Shown one piece after another: positions 1 to 64,000 of a stretch of 64,000 nucleotides of DNA. The stretch is from Candidatus Curtissbacteria bacterium (GTDB lineage Bacteria; Patescibacteriota; Microgenomatia; Curtissbacterales; GWA2-41-24): NCBI GenBank assembly GCA_016183325.1, contig JACPEV010000003.1:18000-81999 (forward strand). The letters run 5' to 3'. How positions within the stretch are numbered: position 1 is the stretch's first letter; every line of letters begins with the position of its first letter. The translations under genes and the position numbers were made by a program. The notes under the pieces were generated by a model. The model was given only the letters and a program-made list of their open reading frames with translations, was not told where the DNA came from and did no database searches.

Positions 1-66
1 TTAATAGGGTGGGCAGTTTTAACGTACCCAAATGTATACTTTATTGCCGGAGTTTTGTCAATATAA
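1..66 (+). CDS. 3' end of a hydrophobic ORF entering from upstream of the window (partial)
   Basis: Frame 1 open from base 1 to TAA at 64-66. Translation ...LIGWAVLTYPNVYFIAGVLSI* is membrane-like. Start lies outside the window. Confidence 0.25.
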   Translation, partial: LIGWAVLTYPNVYFIAGVLSI

Positions 67-90
67 GTCATATCGTCTACAATTCAAGTT

Positions 91-492
91 GTGAACTACA
101 TCGCAATAATTCTTAAGGGTTTTAGTCATGTTTTCTTTCAGGAAAGTATTCTTTTGGGACTGGTGATTGTTGGCGGACTGGCGATGGTTTCACCGATTGC
201 TTTATTGTTAGCATTGGTTGGTAATATCACTGGTTTTTTTACTAGCACACTGCTTGGAGTAAAAAAGCCGATTGTTGAGCTTGGGATTTATGGTTTTAAC
301 GGAGTTCTGATTGGCTGTATGGTGGCATTTTATGTCAAACAGCTTCCGATGGCGGTAGTGATAACTATTGTAACCTCAGCTCTGGCTGCAGCGATTTTTT
401 ATCTATTTTTCCGCAATCAGATTCCGGCTTTTGCCCTACCTTTTACTTTGATGGGATGGCTGATTTTGATGTTACTTAAATACTTTAAGTGA
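91..492 (+). CDS. small integral membrane protein, unknown function
   Basis: 133 aa ORF. Strongly hydrophobic throughout with several predicted TM helices. Confidence 0.4.
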   Translation: MNYIAIILKGFSHVFFQESILLGLVIVGGLAMVSPIALLLALVGNITGFFTSTLLGVKKPIVELGIYGFNGVLIGCMVAFYVKQLPMAVVITIVTSALAAAIFYLFFRNQIPAFALPFTLMGWLILMLLKYFK

Positions 493-500
493 TCGAAGCA

Positions 501-1019
501 CTATCTTTCTAAAATAGGAGGTCCTTCTTTTTCTCTTAAATAGATTTCCCTGCTTCTTCTAGCTGCTTGTAACATTTTATCCTTGTCATTAAGATAGATA
601 ATATATCTCTCTCCTTTGAACCTAATTTTTATGTTGGGATCCGTGACTACTGAAGTTTCTACTCCAGTAACTGGATCGGGTTGGCCATTGACGTGAACTA
701 TCACCTCGGCGGTTTCTGTCCAAAGGCCATCCATTTCCCAGTTTTTAACCAGAGCTAACTCTTCTGGTGAAAGTTGCCAAACTATGCCCCTGACTGATTT
801 ATCTTCGGCAGGTCGAATGCGATAGGCCCTAAAATCCGGACCCCAATCGGCACTTAAAATATTTCTGACCGGTTCTGGAATCTCATCCCACGTTTGGATG
901 CATAGTTCATAGCCATTGAGTCTGGCTGCGTAGCTTTTGGGGATACGGCCAAGAAGTGCTTCCATCATTTCGGAAACACAATTAACTCCGTAGGCGAAAT
1001 ATTCAACTGTATTTGCCAT
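501..1019 (-). CDS. gamma-glutamyl cyclotransferase-like (AIG2/GGCT fold) protein
   Basis: N-terminus MANTVEYFAYGVN resembles the YFAYGSN motif of GGCT/AIG2-like proteins. 172 aa. Confidence 0.45.
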   Translation of the reverse strand: MANTVEYFAYGVNCVSEMMEALLGRIPKSYAARLNGYELCIQTWDEIPEPVRNILSADWGPDFRAYRIRPAEDKSVRGIVWQLSPEELALVKNWEMDGLWTETAEVIVHVNGQPDPVTGVETSVVTDPNIKIRFKGERYIIYLNDKDKMLQAARRSREIYLREKEGPPILER

Positions 1020-1104
1020 GGGGGATATTTTATCCGATTTTGGATATCAATTCAAACTATCGGTTTGGGAGTAAGTTGTGGATCGCTGAAAGATTTTAGG
1101 ATTG

Positions 1105-1512
1105 CTAAACAAATTGCCAGCCCAAATTTTTGCCATACTTTAAGAAATCTTTGTCAAAAGAGAAGATTTTTCCAATATCAAATTTTTGAATAATTGCAAA
1201 GGATGTGCAATCAAAAAAACTGACATTTTTATCTTTGATTTTTTCGAATATGTCGTGGGCTAATCTGTCAATTTGTTGGTCAATAAAAATTATCTTAAAT
1301 TCACTTTTGCGAATTGAGTCTAAAAAGGCTAGCGATTTTTGTTTGGAAAGACGCATGGCCATAATTGTCGCAACTTCATAAATGACGATATTGGAAATAA
1401 CGACTGGTTCGCCTTCATTGGCTAAGTTGCGACTTTTCTCGTAAGCTATTTGGTGATGAATATTGTCCAGATCCCAAATTGCGATGAAGACATTGGAGTC
1501 GACAAAAACCAT
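1105..1512 (-). CDS. vapC: PIN-domain toxin (VapC family)
   Basis: MVFVDSNVFIA... N-terminal acidic PIN motif and a conserved later Asp (FDCTSFAI). 135 aa. Start overlaps the stop of the upstream antitoxin ORF. Confidence 0.7.
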   Translation of the reverse strand: MVFVDSNVFIAIWDLDNIHHQIAYEKSRNLANEGEPVVISNIVIYEVATIMAMRLSKQKSLAFLDSIRKSEFKIIFIDQQIDRLAHDIFEKIKDKNVSFFDCTSFAIIQKFDIGKIFSFDKDFLKYGKNLGWQFV

Positions 1513-1766
1513 TATTTTGCGTATTTGGATTTGTCCCCGTAAAGATAGCGTTTATAATCTTGGGCCAATTTTTTCAGACCGCTTCTGCCAGCTTTCTTGG
1601 CCATGGCCAAAAGAACCGATGCATCCCCTTTTTGCGCAGGAGTTTTGCCAAGTTGCTTATCAATTGTTTCCCTAATGACAGCCGAAAGTGATTTGGCTTT
1701 GCGCCTGGCTTCAAGCTGCAAATGTTGATATTGCTCAAGTCTTAGATTCATCTGCGTCCTAATCAT
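1512..1766 (-). CDS. vapB: ribbon-helix-helix antitoxin (VapB-like)
   Basis: 84 aa with N-terminal beta-strand and helices (MNLRLEQYQHLQLEARRKAKSLSAVIRETI). Translationally coupled to the PIN gene. Tail YLYGDKSKYAK is shared with the antitoxin at 24564-24992. Confidence 0.55.
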   Translation of the reverse strand: MIRTQMNLRLEQYQHLQLEARRKAKSLSAVIRETIDKQLGKTPAQKGDASVLLAMAKKAGRSGLKKLAQDYKRYLYGDKSKYAK

Positions 1767-1838
1767 ACATCTTACATCTTACATCTATAGAGCTCTGTTG
1801 TCAATGCCAAAATCGCCAAAATCGCCCGTGTAGACAAA

Positions 1839-2465
1839 TTAATGACTTAAGCGCACAATTTTGGTGACTTTGGATTTAGGCGACAGACGTTTGGCCGCTA
1901 TTATTTCGATGATGTTTTGGCCATCTTTTAGGGCAAGTTGATAAGAGAAGTTGCCATCGGAATCGACTGGAGCAAATTCGCCGTTTATAGAAACTGTTGC
2001 CTCTTTTTCCGTTTGACCTGAGATAACAATATTGGAGACTTGGGTTGTGAAGTCATCGGGAGGAGTTGTAACTTGCAGTTTCGGACTTTCTAAAATGGAA
2101 GAATATTGGATTACCAAGTAAATAATGAATATGAGAATTGCCAGAGCAGACGCGAAGTTGACGATCCTTTTGGGGGTCAGAAGAAGTTTTTTGGGTTTTT
2201 CGAAAACTGTGGTTTTTGGAGGATACTTTTTTTCATCAAACTCTCTTCTGTAAAGAGCCAAGGTGTGTTGGGCGTCTAACCCCAGATAAGAAGCATAATT
2301 TTGGATAAATCCTCTAACTATCGTCGGTTCTGGCAACTTAACCCAATTTGCGGATTCCAGAGCTTCGAGGAGTTCTTTTTTAATTAAAAGATCACGGGCA
2401 GCTCGCTCAAGGGAGATTCGTTTAGCTTTTCTTTTCGATGAAAGAATTTCAGAAAACGTTGTCAT
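1839..2465 (-). CDS. rodZ: RodZ-like cytoskeleton protein (N-terminal HTH, single TM, C-terminal domain)
   Basis: N-terminal HTH resembling RodZ (KRISLERAARDL...LPEPTIVRGFIQNYASYLGLD), followed by a hydrophobic segment and a C-terminal domain. Confidence 0.55.
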   Translation of the reverse strand: MTTFSEILSSKRKAKRISLERAARDLLIKKELLEALESANWVKLPEPTIVRGFIQNYASYLGLDAQHTLALYRREFDEKKYPPKTTVFEKPKKLLLTPKRIVNFASALAILIFIIYLVIQYSSILESPKLQVTTPPDDFTTQVSNIVISGQTEKEATVSINGEFAPVDSDGNFSYQLALKDGQNIIEIIAAKRLSPKSKVTKIVRLSH

Positions 2466-2480
2466 TATTTGTTGAACAAT

Positions 2481-4562
2481 TTATGAAGCTTGAGTTTGAG
2501 TTTGTAGAAACTCCTCAGCGTTTTTAACCAGAACGTCACGCGGTTTTGAACCTTCACCGGGGCCGACGATACCGGCTGACTCAAGTTCGTCCAAAAGTCT
2601 AGCTGCCCTGGCATAACCGATTCTTAGTCTTCTTTGAAGAAGAGAGGCGGAAGCTCGATCATACTGGCAAATTGTTCTGACTGCTTCTTCGAATAGATCA
2701 TCATGTGATCCGGCTACGCCGAACATTTTACCGACGGGAATTTGAGTGACTTCTTCGGTGTATTCAGGAGCAAGACCAGATCTTTTGAGAAAGTTAATTA
2801 AATTTCTGATTTCAGTATCCGAGACGAAGACACCCTGGAGCCTCATAGGTTTTGCAGCATCAGGAGGTACGTAAAGAAGATCACCTTTACCTAGAAGTTT
2901 GTCAGCGCCAGGTTGATCGATAATGACTCTGGAGTCAACCATTGAGGAAACATTAAAGGCGACTCGGCAAGGAATATTGGCTTTGATAAGACCGGTTATG
3001 ACGTCGACTGAGGGCCTTTGGGTGGCAATAACCAAATGAATGCCGGTTGCTCTAGCCATAGCGGCAATTCTACAAATGGCGTCTTCTACCTCAACCGGGG
3101 CAAATTCCATCAGATTATGAAGCTCGTCGACGACAATGATAATATAAGGAAGGGCTTGAAAACCAGAAAATTCATTATAGGCAGCAATATTCCTGACTTG
3201 GGCTTCATGAAAAAGCTTGTAGCGTCTATCCATTTCGGCCATAGCCCATTTTAGAGCTGAAAGAATTTTATCCGGCTCGACGATGACTGGAGTCAATAAA
3301 TGGGGAATATCGTTATATTCTGAAAGCTCGACTCTTTTGGGGTCGGCAAGGATCAGTTTAATCTCTTGAGGGCTGGCTCTAAAAAGTAACGTCGCAATGA
3401 GGGCATTTAAAAGCACAGATTTACCGGAACCGGTTGTACCGGCTATTAGAACATGAGGCATCTTGGCAATATCGGCAACGACGATGCTGCCTGAGACATC
3501 TAGCCCTAGACCAACTGCGGTTTTTGATTTATTGGAAAGGAGAACATCACTTGAGAGAATGTTTTTCAGAGGAACAAACTCTGGCGAAATATTGGGAATT
3601 TCGATACCGACTAGAGATTTACCAGGAATGGGAGCCTCAATTCTGACATTGCCTGTAAGTGTAGCTAAAGCCAAAGCAAGATCATTTTGAAGAGCTAGAA
3701 TTTTGGAAAGTTTGGTACCCATGGGAATTTCCAAGGCATATTGAGTCACCGTTGGGCCCAAATTGACTTCGACAACTTTGGCGGCAATTCCGAAACTTTC
3801 GAGGGTTTTCTCTATCGTATGAGCATTTTGTTTTACGTTACCGCGATTAGCGGCAGTGCCGTGAGAATTTGAAAGCAGTGAAAGAGGCGGATACTGCCAA
3901 ATTTGGCCTGGTGGCGGATTGTTAACGATGGTCTGATTTGGGGCAAAAACTTTATCGTTTCTGGGGGTGGGGGGAGATTTTCTAGGAAGTGCGTAGACTT
4001 CTTGCCCAGATTTAGTAATAAATTGGGGTTTACCTATAATTTTTTGTTTGATAAATTTTAGTATATTTTTGATCTTTTGGTAGACTTTAACAATTTGGGC
4101 AATAGCCTGATCCAAGCTGGTATTGAAGGCGATAACTAATGATATAAGAAAGATAAAAAATAAAACAAAAGCCGCTCCGACGGGGGTGAGAAGCGGTGAA
4201 ATTATTAACCAAAGAGACTTACCAAAAAGCCCAGAAAAATTTTGGGATAGTGGAGCAATTAGCCCTATGAGAGATAAAATCGCCGCAAAGAAACCTGCGA
4301 TAACATTTGTTTTGGAAAACCGTGAATTAATATGGAGAAAAGGTAGGCTAATAATAATAGCCAGAGGTGGTAAAAAAATAATCCCTATGCCAAAAAGGTT
4401 GTAAAAATAATCTCTCGTGGCTAGCAGAATTCCGGCTTGCGTGAAGAACGACAAAAATAGTAGAACTGAGAAAGCAAGTACAGTAAAGCCAATAATATTC
4501 ATGATTGTTTTCTTTTCTAACTGAAGAGGTGAGGTTAATTTTGCCTTTCGGTACTTTCTCAT
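2481..4562 (-). CDS. ftsK: DNA translocase FtsK/SpoIIIE
   Basis: N-terminal TM helices, a Pro-rich linker, and a motor domain with Walker A (AGTTGSGKS), Walker B (VVDELHNLM) and a C-terminal winged-helix gamma domain. 693 aa. Confidence 0.9.
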   Translation of the reverse strand: MRKYRKAKLTSPLQLEKKTIMNIIGFTVLAFSVLLFLSFFTQAGILLATRDYFYNLFGIGIIFLPPLAIIISLPFLHINSRFSKTNVIAGFFAAILSLIGLIAPLSQNFSGLFGKSLWLIISPLLTPVGAAFVLFFIFLISLVIAFNTSLDQAIAQIVKVYQKIKNILKFIKQKIIGKPQFITKSGQEVYALPRKSPPTPRNDKVFAPNQTIVNNPPPGQIWQYPPLSLLSNSHGTAANRGNVKQNAHTIEKTLESFGIAAKVVEVNLGPTVTQYALEIPMGTKLSKILALQNDLALALATLTGNVRIEAPIPGKSLVGIEIPNISPEFVPLKNILSSDVLLSNKSKTAVGLGLDVSGSIVVADIAKMPHVLIAGTTGSGKSVLLNALIATLLFRASPQEIKLILADPKRVELSEYNDIPHLLTPVIVEPDKILSALKWAMAEMDRRYKLFHEAQVRNIAAYNEFSGFQALPYIIIVVDELHNLMEFAPVEVEDAICRIAAMARATGIHLVIATQRPSVDVITGLIKANIPCRVAFNVSSMVDSRVIIDQPGADKLLGKGDLLYVPPDAAKPMRLQGVFVSDTEIRNLINFLKRSGLAPEYTEEVTQIPVGKMFGVAGSHDDLFEEAVRTICQYDRASASLLQRRLRIGYARAARLLDELESAGIVGPGEGSKPRDVLVKNAEEFLQTQTQAS

Positions 4563-4634
4563 AAGAGGATTTTGAATATTGACTTACTATTTCCTATTGT
4601 ACAACATTTTGGTGTAAATTGCTATAGGCCAATT

Positions 4635-5708
4635 TTACCAGATTGGAACATACTCCTTAAGATTTTCTGGCGTAATAGTGATTTTGGTGGCTTTGCCTTC
4701 AATTTTTAATTTAGCAAATTTACGACAAATCCCGTTTATGGTCCTATCCAAGGTTCTGAGACCCGCATCAAAACCCAATGGTCTGACAATTTGGTGCCAG
4801 ACTGCATCATCTAGAGAGATGTCGTTTGGAGAAAGACCAGAGGCGATGATGGACCTTGGCAAAAGATAATTTTTACCAATGATGATCTTTTGCTCATCAG
4901 AATAGGATGGCATATCAAGTGTCTCCATTCTGTCCAAGACAGCTGTTGCAATACCTGCGGTGTTATTGGCTGTTGTCACAAACAGGACTTCTGATAAATC
5001 AAATGGGTAATCTATATAGTGATCCAAAAAACTGCTATTTTGCTCAGGATCTAAAAGCTCCACCAAAACCCCCATGATATCGGCTTTTGCTTCTTCGGTG
5101 ACACGGTCAATTTCATCTAGGAGTATGACGGGGTTTTTGGCACCAACCCTTCTTAATACTTTCATAATCTGGCCCGGTTCTGCATCCGGATAGGCACGGG
5201 ATCTGCCGCGGAGTTGCAATGCATCACCCATACCGCCCATGGGAATTCGGCCGAATTTACGTCCAAGAGCTTGAGCAATGGAATAACCCATGGTTGTTTT
5301 ACCAGTGCCAACTAAACCAAGGAGTAACAGTGACGGAGCTTTAGGCCCAGATTGCTTTTGGGCTTGGTTTTTTTTAAGGCTGGCGACAGAGATATACTCT
5401 AGAATACGTTCTTTGACACTTTCTAGTCCATAATGATTGGAATCTAAAACTTTTTTGGCATTTTCCAAGGACAATATTTCTTCACTTCGAGTGCTCCAGG
5501 GAAGATTAACTACCCAGTCTAAATATCTTGCGACAGATTCATATTCTTGGGAATAACCAGATGAAGCAGCTAGTCTTGTGAGTCTTCCTATCATGGCCTC
5601 GGCTTTTTTGCGGAGGTCTTCTGGAATACGAGAATTTAAAAGCTTTTCTTCCAGAATTTGGAGATCTTCCCCCTGGGTTTTTATTTTATCTTGGGCAGGA
5701 GTTTTCAT
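4635..5708 (-). CDS. Lon-family AAA+ ATPase module without LAN N-domain and without S16 protease domain
   Basis: Aligns by eye to E. coli Lon residues about 270-585: YLDWVVNLPW, HYGLESVKERILEY, Walker A GLVGTGKTT, Walker B ILLDEIDR, sensor LDRMET. The ORF ends where the proteolytic domain would begin. No protease ORF follows. Confidence 0.75.
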   Translation of the reverse strand: MKTPAQDKIKTQGEDLQILEEKLLNSRIPEDLRKKAEAMIGRLTRLAASSGYSQEYESVARYLDWVVNLPWSTRSEEILSLENAKKVLDSNHYGLESVKERILEYISVASLKKNQAQKQSGPKAPSLLLLGLVGTGKTTMGYSIAQALGRKFGRIPMGGMGDALQLRGRSRAYPDAEPGQIMKVLRRVGAKNPVILLDEIDRVTEEAKADIMGVLVELLDPEQNSSFLDHYIDYPFDLSEVLFVTTANNTAGIATAVLDRMETLDMPSYSDEQKIIIGKNYLLPRSIIASGLSPNDISLDDAVWHQIVRPLGFDAGLRTLDRTINGICRKFAKLKIEGKATKITITPENLKEYVPIW

Positions 5709-6691
5709 TTTATGTTAATTAAACCAGAAAATTGATTCTCCTTCAAAGCAAATTCAAATTTGTTGATTTTTTGAAGAATTTCTGAAACTTGAGTTTCTTT
5801 ATTAAAAAGTAACTGGTAGAAATCCCCGGTTGCGGGGTTTTGGGTGGTACTTTGGAATAAGATTGCGATTGAGATCTTCTGGCTATTGTCTGATTTAGGA
5901 AATTCAATTGAGTCTGTCTGCTTTAAGTTGGATAATTCCTGCGCGGCTTCATATGAGGAAACGAAAAAAATATCTTGACCTTGCCTAAAAAGAGTGAAGG
6001 TTCTGGGATTGTCCTCTTTTGATAATTTGATTAAATGATAGTCAATATTTTGGCGAGTTTCCTGAAAGTAGACAGGTTCACCGGCAATTTGAACGTTTTT
6101 TAATGTTTCAAAATTAACCCTGTCGTTTTTAAAAATGATGGCCAGATCGGCATTTTGGCCAAAAATAATCAAACACTGGCCGGCCTCCGATGGTAAGTTA
6201 TTATTAAACCAGGCCGCAAACTCCGGGGGTAGAAAAAATCTTGACTTTACAAATTCTTTAAAGTCGGGGGCCGCGACTGCCAAGTTTGTGCTATTGGGAA
6301 TTTTATACTTTCCGGCTGGAAATTCTTTTGAATTTAGGCGTCGTGCTGTTGTGCCTTGAAAATTAACCTCCCCCGAACCCAGGTTAAGCTTTGCTTTTAT
6401 TGGGAGAATAAAAGCAAGTTTGGCTTGCGAGGTTGCATCTAAGCTGAACTCCACGCCTTTTTTGGTGCTTTGCGGCAAATTTAACTTTTCAAGGATTTGA
6501 GAAAATTTATCTTGATCAGTGTCTTGGAGGTTGAAATTTATTTCGAATTTATTATTTTGAGCTTGCAATATCAAAAAACTAGATTTTTGATGCAAACTTT
6601 TAAAATTTAAAAAGGCAATAAAGAGAATTAGAAAAAATGAAAAAATGATGAGTGTCCCCAAAAATATTTTACTGTTTTTGGGGGTGGTCAT
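5705..6691 (-). CDS. membrane-anchored hypothetical protein
   Basis: 328 aa with an N-terminal TM helix. Its start overlaps the Lon-like gene stop by 4 nt (ATGA). No recognisable motifs. Confidence 0.4.
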   Translation of the reverse strand: MTTPKNSKIFLGTLIIFSFFLILFIAFLNFKSLHQKSSFLILQAQNNKFEINFNLQDTDQDKFSQILEKLNLPQSTKKGVEFSLDATSQAKLAFILPIKAKLNLGSGEVNFQGTTARRLNSKEFPAGKYKIPNSTNLAVAAPDFKEFVKSRFFLPPEFAAWFNNNLPSEAGQCLIIFGQNADLAIIFKNDRVNFETLKNVQIAGEPVYFQETRQNIDYHLIKLSKEDNPRTFTLFRQGQDIFFVSSYEAAQELSNLKQTDSIEFPKSDNSQKISIAILFQSTTQNPATGDFYQLLFNKETQVSEILQKINKFEFALKENQFSGLINIK

Positions 6692-6694
6692 TTT

Positions 6695-8884
6695 TTAATA
6701 CCTTTTGGGGGGGCCTCTCCGATCACGTCTGTCATGCTGACCAAATCTCCTGGGAGAGAAACCTTTTCTCTCTCTGGTGGACTGGCGAGCTGCGTCTTGA
6801 CCAAAATTCATAGAAAGGTTAACTCGGCCTTGATCGTCTACTTCTGTTACCCTGACTTTAACCATTTGACCGATTTTGACAATATCTTCAACTTTTTCAA
6901 CTCTGTAGGGTGCAAGTTTTGAAATGTGAACTAAACCTTCTTTGCCTGGAAGGATTTCGACCATTGCGCCAAAGGGCAAAATTCGTCTTACCTGACCTTC
7001 GTAAACTTCTCCCGGCTGAGCTTCTTTGACGATACCTTCGACCCATTGCGCGGCTTTTTGAGCAGCTTCGCGATCTTTACTACTAATAGTCACAGTGCCT
7101 TCATCGTTGATGTCGATGGCACAGCCAGTGGCTGAGATTATTTTGTTAATGGTTCGGCCACCGGAGCCAATCACTTCTCCAATTTTTGCGGGATCAATTT
7201 TGACCAAAATTACTGTGGGCGCATGTGGAGAAATTTTCTCTCTTGATGTGGGAATAGTCGAAAGCAGCTTTTGCAAAATGTTAAGGCGAGCGGTCTTTGC
7301 TTTTTGCAGCGCTTCTTCTATCATTTTTGGTGGCACGCCTTTTAATTTAGTATCCATTTGAATAGCTGTAATGCCATTTTTGGTACCGGCCACTTTAAAA
7401 TCCATGTCGCCCTGGGAATCCTCCTGATAAGCAATATCAGTCAAGAGAAGATATTTTGATTTGTCAGATTTGTCGGTGATAAGACCTATCGAGATACCAG
7501 CAACCGGTTCTTTGATCGGAACTCCTGCATCCATCAAGGCTAGAGTTGAACCGCAGGTTGAGGCCATCGATGTTGAACCGGCTGAAGAGAGAACTTCTGA
7601 AACAACCCGAATGGTATAAGGGAATACGTCCTGAGATGGTAAAACCGGAACAAGAGCTTTTTCGGCCAAAGCACCATGACCGATTTCTCTGCGACCTGGC
7701 GAACCCAGTCTTCTAACTTCTCCGGTAGAAAATGGCGGAAAGTTATAGTGATGCATGTATTTCTTAGTGCCCTCTCCACTCATTCCCTCGATTAGCTGTT
7801 CAAGCGCAGGCGAGGCTAAAGTCAAGATTGAAATGACTTGAGTTTCGCCTCTTTGAAAAAATCCTGATCCGTGGGTTCTTGGCAGCATGCCAACTTTTGT
7901 GGTAATTGGCCTGATCTCATCGGGCGTTCTTCCATCAACACGCTTTTTTGCGGTTAATATTTGATTTCTTAGAAAGTCGGCTACGGCATCATCTAAAATG
8001 TCTTTTAAGTGTTTGGCTGAAATTTCTGAACCTTCCTTAATGAACTCTTCCTCTAGTTTCTGGGCAGATTCACTAAACCAATTTTCATCCTGCACAACTT
8101 GAGGTTTTTCAAGATCCTTAATAATTTCGCCCTCTATGAAATCTTTGATCTTTTTTTCTTGTTCTTGGGATAATTTCTTTGATTCATAAGACTGTTTTTG
8201 ACGACCGGCTTCTCTTGTGAAATCTTCAATTAGTGAAATTATGGTTTGGCCTTCTTTAAGTCCAAACTCTATTGCTTCAAACATAGCTTTTTCTTCCACC
8301 TCTTGTCCTGCTGCTTCTACCATAACGATTTCGTCTTTGGAAGTTGCGAGCACCAAGTCTAAGTTGGAAAATTTCCTTTCTTCTTCCGTCGGGTTAAGCA
8401 TGTAGCCTCCATTCTGGCGGCCTATCCTGACACCAGCGATCGGACCTGTCCATGGAATATCAGAAATAGAAAGTGCAGCTGAAGCTGCAATCAGTGAAAG
8501 GACGTCCGGGTCATTTTCTTGATCTACAGATAAAACCGTGATAACAACTTGAACTTCTGCTTGGTAATCTTTGGGGAATAAGGGTCTAATTGAGCGGTCG
8601 ATGAGCCTTGCAGTTAGAATTGCTTTTTCGCTAGGTCTACCTTCACGCTTGATAAATCTGGAAGTGGAAATTTTTCCGCCAGCGTATAGCCTTTCTTCAT
8701 AGTCAACAGCAAGCGGAAAGAAGTCCACGCTTGGCGCGGCAGGTTGAGAAACGGCGGTAGCTAAAACTACTGTTTCGCCGTAAGTGGCTAAAACTGCTCC
8801 GTTGGCCTGTCCTGCAAGCTCACCAGTTTCAAGGCTCAGTTTTTTACCTGCAATATCAATTTCGCGTTTTACAATTTTTGGCAT
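6695..8884 (-). CDS. pnp: polynucleotide phosphorylase (PNPase)
   Basis: 729 aa with the characteristic N-terminus MPKIVKREIDIAGKKLSLETGELAGQANGAV, two RNase PH-like domains, and KH and S1 C-terminal domains. Sits downstream of rpsO as in the canonical operon. Confidence 0.95.
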   Translation of the reverse strand: MPKIVKREIDIAGKKLSLETGELAGQANGAVLATYGETVVLATAVSQPAAPSVDFFPLAVDYEERLYAGGKISTSRFIKREGRPSEKAILTARLIDRSIRPLFPKDYQAEVQVVITVLSVDQENDPDVLSLIAASAALSISDIPWTGPIAGVRIGRQNGGYMLNPTEEERKFSNLDLVLATSKDEIVMVEAAGQEVEEKAMFEAIEFGLKEGQTIISLIEDFTREAGRQKQSYESKKLSQEQEKKIKDFIEGEIIKDLEKPQVVQDENWFSESAQKLEEEFIKEGSEISAKHLKDILDDAVADFLRNQILTAKKRVDGRTPDEIRPITTKVGMLPRTHGSGFFQRGETQVISILTLASPALEQLIEGMSGEGTKKYMHHYNFPPFSTGEVRRLGSPGRREIGHGALAEKALVPVLPSQDVFPYTIRVVSEVLSSAGSTSMASTCGSTLALMDAGVPIKEPVAGISIGLITDKSDKSKYLLLTDIAYQEDSQGDMDFKVAGTKNGITAIQMDTKLKGVPPKMIEEALQKAKTARLNILQKLLSTIPTSREKISPHAPTVILVKIDPAKIGEVIGSGGRTINKIISATGCAIDINDEGTVTISSKDREAAQKAAQWVEGIVKEAQPGEVYEGQVRRILPFGAMVEILPGKEGLVHISKLAPYRVEKVEDIVKIGQMVKVRVTEVDDQGRVNLSMNFGQDAARQSTRERKGFSPRRFGQHDRRDRRGPPKRY

Positions 8885-9074
8885 TAAATTATTACTTGAG
8901 GATTCTGGGGAGTTAGAAATCGGATAGCGAGAACCAGCTTTTGATTTGCACTATTCAACTTCCAACAACCCACTCCTCTAATTAGTCGTCTAATTTTAAC
9001 TTAAATTTTCTTTTTTTGCAAGTTAATGAGGGCCACAAGGATATTGCCTTATTTGCTTAAACCTATTTTCCCAA

Positions 9075-9115
9075 TTATATCCTTAAGGCCCGCAGTCGAG
9101 TCCTACTCGACGAGG
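9075..9115 (-). promoter_or_regulatory. rpsO terminator / pnp leader hairpin
   Basis: Imperfect palindrome gcagtcgagtcctactcgacgagg lies between the rpsO stop and the pnp start. This is the position of the RNase III-processed leader hairpin in the classical rpsO-pnp arrangement. Confidence 0.4.
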
Positions 9116-9127
9116 ACCGCAAAGATA

Positions 9128-9391
9128 TTATTTGGGCAAACCGATCTTGCCGATAATATCTTTATATCTTTCGGGAGCTTTTCTCATTAGATAGTGCAAG
9201 AGACGACGACGTTTATTGATTATAGAGAGTAAACCCCGTCTTGAATGATCATCGTGTTCGTGAGATTTAAGATGTTCAACTACATTGCCGACTCTTTGAG
9301 ATAAAAGGGCGATTTGAACCTCTGGTGAGCCAGTATCCCCCTCGTGCGTTTTAAATTTATCGATTACCTGTTTTTTAGAAGTTATTGCCAT
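9128..9391 (-). CDS. rpsO: 30S ribosomal protein S15
   Basis: 87 aa. Motifs SPEVQIALLSQRV, HLKSHEHDDHSRRGLLSIINKRRRLLHYL. Confidence 0.95.
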   Translation of the reverse strand: MAITSKKQVIDKFKTHEGDTGSPEVQIALLSQRVGNVVEHLKSHEHDDHSRRGLLSIINKRRRLLHYLMRKAPERYKDIIGKIGLPK

Positions 9392-9446
9392 AAAGATAGT
9401 AACTAGCGACTAGTTTCTAGTGACTAGTCCAGAATAGTACTACAAT

Positions 9447-10475
9447 TTAGTTTTCTCTGTCAAAGGATTTTGATCCTCGATAAATTTTCGGAGGTTTGAG
9501 CCAATCTTTCTCAGAGGTTTTTTGGCGCTCAACTTCTTCAAGTGGTGTGATATCAAATGGAACTTGAGGCATTTTATCATCATTTTGAGAAATTGGAGTT
9601 TGCAGAGCATTTTGCAAATTTGATTGATTCTGGAAATTATATACTGACTGACTGGTTATTACTGGGTTGGGAGTTGGTGGGGTAAATTGTTGAGAAGATT
9701 GCTTTGGAATGCTTGCACTTTTTGATTCGCTGGCGAGACTGGCTCGGCCCGCCCCAAATTTAATTAACCAAGCAGCAATTTGAAAACTATTTTGGGTACA
9801 TTTGGCAGGAGAGAAACTTTCTGTAGATTGGGAAATTCCAGTGAATAAATTATAGGCGATGTCCTCATCTACTGGAAGTGCCAAGTCTTGAATAAACTGA
9901 GCAGTTACCTCACAAACACTTGCCGATTCTGGATTGGAGAAGTTTATTTGAGCAAATTTTTGGTTCACTTGTTCAACACTTACGTTGACTATGTAGGTAC
10001 TTGAGTCTAAATTTTGTTCACGAGTAATAACTTTTATCAGATCTTCCGATGATTTAAATCCTATTGCAAAAATTAAATCTGGTTTTGCGGGTACTTGTTC
10101 GAATGAAATTTTATCTTGGGAGAGGCCTTTTGAACCTGGGAATGGATGAATGACAATTTTTAATTTATTTTCTTCTAAAAAGTAAGTAACTTTATCAACA
10201 CTTTCTACTGCATCTTGAACGACTACAGCCAAGTTTGCGGTACCTTGTGATTGACCGATTTTGTCGACTCCATAAAGCAAAGTGCCATCTTTAACAGTCG
10301 GTGATTTGCCTATAATAGAAACATTTTTGCTTAATTTTTGACAAGAAAGGTAAAGCGCTAGTCCTGCGGCGAGTCCATCTATGCCAGTATCTTGAAAAAC
10401 GGCAATTAAAATATTCTCTGCTTTAGTGATTTTTTCAAGAGTTTTGTCTTTGGTAATTTGATCCATATCAACCAA
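9447..10475 (-). CDS. hypothetical protein (possible degenerate DHH-like fold) with a Q/P/S-rich C-terminal tail
   Basis: 342 aa. The N-terminal pattern ILIAVFQDTGIDGLAAGLALYL recalls the DHH motif I context but lacks the catalytic Asp/His. It occupies the slot between infB and rpsO where nrnA, rbfA or truB sit in other taxa. Confidence 0.3.
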   Translation of the reverse strand: MVDMDQITKDKTLEKITKAENILIAVFQDTGIDGLAAGLALYLSCQKLSKNVSIIGKSPTVKDGTLLYGVDKIGQSQGTANLAVVVQDAVESVDKVTYFLEENKLKIVIHPFPGSKGLSQDKISFEQVPAKPDLIFAIGFKSSEDLIKVITREQNLDSSTYIVNVSVEQVNQKFAQINFSNPESASVCEVTAQFIQDLALPVDEDIAYNLFTGISQSTESFSPAKCTQNSFQIAAWLIKFGAGRASLASESKSASIPKQSSQQFTPPTPNPVITSQSVYNFQNQSNLQNALQTPISQNDDKMPQVPFDITPLEEVERQKTSEKDWLKPPKIYRGSKSFDREN

Positions 10476-10641
10476 TGAGGCATGTCCGCAGGCAGACGTA
10501 CACGGCTCGTGCTAAGTCAGACTTGGCTATCGAGTTTGACTCGGTGCCGCGATTTTAACGGGTGAAACCCGTTCAGTCTTACCTTTCGCCTTCAGGTGTT
10601 ATTTGTACATGGCTTACGGAGCGGACTGGACAGGTAAATTT
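10476..10641. ncRNA. candidate structured RNA / GC-rich element between infB and the downstream ORF
   Basis: A 165 bp non-coding stretch, markedly more GC-rich than its flanks. Contains a hairpin aacgggtgaaacccgtt with a GNRA-type loop and a possible long-range pairing (gtccgc...gcggac). No class assignment possible. Confidence 0.25.
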
Positions 10642-12096
10642 TTAGCCCAAAGATTCTATAATATCTCCCTCACTAAAGTCAACGTTTGTAGCGAATCCTA
10701 TCCCACAGTCTTGACCTGAAAGTACAGTTTCGGCATCTTTTTTGAATCTTTTTAAGGAGATGATTTTTGATTCTAAACTTTGACCATTTGTACGTTTAAT
10801 AATGACACTGTCCCCTATTTTTAACCTGCCATGTGTAACGACTGCGCCGGCTATTTTTTTACCTTCGATATTAAAAGCGGCGACAATTTTGGCGCGGCCG
10901 GCAACCTTCAATTCGTGTTTGGCCTCTTGAAAACTTGTAGCAACTTCTTCCATATCTTCTAAGAGCTGATAAATAACATCATAACTCTTGATGACTATTC
11001 CCTCTCTTTCTGCTCGCGATTTGATTTGTCCTGAAATTTTGGTATTAAAGGATAGGATGGGTGAATCGGTTGTTTTTGCAAAGGAGATGTCATTTTCAGT
11101 TACTTGCCCAATACCAGATGAAATGACTAATAAGTCTTTCGGCAAGTTTTCAAGAATTGCTTCAAGAGAGCCGGCTACATCAGCCTTAATGATAACCTTA
11201 AATCTACCTTTAGCTTGTTGAGCTCTGGCAATAATATCTGCCATATCTAGTGGTTTTTTAGAGAGTACTCTCGTTTGAGTTTGTTCGCGAATAATCGAGC
11301 CAACTTCTAATACTTTTTTGAAACCTAAAACTTCTACCGGTTTACCTGGAAGGGCTTCTTCAACAATTTGTCCATTTTCATCAACTAAAGCCTTAATTGT
11401 AACGCTCTCATTGTCAATCTCGATTTTTCGGTTTTTCCCTAGCGTACCTTTCTTAACAATTACAGTAACCACAGGCCCCCGATTCTTGTCCAAAAATGAC
11501 TCTACAACAACTGATTCCAATGGCTCATTTGGCTGGCTTTGTTCTGGGGACAGCTGCCATACTAAATTGATCATTTCCAGCAGCTCTTTTATACCCCTGT
11601 TCTTTATTGCTGCAACCTCGACTAAAGGGACGTCACCTCCGTAGCTTTCAACGACTACGTCTTCTTTTTGAAGTTGTTTCTTGACTTTTTCGAGATTAAT
11701 GTCTGGAAGATCAGTTTTGGTAATGGCAACAATATATGGTTTTTGTGAAGCTTTAATATGTTTGATGGCCTCGACTGTTTGTGGCTTGACGCCATCATCA
11801 GCGGAAACGACTAGAATTATGATGTCTGCAATGTTTGCGCCACGTGAGCGCATTTTCTCGAAGGCTGCGTGTCCTGGCGTATCGATAAAAGTAATCGGCT
11901 TACCTTCGTGGATTATTTGGTAAGCACCAATATGCTGAGTGATGCCACCGTGTTCACGGGCAGCAACATTAGTTTTTCTGATAGTATCAAGGAGAGTAGT
12001 TTTACCGTGATCAACATGACCCAAAACGGTCACGACTGGTGGTCGAAAGTTGGTGTCTGGTTTCTGGTTCATAGTTACTGAAATTAGCGACGGCAA
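10642..12096 (-). CDS. infB: translation initiation factor IF-2 (short form, G domain plus C-terminal domains)
   Basis: GHVDHGKTTLLD, DTPGHAAF and NKTD G-motifs. 484 aa, lacking the long N-terminal region. Immediately downstream of nusA. Confidence 0.9.
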   Translation of the reverse strand: MPSLISVTMNQKPDTNFRPPVVTVLGHVDHGKTTLLDTIRKTNVAAREHGGITQHIGAYQIIHEGKPITFIDTPGHAAFEKMRSRGANIADIIILVVSADDGVKPQTVEAIKHIKASQKPYIVAITKTDLPDINLEKVKKQLQKEDVVVESYGGDVPLVEVAAIKNRGIKELLEMINLVWQLSPEQSQPNEPLESVVVESFLDKNRGPVVTVIVKKGTLGKNRKIEIDNESVTIKALVDENGQIVEEALPGKPVEVLGFKKVLEVGSIIREQTQTRVLSKKPLDMADIIARAQQAKGRFKVIIKADVAGSLEAILENLPKDLLVISSGIGQVTENDISFAKTTDSPILSFNTKISGQIKSRAEREGIVIKSYDVIYQLLEDMEEVATSFQEAKHELKVAGRAKIVAAFNIEGKKIAGAVVTHGRLKIGDSVIIKRTNGQSLESKIISLKRFKKDAETVLSGQDCGIGFATNVDFSEGDIIESLG

Positions 12097-12106
12097 AACT
12101 TTTCAT

Positions 12107-13375
12107 TTAAGCTTTATCGCCATGCCTGCCGGTCCTCGACTCTGAGGGACTCGGACTCGAATGAGCAGGCAGGCCATCATCAGGACTTGATGATTCATTG
12201 CTTTGGGATGTTGCAACTTTCGACACTGATTTAGATCTGTTTTTCACTGATTTTCTGGCAACTACTGTTTTTGCTGTCTTAGTACTGTCTGGCACTGTAC
12301 TTTTGACAATGTTTTCAGTGTTTTTTTCAGTGCTTTGGGTGGTTGCAGTCTTTTCTGACTCTTCGACAATTCCGAGCGCTTTCTTGGCTTCTTCTTTAGC
12401 GGCCTTTTCTTTAGCCTCGACTTCTTTAGGGGAACCACTTTTACCGCGAATATCGATTTTGTAACCTGTGAGTTTGGCGGCAAGGCGGACATTTTGACCT
12501 TCTTTGCCGATAGCAAGCGAGAGTTGATTATCTGGCGCAGTAACTTCGGCAGTTTTGTCTTTTTCGTTAACTTTAACTTGTAATTCTTTGGCAGGAGAAA
12601 GGGCAGCTCTTATGAATTCTGCAGGGTCTTCCTGAAAGGCAATGACGTCAATTTTTTCGTCGCCAAGTTCATTGATAACTGCTTGGACTCTAACGCCTTT
12701 CTGGCCGACACACGAACCAACCGGATCGACCCCAAGCTGATTGGAGTAAACAGCAATTTTTGATCTCGAACCAGCTTCTCTAGCAACTACTTTGATTTCG
12801 ACAGAGCCTTGGGCAATTTCAGGAACTTCTTGACGAAATAGTCCTTCCAAAAGACCGTTTGCGGCTCTTGAGACGATAATTTCCTGACCTCTGGTGCCCT
12901 CTTTAATACCAACGACGAAAAATTTGAGCCGTTGATTAACGTAATATTTTTCGTTATGAGATTGTTCATTCGGCGGCATGATGGCTTCGGTTTTGCCAAG
13001 ATTGACGGTGACAACCGGGCCGGAAATGCGCTGAACAAGACCGGAGACAATTGTGCCTACTTTTGATGAGTATTCATCAAGGATAGCATTTTTCTCCGCT
13101 TCCCTGATTCGTTGTAAGATTACTTGTTTGGCGGTTTGAGCGGCTATTCTGCCAAAACCGGAGGGGGTGATATTTTTCTTGCCTTTGGTAAGTTGAACCT
13201 CTCCGGTATTGGCATCGAGATTGACTTCGATGCCTTCCGGATCGCCGAAATCTTTGCGGTAGGCAGCTAAAATTGCCTGTTTGATGGAGTCGATGACCAC
13301 TTCCGGTTCGACTCCCCGCTCGGAGCAAACCTGATTTAGGGCAGACGCAAATTCGGTTCTTGCTTGGATAGCCAT
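12107..13375 (-). CDS. nusA: transcription termination/antitermination factor NusA with a K/E/S-rich C-terminal extension
   Basis: N-terminus MAIQARTEFASALNQVCSERGV..., S1 and KH domains. The C-terminal tail is low-complexity and ends in a GC-rich palindromic segment (12112-12165). Confidence 0.9.
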   Translation of the reverse strand: MAIQARTEFASALNQVCSERGVEPEVVIDSIKQAILAAYRKDFGDPEGIEVNLDANTGEVQLTKGKKNITPSGFGRIAAQTAKQVILQRIREAEKNAILDEYSSKVGTIVSGLVQRISGPVVTVNLGKTEAIMPPNEQSHNEKYYVNQRLKFFVVGIKEGTRGQEIIVSRAANGLLEGLFRQEVPEIAQGSVEIKVVAREAGSRSKIAVYSNQLGVDPVGSCVGQKGVRVQAVINELGDEKIDVIAFQEDPAEFIRAALSPAKELQVKVNEKDKTAEVTAPDNQLSLAIGKEGQNVRLAAKLTGYKIDIRGKSGSPKEVEAKEKAAKEEAKKALGIVEESEKTATTQSTEKNTENIVKSTVPDSTKTAKTVVARKSVKNRSKSVSKVATSQSNESSSPDDGLPAHSSPSPSESRTGRHGDKA

Positions 13376-13377
13376 TT

Positions 13378-13420
13378 ATTCGTTAATAGTTAATAGTTAA
13401 TCGTTAATGGTTAATAGGTA
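13378..13420. repeat. tandem TTAACGAAT-type heptamer repeats in the nusA leader
   Basis: cgttaatagttaatagttaatcgttaatggttaatagg immediately upstream of the nusA start. Related repeats occur at 19395-19430 (dnaK leader) and 30868-30960 (inside lepA). Confidence 0.6.
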
Positions 13421-13556
13421 AGAAACTATATTTAAAAAAAGGCGCTAGTTCGCGCCTTAGACTCTTAACTTTCTAAAATGCAATCGGATTTTAGCAAAAT
13501 AGTATACTTGAGTCAACTTTATGAATGAACAGAGCTTGCTGAAAACCTAAGCCAAA

Positions 13557-13593
13557 CTGTCATTCTGGGGAGCGAAGCGACTCCAGAATCTGA
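13557..13593. repeat. half-copy of a GC-rich composite palindromic element (cattctgg...ccagaat type)
   Basis: tgtcattctggggagcgaagcgactccagaatctga is a perfect nested palindrome. Full composite copies lie at 52661-52772 and 60522-60613. Confidence 0.7.
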
Positions 13594-13644
13594 ACCTAGA
13601 TTTTAAAATTTTGCGTAAGTCGTATTAACTACAAAGTAATATTT

Positions 13645-14196
13645 ATGAAACCTCAGGAAGTTTTAAATAAACTAGAAGCGCAAACCAAGGATCAATTCTT
13701 GCCGATTATTGGGCCGGTGAAAGGAAAAGTTTTGGTCGATGTTGTTAAGAAGCACAAACCGAAAAGGGTTTTGGAAATTGGGACCTTGGTTGGTTATTCG
13801 GCGATTTTGATGAATATGCATTTGCAAAGAGGATCAAAGATTACCACAATTGAGATTGATCCCAAGACTGCAATTATTGCTAAGTCTAACTTCAAAAAGG
13901 CTGGTATCGCAGCGATGGTTGACCTTAAGGTTGGCAATGCTCTTGATGTGATTCCAAAGCTTGTGGGGCCTTTTGATCTTTTGTTTCTGGATGCGGCTAA
14001 AGAAGAATATTTTGATTATTTAATATTAGCTGAGTAAAAATTAAGCAAAAATGCGGTAGTGGTTGCAGACAATGTCGGCATGTTTGCGGATGCGATGGCC
14101 GATTATCTTGAATATGTAAGAAGCTCCGGGAAATACAAAAGTAAAACTTATGATTTTGGCTTTGATGCGGTTGAGGTGAGTGTTGTGGCGTCTTGA
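13645..14196 (+). pseudogene. class I SAM-dependent O-methyltransferase interrupted by an in-frame TAA (14035-14037)
   Basis: The N-terminal ORF (13645-14037) carries a SAM-binding motif (VLEIGTLVGYS, DLLFLDAAKEEY). The same frame continues after TAA with ...KLSKNAVVVADNV...YLEYVRSSGKY..., matching the conserved C-terminal half of catechol-type O-methyltransferases, up to TGA at 14194-14196. Confidence 0.6.
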
Positions 14197-14389
14197 CCTT
14201 CCAAATTAGGCGCTTTTGATGGTAGAAGACTTACTTTTAAGGTAATATATTCAATCATAATGGCAAGTTCTTTTGCTTTTGAACCAATTTTTGTCAAGCA
14301 TTTTTCATTCTATACCATTTTGTGACGATCGTCAGAAAATAGTATAGATTGGGCTTGCTCGACGAGGTCGGGCCTTGTTTTTCTTAAAC

Positions 14390-14740
14390 TTATACTCGAC
14401 CGGGGTGTTGCTCTTCCCATGATTTCTGACGAGCAGCGCCAATTTCTTCTATATCCGGATGACGTCTTTCGAGCTCCATCAAAACAATACCATGGGCAAT
14501 ATTCCTGAATACTTCATCCCATGTTTCCTCGCCATGGATTTCGAGTCCATGTTCTTCAAAATCCTTGGCTGAAATTGACGTTTCTTTAATTAGTCTTGTT
14601 GCTAAATCAACTAGATTAACATTCGATTCAACAACAGTATCCCAAGCTGCATTCCATGGTACATACGGAACTTGAACCCCGGGTGTCTCTTCAAAGAGTT
14701 TTTGAGTTTTATATCTTTGGGTAATACCTGATTTTAGCCA
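14390..14740 (-). pseudogene. start-less ORF remnant inside the IS, between the left end and the transposase
   Basis: About 115-codon open frame (...PGVQVPYVPWNAAWDTVVESNVNLVDLATRLIKETSISAKDFEEHGLEIHGEETWDEVFRNIAHGIVLMELERRHPDIEEIGAARQKSWEEQHPGRV*) with no plausible start codon. Probably a passenger-gene relic. Confidence 0.3.
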
Positions 14741-15522
14741 CTAGAATCAGTAATCTTTTTCAGTATTCGCTTTACCTGTTTTTCTGTATCCATATTGCGA
14801 TAATTGTATCGCCAAACATACTCTCCCAAAAAGAGGGGAAGATATTTTCTTCTCACTCCTCCTTTGGCGGCCAGTTTTCTTTTAAGATAACCCCAAAAGC
14901 CTTCCAGGCCATTGATATGATTCTTGCCTCGAACGTATTCTCTTTCCCCGTGTTTGACTGTTCTATGAACATAACCTTTAGCAGCCAGTCCTGTATATGC
15001 TCTCCAGGTGTCGGAGCAGATCCTAGAACCAACTTTAACTCTCCTGGTGATAATTGGCAACAAATCAATGGCTTCTGTGTCATCAACCAGCTTGGCAAAC
15101 ACCTTGCCATGACGGGTTAAAATACCGAAGACCGGTTGTTTTGTTGTTCCGAATCCTCGTTTGCTTTCTGCCTCTTTTCTGAGTTGGTTTTTCCGTTTGT
15201 TTTTCTTTTGACCACCAAGATAAGTTTCATCTACTTCGACTGTTCCCGAGAAAACCCTTGGTACATCTCTGGCCATCACCTTTCTGGTTACCATTACGGC
15301 TTTCTCTACTGAATAATGGCTGATTCCTGTTTGCCGGCAGATGGTTTTGATACTGTGTCCCAGTAAAAACCATAACAAAACCTTGTACCAGTTTCTCCTG
15401 GTTAACCCCAGGCCTCCCAGTTTTGGTTTCCACTCATAAAGACAGTTTTTGCAACGCTTTTTACCCCGTCTGACCGAGTAAAGATGTCTGTTTTGGCATC
15501 TAGGGCAAGAATAACCCTTCAT
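14734..15522 (-). CDS. IS1595-family (ISXO2-like) DDE transposase with N-terminal zinc ribbon
   Basis: N-terminal CPRC...CKNC zinc finger, VEVDETYLGG, SDTWRAY, and NGLEGFWGYLKRKL motifs characteristic of the DDE_Tnp_IS1595 domain. 262 aa. Confidence 0.8.
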   Translation of the reverse strand: MKGYSCPRCQNRHLYSVRRGKKRCKNCLYEWKPKLGGLGLTRRNWYKVLLWFLLGHSIKTICRQTGISHYSVEKAVMVTRKVMARDVPRVFSGTVEVDETYLGGQKKNKRKNQLRKEAESKRGFGTTKQPVFGILTRHGKVFAKLVDDTEAIDLLPIITRRVKVGSRICSDTWRAYTGLAAKGYVHRTVKHGEREYVRGKNHINGLEGFWGYLKRKLAAKGGVRRKYLPLFLGEYVWRYNYRNMDTEKQVKRILKKITDSSG

Positions 15523-15801
15523 AACAACCTAATTCTAACATTGTTAGTGGCTGTTTTCAGGGATTACCCTATCTTTCATAAGCTCTTTGGACGAATTCAT
15601 CTAATAACGGTCGATTTTCGCCTTCTTGTGGGGACTGGAGATCCTTCATGGTGGCGAGATTATATTAAAATCTTTGTTGCAAATCAATTTTAGGACCGGG
15701 GAATTTTAAAATGACGAGGTCGGACCTGGTAATTTTGGATAAAAGCCAATCATTCTATACTGTTTTGTGACGATCGTCATAATTTAGTATAGAATCAGAT
15801 T

Positions 15802-16674
15802 TTAGAAAGTTTCTTCGAGTTCTTCGAGAAGGTCTTTTTGATGCCGATTGAGGCGAGTTGGTACCTGGATTCTGATGGTGACGTAGTGGTCGCCTTGGCC
15901 GTGGCCGGAGACGCGGGGGACACCTTTGCCGCGAAGGCGGATTTGAGTTCCTGATTGGGTACCCGCCGGGATACGGATTTTGACAAAACCATCAATGGTT
16001 TCTATTTCTTTAACTGTCCCAAGGGCAGCTTGTGAGAAGGATATTTCATCTTGAGTAACAATATCGTAGCCTCTTCTTTTGAACCTTGGATGAGGAGAAA
16101 CTTCACAAACGAGAATGAAGTTTGAGAAACGGATTTCCGAGCCGTCATCCACACCTGCCGGGATTTTGATTTTTTGTTTTTTACCCGCTTCGCCGCGAGG
16201 CGAGCCTTCGACTTCGACCTCTTTTTGGACACCATGAACCGCTTCCATAAAGTCAAGTTTTATGATGTAGCGGGGTAGTCTTGCTTGACGACCAAAAGGT
16301 GATCGTTCACCAAAAACCATTTCGAAAATGTCAAATGGGTCGGAGAAACCTCCGAAATCAAAGTTGAAATCCTGCGGTCCGCCTTGTGATGTCCAGGTAT
16401 ATGTACGAAATCCTCCAGGACCAGCGCCAGCGCCACCAAATCCTCCGCCCGGCTCAAAGGCCGCGTGGCCAAACTGATCGTATGCTGATTTTTTCTGAGC
16501 ATCGGAAAGAACCTGATAGGCTTCGTTTATTTCTTTAAATTTTTCCTCGGCACCTGGAGCCTTGTTAACATCTGGATGATACTTCCTGGCCATGGTGCGA
16601 TAGGCCCGCTTTAGCTCATCAGGGCTGGAGTTTTTTGAAACACCCAGAATTTCGTAGTAATCGCGTTTAGCCAT
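15802..16674 (-). CDS. J-domain co-chaperone (DnaJ/CbpA-like, no zinc-finger domain)
   Basis: N-terminal J domain ([33 protein letters not shown]), G/F-rich region, and C-terminal substrate-binding domains. The CxxCxGxG repeats are absent. Last gene of the hrcA-grpE-dnaK cluster. Confidence 0.8.
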
Positions 16675-16710
16675 GGATAGTAATTATATATCTAAATATC
16701 CCTTCGTGGT

Positions 16711-16830
16711 ATTTATTCTTCGAGAGAGCCCTTCGATGTAACTCAGGGTAAACTCCGCGAATCGAGAAGTTACCTTAAAAATTAATGTTAATTTAAAGGG
16801 TAAGTTCTCACTTCGTTCGAACAATAAATG
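16711..16830. mobile_element. MITE-like palindromic element (TTATTCTTCGAG...CGAACAATAAAT family)
   Basis: Terminal inverted repeats tttattcttcgagag / cttcgttcgaacaataaat enclose a core similar to the copies at 31198-31255, 50228-50296, 50608-50800 and 58711-58912. Confidence 0.6.
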
Positions 16831-16860
16831 GAGTTGCATAGGAAAGTAGGAATTTTTAGA

Positions 16861-17289
16861 TCAATTAGAAATTTTCTTGCCTTGTAAATCTTGTCCGCCA
16901 TAGGTCGCTGTTGTCTTGTTGACACGAAACTCCAGTTGGCCGATTTGCTGATTTTCTGATGAAAGTTCTACTTTGTAAACTCCTGCCAAAGGAAGTGGAA
17001 AATTAACAAGTTCGGTTAACAAATTGGTTTTGCCGTTTTGGCCAAGAGTGACTTTAAGTTCGCGCTCGGGAAATTTTTGGTCTGTTTGGCCGGGCGGAAC
17101 AATTTTAAGCTTTAGAGGGTATTCAGTCCCTGGCTGACCTCGAAGAACAGTAACTAAAAACATTCGCGGCCAATTGGTAGGAAGATTGGCTACAAAAAAC
17201 TGGTCGAAAATACCGACTATTGAAAGCTTTTGTTCCTGGGAAACGGTGGCATAGTCGCAAAGAACGAAGATATCTGTAGATAGATTCAT
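16861..17289 (-). CDS. hypothetical protein between dnaK and the J-protein gene
   Basis: 142 aa ORF embedded in the chaperone operon with no recognisable motifs. Confidence 0.35.
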   Translation of the reverse strand: MNLSTDIFVLCDYATVSQEQKLSIVGIFDQFFVANLPTNWPRMFLVTVLRGQPGTEYPLKLKIVPPGQTDQKFPERELKVTLGQNGKTNLLTELVNFPLPLAGVYKVELSSENQQIGQLEFRVNKTTATYGGQDLQGKKISN

Positions 17290-17398
17290 TTTTAAATTTC
17301 TAATTGATCTAATTAACCTAATTTCTAAATAATTTCTTGAATTAGAAAATTTCTAAATTGGGATTTTGTTAGAAATTAGAAATTAGTAATTAGGAATT

Positions 17399-19357
17399 TT
17401 ATTCTTTGACGACTTCCCCTTCTTCTACGTCACCGGTTTTGCCGGACTTTGATCCCGGGCCTTTTGAATCGTCTGTTTGACCATCAGTAGGTTGACCTTG
17501 GGGCTGATTTTGATCGTCTGCTGGTTGACTCTGGCTGGCGCCGGGCTGACCCGCTTCGCCACCAGGCGAGCCGTACATTGATTGGCCTATTTTGGAAAGG
17601 ACACTGGAGAGTTCTTCGGTTTTGGCTTTAACTTCATCAATGGGACCGGCTGCTTGGATATCCTTAAGTGCCTTGATTTTTTCCTCGACTTCGGTCTTGA
17701 CTTCAGCGGGAACCTTGTCGCCGGCATCTTTGAGCGCTTTTTCGGCTTGATAGACAAGAGCATCTGCTCTGTTTCTGGTTTCAATCTCTTCTTTTTTGGC
17801 TTCATCTTCCTTGGCATGTTCCTCGGCTTCTTTGGTCATTCTGTCGATCTCGTCTTTGGTGAGACCGGTTGAACCGGTGATCTTTATTGACTGTTCCTTA
17901 CCTGTGGCTTTGTCTTTAGCCTTAACATTTAGGATTCCATTGGCGTCAAGATCAAAGGTGACTTCAACTTGAGGAATACCGCGGGGTGCCGGAGGAATGC
18001 CATCTAGGATAAATCGGCCGAGTGATTTGTTGTCGGCGGCCATCGGACGCTCTCCTTGGAGAACATTAATTTCAACAGACGTTTGATTGTCCGATGCGGT
18101 TGAGAAAACTTCGGATTTTGATGTAGGAACGGTAGTGTTTCTTTGAATCAGTGCGGTTGAGACACCGCCAAGAGTTTCAATTCCAAGAGTTAGCGGCGTG
18201 ACGTCCAGGAGAACCATTTCTTTCATCTCGCCGCCTAAAACTGCTCCTTGAACTGCGGCACCAACTGCCACAACTTCATCCGGATTGATGCCTTTGTGAG
18301 GCTCCTTGCCAAAAAAGTCCTGAACTTTTTGGGTTACCAGAGGCATCCTGGTCATACCGCCAACTAGAACAATCTCGTCAACTTTACTCGGGTCAATCTT
18401 GGCATCTTTCAGACAAGCTTTCACCGGACCGAAAGTTTTTTCGACAAGATCGCCGACGATTGATTCAAGTTTAGCTCGCGAAAGTTTGGTTGCAAGATGC
18501 TTTGGGCCGGTTTGGTCGGCGGTTAGATATGGAATCGAGATTTCCGTTTCGAGTGTAGTTGAAAGTTCAATTTTGGCTTTTTCAGCTGCATCACGAAGTC
18601 GTTGCAGCGCAGGCCTGTCCTTTGAAATATCCATACCAGATTCCTTGTTAAACTCCGTGGTCAAATACTCCACAATTTTGGCGTCGAAATCATCACCGCC
18701 AAGATGGGTATCACCATTGGTGGCTTTGACTTCAAATACACCTTCGCCCAGTTCCAAAATAGAGATATCAAAAGTGCCGCCGCCAAGATCGTAAACCGCA
18801 ATAGTGTGGGCATGAGATTTATCGAGACCATAGGCAAGGGCAGCAGCGGTTGGCTCGTTGATAATTCGCTCAACCTGAAGACCGGCAATTTCACCTGCTT
18901 GCTTGGTGGCTTGCCTTTGGGAATCGTCAAAGTAAGCTGGGACGGTAATTACTGCTTTTTCCACTTTGCCTCCAAGATAGGCTTCGGCGTCGGCTTTGAT
19001 TTTTTGCAGGATCATGGCGGAAATTTCTTGAGGAGTGTAATCTTTGCTTTCGACAGAAACGACGGCCATACCTTCACGGCCCGCTTTGATGTCATATGGA
19101 AGCCACTTAATATCTCTTTGAACTTCAGCGTCTTTGTATTTTCTGCCCATCAGCCTTTTTATAGAAAAGATAGTGGTTTTAGGGTTAACAATCATTTGAC
19201 GTTTGGCAACATCACCAACGATATGTTTTGTCGGATCCACCACAGATGGGATGATATTTCTGCCTTCTGCCGAGTGGATGACTTTAGGCTTTCCGCCCTC
19301 GACAACGGCTACTACTGAATTTGTTGTACCTAAATCAATACCTATTATTTTCGACAT
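17399..19357 (-). CDS. dnaK: molecular chaperone DnaK (Hsp70)
   Basis: [18 protein letters not shown], and [14 protein letters not shown] with an acidic/G-rich tail. 652 aa. Confidence 0.95.
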
Positions 19358-19478
19358 TTATTCTCCTTTTCGTCGAAAATTCGCGAATTTAAACGAATTT
19401 TTAACGAATGTAAACGAATGAACGAATATTGGTTCAAATTAGTTCTCATTAGTTCAGATTCGTCAGCGTGAACTTTGT

Positions 19479-20135
19479 TCACGCATAATCTCCAAATTCT
19501 TTGCCACTTTGGGCCTTTTGTTCAGCTGCTTGATCGACTTTAGTACGTTCGACCGCAACTTTTACAGGTCGAATAACCTTATCATTTATTTTATAACCCT
19601 TAGCAACAACTTTAACAATCTTGCCATCATTTTGGCCTTCAATCACTTCGATTGCCTCATGAAGTTTTGGGTCAAACTGGACACCTTCTGCAGGGATTTC
19701 TTCGACTCCTTCTTGGGCAAGAACATCCTTAAACTGCTTTATAACCATTTCTAACCCTTGATCATTTAAGTGTTTTTGGGCGCTTTCAAGATTATCCAAA
19801 ATCGGCAAAAGCTTTTCAATTAAGATTATTGAGGATAGCTGGCTTAAAAGTTTTCTTTCATCATCGACTCTTCGCTCTAAATTTCTGTAATCTGCAAGTG
19901 CCCTTTTGAGCTGGTCCTCAAGACTTGCCCGCCTAGACTCGTCTTGGGCGAGGCTGGCAACCACTGAGGACACTGCAACCACCAAGGTCTCTGATTTAGA
20001 ACTGTCTTGCACTGACTTCTCAGTGTCTTCATGTTTCTTTTCAGTGCTCTCAGTGGTTACAATTTTTTCAGTGACCTCTTTGGTTACAGGTTTTTCTTCA
20101 ATATGATCAGTTGCGGCAGATTTAGTTTTGCCCAT
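19479..20135 (-). CDS. grpE: nucleotide exchange factor GrpE
   Basis: Coiled-coil N-terminal region and GrpE C-terminal beta domain (VAKGYKINDKVIRPVKVAV). A GC-rich palindromic segment is inserted in-frame near 19924-19963. Confidence 0.85.
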   Translation of the reverse strand: MGKTKSAATDHIEEKPVTKEVTEKIVTTESTEKKHEDTEKSVQDSSKSETLVVAVSSVVASLAQDESRRASLEDQLKRALADYRNLERRVDDERKLLSQLSSIILIEKLLPILDNLESAQKHLNDQGLEMVIKQFKDVLAQEGVEEIPAEGVQFDPKLHEAIEVIEGQNDGKIVKVVAKGYKINDKVIRPVKVAVERTKVDQAAEQKAQSGKEFGDYA

Positions 20136-20147
20136 ATATTTCCTGAG

Positions 20148-20870
20148 TTAAATTCCCGTAAAGCCTGATAAAAGTTGCGAAAAGTATCTCATGGTTGGAA
20201 TAATTACCTGATAGTTAAGTCTGGATGGCCCGACAATAGCTATTACCCCTCTGTGATTTGGCATTGTGTAGCGCGAAACAACAAATCCACAGGGTTCCAA
20301 GTACGGAACACCAAGTTCTTCACCAAAGAGGATCTTAATTTGTTCTTCAGCTGCAAGTTGATCGAAGACTTGTCTTAGCATTTCAACCTTGTCGATCATG
20401 GAAAGTACGGTTTTGGTAATATCGATGTCGTAAAATTCTGGCATATCAAGAATGTTGGCCATGCCTGCGGCATAAATGTCGTTATTTTCGTTTGAGGCGA
20501 GGGCGAGTGAGTGAGTTTGATCGGCAAGAGCTTTTGTGGTGTGGCGAAGTAGTTGGTCAAACCTGTCTTTTGCTTCTGAAAGTTCTTCTTTTATAGCAAC
20601 TTCATCTTTTAGCGATAGAGTTTTTTCTTCCATGAGCTGGTCAACGTAGAATTTCATGCCTGCTGATGTAGGAATTCTGCCGGCTGAAGTGTGCAGTTGT
20701 TTTAGATAGCCGAGGTTGGTGAGTTTGACCATTTCGTTTCTGATGGTTGCAGGCGAAACACCGAGTCCGGCTTCTTTTTCAATGGTTTCTGAACCTACTG
20801 GATCGGCAGTTTCGATGTACTTTTCGATAATTGCTCGAAGTAGATTCTTTTGGCGATCTGAAAGGTCCAT
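20148..20870 (-). CDS. hrcA: heat-inducible transcription repressor HrcA (short form)
   Basis: N-terminal winged HTH MDLSDRQKNLLRAIIEKYIETADPVGSETI. First gene of the hrcA-grpE-dnaK cluster. A CIRCE element lies just upstream. Confidence 0.85.
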   Translation of the reverse strand: MDLSDRQKNLLRAIIEKYIETADPVGSETIEKEAGLGVSPATIRNEMVKLTNLGYLKQLHTSAGRIPTSAGMKFYVDQLMEEKTLSLKDEVAIKEELSEAKDRFDQLLRHTTKALADQTHSLALASNENNDIYAAGMANILDMPEFYDIDITKTVLSMIDKVEMLRQVFDQLAAEEQIKILFGEELGVPYLEPCGFVVSRYTMPNHRGVIAIVGPSRLNYQVIIPTMRYFSQLLSGFTGI

Positions 20871-20906
20871 GATTAATTTCCAATTAATCCCGAGTTTATC
20901 GAGGGA

Positions 20907-20934
20907 TTAGCAGACAATGTACCACGAGTGCTAA
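20907..20934 (-). promoter_or_regulatory. CIRCE operator (HrcA binding site)
   Basis: The minus strand reads TTAGCACTC-GTGGTACAT-TGTCTGCTAA. One arm is perfect and the other matches 7/9, with N9 spacing. It sits 37 bp upstream of the hrcA start. Confidence 0.7.
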
Positions 20935-20942
20935 TCGTTGTC

Positions 20943-20975
20943 AAGAGGCAATCAATTATATGATTGCCTCGTAGA
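20943..20975. terminator. perfect 10 bp stem hairpin (gaggcaatca-attata-tgattgcctc)
   Basis: Perfect inverted repeat between the NUDIX gene and the CIRCE/hrcA promoter. Could insulate hrcA from read-through. Confidence 0.35.
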
Positions 20976-21033
20976 CCCTGAGCGAAGCCTTGTACCGGAC
21001 GGTACGGGGCGAAGCCGAAGGGTCAGAGTGGAG

Positions 21034-21588
21034 CTAGACTCCAAAATATTCGAGAATATAATTTTTACCATCTGATCTCATTTTGGATTTGTGGATTTTG
21101 AGATTTTTCTTTTTCTTGAGAAAAAAGGTCTCGATCATTCTGTAGTCGCTGGGCACAGCATGAACTTTTATCTTTGGCAGTTCTTTTTTAGTAAACCATC
21201 TGACTTCACCTTCATTTTTAGTTTGGGCAGTATTCTCTTGGGCTCTTGTTTCGCAAACCCAGATCATAAAATGACCAATTTTTGATTTTCCCTTATAAAG
21301 AATCTCCTCGACCGCACCTCGAAGGGCAATAAATTTGATATCAAGACTGCTTTCTTCTTTTATTTCACGAATAATTGCTTCTTCAATCGTTTCGCCGTAT
21401 TCCATTTTGCCGCCCGGCAAACACCAAAGTCCAAAGTACGGCTCCTTGATTCTTTTGATCAGAAGAAATTTATCTTTATAAATAACCGGGGAAGCAACTA
21501 TGTTTAGGATTTGATTCATGGCAATTTCCACAATACCATGATACAATTGTATTGTATGGATTATATCACTACTAATGTTAGGTTTCAT
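21034..21588 (-). CDS. NUDIX hydrolase
   Basis: NUDIX box GGKMEYGETIEEAIIREIKEESSL. 184 aa. Its N-terminal coding segment is duplicated in the chimera at 26961-27254. Confidence 0.8.
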   Translation of the reverse strand: MKPNISSDIIHTIQLYHGIVEIAMNQILNIVASPVIYKDKFLLIKRIKEPYFGLWCLPGGKMEYGETIEEAIIREIKEESSLDIKFIALRGAVEEILYKGKSKIGHFMIWVCETRAQENTAQTKNEGEVRWFTKKELPKIKVHAVPSDYRMIETFFLKKKKNLKIHKSKMRSDGKNYILEYFGV

Positions 21589-21810
21589 AAAGAAGAGTAC
21601 ATGCGGCTAAAAGAGGAGGCGGCAAGAACTCGGAAGAGTTTTTCTGCTATCGTGAGAGAAAAAGTGCGTTCTAAAAGGAAAAAGCTGTCTAAAGCAGAAG
21701 TTGATAAGATAATGGCAGAAACTGAAAAGTTAGCGAGAGAGATAGGTAAGTATACTAAGGGATTTGATTCGGTTAAAGCCTTAAGAGAAATTCGATATCA
21801 TGATAGATGA
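21556..21810 (+). CDS. vapB: ribbon-helix-helix antitoxin (VapB-like). Track ORF starts at 21511; likely start is an internal Met.
   Basis: VRFHKEEYMRLKEEAARTRKSFSAIVREKV RHH motif. The stop overlaps the start of the downstream PIN gene (ATGA). Confidence 0.5.
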   Translation: MDYITTNVRFHKEEYMRLKEEAARTRKSFSAIVREKVRSKRKKLSKAEVDKIMAETEKLAREIGKYTKGFDSVKALREIRYHDR

Positions 21811-22226
21811 TAATCGTCGATGCTTCTGTCGCCAACAAACTTTTTTTGACTCACGAATCAGGATATAAGCAAGTTAAAACAATCTTCAGGAAGCATGTTA
21901 ATGACACTGAAAAAATCCTCGTTCCAGATCTTCTTTTCTATGAAATAGCTAATACACTAGCCACGAAATTAATGGTTCCCAGTGTAAAGATCGGTTTGGC
22001 TCTGAACCAACTTGATAAATACGACCTTGAGATTTTTCGGTCTAGTTTAAAAGATATTTTCAAAATTGCTGTTTTTGCAAAAGAATTCCACGTTTCAGTT
22101 TACGATGCAACATATGCAGTTCTAGCAAAAGAAAAAGGTTGTGAATTGATTACTGCCGATGAGAAATTTGTGAAACAAGTGAATTTGTCTTTTGTCAAAA
22201 GCTTGCAGGATTATTCAGATGTGTAA
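21807..22226 (+). CDS. vapC: PIN-domain toxin (VapC family)
   Basis: MIIVDASVANKLFL..., internal ...FYEIANTLA..., and C-terminal ITADEKF acidic residues. Confidence 0.7.
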   Translation: MIIVDASVANKLFLTHESGYKQVKTIFRKHVNDTEKILVPDLLFYEIANTLATKLMVPSVKIGLALNQLDKYDLEIFRSSLKDIFKIAVFAKEFHVSVYDATYAVLAKEKGCELITADEKFVKQVNLSFVKSLQDYSDV

Positions 22227-22282
22227 AGCTATATCATCCCCGAGGGCGTGAAGTTATTCGGCGTTTTTTTAAATATTCGAGG

Positions 22283-22318
22283 CTAAATACTCTAATACTC
22301 TAGAGTATTAGAGTAATA
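22283..22318. repeat. cassette-boundary palindrome, copy 1 (TACTCTAATACTCTAGAGTATTAGAGTA)
   Basis: 28 bp perfect palindrome preceded by ggctaaa. Copies 2-5 lie at about 24975-25035, 26300-26355, 27262-27327 and 28429-28494. Confidence 0.8.
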
Positions 22319-22357
22319 AAGATAATCATAAAATTACAAAAGCTAGATTTCTTCATT

Positions 22358-22431
22358 ATCCCGACTCGCCAAGCTATTCCAAACCCGGTTCGGAATACGT
22401 TGGCGAGTAAGGTGAGTTCTGCAATTTCTGA
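22358..22431. repeat. conserved ~75 bp hairpin-forming element, copy 1
   Basis: cgactcgccaagctattccaaacccggttcggaatacgttggcgagtaaggtgagttctgcaatttctga. A second copy (about 85% identical) lies at 28513-28593. Both sit just inside the outermost cassette palindromes. Confidence 0.6.
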
Positions 22432-22435
22432 AAGT

Positions 22436-22522
22436 TCAGGCGGGTACGGGAGCGTTTGATGCTATCAAACCTTCATCCTTAAGCTCTGTCCATAATTCTA
22501 CAGGAATCGGAAATTTCACCAT
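22436..22522 (-). pseudogene. probable C-terminal remnant of the aldo/keto reductase gene
   Basis: 29-codon frame MVKFPIPVELWTELKDEGLIASNAPVPA*, resembling AKR C-termini (VELTEEELAAL type). Lies just beyond the GC-rich insert, on the same strand as the AKR N-terminal fragment at 23871-24078. Confidence 0.3.
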
Positions 22523-22819
22523 TTGGAAATTTTCCTCCGCTTCTTTTGGAGTTCTGGCGCCGGGAATTATTGCCGCAACTGCAGAATGGACTTCTCCGCT
22601 TCAGTGTCGGCAGGGCGAGGGCCAAAAAACGAAAGACCCCAGACAAAGAATACCGGGGTCGGCGCGGGTTGGCACGCTAGTTTCTCCGCGGCTTCGGCGG
22701 CTGCGTTTTCCTCAGCTCGGGGCCGAGGACGATGTCGGAGGGCTGTACGAGCCATTAGGCACCCCTTGAACAAAGGATGCCCCTATTATAGGCTTTTCGA
22801 ATGAACCGTCAAGAAGCTA

Positions 22820-23494
22820 CTAAGGGATTTGTTGTGATTTACGCCTCTGGCGTTGGTTTGTGCCGACGTAGTGCTCCACAGCGTTTCGATCCAAGAACCA
22901 TTGCAGCCCGCGCTTCACAGCCGGCAACTTACGGCGTCGTATCAGATAGGCGACGTTGGTGGGGTGACAGCCGAGGATTTCAGCTGCCTCCGCGATCGTA
23001 ACCGTCGCAGAGGGAGACGCGTCTGTTAGCTCCTTCAGCGAAGCGGCATCTACGACGTTATGGAGCTCCTCGACCGCTCCGTTCGTAAAGATGTTGACTC
23101 TTGTGCGTCGCCGATTGGCATTGCACTCAATGGAAAGAACTGCCTGAGCATGCTTAGGCTGGTAACCTGCCGCTATTCTATCTACCGTGTACTCGCGCGA
23201 TTGAGGGTCAAAGGTGCCGGCAATAAACTGTAGCCTGACAAGCCTATCATCAGGATGCACTTGTACGTGAACGGGCGGATCCCCTTCGTTGCCTAGCCTC
23301 CAAACGTAGCCCTTCCCAAAGGACGGATGCTCAAATGCTTCGGCGTCTGTCCCTAATACTGCGTTCACTGCCTCTACCAGAAACGGCTCTCCAGGCCGCC
23401 ACAAACAATGGAGTCCGTCGGTTTCACGCTCTGCAACGGTCGGGTCGGCCGTAACGGAGCTGCGGGTGCCTGCTATTCTCTCCTGGCTGCTCAC
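22820..23494 (-). CDS. protein with C-terminal excisionase/Xis-type HTH DNA-binding domain (on foreign GC-rich segment)
   Basis: C-terminus VTIAEAAEILGCHPTNVAYLIRRRKLPAVKRG matches HTH_17/excisionase-family helices. High-GC codon usage is unlike the rest of the window. Confidence 0.5.
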   Translation of the reverse strand: MSSQERIAGTRSSVTADPTVAERETDGLHCLWRPGEPFLVEAVNAVLGTDAEAFEHPSFGKGYVWRLGNEGDPPVHVQVHPDDRLVRLQFIAGTFDPQSREYTVDRIAAGYQPKHAQAVLSIECNANRRRTRVNIFTNGAVEELHNVVDAASLKELTDASPSATVTIAEAAEILGCHPTNVAYLIRRRKLPAVKRGLQWFLDRNAVEHYVGTNQRQRRKSQQIP

Positions 23495-23616
23495 AACTCG
23501 TATGATTATACCATGGCGCCGTGTTAGTAACGGTAACGAAAGGTGGGATGAAACGGCGGGGGGAGTGACACGCTCCTAAATTTCGTGTAACATGCACATG
23601 TAACGCGGATCAGGTA

Positions 23617-23856
23617 GTGTTTGGATCGGAGACCCTCATGATCCCTCGGGTGACCATCGACGACATCGCCAGCGACACGAGGCTCTCCCGCAAGACCGTG
23701 TCCCTAGCTTTGCGTCACGACCAATCTGTTGCTGCTGCAACACTCCGTCGGGTCCTAGACGCGGCTGAGCGTCTCGGCTATACACGTAGCCGAGCCGAAA
23801 CGGCGCTCCTTGGGGTGGTGGTCCCTTACTTCAATCATCCGTTCTACTCCGAGTAA
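23617..23856 (+). pseudogene. LacI-family transcriptional regulator, N-terminal HTH fragment only
   Basis: VTIDDIASDTRLSRKTVSLALRHDQSVAAATLRRVLDAAERLGYTRSRAETALLGVVVPYFNHPFYSE is the canonical LacI HTH plus the first strand of the sugar-binding domain. It stops after 79 aa at the edge of the GC-rich segment. Confidence 0.6.
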
Positions 23857-23870
23857 TGTTTCGGCTTGTC

Positions 23871-24078
23871 CGAGCGCGTACTTTGGGGCGGTATCGAAAT
23901 AATTAACTCCCAATTTTAAAGCTGTTTTGACTTTACCAATGGTTGCGGCTTCATCCGGGTTCTCAAAATCCAAAAGGCCCGTTCCTAGGCCAAGGCGGGT
24001 AACAAAAACTCCGGTTTGACCAATTTCTACTTTTTGGGTGGGGACGAAAGAGGATTTAGGTCTTTCCATACCGAGCAA
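23871..24078 (-). pseudogene. aldo/keto reductase N-terminal fragment (gene body replaced by the GC-rich insert)
   Basis: MERPKSSFVPTQKVEIGQTGVFVTRLGLGTGLL...LKLGVNYFDTAPKYALGQAETLLG matches AKR N-terminal consensus (LGLG...G.N.FDTA..YG.G.SE.LLG). The frame then runs into foreign GC-rich DNA. Confidence 0.55.
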
Positions 24079-24175
24079 TTATACATCAGGAAGGTTTTTA
24101 AATTTTTAAAACGGTTAAGAATGCTTCTTAGGAGTTGTCCCTCTCACTTTAAAGCTTCGGAGGGCAAGCGACTTA

Positions 24176-24592
24176 TTACTTATCAATCCCGAATCGTTTG
24201 AATTTATTTGATTTATACTGCTTGTCAAAGCTAAAAACTGTATCCAGACCTTTTCCTTTTAGAATTGCCATATTAACACAGTCTGTGAAACGTGAGTTTT
24301 TGGACGTTTGTTTTTTGAAAAGCTCCAAAGCAGAACGCCTGAGAGCAGCATCAACTTCGATAATTTCCATTTGGCTTGCAAGAATTTCTTCTGCAAATTC
24401 TATCGCTTTATTTAAACCGACTTTTTGACTGATAATTGTCACTGCTTCTCCAAAAGCAGGGTCTGAAGTGAATAGTAATATAGCCTGTTCATCTACAAGA
24501 TTACTTAACTCTATTGCTTTTGAGTGGCTTGAATCTTCTATGGTGTTGAGTGCGACAAAAGCATCAGCGTCGACGAGAAGTTTTTTGATCAT
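24176..24592 (-). CDS. vapC: PIN-domain toxin (VapC family)
   Basis: MIKKLLVDADAFVALNTIEDSSH...FTDCVNMAILK. Confidence 0.7.
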   Translation of the reverse strand: MIKKLLVDADAFVALNTIEDSSHSKAIELSNLVDEQAILLFTSDPAFGEAVTIISQKVGLNKAIEFAEEILASQMEIIEVDAALRRSALELFKKQTSKNSRFTDCVNMAILKGKGLDTVFSFDKQYKSNKFKRFGIDK

Positions 24593-24992
24593 TTAGAAAA
24601 CGCTCCAGCCTCTTTTCTTCTGCTTTTGTTAATGTAGTGGTTCTCTTATCCTTACCGTACTTGGAAGATTTTTCTCCGTAAAGATAACTATATAAATTAG
24701 TAGAAAGATCCTTGGGGCCATGGCCTGCATTAGCAGCTAATCTCAAAAGGACGGCCCCAGGATTTTCCTTTTTTCGTTTTTCAATATTAAGACTTTTTTC
24801 CAGAATATTCCTGACAACTTCGGCTGTGGTTTTGCCATGCCTGCGGGCTTCGATTACGAGTTCCCTTTCAATTTCCGGAGTTAAATAAAGCTGTTTTCTG
24901 ATCATGTATACATTATACATCATACATTTATTGTAGCGTGTTGTCAAATTTTGAGCACGGCTAAGAAGGCTTCTTGGGTAATTATTAAACAT
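24564..24992 (-). CDS. vapB: ribbon-helix-helix antitoxin with C-terminal Y.YG.K tail. Likely start is an internal Met (MIRKQLYL...).
   Basis: MIRKQLYLTPEIERELVIEARRHGKTTAEVVRNILEKSL RHH. C-terminal ...LYSYLYGEKSSKYGKDKR resembles the antitoxin at 1512-1766. Overlaps the PIN gene. Confidence 0.5.
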   Translation of the reverse strand: MFNNYPRSLLSRAQNLTTRYNKCMMYNVYMIRKQLYLTPEIERELVIEARRHGKTTAEVVRNILEKSLNIEKRKKENPGAVLLRLAANAGHGPKDLSTNLYSYLYGEKSSKYGKDKRTTTLTKAEEKRLERFLNDQKTSRRR

Positions 24993-25035
24993 TCTAGGCT
25001 AAATACTCTAATGATCTAGATTAATAGAGTGAAGA
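24975..25035. repeat. cassette-boundary palindrome, copy 2
   Basis: gggtaattattaaacattctaggctaaatactctaatgatctagattaatagagtgaag. This variant has gatctagatta at the centre. It overlaps the last codons of the AAC(6')-like gene. Confidence 0.8.
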
Positions 25036-25647
25036 CTCCATTAACCAAGAATCTACTTTTTTGCCTTCGTGCTGTTCGTGATTCTTGAGAATTTTGATTT
25101 TCTTGAAACCGGCTTTTTCGTAGGCTCGAATAGCTCGGGGATTATCGACATGAGGATCAGTGACAACTTTTTTGCCTTGTAGTTTTTTAAAAATGTGGTC
25201 GGTGATCATTTTAAGAACTTGTGGTCCGATACCCTTGTTCCAATATTCAACTTCTCCAATATACATATCCACCGCCCAGATGCCATTTGTATCATCCAAT
25301 TCGTAGTCTTTTGCTTTGATAACCGGATAATATTGAATGTACCCAATTTCTTTGTTGTTGTAGGAAAAAAAACATGGAACAATTTTGTTTTTGCCAAGTA
25401 CCCTTGGGCTATATTTTCTTTTGACCTTAGAAAGATATTGCGGGTTGGTACGACCGCCGTAAAATTCAAGAACTCTTTTGTCTGTTAACCATTTAGCAAT
25501 CTGCCTGTAATCGGATTCTTTATCCTCTATTTGCCGAATTTTTAACTGGCCTTTTTTGAGAAGCATATAAACGGTTAGTTCAAATCGTATTTTCCTATAA
25601 TTTTTGTTGAGCTTGGGTGACATACTGAATTTGTGGTAATAAGACAA
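25021..25647 (-). CDS. GNAT N-acetyltransferase closely resembling aminoglycoside 6'-N-acetyltransferase AAC(6')-Ie. Likely start is an internal Met (MLLKKGQ...).
   Basis: KWLTDKRVLEFYGG, YNNKEIGYIQYY, DMYIGEVEYWNKGIGP, TDPHVDNPRAIRAYEKAGFKKI and HEQHEGKKVDSWLME align motif-for-motif with the AAC(6')-Ie domain of the staphylococcal/enterococcal AAC(6')-APH(2'') enzyme. The alignment is from memory. Confidence 0.7.
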   Translation of the reverse strand: MSYYHKFSMSPKLNKNYRKIRFELTVYMLLKKGQLKIRQIEDKESDYRQIAKWLTDKRVLEFYGGRTNPQYLSKVKRKYSPRVLGKNKIVPCFFSYNNKEIGYIQYYPVIKAKDYELDDTNGIWAVDMYIGEVEYWNKGIGPQVLKMITDHIFKKLQGKKVVTDPHVDNPRAIRAYEKAGFKKIKILKNHEQHEGKKVDSWLMESSLY

Positions 25648-26267
25648 ATTGTCCTGACCGATAACTTCCCAACTTCAACAACTTTTAACTTTTTAATTTT
25701 TTCTAAGAAAAGATTGCTTGGATGGGTAATATATCGGCAGACCGTAATGTTACCGAAAAAGATTTCATCCGATTCGTAACTTTTATTGTCTGGAACGCTT
25801 GCTTTGATTAAATTTTTTCTTAAATCTAGAACTAAATCTTTTAATGAATCATTTGAATAACATCTGATTCCAAGACTGGTTGGGAGTTCGAATAAACCTT
25901 TCACTGTGAATTCTAATTCTTTATGCTTCGGGATTATTTGATCAAAAGCTGTTTTTGCTTTTTCGACGTCCTCATCTGTAAATAACGGTGGATCACTAAT
26001 CGTTCGAATATTTTGAATAGTTAAATGAAGGCTTCGTGGTAGGTAAAAATATTGATTACTGTCTGCTTCTCTGAGAGGTTCAATAATTTTGGAAACAATT
26101 ATTTTTTGAAGATTTTCGGGAATAAAAATAACACTGGTTAAACCAATGCGGTTATCATTTGCATAATCTGCGACAGGTTCAACTATAGTTGTAGGTATTT
26201 TACCTTGTTTAAACTTTCCCTCAAGTTTTTCAAAAAGTTCAAATTGCTTCTTTTGATACGAAATCAT
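25575..26267 (-). CDS. 2H phosphoesterase superfamily protein (LigT / 2',3'-cyclic phosphodiesterase-like)
   Basis: Two H-x-[TS]-x motifs (SLHLTIQN and YITHPSNL) spaced as in LigT/2H phosphoesterases. Overlaps the downstream AAC(6')-like gene by 73 nt. Confidence 0.45.
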   Translation of the reverse strand: MISYQKKQFELFEKLEGKFKQGKIPTTIVEPVADYANDNRIGLTSVIFIPENLQKIIVSKIIEPLREADSNQYFYLPRSLHLTIQNIRTISDPPLFTDEDVEKAKTAFDQIIPKHKELEFTVKGLFELPTSLGIRCYSNDSLKDLVLDLRKNLIKASVPDNKSYESDEIFFGNITVCRYITHPSNLFLEKIKKLKVVEVGKLSVRTICLITTNSVCHPSSTKIIGKYDLN

Positions 26268-26299
26268 GAGGAAATTATATCTTAAGCATCGCCAGAAAG

Positions 26300-26355
26300 A
26301 ATTATTGGAGAATTCCTAAGCTAAATACTCTAATACTCTAGAGTAATAGAGTAAA
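26300..26355. repeat. cassette-boundary palindrome, copy 3
   Basis: gaattattggagaattcctaagctaaatactctaatactctagagtaatagagtaaag. Confidence 0.8.
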
Positions 26356-26371
26356 GAATCCAAGCACTTAA

Positions 26372-26947
26372 TTATGCGAACGAAATGGCAAGGACTATGA
26401 GCATACTTGCAGCAAAGCCGAGCGCTAGTTCTGCCAGAGAATGATGCTCGAGTTGCATGCGAGCCCAACTGATAACTCCCACTAGCGGAAGCGCAATAGC
26501 GTATTGTCGGCCATAGACCACAACAAGTCCGATAACTACGGCCGCAAATACGGCTACATGAAGGCTTGCCTTGATATACAAGTTGAGAATGGTAAAGGCG
26601 AACAAACCAGCTAGCATCATGTAAACAATAAGGCTGAGGTTTTGTGTGAATGACAGGGCATTCATTTCAATGATAAGTATCGGGGTTAGTACCGAAGCAA
26701 CCACAAACAAATAAATCCGCCTTTCCTTACGTTGCGTGACAAAGAGATCGGAGATTATGCCCATCTTCGACATTACAATCTGACATACAATGGGGATCAT
26801 AATAGTTGGAAAGACCAAAGCAATGATCGCAATAATAGCAGAGAAAAAGCTGAGACCTTCGTTATGGATTGCAACTAGTAGCCCACAGAAGCCAACAATT
26901 AATGGGTGAGAAATTAGTGATATTGCTAATGCAATGCGTCTTTGCAT
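26372..26947 (-). CDS. polytopic membrane protein, PAP2-like acid phosphatase motifs
   Basis: Six hydrophobic segments. KASLHVA (PSGH-like) and SWARMQLEHHSLAELALG (SRxxxxxHxxxD-like) resemble PAP2 motifs 2 and 3. Confidence 0.4.
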   Translation of the reverse strand: MQRRIALAISLISHPLIVGFCGLLVAIHNEGLSFFSAIIAIIALVFPTIMIPIVCQIVMSKMGIISDLFVTQRKERRIYLFVVASVLTPILIIEMNALSFTQNLSLIVYMMLAGLFAFTILNLYIKASLHVAVFAAVVIGLVVVYGRQYAIALPLVGVISWARMQLEHHSLAELALGFAASMLIVLAISFA

Positions 26948-26960
26948 TGGGTTTATTTCT

Positions 26961-27254
26961 TTAAATTTTTAATACAGCCAAAAACGCTTCCTGGGGAATA
27001 TCAACTTGGCCAAAGCGGCGCATTCTCTTTTTGCCTTTTTTCTGCTTCTCAAGTAGTTTCATTTTGCGGGTGACGTCGCCGCCGTAGAGTTTGGCGGTGA
27101 CGTCTTTGCGGTACGAGGCGATTGTTTCTCGGGCGATGATTTTGCCGCCCGGCAAACACCAAAGTCCAAAGTACGGCTCCTTGATTCTTTTGATCAGAAG
27201 AAATTTATCTTTATAAATAACCGGGGAAGCAACTATGTTTAAAATTTTGTCCAC
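26961..27254 (-). pseudogene. chimeric gene fragment: NUDIX 5' end fused to lepA 3' end
   Basis: 27140-27250 is near-identical to nudix 21420-21540 ([27 protein letters not shown]). 26961-27140 is about 90% identical to the lepA 3' end 29244-29420 ([59 protein letters not shown]). The junction is at shared microhomology gattttgcc(g)cc. Confidence 0.7.
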
Positions 27255-27261
27255 AAAGTAT

Positions 27262-27327
27262 GGGAGAATTATATCCTACGGGCAATTTCGAATCTAAATA
27301 CTCTAATGATCTAGATTATTAGAGTGA
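27262..27327. repeat. cassette-boundary palindrome, copy 4
   Basis: gggagaattatatcctacgggcaatttcgaatctaaatactctaatgatctagattattagagtgag. Confidence 0.8.
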
Positions 27328-27860
27328 GATTTAATTGATTTTTTTAAAATTAAATCAAGATTTGAATCTTTGATGATTTTGTCTAAATAAGGTAGAAATT
27401 TTTGCTTGTAGAAATTGAATTCTTTTTCGGATTCTTTTGAATTTTTGGTCGTTTCAATCTCGAAAATTTTGCCGACAGTTAATATATTATCTAGATTGAA
27501 GATTGTATTGCCTTTTTTCCAAAGCTCGCGTTTTTTGTAAACAGTAGCTTTAATTCCTAAAACTTTTTTCAGATATGGTAAAAGTTTTTTATCTTTTACA
27601 GAAAGTAGGCTTACTTTTGCTTGGTTGCTTTTGTTTTCTTGAAAAGCTCTTCTTTTGTAATAAATTATGGTTTGTTTCCCTTTCTGTATTCTTAATTTAA
27701 GTCTTGGATGGATCTTGATATCCGATTGAGGTAAGTTGAAAAAGTAATCTTTTTGAAAAAAAGTTCCAACTTTCTTGGCATTTAACTCTTTTAGAATTTT
27801 CCTAATTGGAGAAAAATCGTTGCAAAAATACTTCAGCTCGAGATTAACTTTATTTTGCAT
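27303..27860 (-). CDS. CYTH-domain protein (triphosphate tunnel metalloenzyme / class IV adenylate cyclase-like)
   Basis: N-terminal VNLELKYF (ExExK), spaced basic residues (KLRIQKGK, IIYYKRR) and FEIETT acidic motif typical of CYTH/CyaB folds. Directly follows the GNAT gene with a 0 nt gap. Confidence 0.5.
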   Translation of the reverse strand: MQNKVNLELKYFCNDFSPIRKILKELNAKKVGTFFQKDYFFNLPQSDIKIHPRLKLRIQKGKQTIIYYKRRAFQENKSNQAKVSLLSVKDKKLLPYLKKVLGIKATVYKKRELWKKGNTIFNLDNILTVGKIFEIETTKNSKESEKEFNFYKQKFLPYLDKIIKDSNLDLILKKSIKSHSNNLDH

Positions 27861-28421
27861 CTAGAAAGTCAGATTTTGGTACATTAATATTTGATCGATA
27901 AATTTGTCCCGGTGGACTATTCCTTTTGGAAGCACACCATATTTTTTAAACCCGAAGTTTTTATACATTTCAATCGCTATATTATTGTTTGCATAGACAA
28001 CTAGCGTGACAATTTTTAGATTGAAGAGATTTTTCCCTGCTTCTTCTAAAATTTTTTCTGTTAAAAGTTTCCCGATGCCTTGATTTCTAAATTGTTTGGC
28101 CACCGAAATGCCAAAATCACCAACATGTGTTTCAACTCTTTCTCTAAGTGTTATGTTTGCGATCCCAATTAAGGCCTTTTGGGAGTAGGCCAAGATGTGA
28201 ATATCTTCATTTTTATTCATTTTATTAAGAACGTTATCTAAATATTTTTTTTCTTCGTCAACTGTTAGTTGTTGTCCTTGGAAACTGATATACGTACGCT
28301 CTTTTGAAAGCGTGTTGATGTAATTTAAAAGATCTTTGAGATCATTCGCTTCGGGGTAACGTAAAACAATTGGGAGACCGTTTTTAATTTTGCCTTCGAA
28401 GATAATTTGTCCTGGTTGCAT
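27861..28421 (-). CDS. GNAT family N-acetyltransferase
   Basis: Acetyl-CoA binding motif FRNQGIGKLLTEKILEEAG and C-terminal YKNFGFKKYG. 186 aa. Confidence 0.75.
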   Translation of the reverse strand: MQPGQIIFEGKIKNGLPIVLRYPEANDLKDLLNYINTLSKERTYISFQGQQLTVDEEKKYLDNVLNKMNKNEDIHILAYSQKALIGIANITLRERVETHVGDFGISVAKQFRNQGIGKLLTEKILEEAGKNLFNLKIVTLVVYANNNIAIEMYKNFGFKKYGVLPKGIVHRDKFIDQILMYQNLTF

Positions 28422-28428
28422 AAATAAG

Positions 28429-28494
28429 ATTATATCCTAAGCTGTCGCTTTAGAAGATTTCTAAGCTTAATACTCTATTACTCTAGAGTAACGG
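28429..28494. repeat. cassette-boundary palindrome, copy 5
   Basis: attatatcctaagctgtcgctttagaagatttctaagcttaatactctattactctagagtaacgg. Confidence 0.8.
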
Positions 28495-28512
28495 TAATTT
28501 GTACTTTTAGAA

Positions 28513-28593
28513 TCTCGACTCGCAGAGCTATTCCAATATTCCAAACCGGGTTTAGAATACGTTGGCGAATAAGGTTGGCTCTGCAATTTCTGA
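28513..28593. repeat. conserved ~75 bp hairpin-forming element, copy 2
   Basis: cgactcgcagagctattccaatattccaaaccgggtttagaatacgttggcgaataaggttggctctgcaatttctga. Paired with the copy at 22358-22431. Confidence 0.6.
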
Positions 28594-28670
28594 CAAAATT
28601 CCTGTGAACTACATCACTTCCGATGTGTGTTTGTTGACAAAGTGGTTCCGATATTATAGGATATGTTCCT

Positions 28671-29192
28671 ATGGCTAACGTCGAACAAGACCCAAACTCA
28701 GGAGAGGCCATTATAGTTGATCCAAGATCTCGTGCTGAGTTCTGGGCTTCACAGGGTATTCCCTTTGCCACTCACGAATTTGCGATTTATGCAAATCTTG
28801 CTGAACAAGAAAGAGACTCTTTAATGACGGAGGCTCATTTGAATGCGGCTGAGAGAGCTAAAAAGTTGTCTTTGCAGGAGATAACTGACATAAAAACTGG
28901 GCCTTTTGAAACAACTCCAAAGGACGTTCAGTGGGCTGATTATTGGACCCGAAGAGTCCTAGGTATCGCTGATTATTCTGGATTTGGCTTATCAAGAAGG
29001 CAAGTTCTAACTAACCTGTTTACAAGAGACGACAAACTTGGAAACGCGGCCAGAGAGACATTTATTACTGCTTGGGAGTCTTTGGTAACCTATTTGAGAA
29101 CGGCAACAGAGCAAGCAAAACCTGAGACTCAAGCCCACTTAGAACTAGCGAAATACTTGCAACAAAGATCCGAACAAAGAGGAACTATCTAA
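28671..29192 (+). CDS. hypothetical cytoplasmic protein
   Basis: 173 aa ORF with good coding periodicity and no recognisable motif. Confidence 0.4.
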   Translation: MANVEQDPNSGEAIIVDPRSRAEFWASQGIPFATHEFAIYANLAEQERDSLMTEAHLNAAERAKKLSLQEITDIKTGPFETTPKDVQWADYWTRRVLGIADYSGFGLSRRQVLTNLFTRDDKLGNAARETFITAWESLVTYLRTATEQAKPETQAHLELAKYLQQRSEQRGTI

Positions 29193-29243
29193 TCTTCAAA
29201 ACTCTATTTATCATACTCTGTAGTATGGTATTAAAGTGATTTA

Positions 29244-31115
29244 TTATATTTTTAATACAGCTAAGAATGCCTCTTGGGGAATATCTACTTGCCCAAAACG
29301 CCTCATTCTCTTTTTGCCTTTTTTCTGCTTCTCAAGTAGTTTCATTTTGCGGGTGACGTCGCCGCCGTAGAGTTTGGCGGTGACGTCTTTGCGGTACGAG
29401 GCGATTGTTTCTCGGGCGATGATTTTGCCCGCCCCCTTCGCCGAGGCTACGGAGGCCGAGCCGATGGCCGCCTGAATCGGTATAGGAATTTGTTGGCGAG
29501 GAATGGCATCTTTTAGTTTTTCGCAAAGTTTTCGGGCAATTTCTTCCGCGCGCACTCGCGGCACTATTTGGGACAGCCCTTCTATCGGTTCGTGGTTAAC
29601 CAGAATATCAAGTTTAACAAGATCGGCCGGGCGATAGTCTGCTATTTCAAAATCTAATGAGGCATAGCCCGAGGTTTGTGACTTGAGCTGATCATAGAAG
29701 CCGATTAAAAGTTCAAGAAGGGGAATTTTCGCTTCTATTTTTAAAAGATTGCCGATTGTTTCAAAATTTTCTTGCTCTCCCCTTTTATCGGTGATAAGCT
29801 TTGACACTACTCCCGAATAAGCCTGAGGAACAAATATCGTAACGCTGGCGATGGGCTCTTTGACGTTTTTTTCAGTCGGGTCAAAATCGCCGGCTTTGTT
29901 GATCAGTTTGTCGTTAACAATGAAATTGACAGAGGGAGAAGTTGTAATGATGTCCAGATCGTATTCACGCTCAAGGCGTTCTTGGGTGATTTGAGCATGC
30001 AAAAGTCCTAAAAAACCAATTCTGAATCCTTGGCCAAGACTGATGGAAGATTCTGTGGTGAAGCTAAGCGATGAATCATTTAGTTTGAGTTTTTCGAGTG
30101 CATCTTTGAGTTTGACAAGGTCTTTGGGGTCTGAGGGGTAAAATGACAGGAAAACAACAGGTTTGGCCGCTTGATAACCAGGAAGTGGTTGAGCCGGCGA
30201 TTTGGGATCGGTGATAGTATCTCCAACTTTTACTTTTGATAAATCTTTAAGGTTAGTTACAACAAAGGCGATCTCCCCGCTGGTTACGTTTTCGACGAAG
30301 TGGGGTTTGGGGGTAAGATAACCTATTTGCAAAATGGTGGCCTTGGCATTCGGGTTGGCCAAAAATAAAATCCGGTCCCCCACATTTATTCTGCCTCCAA
30401 AGACACGGACCGTTGCAACGACACCTTTGTAAGGGTCTAGGGAAGAATCGAAGATTAGTGCTTGGGGTTTGCTCACCCCCGGGGAGCCAGAGCTCACCCC
30501 GGGGGTGTTGCCTGGCGCAGGAATGCGGTCAATTATTGCACGAATAACTGCTTCGACACCCTCGCCGGTTCTGGCGGAGACTTTGATGATTTCTTTTTCG
30601 GAAAATCCAAGAGAGACCAGTTCTTGTGCCGTCTTTTCAATTTGAGCTTGTGGCAAATCAATTTTGTTAATCACCGGAATAATAGTTAAATTGGCTTCAA
30701 GGGCAAGATTAAAATTGGCCAAAGTTTGAGCTTGGATTCCCTGAGTTGCATCGACTACCAGAACTGCGCCTTCTACAGAAGCAAGTGATCGTGAAACTTC
30801 GTAGGAAAAGTCGACGTGGCCGGGAGTATCGATCAAATTCAAAACAAAGTTTTGAATTTGAGGTGAATCGTTAATGGTTAATGGTTCATCGGGAGATTCT
30901 TTTTCAATACGATTAACGATAAACGATGAACGATACACTAATCGTATGGCTTTCAACTTAATGGTGATGCCGTGTTCGCGCTCAAGCTCTAGGCTGTCGA
31001 GAAGTTGTTCTGGGTGATTTTGATCAACTGCACCGCAGATTTCCATGATACGGTCGGCAAGAGTCGATTTACCGTGGTCGACGTGGGCGATGAGGGCAAA
31101 ATTACGAATTTCCAT
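29244..31115 (-). CDS. lepA: elongation factor 4 (LepA), with two short in-frame insertions
   Basis: NFALIAHVDHGKSTLADR, DTPGHVDFSYEV, NKIDLP, and C-terminal LepA domain ending ...[24 protein letters not shown]. Inserts: an about 25 aa segment encoded by TTAACGAT-type repeats (30868-30960) and PAPGNTPGVSSGSPGVS encoded by a GC-rich palindrome (30471-30508). Confidence 0.9.
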   Translation of the reverse strand: MEIRNFALIAHVDHGKSTLADRIMEICGAVDQNHPEQLLDSLELEREHGITIKLKAIRLVYRSSFIVNRIEKESPDEPLTINDSPQIQNFVLNLIDTPGHVDFSYEVSRSLASVEGAVLVVDATQGIQAQTLANFNLALEANLTIIPVINKIDLPQAQIEKTAQELVSLGFSEKEIIKVSARTGEGVEAVIRAIIDRIPAPGNTPGVSSGSPGVSKPQALIFDSSLDPYKGVVATVRVFGGRINVGDRILFLANPNAKATILQIGYLTPKPHFVENVTSGEIAFVVTNLKDLSKVKVGDTITDPKSPAQPLPGYQAAKPVVFLSFYPSDPKDLVKLKDALEKLKLNDSSLSFTTESSISLGQGFRIGFLGLLHAQITQERLEREYDLDIITTSPSVNFIVNDKLINKAGDFDPTEKNVKEPIASVTIFVPQAYSGVVSKLITDKRGEQENFETIGNLLKIEAKIPLLELLIGFYDQLKSQTSGYASLDFEIADYRPADLVKLDILVNHEPIEGLSQIVPRVRAEEIARKLCEKLKDAIPRQQIPIPIQAAIGSASVASAKGAGKIIARETIASYRKDVTAKLYGGDVTRKMKLLEKQKKGKKRMRRFGQVDIPQEAFLAVLKI

Positions 31116-31197
31116 TGTGGATTAGTATAACATCGAGTTAAGGCCAAATTCGCACTAGAAAGAAATTAGGTAACTACTCACCATTACTGATACATCA

Positions 31198-31255
31198 ATT
31201 ATTGTTCGAGGCTAACAGCCGAGAACTAAACTTCTCGCTCGCGCTCGAAGAATAG
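31198..31255. mobile_element. short MITE-like palindromic element (TTATTGTTCGAG...CTCGAAGAATA)
   Basis: ttattgttcgaggctaacagccgagaactaaacttctcgctcgcgctcgaagaata. The ends are reverse complements with one mismatch. Confidence 0.6.
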
Positions 31256-31280
31256 AACCCTATCAATACCTGTGAGTAGT

Positions 31281-31430
31281 TACGAAATTAGTTACTGGAA
31301 ATTTGATAATAGTAATGGAGAGTGGAAAATGGAAAATGACTTAATTAATGCTTTCCAATCTCCCTCAGGGCCGGGCCAGAGGCAAGTTTCGATTACCATT
31401 TTCCAGTTTCTAGTTACCAATCTCTAAATT
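31281..31430. repeat. left arm of long inverted repeat flanking murJ
   Basis: Reverse complement of 33110-33262 at about 85-90% over about 130 bp, including the perfect core ccaatctccctcagggccgggccagaggcaa. Confidence 0.8.
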
Positions 31431-33098
31431 TCACGGGTTTGGCTGTTGGGCGTCGATAGAGGTTGGGGCGGGACTAACCAGGCGGGATGGTAAGGTGATG
31501 ACTTTTTTAACTAAATGATAAAAAATTACGACTTCTTTAACTTTGAGAAGCCAGGATAGAAAAATATAAACTGAAAGACCGATCAGGGTGGCGGTTGCTG
31601 TTAGAAAAATTAATCCGATGGTTCTGGTTGTGTCAAAGACAAGTTGATCTAGAAGTTTCATGGGGATATAGAGTGCAACTGCGGTTAAAAGTGCAATAAG
31701 GCCCATTTTGAATGCTGGAAGAAGTAGCTCTTTTTTGTTAAAAACTACTTTTTTATCCAAAAGATAGAGCAGCAAAATGGCGTTTAAAATGTTGCTTATA
31801 GAGTATGCTAGGGCAAGATAAATGATCGATAGTTTGAGAACTAAAATAAAAATCAGACTTAAGATGATGTTAATACTGACTGTAAAAACATTAACCTTTA
31901 CTGGAGTTAGACTATCTCTTATGGCATAAAATCCTCTCAAAAGAAGAAGACTGACGGCTTGGGCGGCAATACCTATCGAAAAGGCCATCAGCGTTCTGCC
32001 AGTTAAGACTGTGATCTCCCAGGGAAATTCGCGAGCACCGAAGACAAGACGTACAGCAGGAATTCTCAGAATTGCCAGGATGGCAGCAGCGGGCAAAATT
32101 AGAAAGAGAATCTGATGGAAGGAATCGATGAATATCTTTTTAAACTGTTCATATCTTTTGGCATTAAATTCAACAGAAAGTGAAGGCAGAGCTGCCTGGA
32201 CGATACTGCCAGCAAAAAGAGAGATTGGCAAAAGCTGTAAAACTTGGGCGAAGGTAAAGGTAACGATTGAACCTACGGCGACGACTGATGCAAGAGCTAT
32301 GTTTATAATGTCAGAAATTCTAAGAAGAGCAAGAGATATCGACCTTGGCCACATTAAAGCAAATACTTCACGAACATCTTTATTTTTAAAATCCAAGATA
32401 AACGTCACTCGAAACCCTAGGGAAAGAGCGAGTGGCAATTGAATAACCAAATGCAGAAGAGCGCCTAGGACCATACCAACCGCGGGAGCGTAAATGCCCA
32501 AAACAGGAGCTAAAAAAATGATTGAGATAATAATACCGACGTTATAAAAAATCGAGGCAATTGCTGGAATAATGAATCTTTGAAATGATTGGAGAATACC
32601 TGTCAAAAAAATCGAGCCGACAAAGAAAAGTTGGGCAAAAATCATGATACGCATGAGACGGGCGATTAGTGGTTTGGTAAGAGGATCTTGATCCACAAGG
32701 CCAGGAGCAACGATAGGTGCTATAAAATCGGCAGTGGCGACGATTAAAATAGCAAAAATAACAAAAACTAAAAGGGCAGTAGAAATCATGGTGGATGAAA
32801 AATTCCAAGCTTTTTCGAGCTTGTCGTGGGAGAGAAATTTGGAGAAAACTGGAATGAAAGCCAAGGCAATTGTTCCGAAGATCAAAACTTCAAATATGGC
32901 ATCGGGTACGATTGAGGCAGCGATGAAGCTATCCAGAAGATGAATATTATCACCAAAGTAAGAGGCTAAAAGACGGTAGCGGATCAGTCCTAAGATCCTG
33001 GAGATGGCGACCGAGGCAACGATAACAAAGGCGGCAGTAAGGATATTTTCTTGTTTTCTCTTGAAAAAATCAGTGCCATTTTTGAGGATGTACAGCAT
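31431..33098 (-). CDS. murJ: lipid II flippase MurJ (MviN)
   Basis: 555 aa polytopic membrane protein with MurJ N-terminal signature ...ILTAAFVIVASVAISRILGLIRYRLLASYFG... Confidence 0.85.
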   Translation of the reverse strand: MLYILKNGTDFFKRKQENILTAAFVIVASVAISRILGLIRYRLLASYFGDNIHLLDSFIAASIVPDAIFEVLIFGTIALAFIPVFSKFLSHDKLEKAWNFSSTMISTALLVFVIFAILIVATADFIAPIVAPGLVDQDPLTKPLIARLMRIMIFAQLFFVGSIFLTGILQSFQRFIIPAIASIFYNVGIIISIIFLAPVLGIYAPAVGMVLGALLHLVIQLPLALSLGFRVTFILDFKNKDVREVFALMWPRSISLALLRISDIINIALASVVAVGSIVTFTFAQVLQLLPISLFAGSIVQAALPSLSVEFNAKRYEQFKKIFIDSFHQILFLILPAAAILAILRIPAVRLVFGAREFPWEITVLTGRTLMAFSIGIAAQAVSLLLLRGFYAIRDSLTPVKVNVFTVSINIILSLIFILVLKLSIIYLALAYSISNILNAILLLYLLDKKVVFNKKELLLPAFKMGLIALLTAVALYIPMKLLDQLVFDTTRTIGLIFLTATATLIGLSVYIFLSWLLKVKEVVIFYHLVKKVITLPSRLVSPAPTSIDAQQPNP

Positions 33099-33109
33099 TG
33101 TGGTAGAAT

Positions 33110-33262
33110 ACTTGCGAAACTCGAAACCTAGAAATTGGTTACTGGAAACTGGAAATTGGTAATGGAAATTTGCCTCTGGCCCGGCCCTGAGGGAGATTGG
33201 AAATTAGTTAGGAGCTATTTTCCCATTTTCTACTTTCCACTTTCCATTACTACTTTCTCTTT
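33110..33262. repeat. right arm of long inverted repeat flanking murJ
   Basis: ttgcctctggcccggccctgagggagattgg plus flanking ggaaattggtaatggaaa-type sequence. Inverted relative to 31281-31430. Confidence 0.8.
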
Positions 33263-33363
33263 TTCAAGAAAAAATATGCTCTCATATTTTCCAGTAACTA
33301 TTTTCGCCTTGATTCTGATTTCGTGCTTAGGATTTCGGATTTTGTAGAGTAATCTTAATAGAT

Positions 33364-33636
33364 ATGCCGGTAACAAAACAAGCAATCAAAAAGGTTAGGC
33401 AAGACAGGCGAAAGACTGTTTATAACCTTCGTGTGAAGAAGATCTATAAGGCAACGGTCTCGGCTTTTGGCAAGAAGCCGACAATTGCAGGTTTAAGTGC
33501 TGTTTATAGAGCTTTAGATAGGGCTGCTAAGGTTAATGTCATCCATAAAAACAAGGCTTCAAGGCTTAAATCCAGATTATCGAAATTGATAAAGGTGAAA
33601 AAGGTGAGTAAGAAATCGGCGGGCGCGAAAACATAA
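33364..33636 (+). CDS. rpsT: 30S ribosomal protein S20
   Basis: MPVTKQAIKKVRQDRRKTVYNLRVKKIYKATV... is a basic 90 aa protein with the S20 signature. Confidence 0.9.
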   Translation: MPVTKQAIKKVRQDRRKTVYNLRVKKIYKATVSAFGKKPTIAGLSAVYRALDRAAKVNVIHKNKASRLKSRLSKLIKVKKVSKKSAGAKT

Positions 33637-33682
33637 TTTGCTTGACAAAAGGTTGCTTCCCATATTACGCTAGATAAAGAGT

Positions 33683-33970
33683 ATGAAAAAACTTGCCCGC
33701 CTAGACTCGAATAAATCTGGAAATTCAAACCCTCGCTTGGCGAGGCTGGCCCGCTTGATAGGTTTCTCTTCTTCAGTAGGAATTGCGCTTTCTAGGGTTG
33801 GTAGTATTTTTGCCCAGTCTCCTTCAGCTGCTCCGGCAACTGGCGGTGGAGCAACTAGCGGAGCACTGCCTTCTGCAGGCACAACTGAGTTGACTTATAT
33901 TCTATTTCTGGGAGGAGTAATACTGTTTGTTTTTGGAACCATAAAACTTCTTTTGAGCTTCCGGGATTAG
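33683..33970 (+). CDS. small protein with C-terminal TM anchor. N-terminal part is encoded by a GC-rich palindromic element.
   Basis: 95 aa. 33693-33754 matches the element inside grpE (19924-19963). The C-terminal hydrophobic helix plus charged tail resembles a membrane anchor or sorting signal. Confidence 0.3.
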   Translation: MKKLARLDSNKSGNSNPRLARLARLIGFSSSVGIALSRVGSIFAQSPSAAPATGGGATSGALPSAGTTELTYILFLGGVILFVFGTIKLLLSFRD

Positions 33971-35103
33971 TTTTCTTCTAATTTAAAAATTTCTCCTTGA
34001 ACGTATTCGGCCAGGTCTGTCCAGCTACCACCTTTGGGGACAAGAACAAATTGGCCTTGGTAACTTGCCGGATCGCCGGATTCCAGGACTGATTCTTTTC
34101 TACCTTGATCTAAAACCACACGTCTTATCGTGGAAGGATCGATTTTTTGGAAAAGTTTTAGAAAAAGAGGAACGTCGCTGCTTGAGACGTCAGTATCTAT
34201 GGACTGGCCAAAGGTATTGGCCAGATCAAGTATTGTTTTTGGACTGGCAAAGGTTTCTTGCGAAATTACTTTTTGGCGGAAGGCAAGAATAATTTTTTGC
34301 TGGCGGGCAGAGCGAGCGAAGTCGGAGCCCTCGTCATTTGTGCCATATCGAGATCTGACAAATTTTAGGGCAGTGACTCCATCAAAATGGGCTGGGCCTT
34401 TTTTAAAGGTAATAGTTTCGTAGCGGCAGGTGAAAGGGTTGTTTTGATCGTTAATTTCGGAAAGCAGCATTGCTGATCCGGTTGCATCTTTAACAACTTT
34501 TACAATTTGGCTATCTTTTTCTTGATCTTCAATAGTTAGTCCACAAGTATCTTCTTCTTTGCTGGGAATCGGGTATTTGGGATCAGTGAAAGTATTTTCT
34601 ACTTCAAGATCGAGACCGCCGACTTGATCTATTGCTTTTGTAAAACCATCAAACTCTACACGCAGGGCATAATGCGCGGGAATACCGAAAAGTTCGCTGA
34701 CTGTTTTTTTGGCCTGCTGTAAGCCCTGACCTTTTTCTTGACCGAAAGCGTAAGCAGCGTTGATTTTTGCGCCTTGTGATGGAGCCCAAAGATCTCTCGG
34801 TATGGAAATTAAAACAACATCTTTACCATTCTTTTCAATCGAAGCCAAAATAATAGTATCAGTAAGATCAGGCCCTTCGTGCCCAGCACCGCCAGTGCCG
34901 AGTAGTAAAATGTTTATTCTCCCATTATCATTTTTAAGTCCTGTGTCAGTAATTAACTGAATAACTGTAGCTGGACCTTTAAAAATATACTTATCGAGAT
35001 TAAAAAATTTAATTAAAATAACTGCAAGGATTGTCAAAATTGCAGAAAAAGCCAGAATATTAAATACTGAAATTCTCCTTTTTTTGGAGCCTAGGTCGCT
35101 CAT
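33967..35103 (-). CDS. LytR-CpsA-Psr (LCP) family cell-envelope phosphotransferase
   Basis: N-terminal TM helix and LCP core (NILLLGTGGAGHEGPDLTDTIILASI...ISIPRDLW). 378 aa. Confidence 0.8.
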   Translation of the reverse strand: MSDLGSKKRRISVFNILAFSAILTILAVILIKFFNLDKYIFKGPATVIQLITDTGLKNDNGRINILLLGTGGAGHEGPDLTDTIILASIEKNGKDVVLISIPRDLWAPSQGAKINAAYAFGQEKGQGLQQAKKTVSELFGIPAHYALRVEFDGFTKAIDQVGGLDLEVENTFTDPKYPIPSKEEDTCGLTIEDQEKDSQIVKVVKDATGSAMLLSEINDQNNPFTCRYETITFKKGPAHFDGVTALKFVRSRYGTNDEGSDFARSARQQKIILAFRQKVISQETFASPKTILDLANTFGQSIDTDVSSSDVPLFLKLFQKIDPSTIRRVVLDQGRKESVLESGDPASYQGQFVLVPKGGSWTDLAEYVQGEIFKLEEN

Positions 35104-35108
35104 AATTT

Positions 35109-35825
35109 TTAAGCGGCGGAGTTTAAGATCTGTATAAAATTCTGGGGATCAAGGCTATTTGTACCTACCAAGGCTCCGTTAATCATCCCTTTTTCCAAAA
35201 AAGATTTTGTGTTCTCGGGAGTAACGGATCCTCCATAGACAACAACATAGTCGCCTTTGGCCAGCTTCGCACGCCCGCTCCGACTCGGAATCGAGGCGAG
35301 CGCAGCGAGGCGAGCTTTTAGCGTTTCGCTTACCGCCTTGGCGTTTTCGGGAGTGTCGGGATTACCGGTACCGATGGCGAAAACAGGTTCATAGGCAACT
35401 ATTTCGATGCCTTGCGGAATTGGGGTGTCTGGTCCCTGGACACAAAAGATGGGAGTAATACCAGCTTTTTGGGCATTTAGAACTTTTTGGACAAGAATGT
35501 CGTCTGTTTCTGCAAAATTCTGGCGTCTTTCGGAATGACCAATGATGGCATAGCTGACAAGACCTGCAATTTGAGAAGCGGCAACTTCACCGGTGTAGGC
35601 GCCTTGTTCAAATCGGGAGATATCTTGTGCTCCCAGTTTCAATGAAGAAGAAAGCGACGCCAGTTTTTGGTTTGCTGAGGCAATAAATGTGGCGGTAGGA
35701 CAAACAATGATTGTGCCGGGAAATGAGCCTGTCCCCTTAGTTATTTCTTCAAGCCAAAGGCTCATTTCGTCCCAAGTTTTGTTGGCCTTGAGATTGGCAA
35801 TAACTAGCGGCAGCCGATCATTCAT
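35109..35825 (-). CDS. tpiA: triosephosphate isomerase
   Basis: VIANLKANKTW, AIIGHSERR, and YGGSVTPEN catalytic and loop motifs. Contains a GC-rich in-frame insert (about 35265-35330) encoding RLAALASIPSRSGRAKLA. Confidence 0.85.
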   Translation of the reverse strand: MNDRLPLVIANLKANKTWDEMSLWLEEITKGTGSFPGTIIVCPTATFIASANQKLASLSSSLKLGAQDISRFEQGAYTGEVAASQIAGLVSYAIIGHSERRQNFAETDDILVQKVLNAQKAGITPIFCVQGPDTPIPQGIEIVAYEPVFAIGTGNPDTPENAKAVSETLKARLAALASIPSRSGRAKLAKGDYVVVYGGSVTPENTKSFLEKGMINGALVGTNSLDPQNFIQILNSAA

Positions 35826-36099
35826 GTTTGGAGATAATATTTATTAAGTTTTCTTTTGAGGTGGCTCCAATTATTCTTTCGAGTTCTTTGTCATCTTTGA
35901 TGATGATATAGGTGGGGATGGACATGACACCGTATTTGGCAGTTAGCTCTTGGTTTTCATCGACATTGATTTTTTCAATTTGGACTTTTCCGGTAAGCTC
36001 TTTTTCCAGCTCGTCCATAATCGGCTCCATAAATTTACATGGGGCGCACCACTCGGCCCAAAAATCTAAAAGTTTTAGCATACTTGTGTAATTATACAA
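35818..36099 (-). CDS. trxA: thioredoxin
   Basis: WCAPCK active site. 93 aa. Confidence 0.85.
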   Translation of the reverse strand: MYNYTSMLKLLDFWAEWCAPCKFMEPIMDELEKELTGKVQIEKINVDENQELTAKYGVMSIPTYIIIKDDKELERIIGATSKENLINIISKHE

Positions 36100-36143
36100 A
36101 AATGCCCCAAGTTTCGTCAGTTGCAGGAATTTAAAGAAGTAAA

Positions 36144-36182
36144 CTATACAAATTTCTGACGATCGTCAAAGAACAGTATAAA
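36144..36182. repeat. solo copy of the IS-end palindrome (cTGACGATCGTCA core)
   Basis: ctatacaaatttctgacgatcgtcaaagaacagtataaa matches the ends of the IS at 14309-15794. Confidence 0.6.
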
Positions 36183-36306
36183 TTAAATTTGATACTATGA
36201 TTCGAATCATTAGAACAATTGCTGCTAAACAAATCCAGCAATTTAATAATAAAACAATAGAACAATTATTATAATCTATAAATTTGAAGAGGGAGAAGAT
36301 ATTAGT

Positions 36307-37182
36307 TTATATTTTTGTATAGTATTTTTCATTTGTTCCATAAACAGTACAGGTATGTGCACCAACAGACAAACTTAGCTTAGGGACAGGGTATGATTTG
36401 TCCTTAATGGAATAAAATTTCCAATCTTTACTTAAATCTTCTATAGCGGCACTAGAGCTCGGCTCACCCCAAACTACAAGTGTTCCCGGGACAAATTTCT
36501 GATACTCTTTATATTCGTTTCTATGCTCTTTTAAATATTTTTCTGCACATTCAATTGCTTCTTCAGGAGAATAGTCAATATTGGCTATAGATAATTCTGG
36601 ATCGTTAATCTTAAAGTGCTCGGGCAAATCCCAATAAACATTACAAGTTTGAGCCCCAACGTAAAAATTGGGACTAAAGGGAAATTTTTCGGGCTTGGTT
36701 TTATGATTCATATACATGAAGTAGCAGAATTTGTCTTCTTTGCTATATTTGCTGTTTTTTTCTAAAAGTTGTGAGCAAGAATAAGACTCTTTTCCCGATT
36801 CTTTATCATCAATAATTAGACTGCTCAAGATGGGATATACGATTTGGTTTTCAGCTACGAAATCCTTTACGCATTGCTTAGCTTGTTCAGGTGTAACCTC
36901 TTTATATTCGTCTTTTAAATAGAGATCCTTATATTCACAAGTATAACCTCCTAACACACATCCAAAATTATCACTCCCTCCTCCGCAATAAGCAGCTAAA
37001 TTACACTTATCTTTAGGACAACCATTTTCCATTGAACAGTAAGAGAAAAGTACGTTGGGAACTGGGTTAGTATAGAGGATTTGTCTAGAAATGGATCTAG
37101 AGTGGATGAAATAAAAGATTCCACCTGTTACAAGTAGTCCTATTACAACCAAGATTAAAATCGGAGCAAAACCGCGGCGCAC
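36307..37182 (-). CDS. secreted protein of unknown function (MRRGFAPILIL signal-peptide family), GTG start
   Basis: GTG at 37180-37182 gives MRRGFAPILILVVIGLLV..., the same N-terminus as the ATG-initiated paralog at 39204-40250. Cys-rich mature region. The track ORF extends further upstream only as stop-free read-through. Confidence 0.55.
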   Translation of the reverse strand: MRRGFAPILILVVIGLLVTGGIFYFIHSRSISRQILYTNPVPNVLFSYCSMENGCPKDKCNLAAYCGGGSDNFGCVLGGYTCEYKDLYLKDEYKEVTPEQAKQCVKDFVAENQIVYPILSSLIIDDKESGKESYSCSQLLEKNSKYSKEDKFCYFMYMNHKTKPEKFPFSPNFYVGAQTCNVYWDLPEHFKINDPELSIANIDYSPEEAIECAEKYLKEHRNEYKEYQKFVPGTLVVWGEPSSSAAIEDLSKDWKFYSIKDKSYPVPKLSLSVGAHTCTVYGTNEKYYTKI

Positions 37183-37225
37183 AATTTTATAATTGCACTT
37201 TTTACGGCCGTTGACAATGGAGAAC

Positions 37226-37489
37226 ATCTGTGTGTATAATTGTGTGTATATGAGAACAAATGTAATTTTACCTGATGATTTAATTGCAGAAATAGATAAG
37301 ATAGCGGGCGCCAGAAAAAGAAGTAAATTCTTAGAAGAAGCCGCACGTGATCGGATTGAGTCAGAAAAATTAATGGATGCTTTTGAAAAAGCTCGAGGTA
37401 TTTTGAAGAACGATCCCAGATTTGCCACCAGAGCTAAAGTCCGCAAGTATATTCGTGACTTCAGACGCAAAAATAGTTACAGATTCTAA
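37226..37489 (+). CDS. vapB: ribbon-helix-helix (CopG-like) antitoxin. Track ORF starts at 37193.
   Basis: MRTNVILPDDLIAEIDKIAGARKRSKFLEEAARDRI RHH motif. Followed 2 nt later by a PIN gene. Confidence 0.55.
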   Translation: MCVYNCVYMRTNVILPDDLIAEIDKIAGARKRSKFLEEAARDRIESEKLMDAFEKARGILKNDPRFATRAKVRKYIRDFRRKNSYRF

Positions 37490-37491
37490 TC

Positions 37492-37869
37492 ATGCCCGTG
37501 GTTAGATATCTTCTTGACTCCGACGTAATCATAGAATATCTAAAAGATAACAGAGAAACAGTCACGCTTATAAATAAGACTGGTGGTAAAGGGTTATCTT
37601 GCAGCGTTTTAACTATTATTGAGGTTAAACGAGGCGTGAGACCAAAACAAGAAGCTACTTCAGCAGATTTATTCAAAATAATCAAAGCTTACCCTGTGGA
37701 TAAACAGATTGCAGAACTTGCTGTTGCTTTTGCACGGGAATGGCAGGGAAAGGGCAAATTTTTGCAGCTAGTTGATGCTTGCATTGCCGCAACTTGTGTT
37801 ATCTACGATTTGACTCTGGTTACGTATAACAAGCGTGATTATCCGATGAAAGAGCTGAGGATAATTTAG
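37492..37869 (+). CDS. vapC: PIN-domain toxin (VapC family)
   Basis: MPVVRYLLDSDVIIEYL...IAATCVIYDLTLVTYNKRDY. Confidence 0.7.
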   Translation: MPVVRYLLDSDVIIEYLKDNRETVTLINKTGGKGLSCSVLTIIEVKRGVRPKQEATSADLFKIIKAYPVDKQIAELAVAFAREWQGKGKFLQLVDACIAATCVIYDLTLVTYNKRDYPMKELRII

Positions 37870-37929
37870 TCGAGGAATTTGTCCACCTAATCTTACCTCA
37901 AGTCTTTTCATCCGCCAGTTGGCGGAACG

Positions 37930-38060
37930 ACTTGAAGAGCGATCTTTGGCGGATCAGTCTATAAACTGAAAGGTGGAGAGGATTTGGTTGAATTAAAATC
38001 GGAGCAAAACCGCGGCGCATACTTTTATCTTGGCAGTTTTGGCGCAGTTTTACAAATTCT
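37930..38060. repeat. gene-end mini-repeat: 3'-end motif plus promoter/5' start of the secreted-protein family, without a gene body
   Basis: ctgaaaggtggagaggatttgg (the QILSTFQF-encoding 3' motif) is joined directly to attaaaatcggagcaaaaccgcggcgcat (the MRRGFAPILI start) and the conserved upstream cttggcagtttt promoter region. The same arrangement recurs at 38820-38905. Confidence 0.65.
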
Positions 38061-38138
38061 GACATAACTACTCGCGTAGTTACTTACAAAGTAATGGATA
38101 TTGACAAATGTAATGCAATTTGTTAAATTTAATGCATT

Positions 38139-38390
38139 ATGAGCTATATTGTTTCCATCACCTCACAAGGGCAAATTAGCATCCCGGCAAAAATACGTCG
38201 AGAGCTTGGATTGGATAAAAAGAAAAAGGCATTAGTGACGGTCAAGGAAGGAAATATTGTCGTGGAACCTGTAAAGGATTTGCTGGAACTGCGAGGTTCA
38301 TTAAAAACTACTATAAAAGCGACCCGTAAACAAATTCGTGATGCGTTCGAAACGTATCTGGGGAAAGAAGCTGTTAAAGGGATAAGGTGA
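38139..38390 (+). CDS. AbrB/MazE/SpoVT-type antitoxin
   Basis: MSYIVSITSQGQISIPAKIRRELGL swapped-hairpin motif. Overlaps the downstream PIN gene by 4 nt. Confidence 0.6.
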   Translation: MSYIVSITSQGQISIPAKIRRELGLDKKKKALVTVKEGNIVVEPVKDLLELRGSLKTTIKATRKQIRDAFETYLGKEAVKGIR

Positions 38391-38770
38391 CGAGAACTGT
38401 TATTGACGCAAATGCTTTCCTAAGACTTCTATTGGACGATATCCCAAGCCAAGCAGATCAAATTCAAAAGATTCTTCTTGAAGCGAAGAAAAATAAAAAG
38501 GAGTTGTTAGTACCGCAGATTATTATTTTTGAAATAGTGTTTGCTCTCGAGAAATATTATCATTTTCCTAAACAAAAAATTGTAGATAATATTAAGTCAA
38601 TTTTAGCAATGAGGTATTTTAAAATTCAAGACAGAGAAATCTTTAAAAGGGCAATAGATCTTTTTGATAAAAAGAATGTTTCATTAACTGATTGTTTTCT
38701 TGTGTATTTTGTACAGCACAACGATGCAAATCTCTTCAGTTTCGATAAAGATTTAAAGAAATTACAGTAA
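38387..38770 (+). CDS. vapC: PIN-domain toxin (VapC family)
   Basis: MTRTVIDANAFLRLLLDD...LTDCFLVYF...FSFDKD. Confidence 0.7.
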   Translation: MTRTVIDANAFLRLLLDDIPSQADQIQKILLEAKKNKKELLVPQIIIFEIVFALEKYYHFPKQKIVDNIKSILAMRYFKIQDREIFKRAIDLFDKKNVSLTDCFLVYFVQHNDANLFSFDKDLKKLQ

Positions 38771-38819
38771 AAGATAAGCTTCATTACTCTTTAAAGTAGA
38801 TTAGTCGGGGGATTGATCC

Positions 38820-38905
38820 TACTTTTAGCGGATCAGTTAATAAACTGAAAGGTGGAGAGGATTTGGTTGAATTAAAATCGGGGCAAAACCGCGGCGCATA
38901 CTTTT
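38820..38905. repeat. gene-end mini-repeat, second copy
   Basis: ttagcggatcagttaataaactgaaaggtggagaggatttggttgaattaaaatcggggcaaaaccgcggcgcatac is near-identical to 37930-38010. Confidence 0.65.
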
Positions 38906-39203
38906 ATCATGGCAGTTGGAGAGAAAAGAGTCAAAGTTTCAATGAGTCTATGAAATACCAAAACCACGCAATAGCGTGAAAGTGGTATGTGGACCGTTTT
39001 GGTTGCTAGGGTAAACTCAGTGATGAATCTTACAGCACATTGTCATTGCGAGGAGTCCTTCGACTTCTCTCAGGACGAGAAAGCAATCTAATACATAAAA
39101 AATTGATTCGTTTCACTCGCGATGACAAATGTAATTATCCAGTTTAAAGATCTAAAGGTGAAGCAGATTTGTTTCTAACTTAATGGGATTTCTCACTAAA
39201 AAG

Positions 39204-40250
39204 TTATTTAAGTCTTTGATATTTCACCCCATCCCAATCTAATAGTTCTTGATTAAAATCATAACTAGTAGAAATAGGTCCGCCAGACTCACTTTTTGCA
39301 TTCAATAAATTATTCTTACATGAATAAAAACCACTCTCTGAGAAATCGGAGTGATTCCACTCGAAAGTTGACTGTCCATAGTCTGAAAGAGTTGTTCCCT
39401 CTTGAAATTGTATACTCCAATAACCCATTTCAGCTCCATTTGGTCCAAGTCCAACCTCATGCTTATCTACCGAACGAAAAGTAGAATTACTAAAAAGAGT
39501 ACAAAAATCTGAATTATTTGGTCCGATCTGGGAATTTAAAAATTTAAAGGTGGAGAGGATTTGGTGAAAAACTCCAAGAATATCATTCTTTTTAAGATAA
39601 GTATCCCAATAATGAATGACGATCACTATCAGTGAGCCATCAAAATTGCCGGGTATATAGTATGTTTTTGTTATCTGCGATGTATGATTTGATTCATAAA
39701 TACAGAGTGGATGGGAGACTTGCACCATTGCCCTGACATTTCCTATTATTACTTCGTTCGGTTCATTCAAGTAATATATACCGGCTGGTCCTTGGCAGGC
39801 TATTGGCGTCTCGCTTAGGTTAATTTTCCAGAAAGAACTTTTGGGATTAAATAATTCTGCTTGCGTAATTTCCTTTTCTCCATATTTTTTTCTAAATTCT
39901 GTTGTTTCTACTGATATTTCTCCATAAACTCTGCTAGGTTGATCTATTTCATAATAAATTTCTGCATTTCGGGCTTCATTTTCGAAATCAGCATTAGTGT
40001 TACTAATGATTTTAAATTGCCAAGAATCAGGGTATTTCAGGGTAAATTTTCCCACTGTATTTGTATATGTCTTCCAATTGGCCCCGATTGAATCGGGGTT
40101 AGCTGTTTCGTCGGTTGAAGATGGGGACGGTGATGTTGTTGATTGAGGTTGTGATTGAGTTTTAGGTTTACTTTGCTGATATAGAAAGGCTCCGATTACA
40201 GAGATAGCAACTATGATTAGAATTAAAATCGGGGCAAAACCGCGGCGCAT
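39204..40250 (-). CDS. secreted protein of unknown function (MRRGFAPILIL / YTNxxGKFxLKYPxxW family) with internal QILSTFKFL motif and C-terminal extension
   Basis: Signal peptide, S/T/P-rich linker, WKTYTNTVGKFTLKYPDSWQF start of the mature domain. Paralogous to 36307-37182 and the partial gene at 63577-64000. Confidence 0.6.
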   Translation of the reverse strand: MRRGFAPILILIIVAISVIGAFLYQQSKPKTQSQPQSTTSPSPSSTDETANPDSIGANWKTYTNTVGKFTLKYPDSWQFKIISNTNADFENEARNAEIYYEIDQPSRVYGEISVETTEFRKKYGEKEITQAELFNPKSSFWKINLSETPIACQGPAGIYYLNEPNEVIIGNVRAMVQVSHPLCIYESNHTSQITKTYYIPGNFDGSLIVIVIHYWDTYLKKNDILGVFHQILSTFKFLNSQIGPNNSDFCTLFSNSTFRSVDKHEVGLGPNGAEMGYWSIQFQEGTTLSDYGQSTFEWNHSDFSESGFYSCKNNLLNAKSESGGPISTSYDFNQELLDWDGVKYQRLK

Positions 40251-40495
40251 AATTTTATCTTGGCAGTTTTCGGGAAACTTTACAAACTATACCCCAAATT
40301 CTTTTGGTATACTGAGAAACTATAAGTATTCACCTTTTTCCAATGTCATCCTCGCGAAAGCGAGGATCCAGCTTCAATTAAATAGATTCCCGCATTCGCG
40401 GGAATGACAAGTGGGGGGCGGGAATGACAAATTAACTAAAAACTTAAATTTGCCATCAATTTCTTTTGGTATACTGAGAAACTGACTTTCCCAAG

Positions 40496-42376
40496 ATGGA
40501 CATTTTGAAAGATTTAAATTCAGACCAGATTGCTGCAGTTAAGCAAACCGACGGCCCGGTTTTAATTTTAGCAGGTGCTGGCAGCGGAAAAACAAGAGTT
40601 TTGACATATAAGGTTGCCTATTTGATTCAAAAAGGGATCAGACCGGAAAATATCATTGCCATGACATTCACCAACAAAGCGGCCAATGAGATGAAAGAGA
40701 GGGTCTATCGTCTCCTCCACCTCCGAGGCTTCGGCCGTGAGCTCAGCCGAATCGGTGAAAGCTCCTCACACCTCGGAGGTGTTGCCGGCGGTGATTCACC
40801 ATTTGTTGGGACTTTTCATGCTTTTTGTGCAAAACTACTCCGACTTGACGGCAAATTTATTGGAATACCATCGGGCTATTTAATTTATGACGATGACGAC
40901 AGTCTGAGTTTAATTAAAAAAATTATGTCTGATAACAATATTTCGGTTAAAAATTTCAGGCCGAGTTCAATTTTGAACGCTATTTCTTCTGCAAAAAGTG
41001 AATTAATCGGGCCGACCGATTACATACAGTTTGCAAGAGGTTACTTTGCTGAAACGGTTGCCAAAGTTTATGAACCATATCAGGCGACTTTACATGAAAT
41101 AAATGCTTGCGACTTTGATGATCTTTTAATGCAGACAGTTAGACTTTTTCGAGAATATCCAAATGTCCTTGAAAAATGGGCAGTGCGATTCCAGTACGTA
41201 TTGGTTGACGAATATCAAGACGTAAATACCGCTCAATATGTTTTAACTAAACAACTTGCAAGTGTCCATGGTAATCTGACAGTGGTCGGTGATGCATCCC
41301 AGGCGATTTATTCTTTTAGAGGAGCGGATTTTAGGAATATTTTAAACTTCGAAAGAGACTTCCCTAAGGCGAAGGTTTTTAATTTGGAGCGAAATTATAG
41401 ATCAACTCAGACAATACTTTCGGCTGCAAATGTAGTGATTGCTAAAAACAGTTCACATCCGATTTTGAAACTTTGGACAAAAAACGATCAGGGTGATCTG
41501 ATTAGTACTTACAATGCCCACAATGAAGTCGATGAGGCGAATTTTATTGTTGAGATGATAGTTTCTTCGGGTAAATCGTTGTCTTGCTTCGCTGTACTTT
41601 ACCGAACTAATGCTCAATCAAGAACGATTGAGGAAGCACTCCTTCATGCCAATATTCCCTATAAACTGTACGGCGGGGTAAGTTTCTATGCCAGAAAGGA
41701 AGTCAAAGACGTCTTAGCTTACTTAAGATTGATTGCCAACCCACGCGACAACGTTTCCAAAAATCGGATTGAGAAATTGGGTAAGAAGCGGTATGAGAAA
41801 TTTGAAGAGCTGGTTAAGAGATTCCAAGGGTCGGACCCTCAAGAAAGAAAAGGTTCTAAAAAGGGTCCGACCCTAAATAGGTTGCCACCGATAGATCTTA
41901 TTGATAAAGTTTTGGCGGCAACTGATTACCTAGCACTGATCGATGATGGTTCGGAACAAGGATTATCTCGAGTTGAAAACGTAAAGGAATTACGATCTGT
42001 GGCTGCTGACTTTGAAAATTTGGCAACTTTTTTGGAAGCGGTTACTTTGATGGAGGGTAAGGTTGCCCCTGATAAATCGTATGAGGCCGAGTCTGACTCG
42101 GTGAAGTTGATGACTTTGCATGCTGCAAAGGGATTGGAGTTTGATAATGTTTTTATCATTGGTATGGAGGAAGGACTCTTTCCCCATTCGCGCAGTATGC
42201 TAGACGTGGCGCAGCTTGAGGAAGAAAGAAGATTGGCTTATGTGGGCATGACGCGGGCAAAGCAAAAATTGTACCTAACTTATGCCACAAACCGCCTTTA
42301 TTTTGGAACCCAAAGTTCCAATTTAGTTTCGCGATTTGTGGTGGATATACCGGAAGAATTAATAACCCCCATCTAG
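40496..42376 (+). CDS. pcrA: UvrD/PcrA-family DNA helicase
   Basis: Walker A AGAGSGKT, motif VDEYQD, GDASQAIYSFRGA, and C-terminal YVGMTRAK. 626 aa. Contains a GC-rich palindromic in-frame insert (40713-40781) encoding LHLRGFGRELSRIGESSSHLGGV. Confidence 0.85.
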   Translation: MDILKDLNSDQIAAVKQTDGPVLILAGAGSGKTRVLTYKVAYLIQKGIRPENIIAMTFTNKAANEMKERVYRLLHLRGFGRELSRIGESSSHLGGVAGGDSPFVGTFHAFCAKLLRLDGKFIGIPSGYLIYDDDDSLSLIKKIMSDNNISVKNFRPSSILNAISSAKSELIGPTDYIQFARGYFAETVAKVYEPYQATLHEINACDFDDLLMQTVRLFREYPNVLEKWAVRFQYVLVDEYQDVNTAQYVLTKQLASVHGNLTVVGDASQAIYSFRGADFRNILNFERDFPKAKVFNLERNYRSTQTILSAANVVIAKNSSHPILKLWTKNDQGDLISTYNAHNEVDEANFIVEMIVSSGKSLSCFAVLYRTNAQSRTIEEALLHANIPYKLYGGVSFYARKEVKDVLAYLRLIANPRDNVSKNRIEKLGKKRYEKFEELVKRFQGSDPQERKGSKKGPTLNRLPPIDLIDKVLAATDYLALIDDGSEQGLSRVENVKELRSVAADFENLATFLEAVTLMEGKVAPDKSYEAESDSVKLMTLHAAKGLEFDNVFIIGMEEGLFPHSRSMLDVAQLEEERRLAYVGMTRAKQKLYLTYATNRLYFGTQSSNLVSRFVVDIPEELITPI

Positions 42377-42390
42377 TAAAATAGTTTTGA

Positions 42391-43571
42391 ATGATCTTTA
42401 AATCTATCCCCCGGCAAGTTAAAAATCTGGGACTGGTGAGTCTTTTTAATGATATCGCTTCTGAAATGCTTTATCCGGTGATGCCGATTTTTTTAACGCA
42501 AGTGTTGGCGGCTCCAGTTGCTGTGGTGGGCATTATTGAAGGCGTGGCAGAGGGATCTTCTGCAATTTTTAAGACTCTATTTGGCTTGTGGTCGGACAAA
42601 CTTGGCAAGCGGAAAATATTTGTAGTTTTTGGCTATCTTTCTTCGGCGATTGCTAAAGTTATTATTGCTTTATCGATAATTTGGCCATGGGTATTTTTGG
42701 GAAGATTTGTTGACAGATTTGGCAAGGGAGTAAGAACAGGCGCGCGAGATGCTTTGCTTTTGGAAGCGGCTGATAAGAACAATAAGGGGTTGATTTTTGG
42801 CTTTCACAGATCCATGGATAGCGCCGGCGCGGTTTTGGGACCACTGATTGGTTTTTTCCTGCTTTTAAGTTTTGAGGAAAATATCAGATTGATTTTGTAT
42901 TTAGCCGCGATTCCCTCTCTTTTTGCTTTATTCTTTTTGATTTTCATCAAAGATGCCAAAAAAAATGAGAAGAAGAATTTGAGGTTGAGTCTAACTTTTA
43001 AAAATTTACCTAGTCAATTCAAATTATTTCTCTTAACTGTCGCGATTTTTTCGCTGGGAAACAGTTCTGATGTTTTTTTGATATTGCGAGCACAAAATTT
43101 GGGTTTAACTTTGAGCTTGGTGATTCTTGCTTATGTTATTTATAACTTTGTCTACACTTTTGCTTCAACACCCGCCGGAGGTTTCTCGGACAAAATCGGG
43201 CCTAAAAAGATTTTTTGGTGGGAATTTTAATTTATATTGCAGTTTATTTGGGATTTGCATTTACCAATAGTGCCTTTTATGTTTGGCCGCTGTTTGCAAT
43301 TTATGGATTTTATATTGCGCTGACAGATGGAATTGCTAAGGCATTAGTCGGGTCGTATATTGAAAAAGAACAAGCAGGAACGGCGTATGGGGTACTGCAG
43401 ACGACGATTTCCATCTTTACACTTTTGGCATCGGTGATTGGCGGATTTTTGTGGCAGGTAATCTCACCGCAAGCGACTTTTTTATTCGCAGCTGGTTGTG
43501 CCTTGTTAGCTTTGGGATTATTTTTAGCTTATGGCAAGATTAGGGTAAAAGAGGATTTGATTGAACATTGA
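42391..43571 (+). pseudogene. MFS transporter split by a frameshift in a T6 run (about 43205-43212)
   Basis: The track ORF 42391-43230 ends ...DKIGPKKIFWWEF*. The +1 frame continues VGILIYIAVYLGFAF... (43215-43571). One extra T in aagatttttt|ggtggg would restore a single 12-TM MFS protein. Confidence 0.6.
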
Positions 43572-43749
43572 GATTTCGGGTTGACATACTACCTCGGGAA
43601 TCAATAATAGCTATATGAACTTAAAAATATTCGCATTCGCTGTATCGAGAAGTTTAGACTTTTACACTTGGTTCCCTATTTTACTTTTAATATCTATTTT
43701 TAATTAGGGCTTAACCGACGGGCAAATTAAGATTCTTCTTCCGCTTTTA

Positions 43750-44199
43750 TTGTTTTTTGACGTGTTTATTCCCATTTTTCTTTTCTTTTTAATTCTAAAA
43801 AGAGGTGGCATAAGTGACATCGATGTGACTAAACGTGAGGAAAGATATAAGTTATTCGGTGGCATGACAGTGATACTAATTATCCCAACGATTTTTGCCT
43901 ATATTTTCGGTAATAATCTTTTCTTTGTGCTGCATCTAATTTCCTTAATTGCAGCGTTCACGCTGTATTTAATAACTTTACGCTTTAAGATTAGCGGTCA
44001 TCTTATCATGAATAGTGGGGGTATCTTTATTATAAATTATCTGTTTGACTGGAAACTGTTATGGCTTTTTGTAATTGTCCTTATTGTCGCCTTTGCGAGA
44101 ATTTATTTGAAGAAACATACGATTTTGGAAATTTTGACTGGTGGATTGGTAGGATTTCTCGTTCCTTACTTAGTCCTCAAATTTTTTAAGTTAATTTAA
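43750..44199 (+). CDS. small PAP2-like membrane phosphatase domain protein
   Basis: KISGHLIMNSG (PSGH-like) and FARIYLKKHTILEILTGGLVG (SRxxxxxHxxxD-like) within four TM helices. Confidence 0.45.
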   Translation: MFFDVFIPIFLFFLILKRGGISDIDVTKREERYKLFGGMTVILIIPTIFAYIFGNNLFFVLHLISLIAAFTLYLITLRFKISGHLIMNSGGIFIINYLFDWKLLWLFVIVLIVAFARIYLKKHTILEILTGGLVGFLVPYLVLKFFKLI

Positions 44200-44259
44200 A
44201 AGCCGCGCAAAATGCGCAATTGAGAAATTTGCGCGGATAGTGTGGGCTGTGCGGATATT

Positions 44260-44580
44260 TTACAGGTGAGCAGACTTGCTGTTGGTTTGGGGAACAATGC
44301 GAATTTCCAGGCGTGCCTTTAGGGCTTTGGTGATTTTTTCAAGTGTTTTAAAAGTATAAGCCGTGTAATCGGCGGACTCCAGCCGGGCGATGTTTGATTG
44401 TTTGGTACCCACGAGTTTGGCCAATTGAGCTTGAGTTAAACCTGCTTTTTTACGCAAATCGTAAACTTGGAATGCAATATCCCAAGCCCTATCTGCCTTC
44501 TCTAAACCTTCCGCAAGGTTTGGACGTTGTTTTAATAATTTTTCTGTAAATCTATCTAAATCGTCTTTTTTTCTTTTCAT
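44260..44580 (-). CDS. higA: HTH XRE-family antitoxin (HigA-like)
   Basis: GLTQAQLAKLVGTKQSNIARLE helix-turn-helix. Start overlaps the upstream toxin gene stop. Confidence 0.65.
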   Translation of the reverse strand: MKRKKDDLDRFTEKLLKQRPNLAEGLEKADRAWDIAFQVYDLRKKAGLTQAQLAKLVGTKQSNIARLESADYTAYTFKTLEKITKALKARLEIRIVPQTNSKSAHL

Positions 44581-44581
44581 A

Positions 44582-44974
44582 TCAGCTTTCCTTAATTTTA
44601 ATTTCTCTTAATCTTTTTCTAGCCAATTCCAGTTCGTTACTTGGTATCTTCTGTTGCTTCTTTATAAAAACATGTAAAAGAATTATTACTCGCCCTTTTT
44701 CAAAAGTGTATAAGATCCTTAAGATATTATTTCCTGATTTGATCCTTAATTCCCATAATCCAGGTTCAACATATTTTGACAATGGCTCACGATGGTAAGC
44801 CCTCTTTCTTAATTTTTCAATACCGCTTCTGGTTTTGACGACTAAGTCTATATTGGTTTTAGCCAAATCCAGTAGAAATTCTTCGACAGGACTTTTACCA
44901 TCGACGTCTTTATAAAAATAGATTCCAAAGTCCATTTTTATTATATCAATTTTGATATAAAAATCAAGGGGCAA
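44582..44974 (-). CDS. higB: RelE/HigB-like toxin (phage Gp49-like, PF05973-type)
   Basis: ...GLWELRIKSGNNILRILYTFEKGRVIILLHVFIKKQQKIPSNELELARKRL matches the Gp49/HigB-like toxin family that pairs with XRE antitoxins. Confidence 0.6.
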   Translation of the reverse strand: MPLDFYIKIDIIKMDFGIYFYKDVDGKSPVEEFLLDLAKTNIDLVVKTRSGIEKLRKRAYHREPLSKYVEPGLWELRIKSGNNILRILYTFEKGRVIILLHVFIKKQQKIPSNELELARKRLREIKIKES

Positions 44975-44977
44975 TAA

Positions 44978-45142
44978 TTACTTTTTAGATTTCTTCTCCT
45001 TTTCGCCATAATCTCGACTACTGATTAGAATGACTAGGGGTTTACCGGAGCGGGTGATGAGAATCTTTTTGCGGCCAAAGTGAACTTCGTTGAGAATATC
45101 TGCAAAATGTTGTCTGGCGAATCTTGCAGTAACTGTTTTCAT
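44978..45142 (-). CDS. Phd/YefM-family antitoxin-like protein. Track ORF starts at 45217; likely start is an internal Met.
   Basis: MKTVTARFARQHFADILNEVHFGRKKILITRSGKPLVILIS is the Phd/YefM fold signature. It sits 3 nt upstream of the HigB-like toxin gene. Confidence 0.5.
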   Translation of the reverse strand: MKTVTARFARQHFADILNEVHFGRKKILITRSGKPLVILISSRDYGEKEKKSKK

Positions 45143-45473
45143 TAACAGCATTGTATCTTTATGAAAAAATTGTGTCAATTGTGTACATTTGATACATTTT
45201 GTACCGATTGACAACATGGGTATTAAATGTTATTTTGTTTTTATGATGCATAATTTGTGTCTTTATTTAACTGGGGAATCTTCAAAAACTCTTTCAGATT
45301 TCTTCCAGTAAGTATTTTCGAAACAGGTGGAAGGTCGGGCTGAAGCCTTCTTAAATCCCGTAAGGGTAAGTAAAGTTCTGCGAGGTTGCGAAGCATTTGG
45401 GTGGGAAAGTTCTGACAAACCCAATTAACAACCAGCCTGTTTCTAAATGCAAATTTCAATATTTGTGGGTAGT

Positions 45474-45710
45474 GACTGAATTAAACCGCTATGCAGGGTT
45501 AAGGTGGCTTCTGGTCGGATGATGAATTCGGCAGCTGACGGCAAGTGTTGAGGCTAAACAGGAGCGCTGGGGGCCAAAAGTCCGGTTGATGTGAAAGCAA
45601 CCCTACAGCTTGGGACTGACTACTGCAGAGGCTTCCAAACTTGGGAGAGTAGGTTGAGAGGCGAGGAGAAGTCCTCAAATCAAGACAATTCTTCCCTACC
45701 CACTTTGTTA
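45474..45710 (+). ncRNA. candidate structured RNA closed by an 8 bp terminal helix (GUGGGUAG...CUACCCAC)
   Basis: About 237 nt GC-rich non-coding stretch between converging or diverging genes. Perfect terminal pairing gtgggtag/ctacccac. Internal AAAGUCCGG and GUGAAAGC motifs. Strand and class unresolved. Confidence 0.35.
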
Positions 45711-45720
45711 CAATTGAATT

Positions 45721-46506
45721 GTGAACATTAAGGTGATTTTTAATGAGTTTAAGAGCCAGGTTACATTTACTCTCTTTTTAATTTGGATTTTGGCGGTTTG
45801 GCATCTGCGGACGATCAACTCTTTTGTCTATCCCCTTTTGGCGGTTCTGACGGTTGCTGTGGCTGACTTGTTTGTAACGTGGATTCGAGATCGTAAGTTA
45901 TATTTCCCTTCCGCATCTTTGGTCACGGGCTTTTTGATTGGGTTGATTATAGCTCCAAGCGAACCATTTTGGATGATTATTCTGGCGGCAATCTTAGCTT
46001 CTCTTTCAAAACAATTTATAAATGTAGGTCTTAGGCAACATATTTTTAATCCGGCAGCATTTGGAATTATGGCAACTTCCTTGGCCTTGAATGTACCGGT
46101 CGCTTGGTGGGCTGTTGCCTGGAGTCGATGGCCTTTGATTATTTTGGTACCTCTAATGATCAGAATTTTATGGCGGATGAAACGCTTGATCTTACCAGTA
46201 ACTTTTTTAACAACTTATTTTATTTATTTATTTTTTCAATTTTCACCAAACGATGCAGTAGTGACATTGGTTGATGGAACTTTTTTGCTTTTCGCGCTAG
46301 TAATGTTGCCGGAGCCAATAACTTCCAAAACTCAAGGTTCATTAAAATACTTGTTTGGTGTAATGGTAGCCTTTTTGGCAATTTTGATTTCAAGGACGAA
46401 CTTTTTAACAGACGCTTTTTTATCTGCCCTTCTGATCTCCAATCTAATAGGATTTTTGTTACTGAGGTTTAGAAAAACTTTTAGCCAAAGCAAAAGACCC
46501 AATTAA
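45721..46506 (+). CDS. polytopic membrane protein, unknown function
   Basis: 261 aa with 7-8 hydrophobic segments. Confidence 0.4.
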   Translation: MNIKVIFNEFKSQVTFTLFLIWILAVWHLRTINSFVYPLLAVLTVAVADLFVTWIRDRKLYFPSASLVTGFLIGLIIAPSEPFWMIILAAILASLSKQFINVGLRQHIFNPAAFGIMATSLALNVPVAWWAVAWSRWPLIILVPLMIRILWRMKRLILPVTFLTTYFIYLFFQFSPNDAVVTLVDGTFLLFALVMLPEPITSKTQGSLKYLFGVMVAFLAILISRTNFLTDAFLSALLISNLIGFLLLRFRKTFSQSKRPN

Positions 46507-47001
46507 AATTAAAACAAATCCTCCAGCTAAAAAGGCGAGAGTTGGCGAGATTGATCCAGCAGGCGCAAGTCCGGCTGCGCCGGATGTGGCAATACTTTCT
46601 GGAAGTTGGCCAATTGTAAGGGTGAAAGCAGTCGTCGTTGAGCCAGAAGTGATGGTGACGGTGTTATCACCAGAGAGATCACTTGCTGGAGTCCACGACC
46701 AGTTACCGGAGGAATCGGCTGTTGCGGCAACTGATTGACTGCCGACTGTGCCTGAAACCGCTGCACCAGCTGTGGTAATACCGGAAAAAGTTGGTCTTGC
46801 TGAAGTTACCCAAAATTGATTGGCACCTTGCACAAAGGTAACGCCACCAATTGTGGAGACTAAACCGCTGCCAGCAAAAACAGCATTTAGTAAAAGTCCC
46901 GTTCCCTGGCGGGAAGAGAAAATGGAAAATAGTAAATAGGAGGCAACAATCAAGGCTATAGTCGTTAGTCGTTGAGCATTTAGCGTCAATTGGGCAGGCA
47001 T
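46459..47001 (-). CDS. cell-surface protein with N-terminal signal anchor, S/T/G-rich repeats and C-terminal TM anchor
   Basis: 180 aa. Low-complexity T/S/G/A central region. C-terminal LAFLAGGFVLILIGSFALAKSFSKPQ hydrophobic anchor plus basic tail. Confidence 0.4.
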   Translation of the reverse strand: MPAQLTLNAQRLTTIALIVASYLLFSIFSSRQGTGLLLNAVFAGSGLVSTIGGVTFVQGANQFWVTSARPTFSGITTAGAAVSGTVGSQSVAATADSSGNWSWTPASDLSGDNTVTITSGSTTTAFTLTIGQLPESIATSGAAGLAPAGSISPTLAFLAGGFVLILIGSFALAKSFSKPQ

Positions 47002-47083
47002 AGATTAAGCATAACAACTTCTGGATCCAAAATGCAACGTGGACGGCTGGATAGTTGGATAGAGGGGTGGTAGGATAAGAAAA

Positions 47084-48091
47084 ATGATTGTCAGGGAGGT
47101 TTTGGATAAAGAAAAAGCCGCTTATAACAAACTTGTAAAACACGTAGTTCAATCATGGGAATGGGGAGAATTTCGTAAAAAAGTTGGTTTGGACCTGGCA
47201 AGGATCGGACACTTTGAGGACGATAAAATGCTTTCTGCTTATCAGCTAACTTTTCACTCCGTTCCTTTTCTGAAACAAACAATAGGATATTTACCTAAAG
47301 GTCCAATGGTGGATCAAAAAACGGTTGAAGCCCTTTCTGATTTGGGCGATAAAAAGAATGCCGCCTTTATAAAGATTGAGCCGAATGTGATAGCTAGTGG
47401 GCAAACAGATGGCGAACAGCTTGAAAAGCTGGGGCTGATACCTTCTGCCAAATCGTTATTTACCAGATATAACTTCTTGATCGATCTTACCAAGAGCGAG
47501 GGGGAGCTACTTTCGGCAATGCATCCCAAGACCCGTTACAATATCGGTTTGGCACAAAAAAAAGGCGTAGAGGTTTACGAAAGTGTTGATGATTCCGATT
47601 TTGAGATTTACTTAAAACTTTATTTTGAGACTACAAAAAGACAAGGCTACTTTGGTCATACACCTGACTATCACAAGCTAGTTTGGGAAACATTAAAGCC
47701 ATCTAAGATGGCTCGGTTTTTGATTGCAAAATATAAAGGCAAGCCACTTACAGCTTGGATGCTTTTTAATTTTGGGGAAACAATGTATTATCCTTATGGA
47801 GGATCTTCTAACGAACATAAGGAAGTAATGGCTTCGAACTTGGTTGCCTGGGAAGCAATAAAATTGGGCAAGAGGCTGGGATTTTCCGTTTTTGATATGT
47901 GGGGAGCTTTAGGACCGGAGGCAACCGAAGCCGACCCATGGTATGGATTCCACCGATTCAAGGCCGGCTATGGCCCTTCCCATGTTGAATATATCGGTAC
48001 TTATGACTTGATCTTAAAACCGACTTATTATAATCTTTTGAATATTGCTGACAAATTGCGCTGGACGTTCTTACGGGCAACTAGAAGATAG
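47084..48091 (+). CDS. FemAB-family peptidoglycan interpeptide-bridge aminoacyltransferase
   Basis: 335 aa. Twin GNAT-like fold pattern with the FemX-like N-terminal region and KYKGKPLTAWMLFNFGETMYYPYGGS motif. Confidence 0.7.
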   Translation: MIVREVLDKEKAAYNKLVKHVVQSWEWGEFRKKVGLDLARIGHFEDDKMLSAYQLTFHSVPFLKQTIGYLPKGPMVDQKTVEALSDLGDKKNAAFIKIEPNVIASGQTDGEQLEKLGLIPSAKSLFTRYNFLIDLTKSEGELLSAMHPKTRYNIGLAQKKGVEVYESVDDSDFEIYLKLYFETTKRQGYFGHTPDYHKLVWETLKPSKMARFLIAKYKGKPLTAWMLFNFGETMYYPYGGSSNEHKEVMASNLVAWEAIKLGKRLGFSVFDMWGALGPEATEADPWYGFHRFKAGYGPSHVEYIGTYDLILKPTYYNLLNIADKLRWTFLRATRR

Positions 48092-48439
48092 CCATCACAT
48101 TTTTTGACATGTCAAATTTTGTGATGGTTTTAGTTTTTGACTTATAGTTTAATTGGCCTATTGCAGGATTTTCTCAGGTTTAGTATAATTTTAGCACTTC
48201 AATTTTCGATTTTCCCGATAAATTTGCAGCTTCTAAACATTTTAACGATTTTTTGGCACTTCCGAGCCACTTAGTATATCTAAAGATCGATAATTCTGAC
48301 AAAATTTGGCAATTTTGTTACACTTTTTGACAATTTGAGCTTTTAAAGTTGATAAACTTCGTGACTATTTTGAATATTTAATCTTTGGACAGGAAAGAAA
48401 ATGGACAAATAACCGGATGGTTTTTTGCAGGACCTATAA

Positions 48440-49024
48440 TTGGTTTCTTCTTGTCGGACTTCGTCAGCGAGGATGACAGTTTTGGGTTATCATGAAATGA
48501 TGGAGGATAACCAACCGCAAAGTTTAGAAGATTTAAACAGGTTATCTCAGCAAAAACAAGAAAAGGAGGCTTCTGTTTTTGGCTATATTATTATCAGCCT
48601 TATTATCCCCCCGTTTAGTACTGCTTGGGCCATGTATCGCGCTTGGAAAAAAGGTGTTTTATATCGATTTGTTCCGGTATTAACAATTGTCTATACGATT
48701 CTTTTTGCACTGTATAGTTGGCTTCTTTTGTCTTCTCCGGGTGCAGTTTCGAGTGTTTTAGGTAAGAATCTACTGAAACAACCAGAAGTACCCAGCGGCC
48801 AAAATACAATATTTGTGATTATGACTGTAGTTTTGACAATAGCCGGGATTGTGGGCGGTTTTTATCTTAGAAATAAAGCGCAGAAAGAAGATACGCTTCC
48901 AACTGTTATGATTTTAGCTCTAATTTTCATTTTGCTATTGCAGTTTTGGGTCGGATTTTCAGAACTTTCATTTGTGGGCTCGATAATAAATCAGTCGGTC
49001 GGGAATATTTATGAAGGTTTGTAG
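48440..49024 (+). CDS. membrane protein, unknown function
   Basis: 194 aa with four hydrophobic helices. Confidence 0.4.
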   Translation: MVSSCRTSSARMTVLGYHEMMEDNQPQSLEDLNRLSQQKQEKEASVFGYIIISLIIPPFSTAWAMYRAWKKGVLYRFVPVLTIVYTILFALYSWLLLSSPGAVSSVLGKNLLKQPEVPSGQNTIFVIMTVVLTIAGIVGGFYLRNKAQKEDTLPTVMILALIFILLLQFWVGFSELSFVGSIINQSVGNIYEGL

Positions 49025-49243
49025 TCAAATTTTGTAGAGCAAAATGCCGTTTTGGGATTTTTCTGGTTTTTTGGTGGGGAAAGGGATGGTTTTGTCGGTG
49101 TTGACGATGATGCGAGCTCCACGCTTGGCGTTTTGATAGACGAATTTTTCAAATCTGGGCATGGTTTTGGCGCGGCCGTAGACGAAAATGACATCGGCTT
49201 CTTTGAGATCGGCTTGCCAGAGGTCTTTGCGAATCACTATCAC
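49025..49243 (-). pseudogene. duplicated 3' fragment of the methyltransferase gene at 49998-50600
   Basis: 49041-49200 is near-identical to 50010-50170 (...DLWQADLKEADVIFVYGRAKTMPRFEKFVYQNAKRGARIIVNTDKTIPFPTK...). The duplication ends at a GC-rich palindrome (49241-49270). Confidence 0.7.
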
Positions 49244-49270
49244 ACCTCCGAGGTGTGAAGAGCTTTCACC
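49241..49270. repeat. GC-rich palindromic element (cacctccgaggtg family), intergenic copy
   Basis: cacacctccgaggtgtgaagagctttcacc. Related copies lie inside pcrA (40713-40781) and inside the large helicase (53103-53140). Confidence 0.7.
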
Positions 49271-49280
49271 TATACGATAA

Positions 49281-49964
49281 TTATTTATCCTTGTTCCAAA
49301 GTCCTAAGAAACCTGTGGCCAAAAAGAGACCGGCTAAGGTATCTTTACATTGCAGCTCCAGTGTTGGGATATCTTCAATTGCATACCAATCCTTATCTCC
49401 AACTTTAATGTCTTCATCTTCTCCCAATGACTGTTGATACTTTAGTTCCGTGGCATCAACCTCTGCTAGAAAAAAAGGGGATTTGGTGTGAGAATTAGAA
49501 GTGCTGAAATAAACTTCTCCAATTTGCTGAATTGATATTGGTTCAAGGCCCGTTTCCTCTTTAACTTCGCGAAGTGCTGCTTCTTTCGGGTCTTCATGTT
49601 CCCAAAACCGGACTTGACCCTGAGGGATATTTTTTACATAAACATTGCCCTGTTGTCCATTTTCATCTTTGAGGAGAACTCTACGTTCCTCAGGAAGTAA
49701 GAATTCAATTTTTTCCCCTCTCCTTCTAAAAACTACTACAAAGACTCCTCGACCATCTGCATGAAGATCAATCTTGTCAAAAATTCTACCTGTCTCATTG
49801 TTGATAACTGCTATATGACTAATCGTGGCCCAGCCAGGATCATAGACTTCTGACCAGTCGGGAATTTGTTCACCTGAAGTGGTTTGAACAACCCAATTTG
49901 GTCTTGGAATTCTCTGGCGTTCTTCTGGGGTTAGCCCGGAAAATGGAACGACTCTATCTGGCAT
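49281..49964 (-). CDS. NUDIX hydrolase
   Basis: NUDIX box GQVRFWEHEDPKEAALREVKEETGL. 227 aa. Confidence 0.8.
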   Translation of the reverse strand: MPDRVVPFSGLTPEERQRIPRPNWVVQTTSGEQIPDWSEVYDPGWATISHIAVINNETGRIFDKIDLHADGRGVFVVVFRRRGEKIEFLLPEERRVLLKDENGQQGNVYVKNIPQGQVRFWEHEDPKEAALREVKEETGLEPISIQQIGEVYFSTSNSHTKSPFFLAEVDATELKYQQSLGEDEDIKVGDKDWYAIEDIPTLELQCKDTLAGLFLATGFLGLWNKDK

Positions 49965-49997
49965 GGTAGCTATTTATATAAAAAAGTGCTTTAGAAG

Positions 49998-50600
49998 TCA
50001 AACTTTATAGAGGTAAAAGCCGTTTTCGGCTTTAGTAGGGTTTTTGGTGGGGAAAGGGATGGTTTTGTCGGTGTTGACGATGATGCGAGCTCCACGCTTG
50101 GCGTTTTGATAGACGAATTTTTCAAATCTGGGCATGGTTTTGGCGCGGCCGTAGACGAAGATAACGTTGGCTGATGACAGATCGGCTTCCCAAAGATCTT
50201 GACGCTTGATGGTGATGGTTCCTTTTTTTATTGTTCGAGCCTGTCGAGAACTAATAATCAAAGACTTCTCGACTCGCTGGCGCTCGCTCGAAGAATAACC
50301 AAGAAGGCCTGCTTTAAATCTTGTAAACATCACCAAAAGCGGATTGAGTTCGTAGCCAATGGCGTGAGCACCTTTTTTGGCCGCTGCAAAGAGCAGACGG
50401 CCGTCACCGGAGCCAAGATCAATAACCGTATCACCTTTTTTAATCGATGCAAGTTTGATAATCGTTGAGATTTTATCTCTTCTGGTGGCAACGTACGGCA
50501 GTTCTAAAAAAGCATCGAAGGCAAAAAGAAGAAAAATAATCAAAAGATAAAGTAAAAGAAGAATAATTAGGAACAAGAAAATAATTATTATGATTTGCAT
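49998..50600 (-). CDS. membrane-anchored class I SAM-dependent methyltransferase
   Basis: N-terminal TM helix. SAM motif I VIDLGSGDGRLLFAAA. An in-frame MITE-derived insert (50228-50296) encodes ...GYSSSERQRVEKSLIISSRQARTI... Confidence 0.65.
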   Translation of the reverse strand: MQIIIIIFLFLIILLLLYLLIIFLLFAFDAFLELPYVATRRDKISTIIKLASIKKGDTVIDLGSGDGRLLFAAAKKGAHAIGYELNPLLVMFTRFKAGLLGYSSSERQRVEKSLIISSRQARTIKKGTITIKRQDLWEADLSSANVIFVYGRAKTMPRFEKFVYQNAKRGARIIVNTDKTIPFPTKNPTKAENGFYLYKV

Positions 50601-50607
50601 TTATGGT

Positions 50608-50800
50608 AGCTTCTCGACCTCGTCCTTCGACACATTCGATATCAGCCTTCACCTTCGGTGAATCTGATATATCAGAGGAGCGTCATTGAATCGAAGATTC
50701 AAGACGACCTGCTGATATAAACTCAGTGCAAGCAAGCTCAGGACTTCGCTCGAAAAAGAAAGAATTTTATTGTTCGAGCGTTAGCGAGAACTATTAAATA
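50608..50800. mobile_element. long-form MITE (inverted orientation relative to 58711-58912) plus an adjacent short-form fragment
   Basis: The core tcgacacattcgatatcagccttcaccttcggtgaatctgatatatcagaggagc...gacctgctgatataaactcagtg is the reverse complement of 58755-58865 at about 85%. It is followed by ttattgttcgagcgttagcgagaac. Confidence 0.65.
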
Positions 50801-51053
50801 ATAATTCTTTCTTCTGCCTACTAAAATCTTTTAATTGATGTTCTCGATCTCTAGCCTGAATTATTTCTGTAAATTCTTCTACGTAACAGAGCCTTTTGAA
50901 ACCATGTCTGGATGTAAATTTAGACCCTTTACCAATTTTATGCTGTTCCATTCTTTTTTCTAAATCCCAGGTAATTCCGGTGTAATAAAAACCGTCTAAA
51001 CATTCAATAATGTAAACATACCACTTCCATTGTTTATTTAATGAACTTCTCAC
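50781..51053 (-). CDS. small GIY-YIG nuclease-superfamily protein
   Basis: WYVYIIECLDGFYYTGITWDLEKRMEQH is a canonical GIY-YIG N-terminal motif. 90 aa, stand-alone domain. Confidence 0.75.
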   Translation of the reverse strand: MRSSLNKQWKWYVYIIECLDGFYYTGITWDLEKRMEQHKIGKGSKFTSRHGFKRLCYVEEFTEIIQARDREHQLKDFSRQKKELLFNSSR

Positions 51054-51153
51054 TTCGTTCGAAGAATAATATGTATTTGTTAAATTTTAGCTAGGCTGAA
51101 CGGACAGATGGAATTATATCAGCCCTCGCTTCGCTCGCCTGATGTAACAGCAT

Positions 51154-54100
51154 TTACTGTATTTTTGCTAAAGAAAAAGGACAAATGCTGTTATAGGCGC
51201 AGTAAACACAAGCCGGTTCGCGGCCGAAATATTTGGGGTTGGCGACAAAAGAATTATTTTTGGTATCACGGCGGATTTTGTCGGCAGTTTCCAAAATCAA
51301 CTCTTCGGTTTTTTCTAAATCTTTTTGAGTGGGAGTGTGTGCTCCTTCGATGCCGGTTTCCAAGAAGTTGAGGACGACCTTTTCGGGAACGATCCTGTGG
51401 CGCTTAAAGTAGTAAAGCGCGTAGATAGCAAGCTGAATTGATTCTTTAGCCTGAGAATCGGCTTTGTCTTGATCGATGTTTTCGGAAGATTTGTAATCGA
51501 TGATGGTGATTTTCCCGCCAGGTTTTACATCTACCCTATCAAAACGACCGGTAATCGTGACACCTTTTAGCGCGAAATCGAACCTTGCTTCGATAAGGCT
51601 GGGCAGATCTTTTGATTTTGATTCTCGTTGCCAAAAATTTTGGAGGGCAAGTTTGCCTTGAGATTTTCTTTTTTCTTCATGTTCGATGGTTAAAAATCCT
51701 TCACTATCCCAAGCGTTTTCGAAAATTTCCAAAAGCTGGGGAAGGGTTAAAATCCTGCCGCTTTTTTTGGCCCGGAAAAATCCGGCAACGGCGCTGTGGA
51801 GAGCGGCACCGTATACGATAGCGTGATGCCTGAGAGTAGGAATTCTAAGGATATGAATATAGCGGTATTTGTAGGCACACGTTAGATAATCGTCGATTGA
51901 ACCTTGGGTAAGTTTTAAAACATCGACATCGAAAAGTAAAGTTTGGGTTGTGCGGGTAGGTGTTGGTGCAAATTTTTCGATTTTTTCCAGTGGTGAGAGT
52001 CTGGCAATCTCCGCGTCTGATTTGATCTTATCTAATGCTTCCAGCACAAACGGGGATATTTTTTTGACTCTGGCTCCACCAATATCGCGAGACCAGGAAA
52101 AGTAAAGCAAATCTTTAGCACGAGTCATGCCGACATAGAAAAGGCGCCTTTCCTCTTGTTGGTGCCAATCACCGATGGGCAGAGTTTCTTTGATCAAGAC
52201 TTCGGGAACCTCGATGGCATCACCTCGCGCGCGTGTTGGGAAACGATCGGCAACTAAATTGACCAAAAAAACGACCGAAAATTCCAAACCTTTGGCGCCA
52301 TGGACAGTCATTACATTGACGGCATCCACTTCTGGATCAAACTGGACTGTGGCAGGGTCATCACCAGCCCCCCGAATCGCTTCGAGATAATCGACGAATT
52401 GGGTGACTGATTCGACCTTAGCTACGTCAACAAATTCTTTAATTTTATCGAAGAATTTTGCAATATTCTGGATTTTAAGCTGATTTTCAACGCCGCCTTG
52501 CCTTTCTAACTTTTTGAGATAACCGGTTGTTTTCAAAAAGCCGTAGGTAACTTTGCCTACATTTTCGCGCCTGGAGAGTTTAATTGACTCATCAAGATCT
52601 AACAAAAGTTTTTCGATGATGGCTTTGGACTCTTCTGATAGGTCTAAATCTGATATTCCACTGTCATTCTGGCCCTTCGGCAGTGAGCTGCTCAGGACAG
52701 TCGAACTGCTTGTCCAGAATCCGCTTTTTTTGATTCTGGAGTCGTCGCTTCGCTCCTCCCCAGAATGACGGTGTTGGGGTGTAAGTCTATCTAGATTTTT
52801 TAGAACATAATAAAGTGAGCGATTTTTTCTTTTGGCGTATGAAGCGAGTTTGATGGCATCGGCAGGCGGCATTTTGTAAACATCAGATGTACTGAGATTA
52901 AAAAGGTTAAGACTATCTTCAAAATTGGAAATGGCTGTTAAGAAAGAGATTAGGAGATTTACTTCTTCCTGCTGGTATAGGCCTGATGAACCGACAAATT
53001 TATGGGGAATACCCTTCATATTAAGAGCGCGCAAGAAATGGTCGGCTTGGGCGTTGGCGCGAACAAGAATGGCGAAATCGCGATATGAATAACCATCTCT
53101 GCCACCTCCGAGGTGTGAGGAACTTTCACCTCGGAGGTATTTGCTTCTTTTAGCCATTAACTTTTCAATTTCTGCAGCCACTAGATCAGCTTCTTCTGAA
53201 ATTGTATCGGCGAAAATTTCCTGAGGGGATAAGCCATGCCTTATTCCAAGCTCACCCCGGGGGTGTAACCAGACAGCCTTTAATTTTTTATCTATTTTGT
53301 TTTGGACTTCCAGCCGGTCGGGGTCATTGTGGCGGATGAGACGATAAGCACTATTTAAAATGGATTGGGTTGAACGGTAGTTTTGGTTTAGAACCACTTG
53401 GTGGGCTTTTGGATATGTTTTTTTAAACTCTAAAATGTTTGAAATTGCAGCGCCGCGGAATTTGTAGATTGAATTATGAACAACAATATTGTTTGCAATA
53501 AAATTATGCGTTTTTTCAATTTCAAGATCATAGACTGTTAGTGTTTTTTCTTCTTCTGTGATTTCAATTATTTCATCATAATAAACCCGATTATTAACAA
53601 CTATCGGTACACGATGGCCAAGAACTAGATTACTTGCTGGCATTATCAGGGCTGGCTTGCTCTGAAAGCTTGCAAAACCTAAAGCGAATTTTGCCTCTAG
53701 AAAACCACCAGTAAAATCAGTTATTTTTTGTGCGAGTTTGCCCAGATTTAACAAATCGCTGCTTTGAATTCTTAATCTTAGGCCTTTTTTTGCTTTCTGG
53801 AGTTGATAGCCCGCATCTTGCAATAGTTTAATTATCTTAGGATTAGTGGTCTCTAAGTGCAGTGTGTGGGCTATCAATGGGCTTTTAAGAATTTCCTTGG
53901 ATTTGGAGTGATAATTTCTTGAACAGATTTCCAAATTAATTTTTATTCTTCGACTTGATCCTCGAGTGACTGCATTTAAGGTATAGTGAGAAGAATTGAG
54001 GTCTATATGTAAGTCTTGAGCCAGTTTAGCAGCGTTAGCATAACTATCAATATCTTTGTATAACTTCATGAGGGAATCTCCTTTTATTTCAATTCCAATC

Positions 54101-55386
54101 CGTTCTTGAAAAACCGTCGGTGGAATCCCGTATTTGAGAGCCCAAAACATTTCGTAATATCTTGCTTCAGAATCTGTTCTAAATGCTCTTATGCCTATTA
54201 TTTTATCAGCAGATCTTTCCAGCCTAAGTCTCGTAGCAAGATCATTAGTAACTCCAATTCTCCAACCTAAGTTCTGTCTATACATCAAATAAACATAGTG
54301 ATACTGGTTTTGGGAGACTTTGGATGGGACATAACAGAAAACTTTATGATTGTCGGTTAATGTTAGCTTACATCCACTTTTTGTTTTAACCGTTAATAAG
54401 CGTGCAGTTTTTCTGTTCTTGAAGACCTTTGTTATCTTTGAGATGCCTAAGTGACCTTTACCAACCGCAGTTAGAACTTGGTCGCTAATTTTGAGCTTTT
54501 CAATCTTTCTCTTGCCATTGGAAGTAGTAATGAGAGTGCCAGGAGGCAAGCATTGATCATCGTCGCCAACAACACAGATGTTTTTGTGACTGGCGGCGAG
54601 CAATTTGACCAGTTCGTTTTGGGCATAATTGGTATCTTGGTATTCATCGACTAAGATGTATTTGAATTGATCTTGATATTTTTTGAGAATTTTGGGGCGC
54701 TTTTGGAAAAGTTCGATGGTTTTGACAACTTGATCACCAAAATCCAAAAAACCGGCTTCGTCTTTAAATTTCTCGTATTGCTGATAAGAACTTGCTAATT
54801 CTTGATATTTCTTGGCTTCGATCCTTCGACTTCGCTCAGGACCTTCGGTTTTCTCTTCTTTTCTGGCGTCAGTTGCCAGTCGTTTAGAGTATAGCGAGAA
54901 TTCCTCCGGATTGATGTTTTCGTCCTTAAGTCTGGAGAAAAAAGAAAGAATTGCAGAGATGAATTTTGTAGGATTAGAAAGTGGAAGATAGTACTCTAGA
55001 TTAAACCTGAAAAGGTTTTGTTGGAAAAAGAGAACTTGTTGAGGGCGAGAAAGAACTTTGAAATCTGGAGAAAGACCAATTTCCAGAACATTGTCGCGCA
55101 AAATTCTGTCACCAAAAGCATGAAAGGTAGAAATCCAGGTGTCGATAAAACCGTAAGGGACAAGTATATCCACGCGTTCTTCCATTTCGGCGGCAGCTTT
55201 GTCGGTAAAGGTCAGCGCCAAAATTTCCGAAGGTTTGGCGAGGCGTTTTTCAATAATGTAGGCAATACGTCTTGCGATAACGGCGGTTTTGCCAGTGCCA
55301 GCACCGGCGATTATTAAAAGCGGCCCTTCGGTTGTGGTAACCGCCTGTTTTTGCTCAAGGTTGAGATCTTTGAGAATATCTGACAT
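51154..55386 (-). CDS. UvrD-like helicase fused to a C-terminal PD-(D/E)XK (RecB/Cas4-like, 4-Cys) nuclease domain. Contains an intein and two in-frame palindromic inserts.
   Basis: Walker A AGAGTGKT, VDEYQDT, VVGDDDQ|C...HN|SIYKFRGA (motif III split by the intein), and C-terminal CxxCxxxxxC cluster (EPACVYCAYNSICPF). 1410 aa precursor. Confidence 0.8.
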   Translation of the reverse strand: MSDILKDLNLEQKQAVTTTEGPLLIIAGAGTGKTAVIARRIAYIIEKRLAKPSEILALTFTDKAAAEMEERVDILVPYGFIDTWISTFHAFGDRILRDNVLEIGLSPDFKVLSRPQQVLFFQQNLFRFNLEYYLPLSNPTKFISAILSFFSRLKDENINPEEFSLYSKRLATDARKEEKTEGPERSRRIEAKKYQELASSYQQYEKFKDEAGFLDFGDQVVKTIELFQKRPKILKKYQDQFKYILVDEYQDTNYAQNELVKLLAASHKNICVVGDDDQCLPPGTLITTSNGKRKIEKLKISDQVLTAVGKGHLGISKITKVFKNRKTARLLTVKTKSGCKLTLTDNHKVFCYVPSKVSQNQYHYVYLMYRQNLGWRIGVTNDLATRLRLERSADKIIGIRAFRTDSEARYYEMFWALKYGIPPTVFQERIGIEIKGDSLMKLYKDIDSYANAAKLAQDLHIDLNSSHYTLNAVTRGSSRRIKINLEICSRNYHSKSKEILKSPLIAHTLHLETTNPKIIKLLQDAGYQLQKAKKGLRLRIQSSDLLNLGKLAQKITDFTGGFLEAKFALGFASFQSKPALIMPASNLVLGHRVPIVVNNRVYYDEIIEITEEEKTLTVYDLEIEKTHNFIANNIVVHNSIYKFRGAAISNILEFKKTYPKAHQVVLNQNYRSTQSILNSAYRLIRHNDPDRLEVQNKIDKKLKAVWLHPRGELGIRHGLSPQEIFADTISEEADLVAAEIEKLMAKRSKYLRGESSSHLGGGRDGYSYRDFAILVRANAQADHFLRALNMKGIPHKFVGSSGLYQQEEVNLLISFLTAISNFEDSLNLFNLSTSDVYKMPPADAIKLASYAKRKNRSLYYVLKNLDRLTPQHRHSGEERSDDSRIKKSGFWTSSSTVLSSSLPKGQNDSGISDLDLSEESKAIIEKLLLDLDESIKLSRRENVGKVTYGFLKTTGYLKKLERQGGVENQLKIQNIAKFFDKIKEFVDVAKVESVTQFVDYLEAIRGAGDDPATVQFDPEVDAVNVMTVHGAKGLEFSVVFLVNLVADRFPTRARGDAIEVPEVLIKETLPIGDWHQQEERRLFYVGMTRAKDLLYFSWSRDIGGARVKKISPFVLEALDKIKSDAEIARLSPLEKIEKFAPTPTRTTQTLLFDVDVLKLTQGSIDDYLTCAYKYRYIHILRIPTLRHHAIVYGAALHSAVAGFFRAKKSGRILTLPQLLEIFENAWDSEGFLTIEHEEKRKSQGKLALQNFWQRESKSKDLPSLIEARFDFALKGVTITGRFDRVDVKPGGKITIIDYKSSENIDQDKADSQAKESIQLAIYALYYFKRHRIVPEKVVLNFLETGIEGAHTPTQKDLEKTEELILETADKIRRDTKNNSFVANPKYFGREPACVYCAYNSICPFSLAKIQ
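52661..52772. repeat. GC-rich composite palindromic element inserted in-frame in the helicase gene
   Basis: tgtcattctggcc...gtccagaatcc...gattctggagtcgtcgcttcgctcctccccagaatgacgg, translated in the helicase as ...TPQHRHSGEERSDDSRIKKSGFWTSSSTVLSSSLPKGQNDSGISDL... Paralog of the intergenic copy at 60522-60613. Confidence 0.75.
53103..53140. repeat. GC-rich palindromic element (cacctccgaggtg family) in-frame in the helicase gene
   Basis: cacctccgaggtgtgaggaactttcacctcggagg encodes ...GESSSHLGGG..., the same peptide motif inserted in pcrA. Confidence 0.7.
53473..54552 (-). mobile_element. intein (~360 aa) inserted in helicase motif III, with a putative GIY-YIG-like homing-endonuclease region
   Basis: Block A CLPPGTLITTSNGK, block B LTLTDNHKVF, block F/G VYDLEIEKTHNFIANNIVVHN followed by the +1 Ser of the extein. 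The internal YHYVYLMYRQNLGWRIGVTNDLATRLRLE resembles a GIY-YIG core. Confidence 0.75.
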
Positions 55387-55419
55387 TCGGAAGTTATTTT
55401 ATCACGTAGTATTTCGGAC

Positions 55420-55836
55420 TTAGGATAATACTTCTATTTTTAGACCGTTGATTTTTCGCGGCAACCTTCGGTCTGCAGTTACGAAAATCTCTGCGCCTGA
55501 CTCGAGAGCAGTGGCCAGGTGAATTGCGTCTGGAGTTCTTATCTGCTTATATTGCGCTCGAATTTGAGCAGATTTGATTGCTATATTTCTAGTAAAATCG
55601 ACTATGGAAATATTGCCAGAATTGGATATGAAATTTAAATATGCGTGCACTTTTCTAATTAATCCTTCTTTGTAGACACCAACAAGTATCTCTTGGAGTG
55701 TTAAAACGGATGTGAAGACTTGAAGATTTGTTTCTTTTATCTCGAAAAGTTTTTTTCTAGATGCGTTGCCTGACCTGCCTTTATTTTCTAATGCATAGAT
55801 AAAGATATTGGAATCTAAGGCGATTTTTAATCCCAC
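55420..55836 (-). CDS. vapC: PIN-domain toxin (VapC family)
   Basis: MGLKIALDSNIFIYALE...FVTADRRL. Confidence 0.7.
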   Translation of the reverse strand: MGLKIALDSNIFIYALENKGRSGNASRKKLFEIKETNLQVFTSVLTLQEILVGVYKEGLIRKVHAYLNFISNSGNISIVDFTRNIAIKSAQIRAQYKQIRTPDAIHLATALESGAEIFVTADRRLPRKINGLKIEVLS

Positions 55837-56075
55837 GAATTTCTTTCTTCATCAAGATATTTTTCGATATCTTTGGTATTTTTCCATAATCCCCTTAGAT
55901 TCTTAATGTAATCGTCAGGCCAAACCCATGCCCGCTTACCCGGCTTTGGTGACAGAATAATCTGATTTCCCTTAGTATCAATGTCCAGTTTCTGACCAGG
56001 TTTAACCTTAATCTTTTTGCGGATTTCTTTGGGTATGACTACTTGATATTTGGTACTGACAGACGTTTGGATCAT
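55827..56075 (-). CDS. AbrB/SpoVT-type antitoxin
   Basis: MIQTSVSTKYQVVIPKEIRKKIKVKPGQKLDID swapped-hairpin motif. Overlaps the PIN gene start. Confidence 0.6.
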   Translation of the reverse strand: MIQTSVSTKYQVVIPKEIRKKIKVKPGQKLDIDTKGNQIILSPKPGKRAWVWPDDYIKNLRGLWKNTKDIEKYLDEERNSWD

Positions 56076-56159
56076 TTCGTATTACATTTTACCAAAACGT
56101 ATTACGTTTTGTCAATCACGCAGACTGAGATTTCTTCGTGGCGGAGGTGAAGAAGTTGG

Positions 56160-56966
56160 TTAATTTGGTCTTTGCCAATCGATGCCAAAATGATGTTTAA
56201 GATCTAATTCTTTCCAGTAATCAAATTCAATAGAGGCATTGAAAGGATCTTGCAACAATTGCGGGGAGAATAATTTTCCCAAAATATCTTCAAGGTCGAT
56301 TCTTTTTGGGAAGCTTAACTGATCAACATGTTTGTTGGTAACTCTTCTTTCGAGAGTGATAATTTGTCCATCATTTACTCTAACTTCGGAACCATCCCAA
56401 TTATTAATAATAATTGAACCCTTTGCATCTGGAAACATTGAAACAAGACTTTTCTCTTTAAGGGCAGAACTCTTAAAATTTAATGAATTGAACTCTAGGT
56501 TCTGATAGTAGATATCAAGAATATTACTTTCATACTGAACGCGTATTCCAAAATGACTCGAAGATAATAGGAATACGTTTATGTGCTCTGGTGATCTGCC
56601 GGTTAATAACCTCTCCCCATATTTATCGATTGAGAACCTAACTGGATATTCATCGAAATATTCGATTGATAATTTTGATGATAAATCGTCTATATCGAAA
56701 TCTTTGTTATGTGGAGTCTTGTAGTAATTTCGTGCATAGCATACTTGGTCGTAAAAAAAACTCTGTCCAACATAAAACAGATTTTCAGGTACAATTTTTA
56801 ACCCGGTCCAATATATCTGCGATTCTAATGAATTCACATAATCAATAAAGGCTATTTGAATATCTTTGGGTACTTTGCCATTTTCTAAGCCAGACAGTGG
56901 GAACATTCTCGAATCATGGAATGAGGTGTTAGGAGGAAGAAAATCGGAAAATTGTTCGTCGTTCAT
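56160..56966 (-). CDS. hypothetical protein
   Basis: 268 aa ORF with no recognisable motif, between two toxin-antitoxin pairs. Confidence 0.35.
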   Translation of the reverse strand: MNDEQFSDFLPPNTSFHDSRMFPLSGLENGKVPKDIQIAFIDYVNSLESQIYWTGLKIVPENLFYVGQSFFYDQVCYARNYYKTPHNKDFDIDDLSSKLSIEYFDEYPVRFSIDKYGERLLTGRSPEHINVFLLSSSHFGIRVQYESNILDIYYQNLEFNSLNFKSSALKEKSLVSMFPDAKGSIIINNWDGSEVRVNDGQIITLERRVTNKHVDQLSFPKRIDLEDILGKLFSPQLLQDPFNASIEFDYWKELDLKHHFGIDWQRPN

Positions 56967-57060
56967 TGATATGTGAAGCCAAATTATATCACTATTGATA
57001 GAATTTACTTGCTTTTGAGGGATTTTATGGCTTTTGCTTCGATAGTTTATTTCAGAGATT

Positions 57061-57426
57061 TTATTCTAGCGGTTCGAGGCCAAGCACGATTTTTAGAGCT
57101 TCTTCGACTTCGTAAAGCTTTTCTTTGGTAAGAGTACTAAGTTTTTTGGCAAGGCGGGATTTGTCGATTGCTCTAATTTGGTTTGGTAGGGCAACTGAAT
57201 TTTTATCCAAGAAGCTATTTTCTTTTTCCAGCAATATTCTCTCTGGGCCTAGTATTTCGGGAACTTGTGATGAGATAGGAATTATAATGACAAGAGGTGA
57301 GATCTTATTTATTTCGTTTGCGGAAATAACAATGACGGGTCTTTTCTTGGCAACTTCCCAACCTTTTCCTGGAATTAAATCAGCGACCCAGATTTCTCCG
57401 CGTTTTGGTTTTAATACTCTGGCCAT
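57061..57426 (-). CDS. mazF: MazF/PemK-family endoribonuclease toxin
   Basis: RGEIWVADLIPGKGWEVAKKRPVIVIS...LVIIIPISS is the canonical MazF/PemK fold signature. Confidence 0.75.
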   Translation of the reverse strand: MARVLKPKRGEIWVADLIPGKGWEVAKKRPVIVISANEINKISPLVIIIPISSQVPEILGPERILLEKENSFLDKNSVALPNQIRAIDKSRLAKKLSTLTKEKLYEVEEALKIVLGLEPLE

Positions 57427-57644
57427 CCATCTAGTTCAGTTGCCTTCCAAGTCTCTGCTTCTTTTTTGTCAAATTCGCGATTTGCCTTTAAACTTCTAAT
57501 CAAATCTTTTTTAAGATTCTTTTTGCGATGCAGTTTTTCTTCGAGCGCCTTTGCAATAAATTTGCTGCGAGACCTTGAAGGGATAGTTTTGCGAAGATCT
57601 CGGGCTAAATTTGATGGGAGTGTGATATTTATTCTTTGTTGCAT
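57411..57644 (-). CDS. mazE: ribbon-helix-helix antitoxin (MazE/CopG-like)
   Basis: INITLPSNLARDLRKTIPSRSRSKFIAKALEEKL. Overlaps the mazF start. Confidence 0.6.
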   Translation of the reverse strand: MQQRINITLPSNLARDLRKTIPSRSRSKFIAKALEEKLHRKKNLKKDLIRSLKANREFDKKEAETWKATELDGWPEY

Positions 57645-57685
57645 TACACACTAATTATACACACTCTATAATTCTGTGTCAACAA

Positions 57686-58681
57686 TTATTTTGATTTCAG
57701 GGACTTTGTGGTTTTGGCTTCTATATTCTGTACGGTTGATATTCGAGAGGATAAGCGGGAAAAGCGGGAGTTTACGTCGTCAGTTGAGGCGGCGGCGTTT
57801 TTGATGTGTTTGGTAAGAACTGAGAGCGATCCACCGAATTTTTCGGTTTCGTCGCCGATCTCTCTTAAGGCGGCCAGTATCTGGCCGGCGCTTTTTTCGA
57901 TTTTTGAGCCTTCAAGAGACATAATTATGGCGCGAAGATAGGCGTAGAGTGTGTTAGGTGAAACCGGACGGACACGTTTTCGGTAGGCATATTCATCCAG
58001 TTGGGGGCTATTGGTCAGAATTTCGTAGTAGATTGGTTCCGAGGGAATATACATGAGGGCAAAGTCGAGTGTGCCTTCTTGAGGACGGATGTATTTAGTG
58101 GAGATTGCATCGATGTGTTTTTTGATGTCGGCAATAAATGACTTTCGATAAAGATCCCGATCCTTTTCGCCTTCGGCTTTGGCCATTTTTCTGAAATTTT
58201 CCATGGGAAATTTGGCATCAATCGGGATTATCCCCTGTTCAAGTTTTAAGGCGGCATCGACAATTTCGCCGGATTTAAAAGCATATTGCAGATGGAAATT
58301 TTGCTTAGGCAAAGTTTGGCCAAGTAAATCTTTTAAGATGGACTCGCCTATTTGACCGCGAAGCTTTGGCGAGCGCAAGAATTCTTGCAAATCTTTCATA
58401 CTTCTGCCAAGTTCGGTCATTTCACCGACGGATTTTGAAACTCCGGAGATAACCTGGGCGGCACGATCCAGTCTTTCGTTGATGGCGCGTGTCTGGCGGA
58501 CCATCGAATCGGTCGTCTTATCCATTGATCCGCGCATATCGGAAACTAACTGGGTTAAAAGTTTTGTGGTTTCGTCAGAGTTTTTATTTTCGGTTAATTT
58601 TTTAATTTGCAAATAGAGAATGGCGAAGGCGGCGATGACTATCAGGGTGCCGACGACAAATAATGCTGTTTGAGAATCCAT
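57686..58681 (-). CDS. rmuC: DNA recombination protein RmuC
   Basis: N-terminal TM helix, long coiled-coil, and RmuC C-terminal nuclease-like domain (FALMYIPSEPIYYEIL). Confidence 0.75.
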   Translation of the reverse strand: MDSQTALFVVGTLIVIAAFAILYLQIKKLTENKNSDETTKLLTQLVSDMRGSMDKTTDSMVRQTRAINERLDRAAQVISGVSKSVGEMTELGRSMKDLQEFLRSPKLRGQIGESILKDLLGQTLPKQNFHLQYAFKSGEIVDAALKLEQGIIPIDAKFPMENFRKMAKAEGEKDRDLYRKSFIADIKKHIDAISTKYIRPQEGTLDFALMYIPSEPIYYEILTNSPQLDEYAYRKRVRPVSPNTLYAYLRAIIMSLEGSKIEKSAGQILAALREIGDETEKFGGSLSVLTKHIKNAAASTDDVNSRFSRLSSRISTVQNIEAKTTKSLKSK

Positions 58682-58710
58682 CCTGATGATTTTAGCAGAT
58701 ATATGAAATC

Positions 58711-58912
58711 TTTATTGTTCGAGCGTAGTCGACCCTTCGATTTTACTCAGGGTCGACACTGAGTTTATATCAGCAGGTCAATTTGAAACTTCGTTTCAAT
58801 ATTGCTCCTCTGATATATCAGATTCGCCGAAGGCGAAGGTTGATATCGAATGTGTCGAGAACTTACCTTAAGGAAACTTCTCGACTCGCTCCGCTCGCTC
58901 GAAGAGTATTAA
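58711..58912. mobile_element. long-form MITE (TTATTGTTCGAGCG...GCTCGAAGAGTATTA) with ~105 bp conserved core
   Basis: Terminal inverted repeats tttattgttcgagcg / gctcgctcgaagagtatta. The core is shared, inverted, with 50608-50730. Confidence 0.7.
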
Positions 58913-58921
58913 TATTAAAGT

Positions 58922-59293
58922 ATGGTTCGGCTTTTACCTTTCTCGTTTTTACTGCTGTTTGCTTCACTTTTCGGTCTGGCGTGGATAGTTGTGGAAGTGG
59001 ATCCGGATTCGACTGAATGGTATATTTTTGCGCTTTTTATTATTCTACTTTTTCTTTCTTTATTTAATTTTCTGGGACTAGTGCTTTATTTTGCCAGAAC
59101 AAGATTTTACAGAAGGTACAGCGCCAACTGGTATTTTAAGACTTCCTATAAAATGGCTTTTTTTTTCGCATTCTTTTTAGCAATTGTGGCGACTTTGGCA
59201 CTTTTTTCGCAAATTAATACTTTTAATGTGACTTTGGCGATATTGGCAGTTTCGCTGTTTGCATTCTGGAGTTATTTGGGAAAGAGAGGTTAG
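58922..59293 (+). CDS. small membrane protein, unknown function
   Basis: 123 aa with four hydrophobic helices. Confidence 0.35.
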   Translation: MVRLLPFSFLLLFASLFGLAWIVVEVDPDSTEWYIFALFIILLFLSLFNFLGLVLYFARTRFYRRYSANWYFKTSYKMAFFFAFFLAIVATLALFSQINTFNVTLAILAVSLFAFWSYLGKRG

Positions 59294-60408
59294 AGGTACT
59301 GGTAGTGTTTTTTAATTCTCGTATTCCAATAAAGAGCAATTGGAAAAAGTAATAGAACAGATCCCAAAACCAAAAAAATTATCTGGGGAGATTTTTCCAG
59401 CGAGAAACTGATGAAGGCTATCAGTATCCCCAGAGTTCTTCCAGACGATAAAAAAACTTCGCGGCCGGGCATGGCAAGTTTTAAGTCTTGGTGGGTGTCA
59501 ACGACCATGGCAATCGTTAGATTCCAAAAAATGGGTAGAAGGAAACTGATTGCGCCGGTAAGGATAATCCATAGGTTGAGACTTTCGGTGGCAAATGGAA
59601 ATAAATAAGTAACGACTGCCATTATGACTGTTACCGGATAGAGAAAAACAGCTCTCTTTTGAATTTTGTCGGTAAATTTCCCTAAGATAAAACTCGAGAT
59701 TGCCCCCAAAAGTGCAAGATACGACGCAAATATACCGTAATTTAAGGGAGTGTTGATAAAAAATAGAGTATAAACTGGAATAACCGCAAAGACCATGGCT
59801 TCCCAAATACCTTCAAGAAAAACGTAAATTCTGGTTGCGGCGACATAACTTAGAGCTTTTTTGATTGAATATTCATAACTAAAATCTTTTTGTAAAAAAG
59901 TGAGGTAATAACAAAAAATAAAAACAATGCCGGAGACAAGCCAAACTAAGGAAAATTTTATTTGGGCTAAAATGCCCGCAGCAAACGGAGCAATAATGCT
60001 TATGATTGGGCCAAAGGCGACCATGACAGCTGTGCTTTCTCCTCGTCTGTTTTGAGGAGTGTAATCAAAATGGATAACGTTGTAAACAATAAAAAATAAA
60101 AATATTGAGATACCGTTGGCAATCATCGCCAAATAAAATTGGAGATGGTTTTCTAATCTGACAACTAAAAGGATAAAGATTAGCCAAGCGATAAGAGAGA
60201 ACCGCCAAGCAATTAGCAGTGAAGGTTTTTTGAAAATAAAGAGGCAAATTAATTGTGCCAAAAAAATAATTCCACCTGAAGCGACGATTTCTTTAAATGA
60301 AAAACCTTCTTTTAAGAAGTATGTTGGTAATAAAGACCGGCTAAAAGTGACGAAGAAAATGTAGGAAAAATAGAATAGGAGAAGTGCTCTGAATTCCCTA
60401 ACGTACAT
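59290..60408 (-). CDS. MFS-type transporter
   Basis: 372 aa, 10-12 hydrophobic helices with a central loop. Confidence 0.5.
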   Translation of the reverse strand: MYVREFRALLLFYFSYIFFVTFSRSLLPTYFLKEGFSFKEIVASGGIIFLAQLICLFIFKKPSLLIAWRFSLIAWLIFILLVVRLENHLQFYLAMIANGISIFLFFIVYNVIHFDYTPQNRRGESTAVMVAFGPIISIIAPFAAGILAQIKFSLVWLVSGIVFIFCYYLTFLQKDFSYEYSIKKALSYVAATRIYVFLEGIWEAMVFAVIPVYTLFFINTPLNYGIFASYLALLGAISSFILGKFTDKIQKRAVFLYPVTVIMAVVTYLFPFATESLNLWIILTGAISFLLPIFWNLTIAMVVDTHQDLKLAMPGREVFLSSGRTLGILIAFISFSLEKSPQIIFLVLGSVLLLFPIALYWNTRIKKHYQYL

Positions 60409-60521
60409 GACAAAAGAATCAAAGCATCAAAGTGTCAAGGAATCAAGGGGAGAGAAGAGCTTGTTGAAAACCTCTTAGCCTCGCAACAATCAGAAAAGGC
60501 TATTAAGACAAGCCATCAGTT

Positions 60522-60613
60522 TGTCATTCTGGCCCTAAGGTCCGGGTCTAGGACTTGTCCAGAATCCTTACTAGAATCAGATTCTGGAGTCGCTTCGCTC
60601 CCCAGAATGACAG
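60522..60613. repeat. GC-rich composite palindromic element, intergenic copy
   Basis: tgtcattctggccctaaggtccgggtctaggacttgtccagaatcc...gattctggagtcgcttcgctccccagaatgacag. Confidence 0.75.
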
Positions 60614-60636
60614 TTTGACTTAGGTTTTCAACAAAC

Positions 60637-61137
60637 TTAAGGGGAGAGAATTATAATTCCCTCTCTCCAGCCGCCGGGGTCTTTGATAATAGAGTCGTCT
60701 TTTGTATAGAGATGAGATGTGATGGCAATGGCTTTGTTTTTGAAACTGGCGGGAGGCGCCCATTCGATTTCAAAAGGGACTAAGTTGTCTTCACCGATAA
60801 CTTCCCAACGGTTGTCAACGTAAGTCTTAGCCCAGAAAACAACTTTGGTGATTTTTGAGGTATCAGTGGCCGCCAGTTTAATTTTTAGGTTGTTGCTTCT
60901 TACGATTTCGCCTGATTGGGGAGAAATAATTTGACCATCGACAATATTCTCTTTAGGCAAGTTTTGATTAACAAGCGGCCTGACGATTAAAAAAACGATT
61001 ATTAAGAAAAAAATGATAAGTGCGACTATCCCAAACGGATTTATTGGCCAGCCGGCTTCGCCTTTTTCGATTGGCCCGCGCTTTTCAGAAATTTCTGCCA
61101 TATTTTGCAGTGTAGTGCCCATTTGACTGGGTGTCAA
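60637..61137 (-). CDS. membrane-anchored hypothetical protein
   Basis: 166 aa with one TM helix (ALIIFFLIIVFLIV) and a C-terminal globular domain. Confidence 0.4.
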   Translation of the reverse strand: MTPSQMGTTLQNMAEISEKRGPIEKGEAGWPINPFGIVALIIFFLIIVFLIVRPLVNQNLPKENIVDGQIISPQSGEIVRSNNLKIKLAATDTSKITKVVFWAKTYVDNRWEVIGEDNLVPFEIEWAPPASFKNKAIAITSHLYTKDDSIIKDPGGWREGIIILSP

Positions 61138-61172
61138 ATGATTTTTTTTGAGATAGAATACTTACACTCAGT

Positions 61173-63506
61173 ATGGCTTTTTTGCAAAAAATTGCCACTT
61201 TGATTTTTTCGGCGGTTATTGGTTTTTTGACCTGGTTTATCAGGTTAATCACTTTCATTGGTGACGTTTCCGTTTGGATTGTTAAAGCATTTTTGACAGG
61301 CTATGCTCGACTCTTAAAAAAACTAAATTGGGATGTGCGCAAAAAAGCACCGGTTCTGGCCAAAAAAGTTGAGAGACTTGTCCACCACCCTATCATTCAC
61401 GAAGAGAGAAGCTTTAAAGTTGGACTTTTGACAATTGCAGTCGTGATTTTTTCGATCTGGTATTTTACGCGCGATTTACCAAATCCTAAGTTGCTGGAGA
61501 CCAGACAAGTTGCCCAAACAACCAAGATTTTCGCCAGGAATGGCAAACTACTGTTCAATATCTATACAGACCAAAACCGGACGATTGTACCGCTGTCTGA
61601 GATTCCAGAAAATTTAAGGAAGGCCACTATTGCTATTGAGGACAAAGATTTTTACAGGCATCGGGGTTTTGACATTTTCGGCATTATCAGAGCTACCAGA
61701 AATACGCTATTTGAGGGCAACGTGCAAGGTGGTTCAACGATCACCCAGCAGCTTGTCAAAAGTGTTTTCCTTTCCCCTGAGCGAACTTTGTCCCGCAAAA
61801 TTAAAGAGCTGTACTTGGCCTTTAGGGTGGAAATGGCTTTTGCAAAAGATAGGATTTTGGAAATTTACTTAAATCAGGTGCCTTATGGCGGTACCGCGTG
61901 GGGCGTGTCTGCTGCGGCAGAACAGTATTTTGGCAAGAATGTGCATGATCTGACTTTGGGAGAAGCGGCATTTTTGGCTGGCTTGCCGGCAGCGCCCAGT
62001 TTCTATTCCCCATTCGGACAAGACCCTCAACGGTCGCGAGACAGGCAAAAACAAGTTTTGAGAAGAATGGTCGAGGACAGAATGATATCCAAAGAAGACG
62101 CAGAAAAAGCTGGTAAGGAAGAGTTAAAAATTAAACCTCAGATAAATGACATTCGTGCCCCCCATTTTGTAATGTTTGTACGGGAATACTTAGCCGAAAA
62201 GTACGGAGAAACGGTAGCGGCCCAAGGCGGTCTGAAGGTGACAACAACACTGGATCTTGATATTCAGGAGATGACCCAAAAACAAGTTGCTGAAAACGTG
62301 GAGAAAATTAAGAATTTGCGGGTTTCCAACGGAGCAGCGTTGGTAACCAAACCTGAAACCGGTGAGATTTTGGCGATGGTTGGTTCAAAAGACTTTTTTG
62401 ATCAATCGATCGATGGCAATGTCAACGTGACCATTGCACTTAGGCAACCAGGCTCATCGATAAAACCGATAAATTATGCGACTGCGCTATATCGCAGACT
62501 GATCACAGCGGCCACGGTTCTGATGGATGTGCCGACAACTTTTTCAGCCCAGCCTAAACCTTATAAACCGGTAAATTACGACGGCAAATTTCATGGACCG
62601 GTGCAAGTTAGATATGCACTGGCTAATTCTTACAATATTCCGGCGGTCAAGGTTTTGGCGATTAATGAGGTAGTTGAAATGATAAAAATGGCCAGGGAAA
62701 TGGGAATAACAACTTTTGAGGACGAGTCGCGCTACGGACTTTCTTTAACTTTGGGCGGTGGTGAGGTGAAAATGACTGAAATGGCGCAAGCTTTTGGAGT
62801 TTTTGCCAATGAAGGGACAAGGGTTTATTTGACATCAATATTAAAAGTTGAGGATCCAGATGGCAGAATCTTGGAAGAATTTAAGCCAAAGACCGGAAGG
62901 CGAGTTTTGCCGCCTGAGGTAACATTTCTGATTTCTTCGATACTTTCGGATAACGGCGCAAGATCGGCAGCTTTTGGATCTTCAAGTTTTCTTAACATCC
63001 CAGGAAAGACAGTGGCGGTTAAAACAGGAACAACTGATGATAAACGCGATAACTGGACGATTGGTTATACGCCAAGTTTTCTGGTTGTAACGTGGGTTGG
63101 CAATAATGATAATACGCCGATGCATCCTTATCTTTCCTCCGGAATTACAGGTGCGGCGCCAATTTGGAACGGGATCATGAAGGAAATTTTGAAAGATAAG
63201 GTGGATGAGAAATTTAAGATTCCTTCAGGGGTAAACGGTATTGAAATATGTTCTGTGACCGGCGGTAAGAAAGTTGACGGATGCCCGAGTCGTTTTGAAT
63301 ATTTTATCGCCGGCACGGAACCGAAAGAGGATACGTTCAAAAAAGCCAAGGTTTGGATAGATGTAACCACAGGTAAGATCGTCGAGGCGGGATCACCTAA
63401 CGCGGTAGAAAAAGAAGAAATTATTATTTCCGATCCTTATGAAAAGCGGCAATTTTGTGTAACCTGTCCGATTTCGACTGAACCTTCGCCGACACCGTCA
63501 CCGTGA
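61173..63506 (+). CDS. class A penicillin-binding protein (bifunctional glycosyltransferase/transpeptidase)
   Basis: GT51 motifs EDKDFYRHRGFD and GGSTITQQLVK. Transpeptidase SIKP (SxxK), SYN and KTGT motifs. 777 aa. Confidence 0.9.
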   Translation: MAFLQKIATLIFSAVIGFLTWFIRLITFIGDVSVWIVKAFLTGYARLLKKLNWDVRKKAPVLAKKVERLVHHPIIHEERSFKVGLLTIAVVIFSIWYFTRDLPNPKLLETRQVAQTTKIFARNGKLLFNIYTDQNRTIVPLSEIPENLRKATIAIEDKDFYRHRGFDIFGIIRATRNTLFEGNVQGGSTITQQLVKSVFLSPERTLSRKIKELYLAFRVEMAFAKDRILEIYLNQVPYGGTAWGVSAAAEQYFGKNVHDLTLGEAAFLAGLPAAPSFYSPFGQDPQRSRDRQKQVLRRMVEDRMISKEDAEKAGKEELKIKPQINDIRAPHFVMFVREYLAEKYGETVAAQGGLKVTTTLDLDIQEMTQKQVAENVEKIKNLRVSNGAALVTKPETGEILAMVGSKDFFDQSIDGNVNVTIALRQPGSSIKPINYATALYRRLITAATVLMDVPTTFSAQPKPYKPVNYDGKFHGPVQVRYALANSYNIPAVKVLAINEVVEMIKMAREMGITTFEDESRYGLSLTLGGGEVKMTEMAQAFGVFANEGTRVYLTSILKVEDPDGRILEEFKPKTGRRVLPPEVTFLISSILSDNGARSAAFGSSSFLNIPGKTVAVKTGTTDDKRDNWTIGYTPSFLVVTWVGNNDNTPMHPYLSSGITGAAPIWNGIMKEILKDKVDEKFKIPSGVNGIEICSVTGGKKVDGCPSRFEYFIAGTEPKEDTFKKAKVWIDVTTGKIVEAGSPNAVEKEEIIISDPYEKRQFCVTCPISTEPSPTPSP

Positions 63507-63576
63507 AGCATGAATTATGAAGTTAGAATTATGGGAGATTGTTCAATCCATAATTCATGATTCTTAATTCATAATT

Positions 63577-64000
63577 CTAGTCCAAAAACTGAAAGGTGGA
63601 GAGGATTTGGTCAAAAATTTTTGTATCTTCAAGTATTGCTTTAGAAGTAAACCCTATCATAAAAATTTTTTGATATTTAGGGATGTATACGTTTTGAAAA
63701 GGTACTGTTTCACCAAATCCTTCTGATGAAGTTTTTGCAGGATAAGATGTTTTAAAAGCGGAATATCCATCAACTTTTAAATTTGATTGAGTTGGGATTT
63801 CGATGTAACCATCAGGATTTCTCTCAATGAAATCCTTATACCATTCATTTGGCGGCAATTCTTTAGGATTATTCAAAACACCTGTACTAAGAGAAAAGTC
63901 CGACTGATAATCAAAAAAGATTATTGATTCTGCTACGTCTTCATTTATTAAATTTTCATCGCTTACATTGAAATTACCTGGATATTTGATTTGATAAGGG
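63577..64000 (-). CDS. secreted-protein family member (partial; continues beyond window end)
   Basis: C-terminus ...DQILSTFQFLD* is the family 3' motif. The frame stays open from 63577 to base 64000 (...YQIKYPGNFNVSDEN...). Confidence 0.5.
   Translation of the reverse strand, partial: PYQIKYPGNFNVSDENLINEDVAESIIFFDYQSDFSLSTGVLNNPKELPPNEWYKDFIERNPDGYIEIPTQSNLKVDGYSAFKTSYPAKTSSEGFGETVPFQNVYIPKYQKIFMIGFTSKAILEDTKIFDQILSTFQFLD

What the first reader, a model, noticed from the sequence alone, without database searches (positions are those of the whole stretch)
45474..45710. Candidate ~237 nt structured RNA closed by a perfect 8 bp terminal helix
A GC-rich non-coding block in an otherwise AT-rich intergenic region begins GUGGGUAG and ends CUACCCAC, giving a P1-like closing stem. 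It contains AAAGUCCGG and GUGAAAGC motifs reminiscent of RNase P RNA, but in non-canonical order. It could be a reduced RNase P RNA, 6S-like RNA, riboswitch, or another GC-rich element.
Basis: seen in the sequence. Interest (0 to 1): 0.55.

Follow-up and report, generated by a model that had tools for sequence, protein, structure and literature searches.

The report
Novel two-domain RNA beside mini-antitoxin
The GC-rich block is a real, previously undescribed structured RNA of tiny groundwater (CPR) bacteria, always paired head-to-head with a miniature antitoxin-like repressor gene; it is not RNase P, 6S RNA or a riboswitch, and what it does is unknown.

Summary
In one sequence this is not beyond chance. 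Homologs settle it: 17 distinct copies from Microgenomates/CPR metagenomes support a 62-pair fold (98.6% of cells paired; 25 pairs with compensatory changes against 14.5±1.9 in shuffles), including this helix.

The block is only domain B of a larger modular transcript. The predicted order is promoter, tiny leaderless ORF, 124-nt domain A (45320-45443, also supported by covariation), AU-rich linker, domain B.

No Rfam 15 family matches, in the window or in 10 homologs. The "RNase P-like" motifs lie in the least conserved part.

The RNA gene sits head-to-head with a 54-aa mini Phd/YefM protein that is a DNA-binding domain only. A conserved TGTACA-type operator lies between the two -35 boxes. This pairing held in all 14 loci found through the RNA alone that keep the 5' region.

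The gene downstream of the RNA is not conserved and is often convergent, so this is a stand-alone ncRNA and not a leader.

Best reading: a new large ncRNA family repressed by mini-YefM, moving as a cassette among toxin-antitoxin islands. Its biochemical function is unknown.

The parts
44978..45142 (-). Mini Phd/YefM gene (54 aa; the longer 79-aa ORF call to 45217 is probably an over-extension). It carries the DNA-binding domain only, plus a Lys-rich tail.
   Evidence: Pfam PF02604 match starts at residue 26 of the 79-aa ORF. NCBI annotates the 54-aa form, P0122. A profile of 12 homologs matches only residues 1-49 of phage P1 Phd, e.g. 4zlx. R10 and R31 are invariant.
45150..45178 (-). Sigma-70-type promoter of the mini-Phd gene (-35 TTGACA 45178-45173, -10 TACAAT 45155-45150). 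The ATG lies 7 nt after the -10, so the mRNA is leaderless or nearly so.
   Evidence: Promoter scan, 11 of 12 matches; sequence read.
45179..45207 (.). Conserved operator between the two -35 boxes: TGTACA 45182-45187, GATACA 45191-45196, TGTACC 45200-45205.
   Evidence: Nearly invariant TTGTGTACATTTGATACAYTTTGTAY in 16 homologs. The E. coli YefM operator core is TGTACA (PMC4803016).
45208..45236 (+). Sigma-70-type promoter of the RNA (-35 TTGACA 45208-45213; TG-extended -10 TATTTT 45231-45236).
   Evidence: Promoter scan, 10 of 12 matches plus TG. The -35 TTGACA is present in 16 of 18 aligned copies.
45243..45311 (+). Tiny ORF at the predicted transcript start (22 aa, MMHNLCLYLTGESSKTLSDFFQ). 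Its status is uncertain: leader peptide, small protein, or just the initial transcribed region.
   Evidence: An ATG 29-37 nt after the -35 box, followed by a 12-27 codon ORF, is present in all 16 copies that have the promoter.
45320..45443 (+). Domain A (124 nt): closing helix GAAACAGGUG/CA-G-CCUGUUUC, a hairpin with a conserved GCUGAA loop, a 3-bp GNRA hairpin (CCC-GUAA-GGG), a ~30-nt conserved single-stranded stretch, and a fourth hairpin.
   Evidence: Covariance model R1 scores 141.3 bits, E 3e-31. 27 pairs, 95.7% of cells paired, 16 pairs with double-sided changes, covariation 0.542 vs 0.186 in shuffles.
45444..45464 (+). AU-rich linker between the domains. It is variable and tolerates insertions in other copies.
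   Evidence: Alignment A3. The linker holds tRNA-Glu in L085, a second A domain in L098, and a palindromic insert in L104.
45465..45703 (+). Helices in window coordinates: P1 45465-72/45696-703; P2 45484-90/45495-500; P3 45503-13/45559-68, enclosing P3a 45514-20/45526-32 and P3b-c 45533-42/45547-55; P4 45571-75/45630-34, enclosing a variable region; P5 45643-59/45680-95 with tip 45663-67/45672-76.
   Evidence: RNAalifold on 17 sequences. The count of structure pairs gives 62 pairs, 98.6% paired and 25 pairs with compensatory changes; 0 of 500 shuffles reach this, and slid controls give 4-9. Coordinates mapped.

Best explanation
The reported block is domain B of a previously undescribed, modular, structured non-coding RNA found in Microgenomates (CPR/Patescibacteria).

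Anatomy in the window. The transcript is predicted to start at its own sigma-70-type promoter (45208-45236). It opens with a tiny, probably leaderless ORF (45243-45311), continues through domain A (45320-45443) and an AU-rich linker, and ends with domain B (45465-45703).

Shown here:
- Both domains have covariation-supported folds on the + strand.
- The RNA matches no Rfam family.
- It is not tied to any downstream gene.
- It is tied, head-to-head, to a 50-54-aa Phd/YefM protein that is reduced to the DNA-binding domain.
- A conserved TGTACA-type operator lies exactly between the two -35 boxes.
- The RNA/mini-Phd pair occurs in unrelated genomic contexts, mostly next to toxin-antitoxin genes.

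Inferred from the YefM/Phd paradigm: the mini-YefM dimer binds this operator and represses both promoters, so RNA level is set by the level of a small, probably labile repressor.

Inferred, weakly: the RNA is the effector of this two-gene cassette. It would be an output that needs no translation, made when the repressor falls (for example on translation arrest by neighbouring mRNA-interferase toxins, or on phage attack). It would act in trans as a protein-binding or catalytic RNA. Domains A and B behave as separable modules.
For: Homology:
- The whole 45164-45708 region is 74-84% identical upstream of mini-Phd homologs in other contexts: L065 E 6e-117, L067 3e-66, L070 3e-57.
- More copies turned up in L075, L077 and L104.
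- 23 metagenome loci were retrieved by a 3' RNA motif alone.

Structure:
- Domain B: 62 pairs, 98.6% paired, 25 pairs with compensatory changes vs 14.5±1.9 in shuffles (0 of 500), slid controls 4-9.
- Domain A: 27 pairs, 95.7% paired, 16 pairs with compensatory changes.

Strand: several pairs are G.U in 12-17 of 17 sequences (columns 67/135, 69/133, 105/114, 220/260, 226/255). On the other strand these would be A.C mismatches. In L085 a tRNA-Glu gene lies on the same strand inside the linker.

No known family. No phage or plasmid match.

Not a leader: the downstream gene is convergent in L065, L075 and L077.

Linkage: all 14 RNA-retrieved loci that keep the 5' region have mini-Phd divergent about 50 nt away. 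5 of 7 informative look-ups made from the protein side had the full RNA and 2 had remnants.

Repressor and operator: the protein matches only Phd residues 1-49 and has invariant R10 and R31. The operator is conserved. The E. coli YefM operator core is TGTACA and R10/R31 are essential for DNA binding (PMC4803016).

Cassette boundary: the RNA's 3' end abuts the native RnfD promoter, which is conserved in relatives that lack the cassette.
Against: - There is no expression data of any kind. The promoter, transcript ends and leaderless ORF are predictions.
- No intrinsic terminator is predicted after domain B in the window.
- The function of the RNA is not shown at all.
- Only about 18 distinct sequences exist, all from related groundwater CPR lineages, so the covariation counts are not phylogenetically independent.
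- The domain A alignment was fitted to the model.
- The 3' motif used for the metagenome scan inflates the apparent invariance of that motif.
- One distinct copy (L081/L097) lacks mini-Phd and faces a DUF4258/YokU-like TA operon instead.
- Copies with A only (L072, L106) or with only a B remnant (L071, L084) show that the unit is not strictly obligatory.
- Repression by mini-YefM rests on analogy with E. coli YefM.
Confidence: 0.6

Rival explanations
1. Dual-function or messenger RNA. The real product is the tiny 5' ORF (12-27 aa). The structured domains would be a long regulatory or stabilising 3' region, or a second regulatory function, as in S. aureus RNAIII. RNAIII encodes delta-haemolysin and is divergent from the agr operon.
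For: All 16 copies that have the promoter show an ATG 29-37 nt after the -35 box, followed by a 12-27 codon ORF. In the variant group the peptides are similar (MLNINVSCGGNTQLSE.. / MLDINVSCSGNNQPSE..) with some synonymous differences. The divergent-promoter layout resembles agr P2/P3 (my own knowledge).
Against: Peptide length and sequence are poorly conserved between subgroups. No Shine-Dalgarno sequence or expression evidence is available. By far the strongest conservation and all the covariation lie in the roughly 385 nt of RNA structure. The peptides are too short and too polar for a membrane toxin.
Confidence: 0.15
2. RNA-protein toxin-antitoxin-like pair. The RNA is itself growth-inhibitory (or is an antitoxin for a toxin encoded elsewhere), and mini-Phd neutralises it by binding the RNA through its Lys-rich tail as well as by repression.
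For: The pair is mobile and lives in TA islands. Decayed copies keep Phd and lose the RNA (L071, L084, L072), which is the order expected if the RNA were the harmful partner. The tail is basic.
Against: The layout is divergent, unlike TA operons. A copy of the RNA exists without mini-Phd (L081). A repressor-only antitoxin cannot give post-segregational killing. No evidence of toxicity or of RNA binding exists. PADLOC has no match for mini-Phd.
Confidence: 0.12
3. Cis-regulatory leader or riboswitch. Domain A, or A plus B, senses a ligand and controls what lies downstream (the RnfD-like gene in the window).
For: The RNA is on the same strand as, and directly upstream of, the RnfD-like gene in the window. 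Domain A is always first and has a possible alternative pairing of its 3' strand. In the A-only loci a homologous zinc-ribbon protein gene follows.
Against: Ten Curtissbacteria relatives have the RnfD-like gene with a short intergenic region and no such RNA. The downstream gene differs in every locus and is convergent in three. The RnfD-like gene has its own extended -10 box after the RNA. In L106 a terminator separates the RNA from the zinc-ribbon gene. No Rfam riboswitch matches.
Confidence: 0.05
4. A divergent member of a known housekeeping RNA (reduced RNase P RNA, 6S RNA, SRP RNA or tmRNA).
For: The GC-rich structured block in an AT-rich genome, with short AAAGUCCGG and GUGAAAGC strings.
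Against: No Rfam hit even at E<=10 in the window, or at E<=1 in 10 homologs. ARAGORN finds no tmRNA. The two strings are not conserved in the family. The element is absent from the syntenic site in relatives and is linked to a mobile antitoxin-type gene. Truncated copies exist.
Confidence: 0.02
5. Not an RNA at all: a decayed protein-coding fragment or a DNA-level element such as a transposon end, recombination site or origin.
For: The minus-strand frame has few stop codons. The element lies at the edge of an inserted gene block.
Against: No Pfam or tblastx similarity in any frame. Indels are not in multiples of three. The substitutions are compensatory in helices and tolerate G.U on one strand only. 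There is no second copy in the window.
Confidence: 0.02

Closest known systems
Large structured bacterial ncRNAs of unknown or recently emerging function (OLE, GOLLD, ROOL, raiA motif, HEARO)
   Same: Several hundred nucleotides long, multi-domain, with many invariant loop and junction nucleotides plus covarying helices. They are found by comparative genomics, their function is not deducible from sequence, and some are associated with tRNA genes or mobile DNA.
   Different: No sequence or structure match to any of them in Rfam 15. It is restricted, so far, to Microgenomates/CPR. It is built of separable modules (A, A-variant, B, C). It is linked to a dedicated mini-Phd/YefM gene rather than to Oap proteins, phage or IscB.
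YefM-YoeB / Phd-Doc type II toxin-antitoxin operators
   Same: The neighbouring protein has the Phd/YefM N-terminal fold with the DNA-contacting R10 and R31. The control region carries a TGTACA core palindrome plus repeats at about 10-bp spacing, overlapping promoter elements.
   Different: The protein lacks the C-terminal toxin-binding segment. No conserved toxin gene follows it; the next gene differs in every locus. The operator also controls a divergent promoter that drives a structured RNA.
S. aureus RNAIII / agr locus, and sRNA genes with a divergent dedicated regulator (OxyS-OxyR, GcvB-GcvA, SgrS-SgrR)
   Same: Back-to-back promoters share one regulatory region, with a regulator on one side and a structured RNA on the other. 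As in RNAIII, the RNA is about 450 nt and starts with a very short ORF.
   Different: No homology. The regulator is an antitoxin-type repressor and not an activator. The RNA helices and loops are far more conserved than is usual for base-pairing sRNAs. No targets are known. This resemblance is recalled from the literature and was not tested here.
Type III toxin-antitoxin RNAs (ToxI and relatives) and the type VIII RNA toxin CreT
   Same: An RNA partner within a small mobile module related to toxin-antitoxin biology.
   Different: There are no tandem 36-nt repeats and no adjacent endoribonuclease toxin. The partner protein is a DNA-binding domain. The RNA is 10 times larger and complexly folded.
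Bacterial RNase P RNA
   Same: GC-rich, multi-helix, closed by a terminal helix. It contains the string AAAGUCCGG.
   Different: It fails the covariance models. The string is not conserved. There is no P4 pseudoknot or CR-I to CR-V order. It is not a universal single-copy gene; it is a cassette, absent from the same site in relatives.

Membership tests
Bacterial RNase P RNA (Rfam RF00010/RF00011) | Scores against the family covariance model | tested here: not met
   No hit at the gathering score, none at E<=10 on 45100-45900, and none at E<=1 on 10 homologous loci.
Bacterial RNase P RNA (Rfam RF00010/RF00011) | Universally conserved CR-I (GGAAAGUCCGGGC) and the other CR blocks, in canonical order, forming P4 | tested here: not met
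   AAAGUCCGG (45577-85) lies in A4 columns ~143-152, where the 17 homologs differ in sequence and length. No complementary P4 3' strand is conserved.
Bacterial RNase P RNA (Rfam RF00010/RF00011) | Essential single-copy housekeeping gene, vertically inherited | tested here: not met
   Absent from the syntenic site of 10 Curtissbacteria relatives. Linked to a mobile mini-Phd gene in varied contexts. Truncated copies exist. Whole genomes could not be scanned.
6S RNA (RF00013 and relatives) | Covariance-model match, and a rod-like fold with a large central bubble that mimics an open promoter | tested here: not met
   No Rfam hit. The consensus fold is a five-way junction with branched arms.
Riboswitch / cis-regulatory leader | Conserved position in the 5' UTR of a functionally coherent set of downstream genes, with an expression platform | tested here: not met
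   The downstream genes are unrelated, and convergent in L065, L075 and L077. The RnfD-like gene has its own -10 box after the RNA. No terminator or sequestering stem is conserved.
Riboswitch / cis-regulatory leader | Binds a small-molecule ligand | not testable with these tools
   Needs in-line probing or ITC.
Phd/YefM antitoxin family (for the partner protein) | N-terminal Phd/YefM DNA-binding/dimerisation domain (PF02604) | tested here: met
   PF02604, E 3.6e-10. The profile matches P1 Phd residues 1-49 in PDB entries 4zlx, 3hs2 and 3hry. R10 and R31 are invariant.
Phd/YefM antitoxin family (for the partner protein) | C-terminal toxin-binding region, and a cognate toxin gene (Doc or YoeB/RelE-type) immediately downstream | tested here: not met
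   The protein ends at about residue 50 with a variable Lys-rich tail. The downstream gene differs in every locus: Gp49, a 159-aa unknown, DUF3800, a 54-aa ORF, PRiA4_ORF3, MNT, or none.
Type III toxin-antitoxin RNA (ToxI-like) | Tandem short repeats processed by an adjacent endoribonuclease toxin | tested here: not met
   No internal repeats and no second copy. No ToxN/AbiQ-type gene is adjacent.
Structured non-coding RNA (generic criterion) | A conserved secondary structure supported by compensatory substitutions on one strand | tested here: met
   Domain B. Domain A. The G.U-rich pairs are compatible only with the + strand.
Structured non-coding RNA (generic criterion) | Transcribed as a discrete RNA | not testable with these tools
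   Only indirect support: a conserved sigma-70 promoter and a co-oriented tRNA gene inside the linker of L085. No RNA-seq was available.

The most novel reading that the evidence does not exclude
The locus is a new type of two-component switch. An antitoxin-derived repressor (mini-YefM) holds back a large, modular, catalytically or structurally active RNA. That RNA is released when translation or the repressor fails. It would be an 'RNA effector' arm of toxin-antitoxin and defence biology in CPR bacteria, possibly a new ribozyme or RNA-only assembly, with domains A, B and C as exchangeable RNA modules.
Probability: 0.25. Interest if true: 0.9.

Novelty: categorically new. Interest (0 to 1): 0.78.

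Why it matters
New large, intricately folded bacterial RNAs are rare. Past examples (RNase P, group I and II introns, OLE, GOLLD, ROOL, raiA, IscB omega RNA) turned out to be ribozymes, guide RNAs or unusual RNA assemblies. This one comes from the Candidate Phyla Radiation, where almost no non-coding RNA biology has been described.

It also comes with a ready-made handle: a dedicated 50-aa repressor and a defined operator. That makes its regulation directly testable. It suggests that antitoxin-type DNA-binding domains have been recruited to control RNA genes.

The modular make-up invites structural and biochemical study. Copies exist with A or A-variant, with or without B, with or without C, and with a tRNA tolerated in the linker.

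If the RNA is only a lineage-restricted regulatory RNA, the finding is still a clean new Rfam-grade family with 89 covariation-tested base pairs.

Tried and rejected
1. Rfam at the gathering score on the whole window, at E<=10 on the region, and at E<=1 on 10 homologous loci. Only chance C/D snoRNA and manA hits appeared.
2. ARAGORN found no tRNA or tmRNA in the window.
3. Synteny route: 53 genome loci around RnfD-like homologs, 10 of them Curtissbacteria. nhmmer, blastn and profile nhmmer found no homolog of the intergenic region, and those relatives have short intergenic regions there.
4. Same-strain Logan contigs were 100% identical, hence uninformative.
5. There are no close relatives of the RnfD-like protein; the next best is 66% identical.
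6. Coding-remnant hypothesis: six-frame translation, tblastx against all loci and the window, and Pfam on all six frames gave nothing.
7. Phage and plasmid BLAST gave no match.
8. An all-against-all column covariation search in domain B for extra pseudoknot helices found only the nested helices plus isolated noise pairs.
9. An alternative pairing of domain A's 3' strand with the internal GCGAGGUUGCG was proposed by RNAalifold on a poor MAFFT alignment. I rejected it as the main fold because the variant-type copies break it, while they keep the 5'/3' closing helix through three compensatory changes. It may still be an alternative conformer.
10. Literature searches for a described CPR/Patescibacteria RNA of this kind, or for a Phd-linked ncRNA, found nothing relevant.
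11. PADLOC gave no defence-system match for mini-Phd.

Full report
**Observation.** The window is from a Candidatus Curtissbacteria (Microgenomates, CPR) genome. GC content is 50-55% across 45500-45700, against 26-31% in the flanking intergenic DNA and 40.5% overall.

On its own the helix proves nothing. Shuffled versions of the 503-nt intergenic region contain on average 1.5 perfect 8-bp inverted repeats. The minimum-free-energy fold is only mildly better than shuffles on the + strand (z = -1.83) and no better on the - strand (z = +0.18). The only other perfect 8-bp inverted repeat in the region closes a second block at about 45320-45443.

**Known families.** Rfam 15 gives no hit at gathering thresholds anywhere in the window. 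In permissive mode on 45100-45900 it gives only chance matches to archaeal or eukaryotic C/D snoRNAs and lncRNA fragments. ARAGORN finds no tRNA or tmRNA. Six-frame translation, tblastx and Pfam give no sign of a coding remnant.

**Finding homologs.** The obvious route failed. I fetched 53 genome loci around homologs of the downstream RnfD-like membrane protein. The 10 Curtissbacteria relatives (49-65% amino-acid identity) have short intergenic regions and no trace of the element. In them a UvrD/PcrA, MFS or TA gene abuts the RnfD-like gene. They do conserve the box TTGTTA(A/C)AAT just before the start codon. In the window this box (TGnTACAAT, 45706-45714) begins three bases after the element ends. 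The element therefore lies at the edge of an inserted block and is not the RnfD-like gene's leader. Same-strain contigs were identical, and no closer relative of the RnfD-like protein exists in the protein database.

The upstream neighbour gave the answer. It is a Phd/YefM-type antitoxin gene on the minus strand. NCBI annotates it as 54 aa, and the Pfam match starts at residue 26 of the longer ORF. I looked up contigs that encode its 58-80% identical homologs. All had 350-700 nt of non-coding DNA upstream of the gene. nhmmer showed that this DNA is homologous to essentially the whole window region 45164-45708, on the strand opposite to the Phd gene: L065 E 6e-117 (84% identity over 544 nt), L067 3e-66, L070 3e-57. 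L075 (a Daviesbacteria genome), L077 and L104 followed.

From the first alignment I took a conserved 3' motif and scanned metagenome contigs. This returned 23 further loci and none from viral contigs. Altogether there are 17-18 distinct full copies.

**Structure.** RNAalifold on the 17 distinct domain-B sequences predicts 62 base pairs. Counted on that alignment:
- 98.6% of cells are standard pairs.
- 25 pairs show changes on both sides, against 14.5±1.9 in shuffles (0 of 500 reach the observed value).
- Partner-slid controls give 4-9 such pairs.
- The covariation score is 0.395, against 0.216 in shuffles and 0.06-0.09 in slid controls.

Pair 1/8' occurs as G-C, A-U and G.U. Pair 3/6' occurs as G-C, U-A and G.U. 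In L104, which played no part in deriving the fold, pair 3/6' is C-G.

Several pairs are G.U in 12-17 of the 17 sequences. This is possible only for an RNA read from the + strand.

In window coordinates domain B comprises:
- P1, 45465-72/45696-703
- P2
- a long P3 that carries a three-way junction
- P4, which encloses a variable region
- a long, almost invariant P5 hairpin

For domain A I built a covariance model from 14 sequences with a hand-drawn structure. It recovers 19 copies, including five of a divergent "variant" type at 47-58 bits. On the resulting alignment:
- 27 pairs are 95.7% paired.
- 16 pairs have double-sided changes.
- Covariation is 0.542, against 0.186 in shuffles and at most 0.19 in slid controls.

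The caveat is that this alignment was fitted to the model. The closing helix of A changes from ACAGG/CCUGU to GUGGG/CCCAC in the variant type.

**Architecture and modularity.** The conserved layout is, in order:
- -35 TTGACA and a -10 box
- an ATG 29-37 nt after the -35 box, opening a 12-27 codon ORF
- in many copies, a covarying hairpin
- domain A
- an AU-rich linker
- domain B

The linker tolerates insertions:
- a tRNA-Glu(CTC) gene on the same strand in L085, 5 nt after A and 8 nt before B
- a second A domain in L098
- a 150-nt palindromic insert in L104

Some loci carry only A (L072, L106) or only a 3' remnant of B (L071, L084). Three carry a third structured module, C, that ends in a terminator. 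A and B therefore behave as separable RNA modules, and the same-strand tRNA supports transcription in this direction.

**Context.**
- In the RNA's direction of transcription, the next gene is unrelated from locus to locus and is convergent in L065, L075 and L077. This excludes a 5'-leader role.
- In the other direction, mini-Phd is nearly constant. All 14 loci retrieved through the RNA motif alone that retain the RNA's 5' region have it, divergent and about 50 nt away.
- The one distinct exception (L081/L097) faces a DUF4258/YokU-like TA operon instead.
- Genes downstream of mini-Phd vary: HigB-like Gp49 plus HigA in the window, DUF3800, PRiA4_ORF3, MNT/HEPN, small unknown ORFs, or none.
- The conserved unit is therefore the RNA plus mini-Phd. 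It sits in different genomic neighbourhoods, typically TA-rich ones.

**The protein and the operator.** Twelve family members align over about 45 residues at 61-78% identity, then end in a variable Lys-rich tail. A profile matches only residues 1-49 of phage P1 Phd, which is the DNA-binding domain crystallised alone as 4zlx.

Between the two -35 hexamers lies a nearly invariant TTGTGTACATTTGATACAYTTTGTAY. In the window this reads TGTACA 45182-87, GATACA 45191-96 and TGTACC 45200-05. The E. coli yefM-yoeB operator consists of two palindromes with a TGTACA core, and YefM R10 and R31 are essential for binding (PMC4803016). R10 and R31 are invariant in the mini-Phd family.

It is therefore a well-founded inference, not a demonstration, that mini-YefM binds here and represses both promoters. 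All three start codons in this stretch (mini-Phd, the small ORF and the RnfD-like gene) lie about 7 nt after a -10 box, which suggests leaderless transcripts.

**Interpretation.**
- Shown: a new, covariation-supported, modular structured RNA family on the + strand; no membership of any Rfam family; genetic linkage to a DNA-binding-only Phd/YefM protein through a shared, conserved, YefM-type operator; cassette-like distribution.
- Inferred: the RNA is a stand-alone transcript, repressed by mini-YefM.
- Speculative: it is the effector of the cassette, an output that needs no translation and is produced when a small labile repressor is lost. Translation arrest by co-resident mRNA-interferase toxins, or phage attack, could cause that loss. 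It would act as a protein-binding or catalytic RNA.

The rivals I could not exclude are an RNAIII-like dual-function RNA whose small ORF matters, and a true RNA/protein TA-like pair. RNase P, 6S, riboswitch, pseudogene and DNA-element readings are each contradicted by specific tests.

**Novelty.** Nothing in Rfam 15, in the phage and plasmid collections, or in the literature I could search describes this RNA or a Phd-linked ncRNA. By class it most resembles the orphan large ncRNAs (OLE, GOLLD, ROOL, raiA). Its regulatory layout resembles RNAIII/agr or the OxyS/OxyR pairs. It is homologous to none of them.

**Limits.**
- About 18 distinct sequences, all from related groundwater lineages.
- No expression data.
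- The transcript's 3' end is undefined.
- Whole genomes could not be scanned for copy number or for a canonical RNase P RNA.

Noticed in passing
window 45243-45311 (+): Tiny ORF (22 aa) starting about 7 nt after the RNA promoter's -10 box. An equivalent ATG plus a 12-27 codon ORF is present in all 16 homologs that have the promoter. Peptides of the variant group are alike (MLNINVSCGGN.. / MLDINVSCSGN..). It could be a leaderless leader peptide or a small protein.
   Followed up: partly
L085:2562-2634 (+): A tRNA-Glu(CTC) gene sits inside the linker between domains A and B, on the RNA's strand, 5 nt after A and 8 nt before B. This implies co-transcription and RNase P/Z processing that would separate the two domains.
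   Followed up: yes
L106:2060-2232 (-), L092:652-801 (+), L095:1091-1239 (+): A third conserved structured module, 'C' (UGAAAGUGGCGGAAAAGACG...). It has covarying hairpins and ends in a GCAAGG...CCUUGC plus U-tract terminator. It follows A in L106 and B in L092 and L095, and it is absent from the window.
   Followed up: partly
L098:1921-2048 and 1779-1903 (-); L070, L085, L087, L072: Domain A exists in two forms, main and variant, at 47-58 bits against the main-type model. L098 carries both in tandem before domain B.
   Followed up: partly
L072:2388-2648 (-), L106:1742-2053 (-): In the two loci that have domain A but no domain B, the next gene on the RNA's strand encodes homologous small double-zinc-ribbon proteins (32% identity, E 1e-5).
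   Followed up: partly
L104:2022-2176 (-): A ~150-nt insertion in the A-B linker carries long inverted repeats (GTCATTCCC...GGGAATGAC). It looks like a miniature mobile or REP-like element.
   Followed up: no
window 42391-43571 (+): The MFS transporter gene is split into two overlapping ORFs (279 and 118 aa). The same split appears in independent Logan assemblies of the strain. The relative L065 has a single 421-aa gene. This is a probable frameshift or pseudogene.
   Followed up: partly
window 23495-23754, 10476-10641, 20871-21033: Other intergenic blocks that are GC-rich for this genome (GC 0.55, 0.51 and 0.48). They have no Rfam hit. They may hold small genes or further RNAs.
   Followed up: no
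window 45706-45723 and 45140-45155: The RnfD-like gene (GTG at 45721) and the mini-Phd gene (ATG at 45142, minus strand) both start about 7 nt after a -10 box (TGnTACAAT; TACAAT). This suggests that leaderless mRNAs are common in this organism. The RnfD box is conserved in 10 relatives.
   Followed up: partly
window 44260-44974 (-): A complete HigB-like (Gp49, PF05973) plus HigA-like (HTH_3) toxin-antitoxin pair lies directly downstream of mini-Phd. The Gp49 protein also gives a weak PADLOC NsnC match.
   Followed up: partly
L075:5592-5743 (+): A sub-threshold SAM-I riboswitch match (35.5 bits against a gathering score of 44.4; E 2e-4) in a Daviesbacteria locus.
   Followed up: no

What the first reader, a model, noticed from the sequence alone, without database searches (positions are those of the whole stretch)
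53473..54552. Intein in motif III of a UvrD-like helicase-nuclease, possibly carrying a GIY-YIG-type homing endonuclease
Canonical intein blocks (CLPPGTL..., TDNHK, VYDLE..HNF.ANNIVVHN+S) interrupt the VVGDDDQ/SIYKFRGA helicase motif. The ~200 aa between the splicing blocks contains YHYVYLMYRQNLGWRIGVTNDLATRLRLE, which resembles a GIY-YIG core rather than the usual LAGLIDADG or HNH endonuclease. That would be an uncommon intein architecture.

The host gene is itself notable: UvrD-like helicase plus C-terminal 4-Cys PD-(D/E)XK (Cas4/AddB-like) nuclease, additionally invaded by two palindromic elements.
Basis: partly seen in the sequence, partly recalled or inferred. Interest (0 to 1): 0.65.

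Follow-up and report, generated by a model that had tools for sequence, protein, structure and literature searches.

The report
Helicase intein carrying a GIY-YIG-like nuclease
A self-splicing protein insert (intein) sits in the ATP-binding motif of a DNA-repair helicase, and its central domain looks like a divergent GIY-YIG nuclease, a type of homing endonuclease that the literature I could search does not report inside inteins.

Summary
Window 53473-54552 (minus strand) encodes a 360-aa class-1 intein: Cys1, block B TDNH, terminal His-Asn, Ser+1. It is inserted between VVGDDDQ and SIYKFRGA (motif III) of a 1410-aa UvrD-type helicase with a C-terminal 4-Cys PD-(D/E)XK nuclease, in a Candidatus Curtissbacteria genome.

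The 225-aa insert matches no Pfam, NCBIfam or PHROG family. Its first about 65 residues are predicted as beta-beta-alpha-beta-alpha. A profile of this part scores true GIY-YIG proteins at up to 22.7 bits, against 9.3 bits at most for 690 shuffled or reversed controls. hhalign gives 80.7% probability.

The GIY tyrosine, the helix arginine and the metal-binding glutamate are about 99-100% conserved in 98 diverse inteins, as conserved as the splicing residues. The YIG tyrosine is replaced by Arg and the helix His by Glu.

The family is large: 295 clusters at 50% identity, nearly all at helicase motif III. It includes phi92-like coliphages, where intein-plus and intein-minus alleles coexist and substitutions cluster at the insertion site. 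All 80 best orthologous loci retrieved, among them 13 at 73-83% identity that include named Curtissbacteria, have an empty site.

I read it as a mobile intein with a divergent GIY-YIG-type homing endonuclease: a new variant of a known kind. Nuclease activity is untested.

The parts
51154..55386 (-). Host gene: 1410-aa precursor of a UvrD/PcrA-type SF1 helicase fused to a C-terminal PD-(D/E)XK nuclease (NCBI MBI2326870.1, Candidatus Curtissbacteria)
   Evidence: ORF. Pfam UvrD-helicase 2.2e-73, UvrD_C 3.7e-47, PDDEXK_1 2.9e-30. Exact match in the protein collection.
54553..55386 (-). N-extein (host residues 1-278), ending in the motif III first half ...NICVVGDDDQ
53473..54552 (-). Intein, 360 aa, class 1 (Cys1 ... 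His359-Asn360, followed by Ser+1)
   Evidence: Pfam and NCBIfam intein models. Model pLDDT 88.5. Foldseek matches to inteins. Residue coordinates checked.
54325..54552 (-). Hint N-terminal splicing part (intein residues 1-76): block A CLPPGTL, block B TLTDNHKVF (T66, H69)
   Evidence: TIGR01445 residues 1-72. C1, T66 and H69 are conserved at 0.97-0.98 in 98 inteins.
54103..54303 (-). GIY-YIG-like subdomain (intein residues 84-150). Strands 85-92 and 96-102, helix 105-111, strand 117-124, helix 127-141. Key residues Y88 (54289-54291), R98, G100, R108 (54229-54231), E112, E134 (54151-54153), Y141, P144.
   Evidence: Secondary structure. Profile comparisons. Conservation.
53968..54102 (-). Linker with two helices (intein residues 151-195)
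   Evidence: Helices 158-168 and 170-181 in the model. Moderately conserved.
53653..53967 (-). C-terminal alpha/beta subdomain of the insert (intein residues 196-300; beta-beta-alpha-beta-alpha-beta). Inferred DNA-recognition module and the most variable part of the intein.
   Evidence: Model. Weak Foldseek match to the phage T4 MotA DNA-binding domain (prob 0.87, E 0.09). Highest entropy of all regions. The DNA-binding role is an inference.
53473..53652 (-). Hint C-terminal splicing part (intein residues 301-360): PALIMPASNLVLGHRVPI, block F VYDLEIEKTHNF, block G NNIVVHN
   Evidence: TIGR01443, and PDB mini-intein alignments. D342, H359 and N360 conserved at 0.97-0.99.
51154..53472 (-). C-extein (host residues 639-1410), starting with the motif III second half SIYKFRGAAI
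51178..51912 (-). PD-(D/E)XK nuclease domain with four cysteines (C1170, C1393, C1396, C1402), AddB/Cas4-like
   Evidence: PF12705 residues 1159-1403, E 2.9e-30. Cas_Cas4 3.6e-4, below threshold. Cysteine positions.

Best explanation
A mobile class-1 intein whose homing endonuclease is an in-frame, divergent GIY-YIG-type nuclease.

Proposed mechanism:
1. The helicase-nuclease is translated as a 1410-aa precursor whose ATP-binding motif III is split.
2. The Hint domain (Cys1, Thr66/His69, Asp342, His359-Asn360, Ser+1) excises the 360 aa. It joins ...VVGDDDQ to SIYKFRGA..., giving an active helicase. This step is inferred from intact canonical residues.
3. The released intein is a bipartite endonuclease. 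Its GIY-YIG-like catalytic module would use Tyr88 as general base, Arg108 (with Arg98) for transition-state stabilisation and Glu134 (possibly with Glu112) for the metal. A helical linker and a variable alpha/beta module would read DNA. All of this is inferred.
4. It would cut intein-less alleles at or near the highly conserved motif III coding sequence. Recombinational repair from the intein-bearing copy then copies the intein in, which is homing. This is inferred.

Shown by sequence data: empty sites in the closest relatives, presence/absence polymorphism in coliphages, and clustered flank substitutions at the insertion site.
For: Intein identity.

GIY-YIG relationship:
- Predicted beta-beta-alpha-beta-alpha core.
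- hhalign 80.7% probability, E 1.3e-5, over 63 columns against a PF01541 profile. One reversed and 60 shuffled controls reach 46.9% at most.
- The HMM of the domain scores PF01541 proteins at up to 22.7 bits, against 9.3 bits at most in 690 controls.
- The top two PDB sequence hits are both GIY-YIG (1zg2, 1ywl), though not significant.
- Pfam GIY-YIG and MUG113 are the recurring sub-threshold hits.
- BFVD sub-threshold hits are dominated by GIY-YIG, Seg and T5orf172 proteins.
- GVTNDLATRLRLE in the intein lines up with GVTNNIDARMKIH in a true GIY-YIG protein, with the same G+8 Arg spacing.

Selection for function:
- The GIY-like part is the most conserved region of 98 inteins drawn from 50%-identity cluster representatives.
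- Y88, R98, G100, R108, E112, E134 and P144 are at 0.99 or above, equal to the splicing residues.
- Free-standing derivatives have lost every splicing residue but keep these motifs. They sit next to, or inside, UvrD helicase genes.

Mobility:
- 80 of 80 best orthologous loci have an empty site, including 13 at 73-83% identity.
- The nearest intein relative is only 53% identical.
- Intein DNA has lower GC, 0.32-0.38 against 0.40-0.48 for the exteins.
- Deletion variants exist.
- In phi92-like coliphages, 38 records are intein-plus. Others are intein-minus with about 98% identical exteins. The difference is a precise 1038-nt presence/absence. 25 of 53 extein differences fall within -27..+50 nt of the site.
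Against: - No curated model (Pfam, NCBIfam, PHROGs, PADLOC) recognises the domain in the window's own sequence.
- Foldseek against PDB found no GIY-YIG structure in the top 50 and nothing at E <= 1e-3. The GIY-YIG hits in BFVD are all sub-threshold, E 0.02-0.09.
- Two classical positions differ: the YIG Tyr is Arg98 and the helix His/Tyr is Glu112. The conserved Asn could not be located.
- Intein and extein identities co-vary across the family (r = 0.82). Much of the history could therefore be vertical, with losses.
- No near-identical intein-less allele of this particular gene was found in metagenome contigs.
- Nuclease activity, target site and splicing are all untested.
Confidence: 0.7

Rival explanations
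1. The insert descends from a GIY-YIG domain but no longer cuts DNA. It is kept as a DNA-binding, folding or regulatory module, for example one that makes splicing of the helicase conditional. The intein would persist by vertical descent rather than by homing.
For: - Two of the classical catalytic positions are replaced: Tyr to Arg98 and His to Glu112.
- Intein and extein identities correlate, r = 0.82.
- Conservation is unusually high for a selfish endonuclease, which could reflect a host-beneficial role.
- Insertion in an ATPase motif is typical of the inteins proposed as post-translational switches (PMC4760082).
Against: - The substituted positions are themselves invariant charged residues (Arg, Glu), as expected of an altered but live active site. 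Tyr88, Arg108 and Glu134 are at 99% or above.
- The closest orthologues lack the intein.
- Coliphage alleles show precise presence/absence with substitutions clustered at the site.
- Free-standing copies without splicing residues keep the motifs.
Confidence: 0.15
2. The resemblance to GIY-YIG is convergent or spurious. The insert is a new fold of nuclease or DNA-binding domain unrelated to GIY-YIG.
For: - No significant hit to any curated GIY-YIG model or solved GIY-YIG structure.
- hhalign probability is only 80.7%, and one block-shuffled control reached 46.9%.
- Short beta-beta-alpha-beta-alpha units are common.
Against: - Several independent methods point to the same superfamily and the same register. 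These are an HMM against sequences, profile against profile, Pfam sub-threshold hits, the top PDB sequence hits and the BFVD structural neighbours.
- The conserved Tyr, Gly, Arg and Glu fall at the canonical spacings.
Confidence: 0.12
3. The insert is a degenerate LAGLIDADG or HNH endonuclease of the usual intein kind.
For: Weak Foldseek matches of the C-terminal subdomain to halves of LAGLIDADG meganucleases (E 0.14-0.9, prob <= 0.28).
Against: - No LAGLIDADG or HNH Pfam hit at E <= 1 for the intein or the insert.
- No LAGLIDADG motif in the alignment consensus.
- LAGLIDADG inteins superpose only through Hint, with TMq 0.25-0.29 and rmsd above 20 A.
Confidence: 0.03

Closest known systems
Intein of the UvrD/Rep helicase of phi92-like coliphages (e.g. 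Escherichia phage PaulScherrer bas60_0082, phi92 gp198)
   Same: Same family:
- Same insertion point (VVGDEFQ | C/S-IYQFRG), same Hint + insert architecture and same conserved insert motifs.
- tblastn E 4e-5.
- The 924-aa BFVD top hit (A0A140G655, unnamed in the table; E 5.8e-11, TMq 0.61 over 194 columns) has the length of this helicase precursor. It is probably the same protein.
- The phage protein is annotated 'intein' in GenBank.
   Different: About 34% identity, 346 against 360 aa, and Cys instead of Ser at +1. The host is a 578-aa phage helicase without the PD-(D/E)XK domain. The annotation says nothing about the type of endonuclease.
GIY-YIG homing endonucleases such as I-TevI (group I intron-encoded or free-standing)
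   Same: A bipartite layout: small N-terminal catalytic domain, linker, then DNA-binding module. The beta-beta-alpha-beta-alpha core is shared. Tyr (GIY), Arg (helix 1) and Glu are conserved at matching spacings. The target is a conserved gene of nucleic-acid metabolism.
   Different: - Embedded in frame inside a Hint splicing domain, not in an intron or an intergenic region.
- The YIG Tyr is Arg and the helix His is Glu.
- No NUMOD, zinc-finger or helix-turn-helix modules were detected.
- Below the Pfam PF01541 threshold.
UPF0213/YhbQ-type small GIY-YIG proteins (PDB 1zg2, 1ywl; window ORF 50781-51053)
   Same: Best-scoring bona fide GIY-YIG relatives: 22.7 bits and hhalign 80.7%. The minimal core length is similar, and the G-x-T-x5-R-x3-(H/E) spacing is identical.
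   Different: These are stand-alone proteins of about 90 aa with the canonical Tyr-Tyr-Arg-His-Glu set. They are not associated with inteins.
LAGLIDADG- and HNH-bearing class-1 inteins (PI-SceI, PI-PfuI, Mtu RecA, phage HNH inteins)
   Same: Same splicing chemistry, blocks and Hint fold. The endonuclease is inserted at the same topological position, after block B. The insertion lies in an ATPase active-site motif.
   Different: The endonuclease fold differs. No LAGLIDADG or HNH signature is present.
'Fractured genes' with free-standing GIY-YIG or Vsr-like endonuclease genes between split-intein halves (Dassa et al. 2009, PMC2677866)
   Same: An intein context is associated with a GIY-YIG nuclease. 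The related loci L086 and L087 show a helicase gene in pieces around the nuclease ORF.
   Different: In Dassa et al. the nuclease is a separate gene and the Hint halves stay on the host fragments. Here nuclease and Hint are one polypeptide. In the fractured relatives the now inactive Hint stays with the nuclease, not with the helicase halves.

Membership tests
Intein (class 1, Hint superfamily) | N-terminal Cys/Ser nucleophile and a Thr-x-x-His block B | tested here: met
   Cys1 (54550-54552) and T66-D-N-H69. Conserved at 0.97-0.98 in 98 homologues.
Intein (class 1, Hint superfamily) | C-terminal His-Asn followed by Ser/Thr/Cys at +1; block F Asp | tested here: met
   H359, N360, S+1 and D342. 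TIGR01443 E 5.6e-7.
Intein (class 1, Hint superfamily) | Hint fold | tested here: met
   Model pLDDT 88.5. Foldseek against PDB gives 23 hits at E <= 1e-3, inteins apart from two hedgehog autoprocessing domains, which share the Hint fold. TM normalised to the target is about 0.8 for Mtu RecA and Ssp DnaB mini-inteins.
Intein (class 1, Hint superfamily) | In-frame insertion whose removal restores a conserved host motif; intein-less homologues exist | tested here: met
   Removal gives VVGDDDQSIYKFRGAAI, identical to the uninterrupted orthologues in 80 of 80 loci. The in-window paralogue PcrA is uninterrupted.
Intein (class 1, Hint superfamily) | Protein splicing actually occurs | not testable with these tools
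   Needs expression and detection of the ligated 1050-aa helicase and the free 360-aa intein.
GIY-YIG nuclease superfamily | Three-stranded sheet with flanking helices (beta-beta-alpha-beta-alpha core) | tested here: inconclusive
GIY-YIG nuclease superfamily | Significant sequence or profile similarity to established members | tested here: inconclusive
   For: 22.7 bits against 9.3 at most in 690 controls, and hhalign 80.7%. Against: the Pfam PF01541 gathering score is not reached. There is no hit for the window sequence, and 2 of 31 relatives hit at E 0.085. PDB hits are at E 0.13-0.44.
GIY-YIG nuclease superfamily | Catalytic Tyr of the 'GIY' strand | tested here: met
   Y86-V87-Y88. Y88 is conserved at 0.99 and aligned to the YVY of PF01541 proteins.
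GIY-YIG nuclease superfamily | Tyr of the 'YIG' strand | tested here: not met
   The aligned position is Arg98, conserved at 0.99. An aromatic residue (Trp97 here, mostly Tyr elsewhere) precedes it. Gly100 is conserved.
GIY-YIG nuclease superfamily | Arg in helix 1 (I-TevI R27), with His/Tyr four residues later | tested here: inconclusive
   Arg108 is at G+8, invariant (1.0), with the same spacing as in UPF0213. The +4 position is an invariant Glu112 instead of His/Tyr.
GIY-YIG nuclease superfamily | Metal-binding Glu in the following helix (I-TevI E75) and downstream Asn | tested here: inconclusive
   Glu134 is conserved at 0.99 and aligned to the family Glu. No conserved Asn was found. Y141-G-I-P144 is conserved instead.
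Homing endonuclease (functional class) | Sporadic distribution with precise presence/absence at one site | tested here: met
   Empty sites in the closest orthologues. Intein-plus and intein-minus phi92-like phages have about 98% identical exteins, with substitutions clustered at the junction.
Homing endonuclease (functional class) | Site-specific cleavage of the intein-less allele | not testable with these tools
   Requires a biochemical assay.
LAGLIDADG / HNH intein endonucleases | LAGLIDADG motifs (PF14528 and relatives) or an HNH beta-beta-alpha-metal motif | tested here: not met
   No such Pfam hit at E <= 1. Superposition on LAGLIDADG inteins is limited to Hint.

The most novel reading that the evidence does not exclude
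This is one member of a large, unrecognised class of inteins. Their homing endonuclease is an in-frame GIY-YIG-type nuclease with an altered active site (Tyr-Arg-Arg-Glu-Glu instead of Tyr-Tyr-Arg-His-Glu). The class is specialised on motif III of SF1 helicases across many bacterial phyla and phages. Its members have repeatedly given rise to free-standing Hint-nuclease genes that sit beside helicase genes or split them in two. That would add a further endonuclease family to the intein repertoire and provide an HO-like domestication series in bacteria and phages.
Probability: 0.55. Interest if true: 0.75.

Novelty: new variant of a known kind. Interest (0 to 1): 0.62.

Why it matters
Reviews and surveys that I could read list LAGLIDADG and HNH as the in-frame intein endonucleases, and more recently Vsr-like and endonuclease VII-like genes in other reading frames (bioRxiv 10.1101/2025.01.02.630785). 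Two of them state explicitly that GIY-YIG enzymes are not known in inteins (PMC1564403, PMC2677866).

An in-frame GIY-YIG-type intein family would show that inteins recruited this nuclease fold too. It would widen the rules for how a bipartite, sequence-tolerant nuclease can be nested in a Hint domain. It could also supply compact self-excising nucleases for engineering.

The same family occurs in E. coli K-12 phages, with natural intein-plus and intein-minus alleles. Splicing, cleavage specificity and homing are therefore directly testable in a standard laboratory system.

Tried and rejected
- Pfam, NCBIfam, PHROGs and PADLOC scans of the insert found nothing.
- PDB sequence search with the single intein found only Hint matches.
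I give it no weight.
- Foldseek of the insert against PDB gave no significant hit. It produced weak leads to the MotA C-terminal domain and to LAGLIDADG halves, which I do not regard as established.
- An exact-match search of metagenome contigs for the spliced junction of this gene, meaning an intein-less allele of the same strain, found nothing.
- A hidden endonuclease in another reading frame or on the antisense strand, as in some actinophage inteins, is rejected. No other ORF of 60 aa or more lies inside the intein.
- A defence-system role for the host gene is rejected. The PADLOC hits are generic UvrD similarity.
- Literature searches for 'GIY-YIG intein', 'UvrD intein' and phi92 + intein found no description. 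The library lacks most subscription journals, so prior description cannot be excluded.

Full report
**1. What is in the sequence**

The finding lies in one long ORF, window 51154..55386 on the minus strand, 1410 aa. Pfam finds four domains in it:
- UvrD-helicase, E 2.2e-73, residues 8-279.
- An intein splicing domain, E 4.9e-17, residues 310-638.
- UvrD_C, E 3.7e-47, residues 664-1100.
- PDDEXK_1, E 2.9e-30, residues 1159-1403.

The helicase match stops at residue 279 and resumes after 638. The intervening 360 aa start with CLPPGTL and end with NNIVVHN, followed by Ser. Codon by codon, Cys1 is 54550-54552, Asn360 is 53473-53475 and Ser+1 is 53470-53472.

The NCBIfam intein N- and C-terminal models hit at E 1.8e-9 and 5.6e-7. 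PDB sequences of CDC21, DnaB and RadA mini-inteins align to block F/G.

An AlphaFold2 model built on 13 sequences has pLDDT 88.5 and pTM 0.85. Foldseek against PDB returns 23 hits at E <= 1e-3, inteins apart from two hedgehog autoprocessing domains, which share the Hint fold. Mini-inteins are covered at TM about 0.8.

Removing the 360 aa gives NICVVGDDDQ-SIYKFRGAAI, the SF1 helicase motif III (my knowledge of UvrD/PcrA motifs). This is the sequence seen uninterrupted in orthologues.

The exact protein is in NCBI as MBI2326870.1, 'UvrD-helicase domain-containing protein [Candidatus Curtissbacteria bacterium]', on a 165,637-bp contig. The neighbouring ORF is 100% identical to a Curtissbacteria protein.

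The host's C-terminal nuclease has four cysteines, C1170, C1393, C1396 and C1402, in the AddB/Cas4-like pattern.

**2. The insert between the splicing blocks**

Intein residues about 77-300 match no family in Pfam, NCBIfam, PHROGs or PADLOC. There is no LAGLIDADG or HNH hit at E <= 1. No other reading frame inside the intein holds an ORF of 60 aa or more.

The insert is nevertheless a conserved, well-folded unit. A second model of residues 74-300 alone, built on 31 sequences, has pLDDT 89.2. It shows three parts, in intein numbering:
- Strands 85-92 and 96-102, helix 105-111, strand 117-124, helix 127-141.
- Two helices, 158-181.
- A beta-beta-alpha-beta-alpha-beta unit, about 204-290.

An exhaustive HMMER search with the insert against 1.84 billion cluster representatives found 295 proteins at E <= 1e-3 and 83 at E <= 1e-10. 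Inspection of the junctions shows that nearly all are SF1 helicases interrupted at the same place..(V/A)GDxxQ | C...HN | (S/C)IYxFRGA.

**3. Is the first subdomain GIY-YIG?**

Several independent tests agree, though none reaches a curated threshold.

(a) Profile against profile. A 140-sequence alignment of residues 81-156 was compared with an alignment of 115 bona fide PF01541 proteins. These are homologues of window ORF 50781-51053, itself PF01541 at E 4.8e-15. The result is hhalign probability 80.7% and pairwise E 1.3e-5 over 63 columns. Controls:
- Reversed template: 0.2%.
- 30 column-shuffled templates: 9.7% at most.
- 30 block-shuffled templates: 46.9% at most.
- The C-terminal part of the insert as query: 0.1%.

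(b) HMM against sequences. The HMM of the intein subdomain scores true GIY-YIG proteins at up to 22.7 bits. At least 25 of them exceed 12 bits. The best of 690 reversed or shuffled versions is 9.3 bits.

(c) Among 177,635 PDB sequences, the two best hits of the subdomain profile are both UPF0213 GIY-YIG proteins, 1zg2 (E 0.13) and 1ywl (E 0.44). Neither is significant on its own.

(d) Scanning 31 family members against Pfam at a permissive threshold, GIY-YIG is matched by two members. MUG113, which to my knowledge belongs to the same Pfam clan, is matched by one.

(e) Foldseek of the insert against BFVD first finds three viral proteins at E 5.8e-11 to 1.4e-5. They are 782-924 aa long, and two are named, as a DNA helicase and a DNA methyltransferase. 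I take them to carry the same insert, since the alignments cover 127-212 columns. Then comes a long sub-threshold list in which the named proteins are mostly GIY-YIG endonucleases, Seg-type and intron-associated endonucleases, and T5orf172 proteins.

The alignments share one register. YVY88 matches the GIY strand and G-x-R98-I-G100-x-T the YIG strand. GVTNDLATR108LRLE112 lies on GVTNNIDARMKIH of a true member, so Arg108 is at the canonical G+8 position. EA..E134 matches the metal-binding Glu.

I put homology to the GIY-YIG superfamily at about 0.8. The domain is a divergent member: the YIG tyrosine is an invariant Arg98, the helix His/Tyr is an invariant Glu112, and I could not identify the conserved Asn.

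**4. Is the domain functional?**

I aligned 98 full-length inteins of the family, drawn from 50%-identity cluster representatives. The GIY-like subdomain is the most conserved region:

| Region | Mean column entropy | Columns at >= 0.9 |
|---|---|---|
| GIY-like (84-150) | 1.95 | 13 |
| Hint-N (1-76) | 2.41 | 7 |
| Hint-C (301-360) | 2.14 | 4 |
| C-terminal subdomain (196-300) | 2.93 | 0 |

Y88, M90, R98, G100, E112 and E134 are at 0.99. R108 and P144 are at 1.0. These values equal those of C1 (0.98), H69 (0.98), H359 (0.98) and N360 (0.99). The window's copy has all of them. This argues against a decaying remnant.

A variable C-terminal module behind a conserved catalytic module is the layout of bipartite GIY-YIG homing endonucleases (PMC2677866; my knowledge of I-TevI). 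Its weak Foldseek similarity to the DNA-binding domain of T4 MotA (prob 0.87, E 0.09, 53 columns) is only a lead.

Two further observations fit a nuclease that matters in its own right.

First, deletion variants exist. P0015 lacks almost the whole insert, and P0039 lacks the GIY-like part. This is what the homing cycle predicts.

Second, three complete ORFs of 362-378 aa (P0073, P0093, P0114) consist of the whole intein-like body. They lack Cys1, the TxxH block and the terminal His-Asn, but retain the insert motifs.
- P0114 abuts a complete 509-aa UvrD-type helicase gene.
- P0093 lies between two halves of a UvrD helicase gene, in a phage-like neighbourhood. The N-half ends after motif II. The C-half begins MPFVAIFDQDQLLFRFNGA, which is motif III.

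These read as intein-derived free-standing endonuclease genes.

**5. Mobility**

A scan of one genome per species (GTDB) with the N-terminal 345 aa of the spliced host protein confirmed 355 relatives. All of the best 80 have an uninterrupted motif III, among them 13 at 73-83% identity that include named Curtissbacteria. The ranking favours uninterrupted matches, so this does not measure frequency. It does show that the closest relatives retrieved have an empty site.

Other points:
- The nearest relative of the intein itself is only 47-53% identical and sits in more distant hosts, including Omnitrophota and other Patescibacteria.
- Intein DNA has GC 0.32-0.38, against 0.40-0.48 in the exteins.
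- Across the family, intein and N-extein identities correlate (r = 0.82). Long association with a host-gene lineage, or homing restricted to similar targets, is therefore part of the picture.
- An exact search for an intein-less allele of this very gene in metagenome contigs found nothing.

The clearest evidence comes from cultured phages. tblastn finds the insert in 38 phage records, mostly phi92-like coliphages. In two of the records listed the gene is annotated as an intein-containing UvrD helicase, with no statement about the endonuclease.

Megablast with the PaulScherrer gene gives 38 records with the full 2775 nt at 82.5-100% identity (97.6% or more in all but one of those listed). Other records of the same genus cover 61% in two pieces at 97.6-98.1%.

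I compared PaulScherrer with phage alia:
- The difference is a precise 1038-nt (346-aa) presence/absence.
- 25 of the 53 extein substitutions lie within -27 to +50 nt of the insertion site.
- Within 60 nt of the site, 11 of the changed codons are synonymous and 7 non-synonymous.

Such clustering is what co-conversion of flanks during endonuclease-initiated repair would produce. Selection for cleavage-resistant target sites would also produce it. Both interpretations are inference, and I could not tell them apart.

**6. Mechanism proposed**

- Shown: an intact class-1 intein in motif III, a conserved insert, empty sites and polymorphism.
- Inferred: the precursor splices to give the 1050-aa helicase-nuclease.
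- Inferred: the free 360-aa intein binds the motif III coding region of intein-less alleles through its C-terminal module. It cuts with a one-metal GIY-YIG-type site formed by Tyr88, Arg108 and Glu134, with Arg98 and Glu112 replacing the usual Tyr and His.
- Inferred: recombinational repair then copies the intein.

**7. Comparison with what is known**

UvrD inteins are known as a category: 16 were listed in PMC4760082. The phi92-type copy is annotated in GenBank.

The literature I could search does not describe a GIY-YIG-type endonuclease inside an intein:
- PMC1564403 (2006) states that GIY-YIG members have not been found in inteins.
- A 2025 survey (bioRxiv 10.1101/2025.01.02.630785) lists LAGLIDADG, HNH, Vsr-like and endonuclease VII-like only.
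- Phrase searches for 'GIY-YIG intein' and 'UvrD intein' returned nothing relevant.

The searchable library lacks most subscription journals, so earlier mention cannot be excluded.

**8. Verdict**

It is a new variant of a known kind: a class-1 intein whose endonuclease is a divergent GIY-YIG-type domain. It belongs to a large and so far uncharacterised family, and is testable in E. coli phages. The main gaps are a strict structural superposition and any biochemical evidence of cleavage or splicing.

Noticed in passing
L086:2540-6531 (also L087); L084:927-3560 (also L085): These are free-standing relatives of the intein: complete ORFs of 367-378 aa with Hint + GIY-like + C-terminal module. They lack Cys1, block B TxxH and the terminal His-Asn. 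One lies between the two halves of a UvrD helicase gene, split just before motif III, in a phage-like neighbourhood. Another directly abuts a complete 509-aa UvrD-type helicase gene. They look like intein-derived free-standing homing endonuclease genes and a helicase 'gene in pieces'.
   Followed up: partly
L001 (MZ501100.1, phage PaulScherrer) 2294-3331 versus L089 (MN850632.1, phage alia) 301-2037: phi92-like E. coli phages carry the same intein family in their UvrD helicase. Intein-plus and intein-minus alleles coexist with about 97-98% identical exteins. 25 of 53 extein differences cluster within -27..+50 nt of the insertion site, and the +1 residue is Cys in one allele and Ser in the other. 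A 2024 paper (PMC11162368) states that no inteins have been reported in coliphages.
   Followed up: partly
window 53105-53137, and 40757-40790 in the paralogue: A perfect 11-nt-arm palindrome, CCTCCGAGGTG-N11-CACCTCGGAGG, lies in frame in the host helicase (peptide GESSSHLGGG). A nearly identical piece, GGTGAAAGCTCCTCACACCTCGGAGGTG, lies in frame at an unrelated position of the second helicase gene, pcrA (peptide GESSSHLGGV). This is a small repeat element tolerated inside coding sequence.
   Followed up: partly
window 52659-52773: This is a second in-frame insert in the host gene. It is bounded by 14-nt inverted arms (CCAGAATGACRGTG, 93% complementary, 87 nt apart) and encodes a low-complexity Ser/Gly-rich stretch. 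The same 14-mer, with one mismatch, recurs at 13555 and 60602. That makes 4 matches against 0.03 expected.
   Followed up: partly
window 40496-42376 (+): A paralogous PcrA-type helicase, 626 aa, has an uninterrupted motif III (VVGDASQ-AIYSFRGA). It is an intein-free potential ectopic target in the same genome. Its DNA at the site was not compared in detail with the homing site.
   Followed up: partly
window 50781-51053 (-): A stand-alone 90-aa GIY-YIG protein (PF01541 E 4.8e-15, UPF0213/YhbQ-like) is encoded just downstream of the host gene. It has many close homologues in Curtissbacteria and other Patescibacteria. It is only distantly related to the intein's nuclease domain and served as the reference family for the profile comparison.
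   Followed up: yes
window 55420-56075 (-): A toxin-antitoxin pair lies immediately upstream of the host gene: a PIN-domain (VapC-like) protein, PF01850 E 9.9e-19, and a MazE/AbrB-type antitoxin, PF04014 E 2.4e-12. Their ORFs overlap by 10 nt.
   Followed up: no
window 53653-53967 (-): The C-terminal subdomain of the insert gives weak Foldseek matches to the 'double-wing' DNA-binding domain of T4 MotA (prob 0.87) and to halves of LAGLIDADG meganucleases (prob <= 0.28). Its fold family remains unassigned.
   Followed up: partly
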